Shown here: piece by piece, positions 1 to 35,157 of the stretch | Layout of the letters: each line of letters starts with the position of its first letter | How positions within the stretch are numbered: position 1 is the stretch's first letter | Source: a virus | Reading direction: 5' to 3' (one strand) | IMG/VR virus record: IMGVR_UViG_3300045125_000156 | Length of the DNA: 35,157 nucleotides | Translations under genes and position numbers: made by a program | The notes under the pieces: generated by a model | What the model saw: the letters and a program-made list of their open reading frames with translations, nothing else | Databases searched by the model: none | What the model was told of the DNA's origin: nothing

Positions 1-577
1 TGAAGGTACTTCGTTCAGTTTCAGATTACAGGTGTTTTAACCGTTTTCGCATTTGTGAAACGCGCTTTCGCGTTTTTCGTGCGCCGCTTCATCGGACTCA
101 CAAATGCAAGCTTGAGCGCGGGGACGACAAGAGAAAGCAAATAGGCCGAGCCGCCCGAATGATGCGCAGCGGGGATGAGCGCCAACAGGAGCAAGGGAGG
201 AATTCTCATGCAGCGCGCCTTGGGGGCGACGCTTCGCGAGAAATGGCGCTAAGGCGTGAGTACGCATCGCAAGTAGAGCTCCGAGGTGAAATGTTCGGCG
301 ACATCCCACGGCTATTCCGGGCTGCGCAGCGTGCAGCAGACTGGCCTAGGCCAGACCGAACGAGAGTTTATCGACGAGAACATGGTGGGCGGCACGGCTG
401 CTGACGAAGAGGCCGATCGGCAATTAGGCGTAATAAGTAGCCTGCAGGAGTCGATCGGGGAGCTTTTGGGGGCGGGAATAACGAACTCGTCCAAGCTTCT
501 TCTGAACTTCGCTTGAAGCTGCTCGCGCGCTGCAGGGCGCAGTTGCCGGTCGCGGGCTTGATAACCTTCTACCCTAG
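1..577 (+). CDS. 3' end of a large putative virion protein (possibly tape-measure-like); partial, frameshifted
   Basis: Overlapping + ORFs (159..404, 286..516) give an Ala/Gly/Glu-rich helical-looking sequence. The likely end is ...EAARALQGAVAGRGLDNLLP* (TAG 575-577), followed by the RBS and ATG of the next gene. Function inferred from context only. Confidence 0.35.
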
Positions 578-585
578 AGGCAGCC

Positions 586-821
586 ATGGCCTTTCCCCCG
601 GATGAGCTGGGCGGCTTACCCAGCTTCACGGAGTGAACTTGTTACCCCCACGACGGGGTATCGGTCGTTACCGCGATCCACGAGAATCTGGCCCAAAACT
701 TCCGATTGGGCCTGACCCCTACACCGTGGATTTTATGTCGCAGCGCTGGCGTCTCGCCAAATACGTCGTCAATGAAATAGGCCCCGTCTATATCTACCGT
801 CACGCGGAGAAGCGCTCATGA
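586..821 (+). CDS. Small hypothetical protein (one frameshift)
   Basis: GAGG RBS then ATG 586 (MAFPPDELGG...), joining ORF 633..821; the stop overlaps the next ATG (ATGA). Confidence 0.55.
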
Positions 822-2025
822 GCCTCGCACGATACGCGCCGGGAGAAGATGCCGGGGGCAGCTCCAGCAAGGGCCTCTTCGCCCAATACCTTCAGGGCGA
901 AACGCCCTAAGTACGCAATAAACAACGGGTTTCGCGCTGATCTATTTCGCAACACCCTCGCGCGGATGTTCATTCGCGTTGACGCGTCTGAGATGCCTCT
1001 ATTTCTCGGATCGATCGCTGATGAGCACACTCGAAACAAGCTGGCGCGACAGAATCGCCGGGCGACCCCACCCCGGTAGAAGCTCCGACGCCAACAGCAA
1101 CGCCAGTTACGCCCTCGTCTACAGACGCCTCGACGCGCCGCCGGCCACAGCGACGGCAAATGGCTATCTGGACTTTTTAATTCAACAAGTTCAAATGCCC
1201 CTGCAAGAGAAGGTGCAGGTTACCGAGACGCTGTCAGACAACTACGTGGCTTACGCCTTTGGGCAATCCCCGCCCATGTGGCAGTTCCAAGGGGCCTTGA
1301 TCAACACCGTCCAGGATGATCAAGCGTCCAACATGTTTCGCCTGTACACGCAGATTCTCCGCGCTACGCAAATGGCGCGGCGGCAAAGAGTCTTTAAGCT
1401 TGTCTTTTGACTCGTATATCGTCAACGGGATCATTACGAATATCAACCTGAGTTTGTCCTCAAACAACGAGCTCATGGTTCCTTTTGCTTTTCAGCTTCT
1501 GTCAAACGCGTATTCATCACGAACTACACGCGCGGCTGGGTGCCGACACAGGCCAACACCCATTCTCCGCAGACCTGAACGCCATTGCGTATGACGGCAG
1601 GCCTCGTGAAGAAGGAGCACTGAACGTTATTGTCGGACGGACTTCAACAGAGAGCCAAGCGCTTGTGACGCCTACACCGCAAAATCAGGCGGACGGGCGG
1701 ACTCAACACTCAAAGTGGCGTCGATGCTGGAACTTCTCCACCGATATACAACCGCGTAGAAGCGCCCTCTACAACGCCGTTCACAGGCGCACCGCCTCGC
1801 GCGCCGCTGCTGGCGGCCGCAGCCCCCGAAGTTCGCACGCCCGCACCCACCAATGCGGCTCCTGGGCGACCAGAAACCACGTCTCCGCCGGGGCAAACCA
1901 CAAATCCAAATGTTGCTCCGACCACGCCAGCCACAAACCCGGCACCTGGACTAGCCGCGAGGCCGAGTGCCGCCGCAGCAAGCTCTCCACTAGGCACCAT
2001 CACGAATACGGGGACCTTGTTTTAA
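818..2025 (+). CDS. Putative tail/baseplate structural protein with Pro/Thr/Ala-rich C-terminus; frameshifted
   Basis: Joined ORFs give YLDFLIQQVQMPLQEKVQVTETLSDNYVAYAFGQSPPMWQFQGALINT...LYTQILRATQMA...FDSYIVNGIITNINLS, a beta-rich pattern resembling tail-tube/hub-fold proteins of large phages. ATGA and TAATG couplings at the two ends. Confidence 0.55.
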
Positions 2026-3153
2026 TGACGGCCGCATTACAACTCATCACCCCTGAATCGAACAGCCTGATAGCGCCGTCCGATACGGACATCTCGATTT
2101 CCGTCACAGATACAGGCGCCGACCCTGCGCGCGTGTTGAATGTGAGCGTAAACGCTGCGTTGATTTTTACGAGCTCGCAGCCGTCACGACGTTTCTCGAC
2201 GCGGGGTACACAGTGTCCGTCGCCACGCCGGAACCGAACGTCACCGTCTACACGCTGACCAAAACTACGCCCTGGCCCGACCCTTCAGGGTTGACGTCAA
2301 TACGACTTATCAGGCAGCCCCGGCGGCTCCGGTCCTTACTAAAAACAGCACTGCGATCGCCGGCGTTTTTCAAGTTGTTCCGGCCACGCCTTATTCAGGA
2401 CAACCCGATGCGCCTCCAAGAACGTCGATATCTTTGTCTATGGGCCAGCCCTCGGGCCCAGACATTGCCGGGTTTACTGTTTCTATAAACGATGCCGTCG
2501 CGCTGGTATTTCAGCCGGGCGCCCCCCGTCTGGTCTTTGCCGGACTATTACGGGGCCGTTAACTACACAGCGCAATCTGCCACGGTCTTCATCGCCCCGC
2601 GCCGGTATTTCAATTACGACTTTCCAGTTCAGGTGACAATAAACGCATCGTTAGCGGTGGGGCTTTCAGTAGCCGCAGTTACGCGCACATACAAGTTCTA
2701 CGTTGCGCCCCGGCTATCCGCGCCGCCTCCCCAGAACTTCAGTACAGCCGTGTCGATCAACTATTTGAAAACAGCCCGGCGATTGAGGGCGCTTCGCTAC
2801 GCTTTGAAGGGCGCCCTGCAAACGCGTCCGAGCGCCGCACCCTATCTGGTGTTGCTTTACGCCAGGATTTTACGGTCATCGTTGAAATCAGTGGCATCGA
2901 TCTTCAACCGGTCGGACCTGACCCCGTTGGCCGAAGCTCTGGTGCCGGAAGACCTCGTCGCCCCCACAGCTGCGCTTGTGCCGCTTACGCCGTTGAGATT
3001 CTCTGGGCTCCCGCTGTCTCAGAATCAAAAGAGATCGGGATTACCGAGGACACTTTGGGCTTGATAGAAAAAGCTTATGCCTCGCCCTATCCTCAAGAAA
3101 AACTCGGCGCCATCGCAGGGCTTGTGCTGCTCAACGCAAACGCTCGCGCCTGA
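2025..3153 (+). CDS. Putative virion protein with Ig-like beta-rich repeats; frameshifted
   Basis: TAATG-coupled start MTAALQLITPESNSLIAPSDTDISISVTD, continuing through 2492..3064 and ending ...AIAGLVLLNANARA* at 3153. Confidence 0.5.
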
Positions 3154-3195
3154 CGCTTTCACGCCGTGAAGACGCAGTAGCTTTTTGCTCCGAAG

Positions 3196-3213
3196 GCCCT
3201 CATTATTGAGGGC
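3196..3213 (+). promoter_or_regulatory. Hairpin covering the RBS of the 3214 gene
   Basis: GCCCTCA-TTAT-TGAGGGC is a 7-bp stem directly abutting ATG 3214, with GAGG in the 3' arm. Confidence 0.45.
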
Positions 3214-6200
3214 ATGCCCTTCGATCCGTCGGCCGTACGCAGCGGCGCTGCCTTCTCCACGAACCCCACGTATCAAGCGGCCTGGGTCTGCTATGTCAAC
3301 GGCATAGAAGTCCCCATCATCGGCTTCGAGATTCAGTGCGGGGTGTGGCAGCCGCCGGCCTTTACGATCCATATGATCCCGGACATCGTCCTGCAGCGCC
3401 TAGGCAGCGAAGACCGGGTGCCCGTTCAGATTTTTTACCTTGATTACTGGGTCGACGCAGAGCGACCAGAGTTTCGTCTGCTCGTTGACGGCGAAATTAC
3501 GGGGTGGAGTTACAGCTCTTCGGTCGGCCAGCGAACCATGGCGTTTCGCTGCGTGTCACACATTCACGTCTTTCAGCAGCTGTACTTCTTCTACATGACC
3601 AATGTCGACAACGTGGTTGCAGCGCGGTCGCCAGAAGTTTTGTCGAGCTCATTTACGTCCCCCGTCCTTCTCTACCCCTATTCCCTTTTCATCAGGGCCT
3701 TCTTGTCACCAATAACCAAGTCGCAGCAGCACGGGCACAACCGCGACGCCCAGGGCAGCCAGGGCAAGCTACGCCTGTGCCGATGGACGATCCGGACCGC
3801 CAATTTAGACCCCAACTCGCCGGCGCAACCGATTAAAGCCCCGTACGAACTCGTCTACAACGTAATCAAAGGCGTCATCAGCTCCGAAGTGCCAAATAAC
3901 CGGCATGCTGTTCCGATGATGAACTTCTTTGCGCGGCACATCCGAAAGACTCGATTGCAAAATCGTTTCGTGCGGTTGCCGTTCCTTGAGGACCCCGAGG
4001 CTCTGGGGGAAGAGCAAGGCGTATTCCCCATCTTCAAGGCGGCGCGGAACGCCGAAGCTTTAAACGCGATGCAGCGGCAAGTATCGGCCCAGACTGGAGA
4101 GTCCGGGCCGAGTCTGGAACATGCTGCAGCAAATTCTCTCCATGGTCTACATGGAGATCGCCATGATTCCCAACCCTGCGGCAGTGCTCGTAGAGCTGAA
4201 CACGGCGACTGCAGGACCTAGGCAGGATGGGGAAAATCATCGGGGTTTTGAGCAACAGTTCTCCGGTGCAGACAACGCCTGACCCTCAAACAACAACTCC
4301 AGCGAGTCCGCCAGAAACGGCAGAAGCGCCGGCCGCGCCGCAGGCTCAGAATAATGCGCCCATGAGCCCTACAGCGATTGTGGCCGCCGCTCTAAACCCA
4401 ATAACAGTGGCGCGAACCCTAGCGGGCGCTGTCGCCGCCGCAGTCAGGCCCTCACCGGCCCCGGCGGCCCCCGCACAGACGACCCCACAAACTTCTCAAC
4501 AAATTATTGAAGAGCTGCCGCCTCCGCGAGTGGCCCCCGTCGACGGGGGAACTCCGGCATTTCAAGGCATAAATCCGCGAACGCCCATTCGCCTCGCGCA
4601 GTATTTCCGTAAAGCCTCAATTTCTCTTTGCTGTCCCGCCACACTGCAACGTCATCTTTCCTTCGATGATCGATGCGTGGACGTACGACGAGCCGTACTT
4701 AACTCAGCCGACTCGCGTGTACGTTAACGACTCGGTAATGACACTGGGCTCTTCGCGCCAATGGGCCTAACCGTCACTTTATTCTGCACGCGCTAACCGT
4801 CGCCTTCCCTGAAGAAGCGGACGCTTTGATGCGCCACAAGGCGGGCGGAGACACAAATACAACGACGACACAGGCTACAGCCGGGAACCTTGAGTCCGGC
4901 AAGAACCTGTTGATCTGGCCTGAGGAGTGCACTACAAGGGCCCTGTCACCGAGAAACTGGACCTCCCGCCGTGGTTCCAGATGCTCCGACAATTCGCCAA
5001 CTCGCAGCCGGCTAATGGCGAAACCGGAGCCGCTGCCCCGGGAGCGCCAACTCCGGGGGCTGGAAGCCCCGCGACAGGGACCGCCAACGCTCCGGCAGTA
5101 CCCGCGCCGTTGGTGCCTGGGACGGCCGTCGCCACCCTCCATCGGTTTCTGAAGCTCGTCGCGGGACGCCTTTTTCGCGGCAGGAAGCCCAAGAGAATTT
5201 TGCGTACCGCTGGCGGATGACTCCAGAGACGCAACGGATCGGGGATACCAAGAGCGTGTTAATCAGCCCAAGCGCCACCTTTGGCGAGTTGGGCCCACCA
5301 AACGCAAACGGTAAATATCAATTGGAGCCAGGCGACGCTCTAAAAAATCCTGGCGGCGCACCTGATAGAAAGGTTCCCAAACGCTTTTGACCACGCCGGA
5401 TATGTGAGGCCTTCCGCAAGACAACCGACGGCGCCGCAGCCCCCCACGAAAAAGGTTGGCGATATGCACATTCAGGGGCGGGCCATCGACATGATGTGCA
5501 AGCGAAAAGTTAATCCCCGGGTACACGCCTACGCGGCATGCCTGATTTTGGAGAATGTCAGCCCCGCTGCCGAGTATCTTGTTCAAAACGCCGACGTTTT
5601 TGGAGTACAACTCGTTGTTTGGGCCCGTTCTGAATGGGACGCACGAGGCCGCCCTGGTCGGCGATACGCGCACTATACAAATGCTCCTGAAAAAGAAAGC
5701 ATGGACCACTTTGATCACATTCACATAGACTTGAATTTACCCGCCTCACGAGGGGAGTTACCGTTTTATCAAAATAATCGGCACTTATTCCCTGTGCGCC
5801 AGCGACGCCTGCCCCGCCGCAATGGTCAGGAACCCGTAGCGCCCACAGGCCCGCGCCCGCTTCCAGTACTGCGCCCGCCCCGCCGTCCAGGAGGGAGTCT
5901 TACGACTCCGACTCGGCCCGCGACGACGCCTGCCCCAGGGACCGCACAAGACGCCGCCGGCAGGACGGTAGCCTCACAGCCGGCCTACACGCCGGGAACG
6001 CCTGCGCCTGCGCAGAATGCTCCGGCTTCCCTGTCCCCGCAACGCAAGCGCCGACCGCCGTAGACACCGACACGCTTGAGCGCTCTGCTGACTCTTTTCA
6101 GCAGCTCTTTCGCCTGTACGCTCAATACGAATTTTTACGGCGCAGGTATACGCAGCGGCAGGCTGCGGTCCAGATGAAGTTCAATCCTTACATCGTGCCT

Positions 6201-7630
6201 GGCTTTCCGTCGATGCTCTTTGACTCGATGCGGACCCGTTTCCACATGGCTGGTTACATCCAGGCCGTTTCACACTCGGCGAGCGCCGCAGGCGGCGGCA
6301 GCATCTCGACCTCGGTGCAGATGACGTGCTGCCGGACACTGCCCGAGTTCATCAACGACGTACGCGCCGATGCTGAGCGTTTCCGCAGCCGAGTAACTGC
6401 GGCCCCTGCGGAAATTATCGACCAGATCCGCGAACGCATGCAGGATGAAGACAACGCCGAAGCGTTCTATCGCCGACTCTTTACGGCAACGGCCCGCGCG
6501 CCGGAAATGCCCCCACGGCCTTCCGTTGGACAGAAGCCATGGGCTACAGCCGAGGGCTTTTGACCGAAGACATCTATGTCCGAGGCGAATCGGTAGCGGT
6601 TACGACCGCCCGCGCACAAACCGTACAAAATGAGGAACAGAATGAAGTGGCGGCTACGACCGCGCCCGGAAATGCGCCAGATCCAACCAGTATCGGCGTA
6701 ACAGCCCTGACCGGTGCGGGGACGGCCATTGGCAGGACCGTCGGAGAAGTTGCAGCTTCTTTAATTTCTCCAACTTTGGCAAACGTGGGCGCCTCTGTCG
6801 GCTCCCGTGCAGGGTCGGCTCTCGGCCAAGAATTCGCAAGAATTAACCCCGAAGGCGTACAAAGAATTAACGCCGCAGCTTCAACGGCGCGCGGCGCAGT
6901 GGCCACGGCTTTAAACCCCGTGGCAACGGCCGCCGCCCTAAGGGATGCGGTTCGCGCCGTTACCACAAATGAGGCTGGGGCTGAAGGCGGGCCGGCTACA
7001 AATGAAGCCGGGGCTCCGGCGGGTCCGGCTACAAATACAACGGCACCTCAGCAAAGCACGTCTGGCAACTCCCCAGCCCAGCAGGCGAACCGCCAGCGGG
7101 TTGAGCACAACCTCGACCCCAACGTAGAACTTTCACCCCGTGAAAATATCTACCAGGACGCCTTTGACCGCTACGACATCGCCATGCAGCTGGCGTCACG
7201 GCCGGCGTGCACGTTGGAGCAGTACATTCGTTTCTGGCATGGCGGCGCTGAGGTAGGCGCTCTCGTAGACCAGCAGATCGTAACGGGGCCCCAGGACGCT
7301 TTTGCGTACATCGAGGTCAAACAGAACGAAGTGATCAAGAGCGTCGTTGGCGTTAACGGCTCAGCCGAATACCTACGGGGCATGGTCTCCCATAAAGTGG
7401 CGCTCTACTACGACCGCATCTTCAAATTGCGCCCGGGCCCCGGCACCGGTGCCGACCGCCTCACAGGTCCGACGGAGGCAGAGCGCGGGTATACCGATCC
7501 GCCGTCGGTACGGCCTTCAACGCAGCACTCTGGCGTCGCCGCTGATTATCCTCAAACGCGTGCCGACTGGGACTCGATCCTGATCACGTACCGTAACAAA
7601 GTACGAACGCTCTTGAGGCCGACCGTATGA
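3214..7630 (+). CDS. Very large baseplate hub-like/tail-associated protein with an internal Zn-peptidase-like (M15/LAS-type) domain; multiple frameshifts
   Basis: Consecutive + ORFs (3214..4221, 4227..4727, 4826..5220, 5404..6063, 6174..6563, 6539..7630) tile with no clear intergenic gaps. N-terminal CYVNGIEVPI...LLVDGEITGWSY and C-terminal KFNPYIVPGFP...GYIQAVSHS resemble hub proteins. The internal motif is H-IQGRAID...DHFDHIH. May be more than one gene. Confidence 0.55.
6965..7036 (+). repeat. 33-bp in-frame tandem repeat (TNEAGAEGGPA / TNEAGAPAGPA / TN)
   Basis: ACAAAT recurs at 6965, 6998 and 7031, with similar sequence between copies. Confidence 0.8.
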
Positions 7631-8325
7631 CTCCGGCAAAATCGTTAGACCTTGAGCTTTGGCGGGCGTGGAAACAGATGCCGACGCCTCAGAACCTGGA
7701 AGCGCTGATCAAACAGTTAAATCCGGTGCTGCAACGCGAGATGATGCGGTGGTCGGGCATCGTCCCAAAGTACGTGCTGGAGAACGAAGCAAAAAAGCTC
7801 GCTATCAAAGCGTGCGGCTCTTACAACCCCAACGCCGGAACCGCGTTGGCGACACACGTCACCAACCAGCTTCAAAAGTTGTCGCGCATCGCGTACCAGC
7901 GCCAGAGCTCAATGCTTGTGCCTGAGCAGCAGCGCTTGACGTTCAACCGCTACAACGCGGCCGTGCGGCACCTCGAAGATCTGAACGGCCGAAAACCTAC
8001 GATGGACGACGTTGCGGACTATCTGGCAATCAAGCCCAAAGCTCTGCAAAAAATCGTAGAGAACGTGAGGCCGAAAAGAGCTGATCGAATCTGGAGAAGG
8101 CCCTCAGTTTATTCAGCACGCTGAAAGTGACGTGCTCGATCTGGCCTACGGCGACATGACTCCGGTGCAAAAAAGATCTTCGAGATGCGCACCGGGTACA
8201 ACAACACGCCAATTGCCAAGAGCGCCAAGGAGATCATGAAGGCGCTCAACATCACGCAGAGCCAGCTCAGTTACCAGCTTTCGGCCATCAAGGCTTTGCT
8301 GGAGCGCGCACAGCGACTACGCTAG
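7627..8325 (+). CDS. Phage-encoded RNA polymerase sigma-70-family factor (regions 2-4); frameshifted near the 3' end
   Basis: Region 2-like LAIKACGSYNPNAGTALATHVTNQL; region 3-like LNGRKPTMDDVADYL; region 4 HTH in shifted frames (DMTPVQK..IFEMRTGY...SAKEIMKALNITQSQLSYQLSAIK); TAG at 8323-8325. Confidence 0.8.
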
Positions 8326-8329
8326 GCGC

Positions 8330-9618
8330 ATGACCTCGGCCGCAGAACTTCTGTCCCAGTCCTTAACTGAGCTGTCTGCCGCCCAGCGCCGCGCTCAAGC
8401 CCAATACCTGAACGTGCAAGCGTTTCCAGGGCAGAGCGGCCCGCCTCGGCGGTTTATGAGCGACATCGGATTTCTGTCATCTGGCGGGTTCGCGTACCTG
8501 AACCCGAACCAAGCCAACTACTACTACGATGACACCGAAAGCCCGCGAGATATCTTACAAATTATTCTGGTGCCCTACGGTATTGAAGCAGACTTCCAAC
8601 GTCTGACATCATCAGCCCCCAGGGACCGCCTGGTACATGCAGTTGGCGCGGGCACTGGCGGAGTATCGCCACACCCGGAAGACGACCGCTTCTTGATGTC
8701 GGGCACTCTCAATGCGCGACTTTATTCTGAAGCAAAGCAGACCGCCGCTGTACGGCGCATAACGTCGCGTACGGGGCCCGCTACGCATTTTATTGTCAAT
8801 CGTGAGGGTGGCGTATCTATCGGCCCCAGCGTCGACGCCATTACCAGCGCGGTTCCTGATTTCTCCGATACGGCCGTGTTCGTGGCAGTTGAATCCGCCT
8901 TGATGATCCTAGCCGCCGATCACACCCAGAGGCGGTTTGACCGTATCCTGGAGCAGCCTCTAACTGGCCCCCAAGTGGTGCAATTGGCAGTGCTCCTCAA
9001 CAAGCTGTTTACTGCCTTTGGCTCAAACTTTCCGCGTGCCTTCTCGTCAAGTTTGACTCCGGCTCAAGCCGGGCTGCGCTACGAATTCCAACCAGCCCCC
9101 AGCAGATAGCTGCGGGTAATTTTATTCAAACGCCCCCTACGCCGCCCGTAGAAAACCCCCGCATTTCATACGCCTTTACCACTCCGGTAAACTTCTTCAA
9201 CACGGTGGCGCAGCAGGGGCCCTACGAACTCGCCACCGACATCTGGCGCCCCTTTGCCTCGCCGACGCCAGCCAGCACCCGAGAAGAAGCCCGCTCGGCC
9301 ATGGCACAGCTTACCACCGCCGGGGAGGAGACAGCTTTGATGGGCAGCTACGTCACTGTGGCCGCCGGAGATCGCTCGACAGAGATGCAAACGGTCATTC
9401 GACGCCAAGTCTTCGTGCAGCGGCGGCGCGTAGCGCAACAGACCGAAGAAAATGCGGCAAATCAAGCGGCTGATGCGGCGGCATCGACGCTATCGACCAC
9501 TTTACCGAATGAGAACGTGCTCCAAACCGATCCGCACTCCTATGATTTCAGCACCGGTCTTTGGGGCGCTCCCGACCCGTGCTCGGCACCAGAAACGTCT
9601 AGTCATGCCCCGCTATGA
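8330..9618 (+). CDS. Baseplate-region protein with a degenerate amidase_2/PGRP-like domain; frameshifted
   Basis: RLVHAVG, THFIVNREG, VFVAVES and LTGPQVVQLAVLLNKL follow the order of N-acetylmuramoyl-L-alanine amidase motifs; continues into ORF 9205..9618. Confidence 0.5.
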
Positions 9619-10043
9619 TCTTCACATTCAGCTGGTAGACCCCAGCGAACAGACGTTCGGCGCCAACTTCAGTTTTGGCGTGGCCAACCCCATCCTGGTG
9701 ACGGGCTTTCAAGCCCTCGTGAACCGGTGGATGAAAATCTTCATGACGCCTAAGGGCTCACACCCTGTGCGCCGAACCGAGGGCACTGGGTTCCCGTCAC
9801 CTGCTGGGGTCAAACGTCACAGACATCCCGTCTTTGGAAGCGACGGTGTCCGAGTATATCGACGACGCCGCACCACAGGTTCAGGCGGTCGACCGCGTGT
9901 CCCCCAACCTGACAAATGACCAACGACTGCGGGCGGCGACGTTGCTTCAATTCAACGCTATAGACGCGTCCAGCATCGAGTTCTGGGTAGAGCTAACCAA
10001 CCAAGCGAATCAGCGCATGCGCGTACTGATCCCTATCTGGTGA
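9605..10043 (+). CDS. Baseplate wedge subunit, gp25/GpW-like; one frameshift
   Basis: About 145 aa with GFQALVNRWMKIFMTPKGSHPVRRTEGTGF (the LxTxxGs..p...GT pattern); lies immediately upstream of a baseplate J-like gene. Confidence 0.7.
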
Positions 10044-10049
10044 CCCCAA

Positions 10050-12102
10050 ATGGCTGAATACGACATCAACTCGACGGCGGCGGCTGAAGCGGCTGCGCTT
10101 CTGCGGGACCTGCTGCAGACGGCTATTCCTGAAAGGTGACTTTACGGAAGGCAGCGCCATCAGCGACTTGCTGATTGATGGGCACGCCATCATCACCGGA
10201 TTTTTACGACAACAAATTCAGAACGCCCGCAACCGGCAGTCTTTGATCACGCTCCGGTATTTGCCCGAGTCCGAAAGCACCTCGGACGCGGCGGACACCA
10301 TCTTAGACAATTTCTTCCGCACACGGGCTCAAGGCAAGTTCGCCAAAGGCGTGGCCACGCTGTACTTCAGTCAGCGGGGCGACGTGCTGATCCCCCGAAC
10401 AACGCGCTTTTTCAAAAGTTCGGCGCTGGTGTTCTATATCGACAGCGGCGCCCGGACCTACTGATCCCGGCAACCGACCTTCGAGCCGTCATCGGCCCAA
10501 ATGGCGTCGTGACCGGGTATAGCACCACTGTGTTCATGACCGCCGCACGCGTGGGCGTCGACTACAACGTCGCCCCGGGCAGGTTCGTATCGTTTGATCG
10601 CTTCAACCCCCTGTTGACCTATGTGAAAACCTGTCGGCGTTTACCGGCGGAGAGTCGACACAAACAACGCAAGATTTCATCAACCGGTCTACGAGCGCCA
10701 TCGCTCTACGGGCGATGGTCAATGCGCGATCGAATGACGCCACGCTGCTTGAGCAGTTTACGGACATCGAGCGAACGCTTACGGTCGGTTACGGCGACCC
10801 TGAGATGATGCGCGATCTTGTTGCCAACGTAGAGCAATACGGTTGCCATGCATGTCGGCGGGCACATGGACATCTACGTCCGGCAGCCGGTCCAACAAGT
10901 CGTCGAGCAGCTGGTCATCAACACGCTCACGCCGCGAAATGATGACGCCATCATCATGTTCCGGCACTTGAACCGCATACCCACGTTTGTGGCCGCCGGT
11001 GTCGTTCCTGGAGACGTGCTGGTCATTACGTCTACAACTCCGACTGGCAGCTTGCCGGTGTTTCAGTACGTCATTACGGCCGTCAGCAACTACGAGTTGC
11101 AGGTGGCGGCCAAAACGCCCTTTCCCATTCCAACTGACCGAATCGGCCAGCGCTATCGCCATCGCCTACACCGTAGGGAACAACTACCCGGACTTTGACA
11201 ACAAAATTGTCGAGGCTACGCCGTTGACTGACGCACAAACGTCCCGGCAATTCTCGCAATATAACAGTGTGATTCTGCCGGCGCGCCCGACCTACCTCAT
11301 CAAAGAGTGTCGAACTGTTGCCGCCGATACCGCCCCAGCTGGCCGGCTACGTCGAGATAACCTCGGGTGGCGTAAATTTCACGGCGCGAAAAAACACCGC
11401 GCCTACAGCGGCTCCGGCAGCCGGCGAGGAACTCGGTTACTTCTTTTCGGTCCAAAACCCGGCGAAGAGCCAGTCCGTGAACGCCGTTGCCACGCTGGAA
11501 GTGGGGTGGCCCGCGCTTGATTTGAGCGCTCTCAGCTTACAGATCACGTACGAGACGCCAACCAACTTCGAGGCAGTAGACGCGTACGTCGACGACCGCT
11601 TGAACCGGCCGGGCTGCAGCAACACGCTTGCCCGGGCGTATCATCCAATTTATCTGTTTGCGAGCATTCCTTATCGACTTCGGACCTCACCGATATCGGC
11701 CCTTGAAACAACCGTGCCTGTGTTTGACCCGCTCGTGGCCGAGCAGGCCCTTCAGAAGCCGTAAATAACTATCAGGGGACTGACCGCTTGGACGTAAGCC
11801 TTTTGTCCTCTGCGGCCCGCGCGACCTCTACCGCCGTGGCTTCGATTTACAACTTTACCTTGACCTATCAGCTCATCATCCCCGATGGACGGGTGATGAC
11901 GTTCGAAACGCAGGATGAGATAACGATCTTTCCCGACGGGGCGACTAGCACTGCGGCGCTGCTCAACCCCACCGACTTTGGGCTGCCCGCAACCGGCTAC
12001 TACTCGGGACTGCAACAGTTCCTTCTCAATCAAGGCGTGTCCGACCGCGTGACGCGCTACTGCGCCACTGACGGCGCCCTGGTCTTCGTTCAACGGAGCT
12101 GA
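10050..12102 (+). CDS. Baseplate J-like (gpJ/gp6-type) wedge protein; frameshifted
   Basis: GDFTEGSAISDLLI...ADTILDNFFRTRAQGKFAKGVATLYFS...MTAARVGVDYNVAPG...TVGYGDPEMMRD match the baseplate J layout. Confidence 0.75.
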
Positions 12103-12104
12103 CC

Positions 12105-15100
12105 GTGGCCGTACGCCCTGACCCAACGCTGAATTTCATCCAGCGCCCTATCTGACTTTTGGGTCGTGTTTTTTAAAGACACGACGCAGATTCGTGCGTA
12201 CTTTTCTGGGGTCGAAATAAACGTCGGGCAACTCTACTTGGAGTTACTGGAGACTGTTCTCGGGCCGAGCCTCCGCCACGCTCCAGTATTTTCCAAAAAA
12301 TACTTCCAAGCTATTTACGGTGAGCGAGGACGCCACCTTCTACATAGAAGGTGCCGCGCCAGAAGACGACCGCTATCTGTTTGAGCCCGCCGACGCGGAC
12401 TTGCAGGCGGTTGGGGCGTTGATGAACCGCGTCGTTCTCCCGACGGCGGTTCTCGAACCGGCGGGACTATGAGATCGGCCAGACGGGAATTGAATTTTAC
12501 AACAACCCGTTCGACGTTGACGGGCAAGGAAATTCTCAACCGGCCTTTGCCCTCAGGTCTGTCGCCAAGAGTTTCGCTGCGGATTTCCGCGACCCCACCA
12601 AGGCGCAGCTTTGCGGCGGCCGGGGTGAAGATCGGCGATTTCTTTCGCCTGAAAGTAGGCGCCGGCAGCCCAGCTTTCTCCCGAATTACAGGGTATGCCG
12701 ACGACAGCCTGTACCTTCAGAGTTCATCGCCGGACTTTTCTCAAAATCTAAAATCTCGCGCCTTCAAAGTGTCAGTGCTCCGGGTGCCGTTTGATGCACG
12801 CCAGAACGGCGTGCAGCTGCCAGACCACCCCTCGGAAGCGCAGCGCCTGAGTAACTTTTCCACCAGACCTGGCGACGGTTCCGGGCACCAACAACGTAGA
12901 TCCTCAGTGCCGAGATCTATTTCAAGGGGCGTGGGCGCCATTCAATATTTACGCCGTCGGGGTGATTGTGATCGCCCCCGGGCCTACGTTGGTAAGGGCA
13001 ATCGTCACGCATACGTCGGGGGCCGTTTACTCTTCAGCCCCATGGGAACCGTTTTTGAACAAGTACCTGTCGGTTCATTTGCCGACGAGCCCCGATCAGG
13101 ATGGGCTTTTCAGGGTCGTTTCAACGGCGGGCGCAGTTATCACGCTTGATCGACCCACGCCGTTTGTCTCGACGCTGTCTAACCGCGCTCAAGCGTGGCT
13201 GGTCGGCTATCCGAATGGGCTACTGGGTCCTGGAGAAAAGCCGACAATCCAGTTTCAACACCAGTATATCGACCCGGCCACTTTTACGTTGTTCGCGAAA
13301 CGCGGGCAACCGGTCTACGTGCGCCAAGGAGGCGTGTACGTAGAAAAGCCCGAAAGGCGGGCTCGTCGAAGAAGGGTGTCGATTGCTTGATGGATTACGA
13401 CGCCGGCGTGATGACCGTGCTGAGCGGCTGGAACCCGGGCGTGGCGCCGCTATGCAGGTTATGAGTGGCGGATTGATGTCGTCACCTACGCCTATGCCCC
13501 AGCAACCGCGTGGGTCGCCGCGACCGCCTACGTTGTCGGAGATCAAGTTACGTCCCAACGGCAACAACTATGTCTGCCGTCACCGCAAACGCCGACGCCG
13601 TTTTCACGCCGGGAAATTGGACGCTGTACACCGCGCCTTTTACGTTCAGCCAGATTACGACGTAAAGAAATCGCCATGTGGGGCTCGGAGGTTCTGATCG
13701 ACCTTCAAACCCTGTACACAAACTTTGGGTATCTGCTCGGCTACGAGCGGCCGTCAAGCGAGCAGTACCGCGCCTTCCTGCAGGGCGTAGCCCAGCTCTT
13801 TGTGATTGGCCCCGCGCTTGCCCGGTTTGAGAGCGCTCTCAACGTGACCTGCAATCTTCCAGTTGTCCGCGATGACGGAGAAGTTTTACAGAACTACAGC
13901 GCCGGTATCTGGGCTTCGGGCAACGACGGGCAGATTCTCGACGCTACAGAGGGCCGGAACGGTACGCTCGTCACGAGTTCGTCTCAGTTTTCGTCACCTA
14001 CTGCAAACTTTTTCCCTTCAGACGCCGGGGCTGTCATTCGCGTCAAATTAGGAAACAGCTTCGCAAGCTACACCATCACGGCCGTGCTAAGCGCGACAGC
14101 TGCAACCGTGACCCCGGTACCGCCGGATTCCAGTTCGGTGATTTGGGGTTATTCGCACGTGGCATTTGATCGCGTATTTCGATCAACGTCGTACGCGTTC
14201 AGCGCAGACGATCTTGATGCAATCCTCGAGATATCAGGCGCTACAAATGCCGCCAATAACGGACGATTCCGCATCGCCTCCGTAGAAAACGCTACAACCG
14301 TCATCTTGGATTCGCAATTCAACCTACAAGATGAAACCTCCCTGGACTGGCGCCTTTCTCGCTCGGGCGTGCAGACGGTAACGACGTCGAGAACGACGTA
14401 CGAGCTCCCGTTTCAAGTAAAGATCAAACCGGCAATAGCGCAGTCGTCTAATTGGAATGTTTTGAAGTTTCAGGCATTCGACCCCCCTTACAGACGCTTT
14501 TGTCGTTGCGGATTACGTGCAAGACCCAACGTGGTGGCACGACACCGAGATCCCGAAAGAGCTCTTGTCGTTTAGCTCAGGCTCCGAAGCGCGGCGCCGA
14601 GTGTCGTCGCTTCTGGTGGAGCATCGCGTAAACCCATTTGATAACGCCGCTGTTGGCGACATCGGTCTGGCTGCCGGCGTAGACGACGAAGGGCGCCCGG
14701 GAATTTCCCGCGTTGGCTCGGCGGTATGGCTTGGCGCCGACCAGGTCGCCTTGAGCTTTCCAGCGGGAGTGCCCGTAGCCAACGCGCAAGACCCTGGGCG
14801 CTACGCGCTCGTGAGCAGCCCGTTGTTTGAGGCGCAGTTTGAGATCCGTGCGGTTGATACCGCCGGAACAACCTTGAGCCTCAACGCTTTTCCTCCCCCG
14901 GAGCTACGCGGTGTAGTGCCGCCGCAGCCTTTAACTGTTGAGTTACCGCCGCTCCTTTATCGCCGAACAATCGGCTTCGTTATGATGGACCGCTACTTTA
15001 AGTATCATGCGTTGTCCGTAAAAATTGATTCGAATACGCCATTGACCCCAGACTTCTTCACGGAAGCGGTCGGTATTCTTCAACAAACCAAGCCCGGGTT

Positions 15101-15662
15101 CACGTACGTATATTTGAACACGCCCCTGGCTTCCGCGACGAAATGCTCGGGGTCGACCAGGGGTTACGTTGGGGTCGGCCTCGGTTTGAATGAGCCGGTT
15201 ATCGCCGCTGACAACAACATTGTTGTAGGGCCCCCGGGGCTGGTCCTGGCGAACGACACCTTCTATTTCTTGCAGCAGACCCAAGCTCTCGGCGCCGCCC
15301 CGGGCGTCTACACGCTAACTCCTGTGCTCCCCGTCGGAGGGGCGCCGCGTTTTCACGTCGTGAAAGGGTGGTTCGATCTTGCGGTGACTGTAGGTGGGCG
15401 GCGTCTGCCGAAAATCAGGACTACGTCCTCGACCGCCTCAACGGCACAGTCACCCTGACCACCACCTTACCCGGGCCCACTACGTTCACTTACGTCGCCG
15501 TGATACTTCGGACGCGCGCGCCCGGAGACGGACTGGTCGATGAGCCGGGCGAGACAGCAATCTGCACAAACGGCAGCAACCCCACGACATGGTGGGGCGC
15601 AGGGCAAACATATTCTGACGCCAGGCTTGATCGATAGAGCGGTGCAACTTACCATTGCGTAA
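12105..15662 (+). CDS. Large baseplate wedge subunit; many frameshifts
   Basis: GTG start then SDFWVVFFKD; LYTNFGYLLGYERPSSEQYRAFLQG...GPALARFESALN; DPTWWHD; LQQTKPGFTY (the KPAxT-like wedge motif); TAA at 15660-15662. Confidence 0.6.
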
Positions 15663-15667
15663 TCGCG

Positions 15668-16162
15668 ATGAAATCCAACCTCCTGTTCGGCGGTAACGTT
15701 CGCCTTCGTGGCGACCTGACCGTTGAAATCTGCCACACGCCCACAGGTCAAATTACACGGCAGCACGTACGGAATACGATCACGTACGACGGGCTGAACT
15801 CATCGCTCTACTTGTGGGCGCAAGACGGGATTACGCCGGCTGACTACCAGATCGCAACGCTGGTGCCCGGCACAAACAGCCAACCCCCGACGCGCGGGGA
15901 TACGGGCGTGATCGCTCCGATCGTGATTGGAGACTGGATCACCCTGACAGCAGGAAACCGACTGGTCTCCCCGGCCACGGGCGAACTGATCATTACGGCC
16001 ACGTTGGGCAACGCGCAGGGCAACGTCGCTCCGAGCTCGCTCACCGAAGTAGGACTGCTGCTCGGTAACGGAAACTTGTTTGCGCGCCAAGTTCATCTGG
16101 CGTTCGCGAAGACCAACGCCTTCACGCTGACGTATACGTGGCGCATCGCCGTCACCGCCTGA
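15668..16162 (+). CDS. Baseplate/tail-fibre attachment (tail-collar-like) protein
   Basis: Intact 164-aa ORF with RNTITYDG, GTNSQPPTRGDT, LTEVGLL..GNLFAR and KT..FTLTYTWRI motifs typical of this class. Confidence 0.7.
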   Translation: MKSNLLFGGNVRLRGDLTVEICHTPTGQITRQHVRNTITYDGLNSSLYLWAQDGITPADYQIATLVPGTNSQPPTRGDTGVIAPIVIGDWITLTAGNRLVSPATGELIITATLGNAQGNVAPSSLTEVGLLLGNGNLFARQVHLAFAKTNAFTLTYTWRIAVTA

Positions 16163-16171
16163 GGAACCGCC

Positions 16172-18985
16172 ATGCCCAAGATCTACGACGAGCAAACCGA
16201 CTATACCGCCGCTGGAGACAACAACCAGAACACGGCGGCTTCCATCCAGCCGATCGCGGGTGCCGAAAATCTGTGGCCGGCGGTCCTGAACCGTACCGCC
16301 GAGAATCTACGAAAGCGCACGGAGGTCCTACGGCAAGTAACCGACGCTCTCCGTTATTTCGCAGACTACGACCGCGTGCTTCTTTGTCGCGCCGAGAACA
16401 CGACTTTCACGTTTACGAATCAGCCCGATGGGTACGTGCTGGCAATGACCGGCGGCCCGCTATGGGTCTACCCGCGCTAACGCCGGGGCGCCTCAGCGGC
16501 GGTCGGACGCGCGGCGCGCGGATGTTCGTGCAGAACGGCCTCAACTGGCTGCCCTACGCCGGTACTCTGGGCACCAATGACCTCTCCTTCGTGGCCACGG
16601 CGCGGTTTACCGGGATGCGCGGCTACGAGGACTGTGAAGACTTCGACACCGTAGGCAGCGGCTTCTCGCTAGGCGGGAATCGTTTGCAGATCACGCTAGT
16701 GGCAAACCCGGCTGTGGCTGGCGGCGTCATCAGCGCCACCGTTACGGGTTCGCCCGAGACGCTGATCACGATCACCTATGGCACCTTAACGCCGACGTAC
16801 ATCAGCCAAATCATCGCGTACATCGCTTCGGACACGACCTCGCAAGGCGCTTATGGATTGGCGCATATGATCCGGGGCGTTACGACCCTGGCGGCAGGGC
16901 CGGCGTCTACGACCGTTCCGCCCGCGATCACGAACGCGATATTTCAAGGGGGCTACGACGCCGAGGCTCACCAGATTACAGCCGCTCAGCTCACAACGTT
17001 TTTCAACGCTCTAGATTCCGGCGTCTACCGCAATCGAATGCAAGAGGGCGAAGCCTCGCCATCAGCTTTGTCGCGGGACCAGTAGAGCGCGGAACGGGCC
17101 TCATGCAGGGTGGCCGGCGTCAGTCGCTGTTTGACCTACCGACGGGTCGCACCGGCACGACGATGGACAACACCCCGAGCCTCAACATCTTCAACACCGG
17201 GCGCGAGCCTGAAAAATCCCGGGGTCCGTCCCTATCGGGAAGATGATTGACGGCAAGTTTGTCTTCATCGACGGCACGGTCGTAGGCCCAGCGGCGATTT
17301 CACTCGGTGAAAGCGCTATCACGCTTGGACGGCTAGCGGCGACTTCCGCGCCGAGCGGCGCCTCGCTCGTGGGATATGCCGGGTCCGGGCCGTTTCACGC
17401 GGACGCAACCGCCGCGCCTGGGCCTCTTGGCGCGACATCCTCGCTTGCAGCTGGGGCGCTTGAAACAGTGCTGGACGCTTTTGTGGCCGCCCTTGCGGAT
17501 GCCACAATTAACCAAAGCGGCGCACGCCGAATTGGCGGCGAATCTCTCGCGGCCACGGTTAGTACCGGCAACAACGCAAACCAGCTACCGCTATCTGCGG
17601 GCTCTTTGCGCCAGCAGCTCAATCAAGCGCTGAACGGCACATACGCCGGAAGGCCTGTAGGCGTTAACGGCCGAGTAAACGAGTGGGGCCACACGCTTCA
17701 CAATTTCGACCCCCTTATCAAAAATCTGGCGGAGACAACGCCAGAAGATCTTTCTGGCGGCGGGGCACGATTTATTCACGGCCACTCAAATGCCGGGCCG
17801 CAAGGAACACCTGGCATAACCTCCCCCGCCACGCTGCTTACCCGGCCACGAGTTCTCTCGGATGTATTCGTCGAGAAGCTTAGTTGGAGCTCTGTTGGTA
17901 CGGGCTCGATAAACGACAACTGGATTTACGACACCCCTTTGATCAAGCGCTCGCCCCCGACCCTACGGACATGTTGTTTTTAACGGGCACAACCGTTGCC
18001 CAAATGACTGCAGTCCGCGCTCGGCTCAAGACTGGGCTAAGAAACAGTTTTCATGGCGTTGGAAACGAGAGTTACCTGTTGCTCGTTTACGTCGATGGCG
18101 GTAGCGCCACAGGCTGGTACTACCTGTACGACATCGATACGGCGCAACAAGCGTTGCAGCTTGTCAATTTGGATGGCAGCCAAGCCAACGTTTACTCAGG
18201 TGGAGTAACGGGCGTTGTGAATATCTACGCCGGCGTGATGATCGGCGATGAAAAGGCGGGGCAGAAACTGCGCGCCTTCCATTTACGCAAAACGGCGTGC
18301 CTCTAATTGATATTGGGGCCTGGGGGCCGAGCCGGATCATTATGCGTTTTTGGGACCCTAATGAGTGGGGCCCTACGGTGGAGTTTGCCGGCAGCGGCGG
18401 GCGCACTTTTCTACTCCGATCGCGCTGTTTGGACGCCGGGCGGCGCGACGCCACGCGCCACTGATAACATTCTAGGGACGAGTGATAAACAGCTGCTTGA
18501 CGGCAACGAAACTGGCGCAGTCGTAGACGCCACAGCGAGCCACCACCACGGGGCCTATTACGCCAGCTTCACACCCACCGTCCCGCCGATAACCAACACT
18601 AACAGCTGGTCGAGCATTTCGATCGCTGCTGGGCCGCCTCCTGGCACGCTCTTTTCCGTAGCGGCTCCGGTGGGTTTTCTGGCCGTTGGCGTAGTGATTT
18701 ATTATGAGATTGAAGTAATTCCGCTGGGGGCTGGCGCAGTGGGCAGCTCTCTTGTCGTGTTCGATATAAACTCGAACGTCCTGATGACGTTTGAGTACAT
18801 TTATACGGCCACTGGCGCAGGCGACACCCGTAGGAGCTTCGGCCACCTATTTGTCCCGCTACAAGAGAGCACCCCGGGTCTGGCGGCGAATTTTACGTTC
18901 AGCGAAATCCGCTGGGAACTAACGTAGACACGGGGGAAGCACGTGGCTGTTCAAGTACATCGCGATGGCGCTCGTGCCTGTCTGA
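16172..18985 (+). CDS. Putative tail fibre / receptor-binding protein; frameshifted
   Basis: GAGGA RBS; N-terminal LNRTAENLRKRTEVLR fibre-anchor-like motif; SGASLVGY motif; Gly/Ala/Thr-rich body and beta-rich C-terminus ending at 18985. Confidence 0.6.
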
Positions 18986-18988
18986 TTT

Positions 18989-19560
18989 TCAAATATTCTC
19001 CTTCACCTCCCGTCGGGAACGGCGCTTAGGCTTTCCGCCTTCGAGCGCCGCCACCACCTCAATCTCACAGCGCCGCCGTAAGAGCTCCTTGTGGTCAATC
19101 GCCCCAGGCGAGACCGCGCGAGCATCAGGGCGTCAGCTGAATCGTCGTCATCACCAAGGTCGAGCTTGAACACCTGCTTCACGGCGTGAAGAACTTCCGC
19201 CTTGGAGGCTAGACCGTTGCCGGTTGCAAACCTCTTGAGACGTGTCGGCTCGACGACGCGAAGATCTACCCCCGCCGACTCCGGACACGGCCACTTTGAG
19301 CGCGCCTGAGGCTTCGCCCAGGTCGAACTCGCGGTGCGTGCTGCCGAGACTTGGCCCTTCAATGCACCCGCCAACTCACGACGCCCGTGGGGAATCGCGT
19401 ATGCGCGCTTGCCCATGAAAATAGCGTAGCCAGCCGCTCCCGGCCCCACGCAGCTTTCGACTTACACTAAGAGCGTTGAGAAACTCGACCTCAAGCCCGT
19501 TTTTCAAAATTGCCAGGCCTGGGCGATTAGAGACGGGTCCACCCCGACGTAGACACTCAT
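18989..19560 (-). CDS. ruvC: RuvC-like Holliday junction resolvase; frameshifted
   Basis: Starts MSVYVGVDPSL; continues VVEPTRLKRFATGNGLASKAEV and DDDSADALMLA; ends ...REVKENI* at 18989. Confidence 0.85.
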
Positions 19561-20492
19561 GCCCAGCATCATCATCCGAATCCGACAAAAAGGCTATATC
19601 CGGTCGGCCGGATATCAAGCCGTGAACTGGGCGGTGACGGTTCCCGTCTCAGACCCGCCGGGGTCTCCGCTCCTGAGGCACGCAGCCCCTGAGCTATGCG
19701 CCCATCTTCGTCGTGCGGAATTCGGGCGGTCCCGACGCGCTAGCCCGGATTGCCACGCTTAAAGATCTGGTGGCCATCCCTCAGGCGGAGCTCAAGTACT
19801 TCGACATTCTTGGTCCCGGTGGAAACCAAGTACTGGGGACGGCCCAAGCGGGCGATGTGCTGACCTTCCCCGAGACCTCTGGGCGCCTTTCCTACTGGCT
19901 TGAGGACACAGCGCCTTGCAACTCAAACCAGTTCACGGTGGCGCAGCGGCTTAACAAGGCTTCTGGGACGGGGCCTCAGATTCTTTCAAATAGCCGCCTT
20001 CAGCTGCCGGGATACACCTTTACGGATGGCGACCTAAACCGTTGGGTCCGATTGGCGGGCCTGCTGACGCCGGCTTACAACACCTTCGTTCAAATCCTGG
20101 CTATCTCCGGAAATACCGCAACCATAAACATTCCCACCCCAGTAAATGAGACCGCCGGGTCGTGGGAAATGCCGCTCCCTTGAGATTGTGACAAACGCCG
20201 GCGCCGGGCTGGAGCCCCGATTTTTCCGACGCGAGAAACAAACCTTCAGTGGTCACTTACGCGCGGCGCAGTTCTAATCGGCTCAGGCGCCTACGAGGGC
20301 GTCACGACACGATGGGCAGGCGCGCCGAGCCCGCTCGCCCGGTCGATTCGCTATACGGATTTGGCGCCGAGCAGTGACGCTGCCGAAGCTTTTTTCATCA
20401 GTGTCCGCAACGGCGTCGCCGTATTGCAGTCCACTGCAACAAAGAACGACACGGACTTCACGCCGCTTCTCACCAGCACGTACGGGCCGTAA
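19559..20492 (+). CDS. Hypothetical protein, probably virion; frameshifted
   Basis: MPSIIIRIRQKGY... joins ORF 19713..20183 and ends at TAA 20490-20492, just before the next ATG. Confidence 0.5.
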
Positions 20493-20493
20493 C

Positions 20494-20886
20494 ATGAGCT
20501 GGATACAGGTAACAAGCTCTCAAGCTGTAGTTCCCGGCGCCACTGCAAGTCAGACGCGGTACCGTGTAGTGGTTCAGGTTGATCTGGCGCAGGGCATCGA
20601 ACGTGAGTTATTCGTGTACCGGCTAACCGATCAAGAATACAGTCACGTCGCGCGCTACGCCGATCTGAATCTGTATCCCCCAAGCGCGGCCGAGGCGCAG
20701 GCTCAGGAAACACTATTTTATCGGCAAGCGACCGCCGAGCTGCTGTTTTCCACCGAGGCCGCCGCGTCCAGCGCGCTACGAAGCATCTTGGCAACGCTCA
20801 GCAACACCAACAAAACCTGGGGGACGGCGGTTGCCGCCCCGTTCGGCGGCGTGCAGACCGTTGTTTATGACAGCGAGGACGCATGA
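20494..20886 (+). CDS. Hypothetical protein, probably virion
   Basis: MSWIQVTSSQ...ERELFVYRL..QEYSHVARYADL; intact frame with ATGA coupling to the next gene. Confidence 0.65.
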   Translation: MSWIQVTSSQAVVPGATASQTRYRVVVQVDLAQGIERELFVYRLTDQEYSHVARYADLNLYPPSAAEAQAQETLFYRQATAELLFSTEAAASSALRSILATLSNTNKTWGTAVAAPFGGVQTVVYDSEDA

Positions 20887-21943
20887 GTGTCATCCCCGTA
20901 GTGCGGCAAATCCGCCGCGATTTTCGATTGTCGGACAATTCTGTTCGATTCGAAGTCTCGAACGAGGTCATCGACCAGGGGACCTCCCGTTCCCGCACGT
21001 CTTCGTAATGACCATCGTTGATCCGGCGACGGCAAAAGAAGATGTACTGGCGCGCATCCGCAACGCCTGTAGACATTCGGCAAGCCGATCCTACAGCGCC
21101 CTTGTATGTGAAGGTCGCGTCAACAGATATCACTGAGATCAGTGGCGACACCTTCGCTCCAGATCGCCAACACAAACGATCTGACACAGCTCCCCCGTGA
21201 CCGGGTTACGGCCGTAGTGCAGGGCTCGTCGACTTATTTGTCGACGGCCGTGAGCCTTGATCTACGACAACTATGCAACTGCTGACGCAGCCGCAAAACA
21301 AGTTATATCCAGGCTCTCGGACCTGGTAACGGCCTGGCGAACCTTCTCAACGGCGTTCGCCACAAACCCCTACCAGGACTATAATCTCCCCCAGGCGGCC
21401 GCCAGTGTCGAAGCAGAGCGCACGGCCGTTTACGTAGAAAAACGCACAGCGCGAGAGGCGGCCGAAACGGCTTACGATGAAGCCGTGGCCGCCAAAGAAG
21501 CGCTGTGAGCGCGACTGCGCCGCCGACAAAGTCATTTACGACTTTCTGGTTGCGGACGTTACGTTCCTTGAGCAGGCCAAAGCCGTGGTGCAAGCTCAGG
21601 CCTAACGACGTGGTACCCCGCCGGGACCTTCACGGTCGCTCCGGCGATTACGCAGCCGGCGGGGCCGTTTACGGTGACGCTGCCTACGTCGCGCACGAGA
21701 GACTACGTACTAAAAACCGGGGCTTTTGCCGCTGACCTGACGTCTTACGAAAACCTGCTCGTAAAAAACGTCAAGACCAGGCCGTCTATGCGGAGCGAGT
21801 TCGAACCTGCACTGCAACGTGTGCGCAGTTGGGCGCCGCAGTGTTGACCGCGCAACAAACGCTCGACGCGGCTCAGGCCGCCGAGCGCGCGGCGCTGCGA
21901 ACGTAGTGGCGGTCTGTCCTACTTTGATCCAAACACGGTGTGA
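20883..21943 (+). CDS. Hypothetical protein with coiled-coil C-terminus; frameshifted
   Basis: MSVIPVVRQIRRDFRL...; ORF 21257..21508 is Ala/Glu-rich and helical; stop at 21941-21943. Confidence 0.5.
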
Positions 21944-21945
21944 AC

Positions 21946-22961
21946 ATGATCGACTTCTACAACGACCCAGGCCACGCGACGCTCCGCCACCTTCTACAGC
22001 GCTCTCCGGGAGCAGCTGAGATGCTCAAGACCGCCGAGCTCGAAGACTTCAACCGTGACCTGCCGGACTCGGCTTTCGCCTGGCAGTCAAAGCGCCTGTA
22101 CCCGGTGCATACGCCTGAGCACGCCGCTGTTTCGTACCTCTACGCCAAGCACGCCTCCGCCCGCACTCCGCGCGAGGTTCTCACCTTCATCAAGGAGGCT
22201 CTCGACATCTACGGCGTCGAGGAAGAAGCCTTGGCTGAAGTGCAGATCAAGGAGGCTGCGCTTGACGAAGATGAGTGCATTTTCCCGCAGTCCCGTACGT
22301 ACCCCGTGCGCGACGCCGGAGAGGTCAAAACCGCCGAAGAGAAACTGCTCGCGCAGGCCGCCAAACTTCGACCCGAAACGCGGGCTGACGCTTTCACCCG
22401 GCTCACCAAAGCCGCCAGCTTTCACGGCGTGAACCTTCGCGAAGACTCGTACAAGTACGCCGGCCTGACGTACACCGATCGTCCGCGCCTTGTAGATTCG
22501 CTACGCGCCCGTGCCGCTGCGACAAAGGAAGCCGAGCTCAGCGCAAAGTACGCGGCCCTGGCGACGAGCGTTGCTCACGACCGCGCCAGCCTGCGAAGCC
22601 GCGCCGCCCGTGTGAAGCTGGCAGAAGCCATCGGAACGCTCGACGAGCGCGCCGGGCTTCTCAAGTACTACGACCGGGACCTTGAAGACCCGATCCGCAC
22701 GGTGTTCAACACCACGAAGGTAGCCGCCGCTGACGACATCGATCTCGGCGGGGGTACGGTGGTGTCGGCGTCGTCGCTCGCGGCGCTGCCGCCGACCTTT
22801 TCAGTGACCTCTTTGGCCCGGACATCGTGAAGGAGATCGCGCCCGCAGGTCAGGTCGATCCCGCCGCGCTGCAACAGGTCGTCGTGACCTTCCCCGCTGA
22901 CATGAAGCAGCAACTCGCCCAGGCGCTCAAGAGCTCGGGCGTGCCGATGGCCCGGATGTGA
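21946..22961 (+). CDS. Putative head/morphogenesis protein with internal repeat; one frameshift
   Basis: LPDSAFAWQSKRLYPVHT and a second related copy LDEDECIFPQSRTYPVRD; strongly GC3-biased codons; lies upstream of the terminase. Confidence 0.55.
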
Positions 22962-22965
22962 TTTT

Positions 22966-23648
22966 ATGTCGGCGATTGCCGTACTCAAAGACCCACAAGT
23001 TCTCCCGTCCGTAGCCTGGGCTGCGACCAAAAAGCTGTTCGGGCCTTCGGTCGCCGCGTGGGAGTTTGAGACCATTCGTCTTGAACTCCAGCGACGGGGC
23101 GTGGAGGTTGATGAAAGTCTGGCCGCCAAGATCTTCGGGGCCATGACCATCGAGATCTCCAACGACTGGACCTTCGACCATGACGTGCTCTTTGCCTTCG
23201 CGCTTTCCTGCTGCGGCGTGCCGAGCAACGGTGACGGCGTCCACCACCCCACGCCGGAACAGCTCTGTTGGGCAATCCACGACCTCCACGCCATCACGGG
23301 TAAGCCCATTACGGACGACGAAGGGTTTGACCCGGACGCCATCGACCCTGCGATTGGCGTATTGCTGCACGATGATGGCTACGTCGTAACGCCCGATGAG
23401 CTCTCCTTCGCGCAGGACGCGCTCGACAAGATCAATCGCTACGGAGCCCTGAACGACATCAAAAAGAAGTGCAGGACGCCTGGAAGGTTGTGTCGACGCT
23501 GCCCGTGGACAGCCTCAAAAAGCACTTGAGCGAACTTGATGACGAGCCTGCCGAGATCCAGATTCGACGCCTGGGCGACTGCCGGTTATATGTAGCAGAG
23601 CGCCAACTACGTCGAGCCAAACAGCATGCCCTCCTTAACGAGCAATGA
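22966..23648 (+). CDS. Hypothetical protein directly upstream of the terminase; frameshifted
   Basis: ORF 22966..23529 continues in a shifted frame to ...KQHALLNEQ*, overlapping the terminase start. Confidence 0.6.
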
Positions 23649-26388
23649 CGGTGTCGAGCTAAAGCGCACGCGCTCAGAATTAGCCCGCGCCCTTCTTCGC
23701 ATCGACGGCAAACCCGTCAATCTTGATGACTACCCGATGTTCCTCGCCATCTACGACGGCGGGTACAAGCGGACCCTTTTGAAGACCTCCCGGCAGGTGG
23801 GGAAGTCGACGACCCTCTCGAACTTCTCCGTCGCCGAGTCAATCGCCGAGCCGCACTTCAAGACCTTCTTCATTTCACCCTCGCAAGAGCAGACGCACAA
23901 GTTCTCAACGGAACGCGTCGGCAAGACGATCATGTACTCGCCCCTGGTGAAGAAGCACTTCATCGGGGATTCCAACAGCAACCGCGTCATGGTCCGCTCG
24001 TTCAAGCGCGGATCCACGATCTACTTCAGCTACGCCGAGGACGACGCCGACCGGTGCCGTGGCGTTACTGCTGATCGTTTGTGTTTCGCTGCTTCAACGC
24101 AGGTGCTCACGCGTAAAGGTTGGGTCGAAGTCTCAGATCTGTCGTACGCGGATGAAATCGCCGATGTTAACGACGCCGGCCAGTTGGAATGGAATCGCCC
24201 CACAGCCCTGATCTTCAGAAACCACACAGGAGAAATGGTCCGCTTCAAACATCGCGGCATCGACCTGCGGGTTACAGCGGATCATGTAATGCGGGCGAAT
24301 TTCCGGCATAAAGGAGGTGCGGCCTACAAGACCCCAGATCGTTACGAATTTGTTCCAGCGTCTGATCTCGCGCGTACGTCGGGCATGGGCTTCAAGTTCA
24401 CGTGTGCCGCCGAATGGCCCAACAAGGCTATTCCTGAGTTCATCACCCTCCCTGGGGTTGATGGAACCTACGGTCGAAATCGAGACGAGTTGAGAGTTCC
24501 GCAGCAGGCGTTCGCCGAACTCATGGGTTGGTATATTTCAGAAGGGCACCTTCAGTGGAAATACACACCTCAGGGTAAGCGATATCCCCGCATGATCATT
24601 ACCCAGAACGAAGGCCGCTATGCGACAGAGATTCAGAATTGTTTATTGCGATGCGGGCTGTCGTTCTCCGTTAACCGCAGGCATACCGTATCGGCCGTAA
24701 ACCGGGTTAAGTCGATTCGATGCACATTCACCGTCAACGCCCCGCAGGTTGGAGCTTTCGCAGCCCCGCTTGGACACGCTCGTGATAAATACATCCCGGC
24801 TTGTTTCTTCGAGCACACGGACCTACTGCGGGAGTTGCTTCGGTCTTTATACCTGGGCGATGCGTGTTACCACTCTGGGGACCCGTGGGACCGGGGCGTT
24901 CTTAGAACGCGCTCACGGCGGCTTGCTGACGACGTGACCCGGGCGTGGCTGGCGCTAGGGCGTCCAGCTGCCACGCACACCTTGATGGTACCTCCACGCG
25001 CCGGAGCCCCGCCCGAACCGATGTACGACGTCGCTGCCCACAAGCAGAATTACTACGTGTTCTGGCGAAGCGAGTTCGTCACCAAGAAGCGTGTGACGGC
25101 AGAACCCGTAGTCGATGAGCCGGTCTACTGCTTCACCGTCAAGAACCATCGGCCCGTCGTGCGCGGTGGTTTTGGCCAAAAGCCCCTGATCACCTCACAG
25201 TGCCTGGACGAGGTGCAAGACATCAACCTCGAAGCCGTGATCCCGGTGGTCAAAGAGACCATCGCGAACTCGGAGTACGCGTACGAGATGTACTGCGGAA
25301 CGCCGAAGACGATGGAGAACGGCATTGAGCTCATGTGGAAGGCGTCCACCAAGAGCGAGTGGGCGATGAAGTGCGAGGGGTGCGGCCGCTACTCGGTGAT
25401 CGTGAGCGAGAAGCAACTCGGCAAGCACGGCCCCATCTGCACCAAGTGCGGCAAGGCGTTGAACCCTCGATTCGGGGTGTGGATCGACACCAACCGTGAT
25501 CCCGGCGTTCGCACCAAGGGATTTCACATCTCACGGGCGATCATGCCCAAATCGGTGCCGATCTGCTGGTCGGAAGGTCCGCTGCGCGACAAGGCCCAGG
25601 AAAAGTGGGACGAAGTTCTCGACAAGCTGGAAGGCCCCGGCGCCTACCCGCTGTCGATGTTCCGCAATGAGGTCCTGGGCGTCAGTGACTCCGAAGGCGT
25701 TCGCCTACTGACAAAAGAAGACTTGGAGGTCATGTGCGACGGCCCGGACATTTCGCCCGTACCGACGCATCAGAACATGGCCGACGTGATGAAGATCGCG
25801 GCAGGCTTCGATTGGTCCGGCGGCGGAACTGAGGTGAAGTCCCGCACGGTCCTGACCGTCCAGGGGCAGCTTACCAGTGGGCGGGTCAGGCTTTTGTATT
25901 TTAAGATCTTCCCCGGCACCTCACCCCTGGAAGAGCTGAACGAGATCACACAAGTTGTAAAAAACTACGACGGAAAATTCGCCATGTTCATGGGCGGCGA
26001 CGCCGGCGAAGGCAACATGAACATGGACTCGTTGCGGAACCGCTTTCAGAAGCCGCAACGAATCTTGAAGATCCGATATGTAGGAACGCAGAACACCTAC
26101 GTGAAATGGAATAGCGTCGGCGGCTTCTACACCCTGCACCGCACCCCCGCGATCGATTCGATCATGACGAACTTGAAGATGGGGAAGTATCAGTTCCCCG
26201 CCAACAAGAAGGTCATGGAGGTCGCGTTTAACGACATCTTGAACGAGCACGTCGAAGTGACCACGCAGGGTCGGAAGCGCTGGGATCACGCGTCCAATAA
26301 GCCTGATGACTTCCTGCACGCCCTTGTGTTTGGCCGATTGGCTCTTCAGGTGAGCACGGGCGAACTGAACTTGGGGAGCGCGCTTTAG
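23626..26388 (+). CDS. terL: Terminase large subunit (GpA-like ATPase plus nuclease) containing an intein
   Basis: Walker A KTSRQVGKST; Walker B restored on splicing (ADRL|CLDEVQD); GTPKT motif; CEGC..CTKC zinc ribbon; nuclease AGFDWSG and PDDFLHA. 920 aa, or 547 aa once the intein is removed. Confidence 0.92.
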   Translation: MPSLTSNDGVELKRTRSELARALLRIDGKPVNLDDYPMFLAIYDGGYKRTLLKTSRQVGKSTTLSNFSVAESIAEPHFKTFFISPSQEQTHKFSTERVGKTIMYSPLVKKHFIGDSNSNRVMVRSFKRGSTIYFSYAEDDADRCRGVTADRLCFAASTQVLTRKGWVEVSDLSYADEIADVNDAGQLEWNRPTALIFRNHTGEMVRFKHRGIDLRVTADHVMRANFRHKGGAAYKTPDRYEFVPASDLARTSGMGFKFTCAAEWPNKAIPEFITLPGVDGTYGRNRDELRVPQQAFAELMGWYISEGHLQWKYTPQGKRYPRMIITQNEGRYATEIQNCLLRCGLSFSVNRRHTVSAVNRVKSIRCTFTVNAPQVGAFAAPLGHARDKYIPACFFEHTDLLRELLRSLYLGDACYHSGDPWDRGVLRTRSRRLADDVTRAWLALGRPAATHTLMVPPRAGAPPEPMYDVAAHKQNYYVFWRSEFVTKKRVTAEPVVDEPVYCFTVKNHRPVVRGGFGQKPLITSQCLDEVQDINLEAVIPVVKETIANSEYAYEMYCGTPKTMENGIELMWKASTKSEWAMKCEGCGRYSVIVSEKQLGKHGPICTKCGKALNPRFGVWIDTNRDPGVRTKGFHISRAIMPKSVPICWSEGPLRDKAQEKWDEVLDKLEGPGAYPLSMFRNEVLGVSDSEGVRLLTKEDLEVMCDGPDISPVPTHQNMADVMKIAAGFDWSGGGTEVKSRTVLTVQGQLTSGRVRLLYFKIFPGTSPLEELNEITQVVKNYDGKFAMFMGGDAGEGNMNMDSLRNRFQKPQRILKIRYVGTQNTYVKWNSVGGFYTLHRTPAIDSIMTNLKMGKYQFPANKKVMEVAFNDILNEHVEVTTQGRKRWDHASNKPDDFLHALVFGRLALQVSTGELNLGSAL
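24082..25200 (+). mobile_element. Intein (373 aa) with LAGLIDADG homing endonuclease
   Basis: Block A CFAASTQVLTRKGW; block B LRVTADH; blocks C/E ELMGWYISEG and LLRSLYLGDA; block H TRSRRLADDV; block F VYCFTVKNH; ends ITSQ followed by +1 Cys. Confidence 0.92.
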
Positions 26389-26390
26389 CC

Positions 26391-26420
26391 AAAAAACACG
26401 CAGCGTTTTACCGCTGCGTG
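26391..26420 (-). terminator. Intrinsic terminator ending the - strand arm
   Basis: - strand CACGCAGCG-GTAAAA-CGCTGCGTG-TTTTTT: a 9-bp perfect stem plus U-tract between convergent stop codons. Confidence 0.8.
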
Positions 26421-26428
26421 CCCGGGCT

Positions 26429-26786
26429 TCACGCCTTACCTGGGATGGCGGTTCTCAGGGACCGAAGCCAGTCCCTGAGGTACGCGGCGTACTCTGGCCG
26501 CGCACAGATGCGGGACGTTCTCACATCCCGCGCGAAGACTGCCGCAAGCGGCTTGAGCGCCTCTTGCGGCAGAAGGGCGGCCACGGCCGCCCGGTATTCC
26601 TCTGGGTGGGTGTCCACCCAGAGAAGGTCGGGGTCCGAACAGTTGAACCCCTCCTCACCCGGCTGGGGCACGCCCAGCATGGTGAGGACGTTCGCCAAGC
26701 GGGTCCATTCCCGCTTGGCGGTGGAATCCCCGACATCCTTTCGGAAATCGAGGAGCCACCGGCGAGACGCCGTCAGGGCTGGTCAT
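26429..26786 (-). CDS. Cassette gene A, hypothetical protein (frameshift near the start)
   Basis: ATG 5 nt after GGTATAAG; joins the frame ...RWLLDFRKDVGDSTAKREWTRLANVLTMLG...AIPGKA*. Confidence 0.65.
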
Positions 26787-26791
26787 ACTGT

Positions 26792-26886
26792 CTTATACCC
26801 GCGCAGCCCCCACACTTTTGACCAAAAGAAACCGCCCCTTTGGACGCGCCGAACGGCGCGGGGCGGTGCCTCCAGGACGGAGGGCT
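26792..26886 (-). repeat. Structured terminator-promoter repeat, copy 1
   Basis: AGCCCTCCGTCCTGGAGGCACCGCCCCGCGCCGTTCGGCGCGTCCAAAGGGGCGGTTTCTTTTGGTCAAAA-N16-GGTATAAG. Confidence 0.92.
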
Positions 26887-27349
26887 TCAGACGTTTGCTG
26901 CCCGCTCGGCTTGCTCGGCGAGGCTCAGCAGCTGCTCCCGCACATACGCGAGGTCTCTGTACTCCCCGCCCCATGACGGCCCAGCGTCCCACGGCGGGGC
27001 GCGTCCCCATGTGGCAGCAGTCGAAGCCGACGGTGACGTCCCCGTCCCCGTCCCCGTCGCCTTCGACCTCGGCGTACGTGCAACCGCCGTGGACATCAAT
27101 AACCCAGAGCAGCCGATTCTCGCACGGGGGGACAGGCGCCCCGTCTTCGCCCGTGCAGGCCGCCCGGGCCCACGGGTGGGCCCGGGGCGCGGTGATGTAC
27201 CCGCACCATTGCCCGAGGTAGTTCCGCCGGGCGCGCACCAGGAAGCCCCGGTAGACGGCCTCCACCAGGGAGACCTCCGGGCCATCGGCCCGGTCCAGGG
27301 CGTCGACGGTGTTGTTGTTGTTCGTATCCCCAGAAACATAGTTGTCCAT
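26887..27349 (-). CDS. Cassette gene B, small phage protein with DVHGGxTY / GFDCxH motifs; one frameshift
   Basis: WCGYI..PRAHPW...IDVHGGCTY...VGFDCCH, then in a shifted frame EYRDLAYVREQLLSLAEQ; a pattern recurrent in uncharacterised phage proteins. Confidence 0.75.
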
Positions 27350-27354
27350 ACTGA

Positions 27355-27448
27355 CTTATACCCGCCGCCCCTACCGTTTTTTGACCAAAAAAACCACCCC
27401 GTAGGACGCGCCGAACGGCGCAGGGTGGTGCCTCCAGGACGGAGGACT
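27355..27448 (-). repeat. Structured terminator-promoter repeat, copy 2 (diverged, compensatory changes)
   Basis: AGTCCTCCGTCCTGGAGGCACCACCCTGCGCCGTTCGGCGCGTCCTACGGGGTGGTTTTTTTGGTCAAAA-N16-GGTATAAG. Confidence 0.9.
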
Positions 27449-27841
27449 AAGCAGACCAATCTTCTGTGATCTTCTGCCAGCCTTGAGGGCTTCTTTTCTG
27501 ATCTCAAACCCGTCGAGCCACCCCCGTAATATCCGTTGGAGGAATTACGGAAGATGACCTGGCACTTCCCGCGTCTCGTTACGAGATCATAGCCATACGC
27601 GAGATCGTACAGTTGTCTGGATCTATTGTCATCGACGTCCGGGAGGTCCAGGTCTTCGACGTCGATGACCTCCTGGCCCAGAAGGGCCTCGACGTTGATG
27701 ATGTCGGCAAACCAGCTGGTGGAGCAGCAGCCGCCCCTCACCGAGTATACGAGCGTTTCCGTCTTGGTTTCGAAAGCGATCTGGCTTTCGTCCTCCGGAA
27801 ACGCTGAGGCCAACAACACACCGACCAATCAGAGAGTTCAT
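27447..27841 (-). CDS. Cassette gene C, small acidic phage protein with CC and SNGYYGG motifs (DUF7448-like); frameshifted
   Basis: MNSLIGRCVVGLSVS joins GGCCSTSWFADI...YGYDLVTRRG...FRNSSNGYYGG; SD-like AAGGGTG upstream; likely TAG at 27447-27449. Family name is from recall. Confidence 0.7.
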
Positions 27842-27885
27842 AGTTCACCCTTTTCTTAACCACCATGAAACGGCTCATGGCCTTT

Positions 27886-27981
27886 CTTATACCCAGTCTC
27901 TCGTAATTTTTTTGACCAAAAGAAAACCGCCCCTTTGGACGCGCCGAACGGCGCGGGGCGGTGCCTCCAGGACGGAGGGCT
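27886..27981 (-). repeat. Structured terminator-promoter repeat, copy 3
   Basis: Core identical to copy 1 except one extra base in a homopolymer; unrelated 16-nt spacer, then GGTATAAG. Confidence 0.92.
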
Positions 27982-28239
27982 TAGTATGGGGAGTAACACG
28001 CCGAGCAGTCGGAGAAATGTATCTCCGACCACTCGACGTCGACGAGCTCAGGGTTATCGCGGAAGAACCGCGCCCCGATCTCCGCATCGGTCTGGTTTCG
28101 GCCAGACCTGTTCCTGGGTTTCTCGCCCGGCGCGAGGCGCCGGGCCCAGACCCTCCCGATAGGGGCGCCGCACGAGCGGCACTCCCTTCTCGCAGAGGAT
28201 TTTGAAACCGATGGGCCCAGAGGCAGAAGGGGTTGTCAT
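27981..28239 (-). CDS. Cassette gene D, small hypothetical protein; frameshifted
   Basis: ATG 5 nt after GGTATAAG (MTTPSASGPIGF...); the 3' frame DAEIGARFFRDNPELVDVEWSEIHFSDCSACYSPY* stops at the repeat edge. Confidence 0.6.
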
Positions 28240-28244
28240 ACTTC

Positions 28245-28273
28245 CTTATACCCCCCGGACCCCCTTTTTTTCA
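28245..28273 (-). promoter_or_regulatory. Fourth copy of the promoter motif, without the hairpins
   Basis: TGAAAA-N15-GGTATAAG-GAAGT-ATG, overlapping the exonuclease stop codon. Confidence 0.7.
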
Positions 28274-28831
28274 CGCCGCGAAAAACGCCCCGGCCACCGT
28301 CTTATACAAATACATCCCCCTCCAGACGTCTGGCATGGCGCGGTGCTCTGGCTGCTTTGGGCCGCCGAGAGGCGTCATAAGCTGCGTGCAGGCTGGCGCT
28401 GGCCAATCCGTGCTTGATCGCTACAAGGGCCGCCAGCCCTTGTAGGTCAAACGTCCGCCGCCCCCACTTTGCCGGCAGGTCAAAGTACGCCATCTCCGCC
28501 GCGATGAAATCGCGGTCAAGCTCACGTTCTGCGAGCAGAGCGTGCACCCCGCCAAGAGGTCTGCCAGCTTCTTCCAGAGCTCCTGGGCCTTTCGGCTACC
28601 CGCTTTCGGCGCGCCGTCCCAGTCGGGATGGCCAGGGAAATAGCCGTTGACTTCCAGAGCTTTTGCGGACCATGGCCCCTGCGTAAGATCAACGACCTGT
28701 TGAAAGTCCAGCGTGTCTAGGGTCGTAAGGCCCGCCTGCGTCGCCTCTGCCACCACGGCCGCCACTTCAATCACGCGGTTGACCCCGGGCTTCAAACCCG
28801 TGGTTTCCACGTCAACGAACGCGAGTTTCAT
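28271..28831 (-). CDS. DEDDh (DnaQ-like) 3'-5' exonuclease; frameshifted
   Basis: ExoI FVDVETTG; ExoII QNV..DRDF; ExoIII EHRAMPDV in the last frame; TGA at 28271-28273. Confidence 0.88.
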
Positions 28832-31800
28832 TTGGGTTCTTCGTCCTTTCTGGAAGATCAAACGCGTCCGGATCGCGCAGATCGTCTAGTTGTTCTTCGT
28901 CCGTGTAGCCGTCCAGCTGTGCTTCCGGAACAGGTGGCGGTAGGCCCTGTACATACTTCGCAGAGTCCATGACTTCGCCGTAGCTGGGTCCGAGCTCTAC
29001 GTCCCATCGATAAGGCACCGGCATCCACGGGAAGGCCTCAGCAACACGGTTTGTGCCGTACTGCGTGAAGATGTCCCGCACCTGATGCGCGTACTTCTTG
29101 GGGACCTGAAAACCAATCGAGTCGTGGACCGTAAGCAACAGCCGGCCCCGCAAGTCATTTTCGATTACCGGCGCAAGCCAACAAAGCACGCTCAGCACGA
29201 TGTCCGAGTTCGTGCCTTGCACCTTGAAGTTGATAGCTCGTCGCTCGGCCTGCGCCCGTAATTCGTTTGGCGCTCCGGCCCCGATAAGAAAGCGACGACG
29301 GCGGCCATTGAAGGCCTCGACCATGCCAAAGGTACGGAGCTCCCACTTCGTGCGGTCCATGAAGGTTCGGATCGTCGGAAACTTCGTGAAGAGAAGCTCC
29401 TGGATCTTCTTGGCGAACTCGTGAGAAATGCCAGCGATCTCCGCGATCTTCTTGATGCCGGCGCCGTAAAGCATGCCAAAGACGAGACGCTTGATGTTGT
29501 CGCGCAAGGCCTTTAAGCGCTTCCCGTAAGCCTTGTCGGGCAAAAGACCGTCCTTGCCCTTGAGGAAGTCGTCATAAGACCAATCGTGCTCGTCATCGAT
29601 CCCCGCGTTCACAAGCGCGATGCGTCGCGCCTCGCCGCTAAGGCCCGCCGCTACCTGCTTGGGGTTGAGGCACTCGGAGCCGAAGAAGCAGTGCGCGTCC
29701 AGGCCGTCGCGCAACGCGGCAATCAGGGCGCTGTCTTTTGAATAAGCCGCGTAAATCGAAACCTCGGCGCCTTTGGCGTCAGCGTTGCCGAAGCAAAAGG
29801 TCTCGTCATCCGGCACAAACAATTTTTTGCAATTGACGCCTTCAAACACCGGGCGGCCCTGATCGTTCAACACCAGGGCGCCTTTCAAGTCGCGCAGCGC
29901 GCCGATCAGACCCTTGGGAATGTTCTGGGCGTTGAAGCGGGCGTCGCCTACCTGAACCGCCGAAGACAAGCGGCCAGTCGACGTTGAAGTCAGCCCGTAC
30001 CCCGCGTGAAGCTTGCCGTCCCCGAAGTAAGTGGCCAGCGCCTCGATATTCGCGAAGAAAGTGTTCTTGCCCTTGTCCGCCTTCTTATGTGCCAGAAGCA
30101 AGTTGGCCAACGGGCACTTGTAGCGCGCGACGAGGCTTTTCATCACCCCGTCGCTGACCTGAATCGCGCCCTTGGCCGTATACGCCTGGGCTTTGTAGCT
30201 GATGCGTTTACCGTCGAAGTTAACGAGCCCCGGGTATTCTTCAGCGAGCTTGGATGCCGCCTCCGGGTCCGGGTGGATATCACCCGTCGCCGAAGAACAG
30301 CTGACCAAGGCGGCGCGTCGAGCCAAGCTGAGACCGTCACCACCCGCCAGTTCAAAGATCTGTTGCCGGGTATGCTCGACTGTCTGCCCCAGCGACTCCG
30401 CGCCCCACGTGCAGTACGCGAGGTCGACTTTCATGCCGTTATACTCAATCTTTGCCAACTCCCGCTGACGCGGCAAATAGTCATTCTGCAAAAGGCTGCG
30501 CAGCGGGCTTGAAATGGTGCAAAGCCGTTGCACTGCAAAAGGCTCTTTGCGCCCCAGCGAGCGCTCCTTCGAGCTTCTCGCGAGACGCAGAACAGCCTCA
30601 AGTCCTCTTCAGCCATGCGCCCCGCTTGGATGATCGCAATCCGCCGCGTGGCATCTGCGTCAACGCAGGCGTAGAACATGAGCTCGTTGAGCGGAATGCT
30701 CTCGAAGCCCCTGTCTTTTTCTTCTGAGACGGCGCCTTCTCCGCTTTCGCCCGAAACTCCCCGCTCTTCTTTGCGTTCCAATACCAGCTGAATCTGGTCT
30801 TTGATCTCAGCCCACTTCGGGTCTTTAACCGCTGTCTCCAGGGTCTTGACCTGAAACCGCTGCGTCTTCAAGACCTTCTTCTTCAGCAACGTATCGAGCG
30901 CCGCCGCAGCGGCCGGAGGCAGCCGGATAGCCTTCCCCTCAGTCGAGGGCTCGGCCACGTTAATCGCGCTCGTTGGCTTGCTCCAGCATGTCCTGAAGCC
31001 GGTCTTCGTAGCCCGCGAGTTCCGGCAAGAACTGCTTTTGTGAGCATCTTCAGCGAATAGAACTTCTTCTTGTCCTCTTCAAGAACATGCTCCGCCAGCA
31101 ATGCGTCCCACGTAACGTTACCCACGTCGCCCTGGGGCCAGCCCAGGCGCCAGAAGACCTTGTAGTCATACTTGCCGTTAAACCAGATAATCCGCTTGCC
31201 GCTCGCCAGAAGGCGCTTGATTTCCTCGTACGCCTCACGCCGGGTCATACATGGTGTTTTGCGGGTGCCACAGCGCCACAGATGCGGCTTTCCCCGTGGA
31301 CCAGGAAAACGAGACCGATAGGAGCTTGGTGCCCTCCCAGTTGGGGTGCAGGGTGTTCGTCTCGGTGTCAAACGAGATTACCCAGTCGAGCGGCGGGGCA
31401 TTCTTCTCCAGAGTAATTGATGACAAAGTCGACAAGGGTCCGGACTTCCTGCAACGTCTTTGGATAGATGAAGTTTCGCTCAATCTCTTCACGCGTCTTC
31501 ACGCGGACAAGAACGAAGTTGCGAGCCGTGCGGCCCGCTCGATATCTGCCAGCAACGTATTGAATTTGCCGTCCTGCGTGCCGTGAGCCTTGAGCGACCG
31601 CGTGAAGACCACAGTCACTTTGACCCCGCCTACGTCGACGTCCTCGAAGATGCGGTTGAGCGCCCTCGTCTTCGCTTCGCACCGAGACTCCGAGCGCGAC
31701 CAGCGACGCCACGCCGCAGGCAATGACGACGATTCGATTCTGACGGCCCGCCGCCAGCCGACGCTGTGACGCGAGATGAATGTTCGTCGGAGGTTGGCAA

Positions 31801-32193
31801 CGCAGGCGGTGATGACTTTCTTGTTGGGGTTTTCGACGGCGCACTTGCGGCGTAGGTGTAGAGAACCTGCAGCGCCCCAAATTCACTCCGTGAAAGTACG
31901 CGGTTGATGGCCGACTTGAAAACGCGGCCGGCGGTATCCTCGAAGGTTTCGTGGCGGGTCTTGAGAGGCCCGACGTCCTTGCCCCGATGAGCATGAGATG
32001 CGGCGGGGGCGACGGCGCGTCGCCCACCACTGACGATGTCCGCCCCTTCTGGGCCGGAGTTGTCGGGATGAAAATGTGTGTCCTGAATGCGGGCATGCGT
32101 TGCAGCCATTGCCAGCTTTGGCCTGCCACTCAGGGCGGGCGCAAGCTGACAGCTGAACGCGCCCGGCGGTTCAGTCAGCGTCACTGTGGGCAT
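28812..32193 (-). CDS. polA: Family A DNA polymerase with N-terminal family-4 UDG-like domain and 3'-5' exonuclease; frameshifted in the 5' half
   Basis: GGAGG RBS. UDG-like CNACP, VVGDAP, FEDTAG and KC...TAC; exonuclease SFDTET, FNGKYD and YACVDAD; polymerase TGRLSS, NAQNIP, ADAKGAEV, RDNIKRLVFGMLYG, AINFKVQG and TVHDS. Confidence 0.9.
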
Positions 32194-32201
32194 AGCCCCT
32201 C

Positions 32202-35157
32202 CTATAGGTTGTCGACGGCCTCAGCCCGAGACGTGTCGGTCTTGGCCGACGTAGTGCAAGCCCTGTATACGAGGGCGCGCGCCCCATGACCTGTTCGCGC
32301 AGGCGGCCAATCGATAAGACAGAGATCTCGTATTCAAGGGCTGTGATGTTGTTGGCGGCGAGCGCCTCCATCACTCCGAGCTCTTTGTAACGGTGCGGCC
32401 GCACGACATCCGGGTGGTGATCGAGCAGCGCCTTAAGCTGATGCGGCGTGTGCTTGTTCAGGTCGTTCATCCGATAGACCGCGCCGCCCGGAGATGTTGC
32501 AGCGACGAAGTCCACAATCAGCGTCCAGTTGTTCGGGTTCAATGTGATCCCGATGCCGGCGCCGTTCAGCATCTCGTAGCCGCCCGCCATGGTGGCACAC
32601 TGCATAACCGACAAAACGCGTTGCGCGAATTCGGTGACGACAGTCGGGGCGCGCAACAGCTTGTCGTCAACAAGTCCGCTGGTGCTGTTCTGCCGCCTGC
32701 GAAAGCAAGCGATTTTACGGGACTCGATCATCTCGACGACCATCGGTTCCCAGTCGAGCCCAAGCGTCTGGAGCACAGCGCCGATGGGCGCGAAGTTACG
32801 CAGAAAGCGCGTTGGCGCTTGAAAAGACGCCAGCTGCTTTTCGTTCAATGTCTTGTAAATCTCGTTTTGGCTGCGGCGAAGACGCGGCATCAAGCGCAGC
32901 AGGCCAATCGAGAGGTCGCGGCGGATCTTCTCAATCTCACCGGGCGCGACATCTTCGCCAAGGTGATCACAGGTCGCGCTGGCTATCAGGGCGCACCGTC
33001 TCAACGATGTAAGACCGGTTTGCGTCCTGTACGTCGCGCGGCTCCTGCACTTGCGTCATGGACACATTCATTCGCAGAAAATACTCAAGCAGCTTGCCGT
33101 GCGGCCCGAAACGCTTGATGACCGCGCCGCCCGCGTAGATCACCTGCCGGAGCATCTCTTGGATGTCTTCAAGCGCCTTCGTCTTATGCGTAGCGACGTT
33201 AGCGTCTTGCGACGCCTCTTCGAGCACTGCCGACAACGATGATCGGTTGAACATCAAGTAGATCGACGCGAGCGTATACCCGGTGAGGTACGCAGAGTGT
33301 TCGACGATCTGTAAATTCGGGTACTGCCCCTTGCCAAGAAAGCCCTGCGCTGTGGACTTACCGGAGTTTGACTCGCCGATAATCCGGAGAATGAGCTTGA
33401 CGTCGAAGGCGTCGCCCGCTGTAAACACGAAGATAATTGCGGCCAGGAACATGACGTCCTGCCGCTGCGTGCGGAACTTCAGCCGGCGTCCAAGAACTCA
33501 CATAGCCGAAAGAAGTGCGCGAAGGGTGTCAATCGTGACGTCGTTCCTCCAACAAGTCATCAACGCCCTGGATGTTCTTTGAATAACTGGGCACACCCGG
33601 CATGAAGATATAGCGCCCGTCGATCGGCTCCCGGAAGCTCCTTGGCCGTGAGCCGATCGGTACGGCTGTCGACGATCAGCGCTTGTACAGCGGGTCGCCA
33701 TTGTGAAGTTCGCACGATGGCCAGATCGGGGATCGTCCAGGTGCGCTTTCAAAGTGCGTCCCTGCGCCAAGCGGGACGCACTCGTCCTGCGTGAGCACGC
33801 CCTGGAAAATCGACTGAAACGCAATCTTCAAATAATCGGCAATCAGCTTCCGGCCGTCACGAATCGCAACAGCACCGGGCACATGCTCTTCGCCTTCGCG
33901 GCGCCCGGGCAGGCCGATGTGGTCGTTGAAATACGTGTACATCTCGCCGTAGATGTTCGACAGCGCGGCGACCATTCCTGGACCGTCGGTCACGCACAGC
34001 GTCAGGTGCCGGCGAGTTTCTTTATGAAATAGATAGAGCATCCCCGGCCGGAGCGTTTCGTCCTTGAAGAGCACGACGAAGTTCGTCTTGAATGTCTCGA
34101 CAATTCGCGCAATAAACCCCGCCTCGTCGTCCTTGATCTTGACGATGGCCGACCGGAGCAGGCCCGCCGGTACGCCCAGCGCGGCGGAAACGCGCGTAAC
34201 AAACGCGGACAGGAGCGCCGGGTGCCGTACGCAGTACCCGAACTCCACCGCCTTGCTCTGACGCCCGAGGATGTTGTTCTCGGGGACGGTCAAACCTTCT
34301 TCAATCGCGCGCTCGGAAGCCCATGCGTCCGCAGGGATGAAACTGCGATCGGCTTCCTCAAAGACACCAGTTGCAGTGCGGCCAGCCGTGATGCTGCAGG
34401 ACATCATCGGGGTCTTTGACCGTGAGGACGTTGTCACGGAGATCGTCCCAGCGAACGAAGACCCGCGCCTGCAAGTGCAGCGCAGTTGAGAGCTTGATCT
34501 TGATTTGATCTTCACCCTTACCGTACAGCGGGATCGGGGTGATCCATCATGAGGTCGGCGGTCTCGAACCCCGCGCGAAAGATCATGTCGGAGTCGTTAT
34601 TCGACCCGGCGGAGGCCAACACGATGACATCTGGTATCCCGGAATCGATCAGCTTTTCGTGCCCCGAGAGCATCGACATTTCGCCCGACGACGATAACGC
34701 GCGTACGCTCGCTATCCATACGCCGGAGCCCGCTGTTCTGCGGCAAAAGCAGCCCCAGGTAGCCTACAGGGTCGTTGTCCGTAAACCCCGGGAGCATCCA
34801 GAAGTTGTTGTCTGTACCGGTATCGCGCGTGACACGGCGGCAACGAATCCTTCCGGCCAGAGTCGTCGAGTACCCGGTATGGAATGTCAGCGGCGTGAAG
34901 TTGCTCGGCCGGGACGGTTTTGTGCATCTCAGCAAGTTTGTCGAGAAGCGCTGCGCGTCGGTCAGTGCTGTAGGCTGGGGTCAAAGCCCCAGCCTGAAGC
35001 TTCAACGTCCGCCATCTGGTCAAATCGCACGCCGGGCTAATTCCTGAAAGATCTTGTCCGTCGGCATGACTCCGTACGGCGAATACGCAGTCTTGTCAGG
35101 TGACAGCGCGCCGCTGGAACAGCCAATCAAGAACAGGCCGCACTGTGGCGTGAAAGA
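32202..35157 (-). CDS. Large primase-helicase-like protein (TOPRIM plus P-loop NTPase); 5' truncated, frameshifted
   Basis: TOPRIM-like RVIVV(E)GE and LMMDHPD near 34540-34700; Walker A IIGESNSGKST and Walker B-like AVLEE near 33220-33390; lies directly upstream of polA. Confidence 0.7.

Follow-up and report, generated by a model that had tools for sequence, protein, structure and literature searches.

The window analysed here is a 35,157-nucleotide stretch of viral DNA (IMG/VR record IMGVR_UViG_3300045125_000156), in which four small cassette genes, designated A to D, are arrayed between terL on the + strand and, on the - strand, a DEDDh 3'-5' exonuclease gene (exo) and a family-A polymerase gene (Table 1). 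This position agrees with the first-pass annotation of the DNA, which had placed the array where the structural and replication genes meet. The window derives from an uncultured phage of roughly 150-170 kb which, because its polymerase belongs to family A, does not look T4-like. Its terL gene is interrupted by a LAGLIDADG-type intein at about 24088-25200, and the intact 185-aa exonuclease of the related genome G001, the closest relative of the window, maps by tblastn to 28831-28274, where the window has two overlapping, frame-broken open reading frames. Within the array lie three direct-repeat copies of 64 nt (26824-26887, 27386-27449, and 27919-27982) that a repeat search aligned at 86-97% identity, and all repeat copies and units are on the - strand of the window. 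Promoter-to-promoter distances are 359, 531, and 563 bp, with the last unit spanning ~363 bp, in line with the four small - strand units of 360-560 bp that had been described.

Table 1. Features of the exo-terL interval of the window, listed from exo to terL (positions are those of the whole window).
Feature	Position	Strand	Evidence
DEDDh 3'-5' exonuclease gene, upstream border of the array	28274..28831	-	RNase_T and phrog_192 matches
First promoter half: exo stop TGA, A-run, G-rich spacer, GGGTATAAGGAAGT, then ATG 28239	28241..28273	-	
Cassette gene A, CxxC...CxxC zinc-ribbon-like ORFan	27981..28239	-	GC3 frame analysis, three-frame translation
Repeat copy 3: hairpin 1 27978-27964, hairpin 2 27962-27926, T-run	27917..27984	-	95.9 bits
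Unit B promoter: TGGTCA and A-run, 15-nt variable spacer, GGGTATAAG (GGTATAAG at 27886-27893)	27882..27916	-	
Cassette gene B, DUF7448 / phrog_2650	27447..27841	-	Pfam E=2.8e-12, PHROG E=8.8e-18
Repeat copy 2: hairpin 1 27445-27431, hairpin 2 27429-27393	27384..27451	-	
Unit C promoter: TCA and A-run, spacer CGGTAGGGGCGGCG, GGGTATAAGTCAGT	27351..27383	-	
Cassette gene C, phrog_2164 family	26887..27349	-	G001 homologue E=1.3e-21
Repeat copy 1: hairpin 1 26883-26869, hairpin 2 26867-26831, T-run	26822..26889	-	95.1 bits
Unit D promoter: TGGTCA and A-run, spacer, GGGTATAAGACAGT	26788..26821	-	
Cassette gene D, most widely shared cargo (window, G001, G002, L094, L097)	26429..26786	-	
Terminal terminator T2: hairpin CACGCAGCGgtaaaaCGCTGCGTG 26420-26397, T-run 26396-26391	26391..26428	-	
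terL, convergent downstream border of the array	23626..26388	+	

Gene A, which has no match in Pfam or PHROG, has a leaderless-looking ATG at 28239, and its main frame lies at +1 relative to that ATG, probably reflecting an indel. The likely start of gene B is ATG 27841, which has an AGGG Shine-Dalgarno-like motif and a short leader, while the ATG of gene C at 27349 again looks leaderless and two 1-nt homopolymer deficits near 27000-27010 break its frame. Gene D carries a 1-nt insertion after codon 8 and has become fused, at the 3' end, with the tail of a cassette still present in G001. None of the four genes (0/4) forms an intact open reading frame in the window: genes A and D shift frame shortly after the ATG, and gene B requires at least two frame changes. 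The cassette frame breaks coincide with short homopolymers that are shorter by one base than their G001 counterparts, and further breaks occur across the window on both strands, including in core genes such as polA. Because breaks affect both strands and sit in homopolymers that are one base longer in G001, assembly indels are the most likely explanation; programmed frameshifts and pseudogenes were rejected on the same grounds and on the involvement of core genes. That all four window genes are frame-broken could also be taken to mean that the array is decaying junk, but the window-wide spread of the breaks and the intact cassette genes of relatives argue against decay of the array.

Each conserved unit reads, in order, as stop codon, hairpin 1, nested hairpin 2, T-run, TTGGTCA plus A-run, a variable spacer of 15-18 nt, GGGTATAAG, and ATG, so that each repeat reaches into the promoter-like motif of the next gene. 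The stop codons (TAA 27983-27981, TAG 27449-27447, and TGA 26889-26887) lie at the repeat starts, the repeat beginning at the stop or 1-2 nt after it. These observations confirm the earlier description of three near-identical repeats running from one stop codon into the next promoter-like motif; the repeat size of ~70 bp given there fits the 64-nt direct repeat, whereas the conserved unit from stop codon to ATG measures ~104-107 nt. The 19-mer repeat core CCTCCGTCCTGGAGGCACC occurs three times on the - strand against 0.03 occurrences expected by chance, and GGGTATAAGNNAG has four occurrences (26788, 27351, 27882, and 28241), each on the - strand, against 0.14 expected. The last of these sites belongs to a fourth promoter half found after the exonuclease gene and homologous to the exo-proximal promoter of G001. 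At the other end of the array, T2 and the terL stop codon (26386-26388) sit back to back; T2 has a predicted fold of -27 kcal/mol (z = -3.7), is conserved in G001, and carries an R-like 5' flank (AAGCCC..GGCAC) from about 26428.

Hairpin 1 is small (CCTCC-loop-GGAGG) and directly follows the stop codon, and the predicted fold of hairpin 2, which is G+C-rich and followed by the T-run, has the design of an intrinsic terminator. Both terminator helices are paired in 100% of cells among 20 distinct copies from 14 loci, a conservation that is inflated in so far as copies beyond the window were found by exact-match patterns that miss diverged ones. The predicted folds show some covariation, with compensatory changes from G-C to A-U in five of the 20 copies and from G-C to C-G in one; repeat copy 2 of the window has a G-C to A-U change in its outer stem. 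Unpaired bases, namely the loop GTTC and the bulge GTCCAAA, are near-invariant across genomes that are ~65-70% identical. All 24 model hits with E <= 1.3e-07 share the orientation of the gene upstream and come immediately after a stop codon. From this arrangement we infer that the repeat would act both as an intrinsic terminator and as a promoter. No meaningful Rfam match came from the window array or from 7 related loci, and a tRNA-like identity was set aside given this result and an inner loop of only 4 nt.

The conserved promoter element consists of a -10-like TATAAG only, with a -35 box missing at the distance typical of sigma-70 promoters: TTGGTC is found 22 nt, as opposed to 16-18 nt, upstream of the -10-like motif, and a consensus promoter scan does not call the GGGTATAAG sites. 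Seven GGTATAAG sites occur in the 130 kb of G001, four of them in the array locus. A genome-wide promoter class defined by GGTATAAGnnAGTATG was rejected, this sequence being confined to the array in G001, G002, and G004. A sigma-like gene at 7627-8124 was considered as the corresponding factor and likewise dropped, as its only match, to Sigma70_r3, is sub-threshold and permits no such tie. Because the GGGTATAAG core sits 5 nt upstream of the ATG, leaderless transcripts would be expected for three of the four genes in the window. Unrelated cargo proteins also begin alike (MDNH/MGNH/MDIH), and they share their first 4-6 codons because the duplicated promoter block extends to codon 6.

Beyond the window, the order polA-exo-gap-terL is kept in 9 IMG/VR relatives, among which the exo-terL gap measures between ~47 bp and ~1.9 kb. 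The gap is cassette-free (about 47-100 bp) in L014, L017, and L018, holds one cassette in G004 and L016, and holds three to four in G001, G002, L097, and the window. Some 20 unrelated cargo families occupy the locus, mostly ORFans with no Pfam match, and only families D, C, E, G, and Q recur. Gene order is therefore not fixed among relatives, which carry 0-4 cassettes, and the repeat flanks ~20 different genes, two points on which the first-pass annotation had made its proposal of gene shuffling depend. Sampling arrays through gene D rather than through the repeat added only G001 and G002, and four further gene D homologues were found in metagenomes. When the array was compared by blastn with 50,697 phage records, none matched. 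One repeat hit in a bacterial genome, in a coding region of Amycolatopsis with no matching 3' half or T-run, was attributed to chance and gives no clue to the host, as was an IMG/VR hit (L090) inside a G+C-rich open reading frame.

The repeat itself is 95-100% identical between the window and G002 or G004, in which terL and polA DNA is 64-71% identical, and its distribution on the polA tree is patchy. G001 carries 4 copies plus one diverged copy, and uses a terminator similar to that of the repeat elsewhere, at 112.5 kb; hairpins 1 and 2 also occur apart in other contexts (G003 and the L091-L095 group). Such patchiness, near-identity across divergent lineages, and separable hairpins could point to a nonautonomous mobile element of the MITE or REP kind that carries terminator and promoter signals and spreads itself between phages. 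We regard this as improbable: neither terminal inverted repeats nor target-site duplications were seen around the repeat, no transposase was seen near it, and the repeat keeps a single orientation, immediately follows a stop codon in every case, and is almost confined to one locus.

Comparison of related arrays places rearrangement boundaries within the repeat. A block replaced between the window and G001 (window 27430-28236 versus L005 8425-8785) has homology resuming exactly at the first base of hairpin 2 (27429) and at the ATG, and the spacer CGGTAGGGGCGGCG, which precedes gene C in the window and G001, precedes gene D in L097. L097 shares 97.6-98.3% identity with G002 along its backbone; for its D cassette, the identity is 87.6% to that of G001 versus 81% to that of G002. 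It also holds a window/G001-type fragment of the exo 3' end (~26/27 nt as in the window by hand count of the alignment); mosaics of the L097 type rest on short metagenome contigs, which may be chimeric at the 65-100-nt repeat. Cargo at this locus thus varies, and breakpoints fall inside the repeat, the pattern that repeat-to-repeat recombination would leave if it transferred whole promoter-gene-terminator units. The repeat is where many metagenome contigs stop, and mis-assembly there might in principle create cargo diversity; yet the window, G001, G002, and G004 are long contigs, come from different samples, and carry coherent but dissimilar arrays, and interior junctions contain unique fused sequence that a mis-join of repeats could not produce. 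An artefact, whether of assembly or of decay as discussed above, is therefore extremely improbable.

Not all junctions take this form. An interior junction of G002 runs from the repeat through GGCCGTCAAT (terL stop context) and ~130 nt of the exo 3' end into a promoter and the first 6 codons, and in L100 TTTTGG is followed by TCA (the terL stop), matching the interior TTTTGGTCA plus A-run of the window. The window has lost the last cassette of G001 at a 4-nt TAAG microhomology, L007 and L098 differ by a 47-nt indel, and junction positions vary among GGCC plus A-run and GGTCA plus A-run, with or without exo or terL fragments. Several of these rearrangements are plainly joins by microhomology or illegitimate recombination, not repeat-repeat exchange. 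They lend support to a reading in which accretion of morons is all that occurs, the repeats being terminators and promoters kept by selection as bystanders while cassettes turn over by illegitimate recombination. The exo 3' fragments inside the G002 and L097 arrays, the TAAG-mediated loss, and the 47-nt indel would all follow from it, and it is consistent with the covariation, which shows that the fold is under selection, and with the similar terminator elsewhere in G001. We consider this reading possible, although doubtful, as it does not readily account for two independent homology boundaries exactly inside the repeat and at the ATG, for the re-assorted spacer and gene in L097, for an invariance of unpaired GTTC and GTCCAAA beyond the needs of terminator function, or for the patchy distribution of the repeat. 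The morons of lambdoid phages, to the extent that Hendrix et al. 2000 is discussed in PMC2839356, are likewise single extra genes with their own promoter and terminator between core genes, with illegitimate junctions proposed for them such as some seen here, but they are not arrayed and lack shared conserved flanks, unlike the 86-100% identical repeats with breakpoints described here.

The first-pass annotation had also likened the layout to integron cassette arrays. Integrons carry the tyrosine recombinase IntI beside the array, and their promoterless cassettes are expressed from a common Pc promoter. The window shares with them a tandem arrangement of single-gene cassettes with a structured imperfect palindrome behind every one, and the repeat, placed directly after the stop codon, nested, with a conserved bulge and high sequence conservation, is formally attC-like. 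In contrast, every unit here has its own GGGTATAAG and preceding terminator, and variable junction positions indicate no fixed crossover point. Pfam and PHROG searches found no recombinase in the window, in agreement with the earlier statement that it has no integrase, and tyrosine (PF00589) and serine (PF00239) recombinases are absent from G001 (130 kb, 76% complete), G002, and G004; the PF00589 search was positive for its controls in 14/14 genomes. The window array is not an integron-like system, and it is very improbable that the folded repeat serves a specific putative recombinase as an attC-like site. Of the gene-capture or shuffling system proposed earlier, the breakpoints inside repeat and promoter and the junction variants stand, whereas the dedicated capture machine does not, no recombinase having been found in these three relatives.

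A much closer counterpart is the promoter-early stem-loop (PeSL), a composite terminator/promoter cassette of T4-type phages present in about 50 copies per genome across several hyperplastic regions of T4-like genomes (PMC2839356; PMC4122927). Both elements are conserved motifs of ~100 bp that fill the interval between the stop codon of one gene and the start codon of the next, and both unite a promoter with a G+C-rich terminator stem-loop (here predicted). Both cluster in a hyperplastic region beside ORFans, and in both, indels or replacements between relatives end in the motif and a dedicated recombinase is absent. They differ in that their sequences are unrelated, that PeSLs have a sigma-70 -35/-10 early promoter rather than a -10-like TATAAG with no -35, and that PeSLs serve Shine-Dalgarno genes rather than mostly predicted leaderless ones. 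Moreover, the stem-loop part of the window repeat consists of two hairpins in a fixed arrangement ahead of the promoter, whereas the PeSL stem-loop is placed variably within the promoter, and the window-type motif is nearly confined to one locus instead of ~50 sites, in a phage not T4-like in look. The first-pass judgment that the repeat resembles neither PeSL nor attC is thus borne out for PeSL sequence and contradicted by PeSL anatomy, and the locus can no longer be called an undescribed system, since its anatomy and inferred role match those of PeSLs. The internal proteins (IPs) of T4 share a short conserved N-terminus; the first 4-6 codons shared by unrelated cargo here show no sign of being a targeting signal. 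Otherwise, the T4 IP loci (Repoila et al. 1994, as far as it is cited in PMC2839356) are similar in being confined, highly plastic loci where unrelated small genes change places between conserved promoter-plus-stem-loop elements.

Taken together, we favor, with a probability of about 0.68, the interpretation that the repeat represents a composite terminator-promoter akin to PeSLs, insulating ORFan units and providing a homology anchor in a single hyperplastic locus. The exo-terL gap would be filled with autonomous transcription units of one gene, sometimes two, and the repeat would have two jobs. First, it would insulate each ORFan transcriptionally by terminating the preceding transcript and launching the one that follows. 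Second, its ~65-100 nt are near-identical within and between related co-infecting phages, so that it may act as a homology patch through which ordinary phage or host recombination machinery deletes, duplicates, replaces, or imports cassettes, a mechanism already put forward for the PeSLs of T4-type phages. Homologous recombination as the driver of cassette turnover is suggested by the comparison of sequences. The junctions further suggest that interior repeats are fused array ends, in which a terminal terminator and terL stop have become continuous with the A-run and first promoter found downstream of the exo stop. If so, illegitimate joins between relatives, end to start, would account for the initial growth of arrays, and the repeats so created would then allow reshuffling. 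It is unlikely that the two-hairpin repeat is instead the recognition site of a phage-encoded structure-specific recombination or nicking activity, or the joint of cassette mini-circles exchanged between co-infecting phages, such as the PeSL mini-circles, excised by exchange between neighbouring motifs, for which Arbiol et al. 2010 used outward-facing PCR (PMC2839356); on such circles the end-to-start junctions seen here bear only indirectly. Were it true, the locus would be an integrase-less gene-capture platform in a large phage in which searches found no integrase.

In 2010, the authors of the PeSL work stated that evidence for such shuffling in other viruses was lacking (PMC2839356), and modular shuffling of this type has so far been documented only in T4-like myoviruses. 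Under the PeSL-like interpretation, the same logic would have arisen independently, with unrelated sequence, in a non-T4-like clade of uncultured freshwater/soil phages, and the case presented here supports portable terminator-promoter 'linkers' as a general route by which large phages may trial accessory genes while leaving core operons undisturbed. The preserved junctions also suggest how composite repeats may be born, through fusion of an array end to an array start. Finally, the span from exo to terL offers a compact, PCR-addressable marker for accessory-gene turnover in natural phage populations.

The array layout proposed by the first-pass annotation was borne out: four small units (genes A to D, in the order from exo to terL) lie on the - strand between 28273 and 26391 with three near-identical repeats, flanked by terL and by the DEDDh exonuclease (exo) and family-A polymerase (polA) genes. 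In a repeat search of the window, the three 64-nt copies were 86-97% identical, with a 19-mer core observed three times against 0.03 expected, while GGGTATAAGNNAG occurred four times, on the - strand in all cases (0.14 expected), and GGTATAAG on its own four times (0.25 expected). Read 5' to 3' on the - strand, an interior unit opens with a stop codon, (A)AG(C/T), hairpin 1 (CCTCC-gtcct-GGAGG) and a C, continues with hairpin 2, a nested stem (ACCGCCCC[GCGCC-gttc-GGCGC]gtccaaaGGGGCGGT), and a T-run, and closes with GGTCA and an A-run, 15-18 variable bases, GGGTATAAG, 5 bases and ATG, making the conserved unit about 105 nt long rather than the ~70 bp first estimated. We refer to the stop-codon-proximal portion, through the T-run, as R and to the promoter half as P.

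Features of the array and its flanks in the window
Feature	Coordinates	Strand	Description
terL	23626-26388	+	Array flank; interrupted by LAGLIDADG-type intein
Insertion in terL	24088-25200		~1.1 kb; LAGLIDADG_3 match, intein-like
T2	26420-26397	-	Terminator hairpin distinct from R; -27 kcal/mol, z -3.7; array end, back to back with terL stop codon
64-nt repeat	26824-26887		
64-nt repeat	27386-27449		
64-nt repeat	27919-27982		
Promoter half alone	28241-28273	-	After exo stop
DEDDh exonuclease and family-A polymerase		-	Other flank

Predicted folding energies of the R copies in the window are -30 to -33 kcal/mol (z about -2 to -2.5), the centroid structure contains the terminator stem, and a simple terminator scan flagged all three. 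Across 20 distinct R copies, helices 2 and 3 were paired in 100% of cells, falling to 38-54% in partner-slide controls; one position changed from G-C to A-U in five copies and to G-U in one, and another from G-C to C-G, leaving uncounted a second, cut-off copy in metagenome contig L100 with the same change. Because variation is small, this covariation support is modest. Hairpin 1 keeps its stem while its loop varies (GTCCT, ATTCT, ATCCG, ACTCT, TGACCA), or is swapped for another stem: in metagenome contigs L091-L095 this is GCCC...GGGC, and in the long IMG/VR relative G001 it spans 9 bp around the stop codon. The modeled design of R, a G+C-rich hairpin and U-run directly after a stop codon, is of the intrinsic terminator type; for hairpin 1 one can only guess at a role, such as a processing site or protection of the RNA 3' end. 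A diverged hairpin 2 and T-run (85% identical, 60 bits) also end an unrelated gene at about 112.5 kb in G001 (L009 3510-3578), with another promoter of leaderless type behind it (TGTTATGGT, 6 nt, ATG); this copy is far from the array, meaning that the terminator type is not exclusive to it.

No -35 box was found at sigma-70 spacing from the promoter core GGGTATAAG. A window ORF at 7627-8124 (+) gave a sub-threshold Pfam match to Sigma70_r3 (E 6e-5; 23.4 bits, where 25.3 is required), and could encode a phage sigma-like factor. Genes A, C and D, which have only 5 nt separating TATAAG from ATG and lack a Shine-Dalgarno motif, would be leaderless; leaders are present in gene B and in several cargo genes of relatives.

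All four cassette genes are frame-broken in the window. Genes A and D start at the ATG beside the promoter and continue in the +1 frame, gene C shifts near 27000-27010, and gene B (DUF7448) requires at least two shifts, yet the same genes are unbroken in the closest relative, differing by single bases within short runs (G4 and C4 in gene C of the window vs G5 and C5 in G001). Intact G001 proteins align to the window in several frames, on both strands, with single ORFs split into two to five frames (e.g. 28833-32193 (polA), 19559-20489, 21940-22958); polA itself, one 1121-aa ORF in G001, lies in at least five pieces. Every frame break examined falls in a short homopolymer run, and the breaks are probably assembly indel errors, not biology; in the actual phage, the cassette genes are best presumed functional. 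As the window sequence probably carries many such indels, ORF-based readings need care. The terL insertion is absent from L100 and from the otherwise 91-97% identical terL of G001.

Searching IMG/VR with the 19-mer recovered full R in three long relatives, G001 (130 kb), G002 (90 kb) and G004 (46 kb), and hairpin 1 only in G003, while a terminator-core pattern matched ten metagenome contigs, several from freshwater samples; these exact patterns under-sample diverged copies. Relatives were also sampled by exonuclease alignment, independently of R, and in this sample the convergent order polA-exo-[gap]-terL is kept in nine IMG/VR contigs, with gaps that differ widely in size and content.

Gap between exo and terL stop codons, and array content, in the window and in loci or contigs of relatives (P, promoter; R, repeat; dot, ATGA-coupled gene pair)
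Sequence	Gap	Gap content	Array
L014	about 47 bp	no cassette	
L018	about 65 bp	no cassette	
L017	about 100 bp	no cassette	
L016	about 470 bp	one cassette, simple terminator	P-E-t
G004	about 630 bp	one cassette	P-H-R
L022	about 970 bp	own unrelated ~45-nt repeat, three copies	
G002	about 1450 bp	several cassettes	P-F-R, [exo 3' fragment]-P-G.D-R
G001	about 1670 bp	several cassettes	P-E-R', P-C-R, P-D-R, P-(no ORF)-T2
Window	about 1885 bp	four cassettes	P-A-R, P-B-R, P-C-R, P-D-T2
L011			P-I-t', P-I2...
L096			...P-G.M-R-P...
L097			P-J.K-R, P-D-R, [exo 3' fragment]-P-L-R
L098			P-H-R

Relatives clearly place different cargo around the repeat, the reverse of the shared genes in fixed order that the first-pass annotation named as refuting its proposal. 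All-against-all BLASTP separated about 20 unrelated cargo families, with only D (five contigs) and C, E, G and Q (two each) recurring; most lack a Pfam match, exceptions being DUF7448, phrog_2164, phrog_8344 and an AAA_33 kinase-like protein. The fourth unit of G001 (L005 7200-7354, -) places ~150 nt without a convincing ORF between an R-promoter (CTGGTATAAG) and T2, with no ATG-started ORF of at least 40 codons listed there, and may be a small RNA. A stretch of ~220-260 nt between R plus a GGTATAAG promoter and the next ORF is conserved at 84% identity in L099 (1488-1703) and L100 (2209-1990, -); it has no Rfam match and may represent a structured leader or a non-coding RNA carried as cargo. 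In L091-L095, hairpin 2 is identical, hairpin 1 is different (GCCC-loop-GGGC) and the T-run abuts the promoter directly (TTTTGGTATAAG), with further repeated blocks (TTTACCGGGTAAA ... CTGGTATAAGGATGTGTCCCC) among rows of small genes. The repeat of L022 (7540-7985, CTTGCTCCGGTACCTACCCGGCGTCTCCGTAGCGGAGACAT), a distant relative with polA about 39% identical, is a hairpin ending at an ATG; that L022 has a repeat of its own suggests that the exo-terL locus is a hotspot building lineage-specific repeat arrays.

Breakpoints between these arrays fall within R and P. Against a backbone identity of 82-88%, homology between the window and G001 is unbroken across gene D, R, gene C and the gene C promoter, ends exactly at the first base of hairpin 2 (window 27429, L005 8424) and restarts at the G of the ATG at 28237-28239, with A-R-P-B-hairpin 1 in the window replaced by unrelated gene E and a different hairpin 1 in G001. 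The spacer CGGTAGGGGCGGCG with GGGTATAAG stands before gene C in both the window and G001 but before gene D in L097; this re-assortment puts a crossover in the interval from the -10-like box to the ATG. The exo and terL genes of L097 are 97.6% and 98.3% identical to those of G002, yet L097 shares none of the other cargo of G002, and its R-P-D-R block is closer to G001 (87.6% identity) than to G002 (81%), though short-read contigs can be chimeric at a repeat such as R. L096, a 1-kb contig without a backbone gene, represents a third variant, with the exo-fragment junction and gene G in common with G002 at about 91% identity. Not all events occur at repeats: the window lost the last, apparently non-coding cassette of G001 via a 4-nt TAAG microhomology join that fused gene D to the tail of the lost cassette, adding eight codons (RTAIPGKA). 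In the 96% identical contigs L007 (9050-9142) and L098 (800-850), an indel of 47 nt lies just behind the promoter; gene H is a leaderless in-frame MDIHTGVRW... fusion in L098, while in L007 the promoter-adjacent ATG opens a 9-codon mini-ORF whose end overlaps gene H at ATGA.

R is 95-100% identical between the window and G002 or G004, whereas terL and polA DNA is only 64-71% identical. A covariance model of R matched in the G001, G002 and G004 lineages but found nothing in L011, the sister of G001, nor in the G004 sisters L014 and L016, and R carriers are interleaved with non-carriers in a polA tree. Vertical descent with selection alone fits this pattern poorly, and spread of R with cassettes between co-occurring relatives is a better fit.

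At two interior junctions, the end of an array is unambiguously joined to the start of one. In G002, the sequence after R is GGCCGTCAAT, an exact match to what lies beyond the last R, terL stop codon included; behind it come a duplicate of the exo 3' end, ~130 nt long and carrying a 49-nt internal deletion, and then the first promoter and the opening six codons. In L097, the sequence after R comprises about 20 nt from the 3' end of exo, a TGA stop and an A-run, about 26/27 identical to the window exo end by hand count of the alignment, against a 19-nt partial match (16/19) to its own exo end. In L100, where R is the terL-proximal terminator, the sequence reads TTTTGG-TCA, the TCA being the terL stop; window interior units read TTTTGG-TCA-AAAAAA, and the window exo stop has the same A-run and a G-rich spacer of equal length (21-22 nt to TATAAG). 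From these junctions and matches, the best reading of the interior unit is a fusion in which the array's last terminator, up to and including the terL stop, is joined to the array's first promoter, beginning from the exo stop. Growth would come from illegitimate crossovers between the intergenic arrays of two phages, end of one to start of the other, after which the duplicated R and P sequences would permit ordinary homologous exchange. Unrelated cargo proteins begin MDNH, MGNH, MDIH, MDTH or MDNY, since the duplicated block extends a few codons into the first gene.

The closest known counterparts are the promoter-early stem-loop elements (PeSLs) of T4-type phages, conserved composite terminator/promoter motifs of ~100 bp that run from an upstream stop codon to a downstream start codon, are concentrated in hyperplastic regions beside ORFans, and recombine to delete, insert or replace cassettes without a dedicated recombinase (PMC2839356, PMC4122927). 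Anatomy and inferred role match, although the sequence is unrelated, the host phage does not look T4-like, the promoter lacks a -35 box and is mostly leaderless, the terminator module is a fixed pair of hairpins, and the motif is nearly confined to one locus (four of the seven GGTATAAG sites of G001, all seven on one strand, are in the array). Morons offer a parallel for the promoter-gene-terminator layout and for the illegitimate joins, but that concept does not account for the conserved flanks. An integron-like system is unsupported: PF00589 and PF00239 are absent from G001, G002 and G004 (positive controls matched), each cassette is preceded by a promoter of its own, and the crossover point differs from case to case. 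The gene-capture or shuffling system first proposed is thus partly supported: the variable cargo and the breakpoints in R and P speak for shuffling, no tyrosine or serine recombinase was found in these three relatives, and the suggestion that the system is undescribed gives way to its likeness to PeSLs. Sequence comparison points to a PeSL-like locus for modular shuffling, in a phage lineage new for such elements but without forming a new class of system, and all its functional steps are inferred. As such, the locus would extend a mechanism so far documented only in T4-like phages, and its junctions hint at how such repeats arise.
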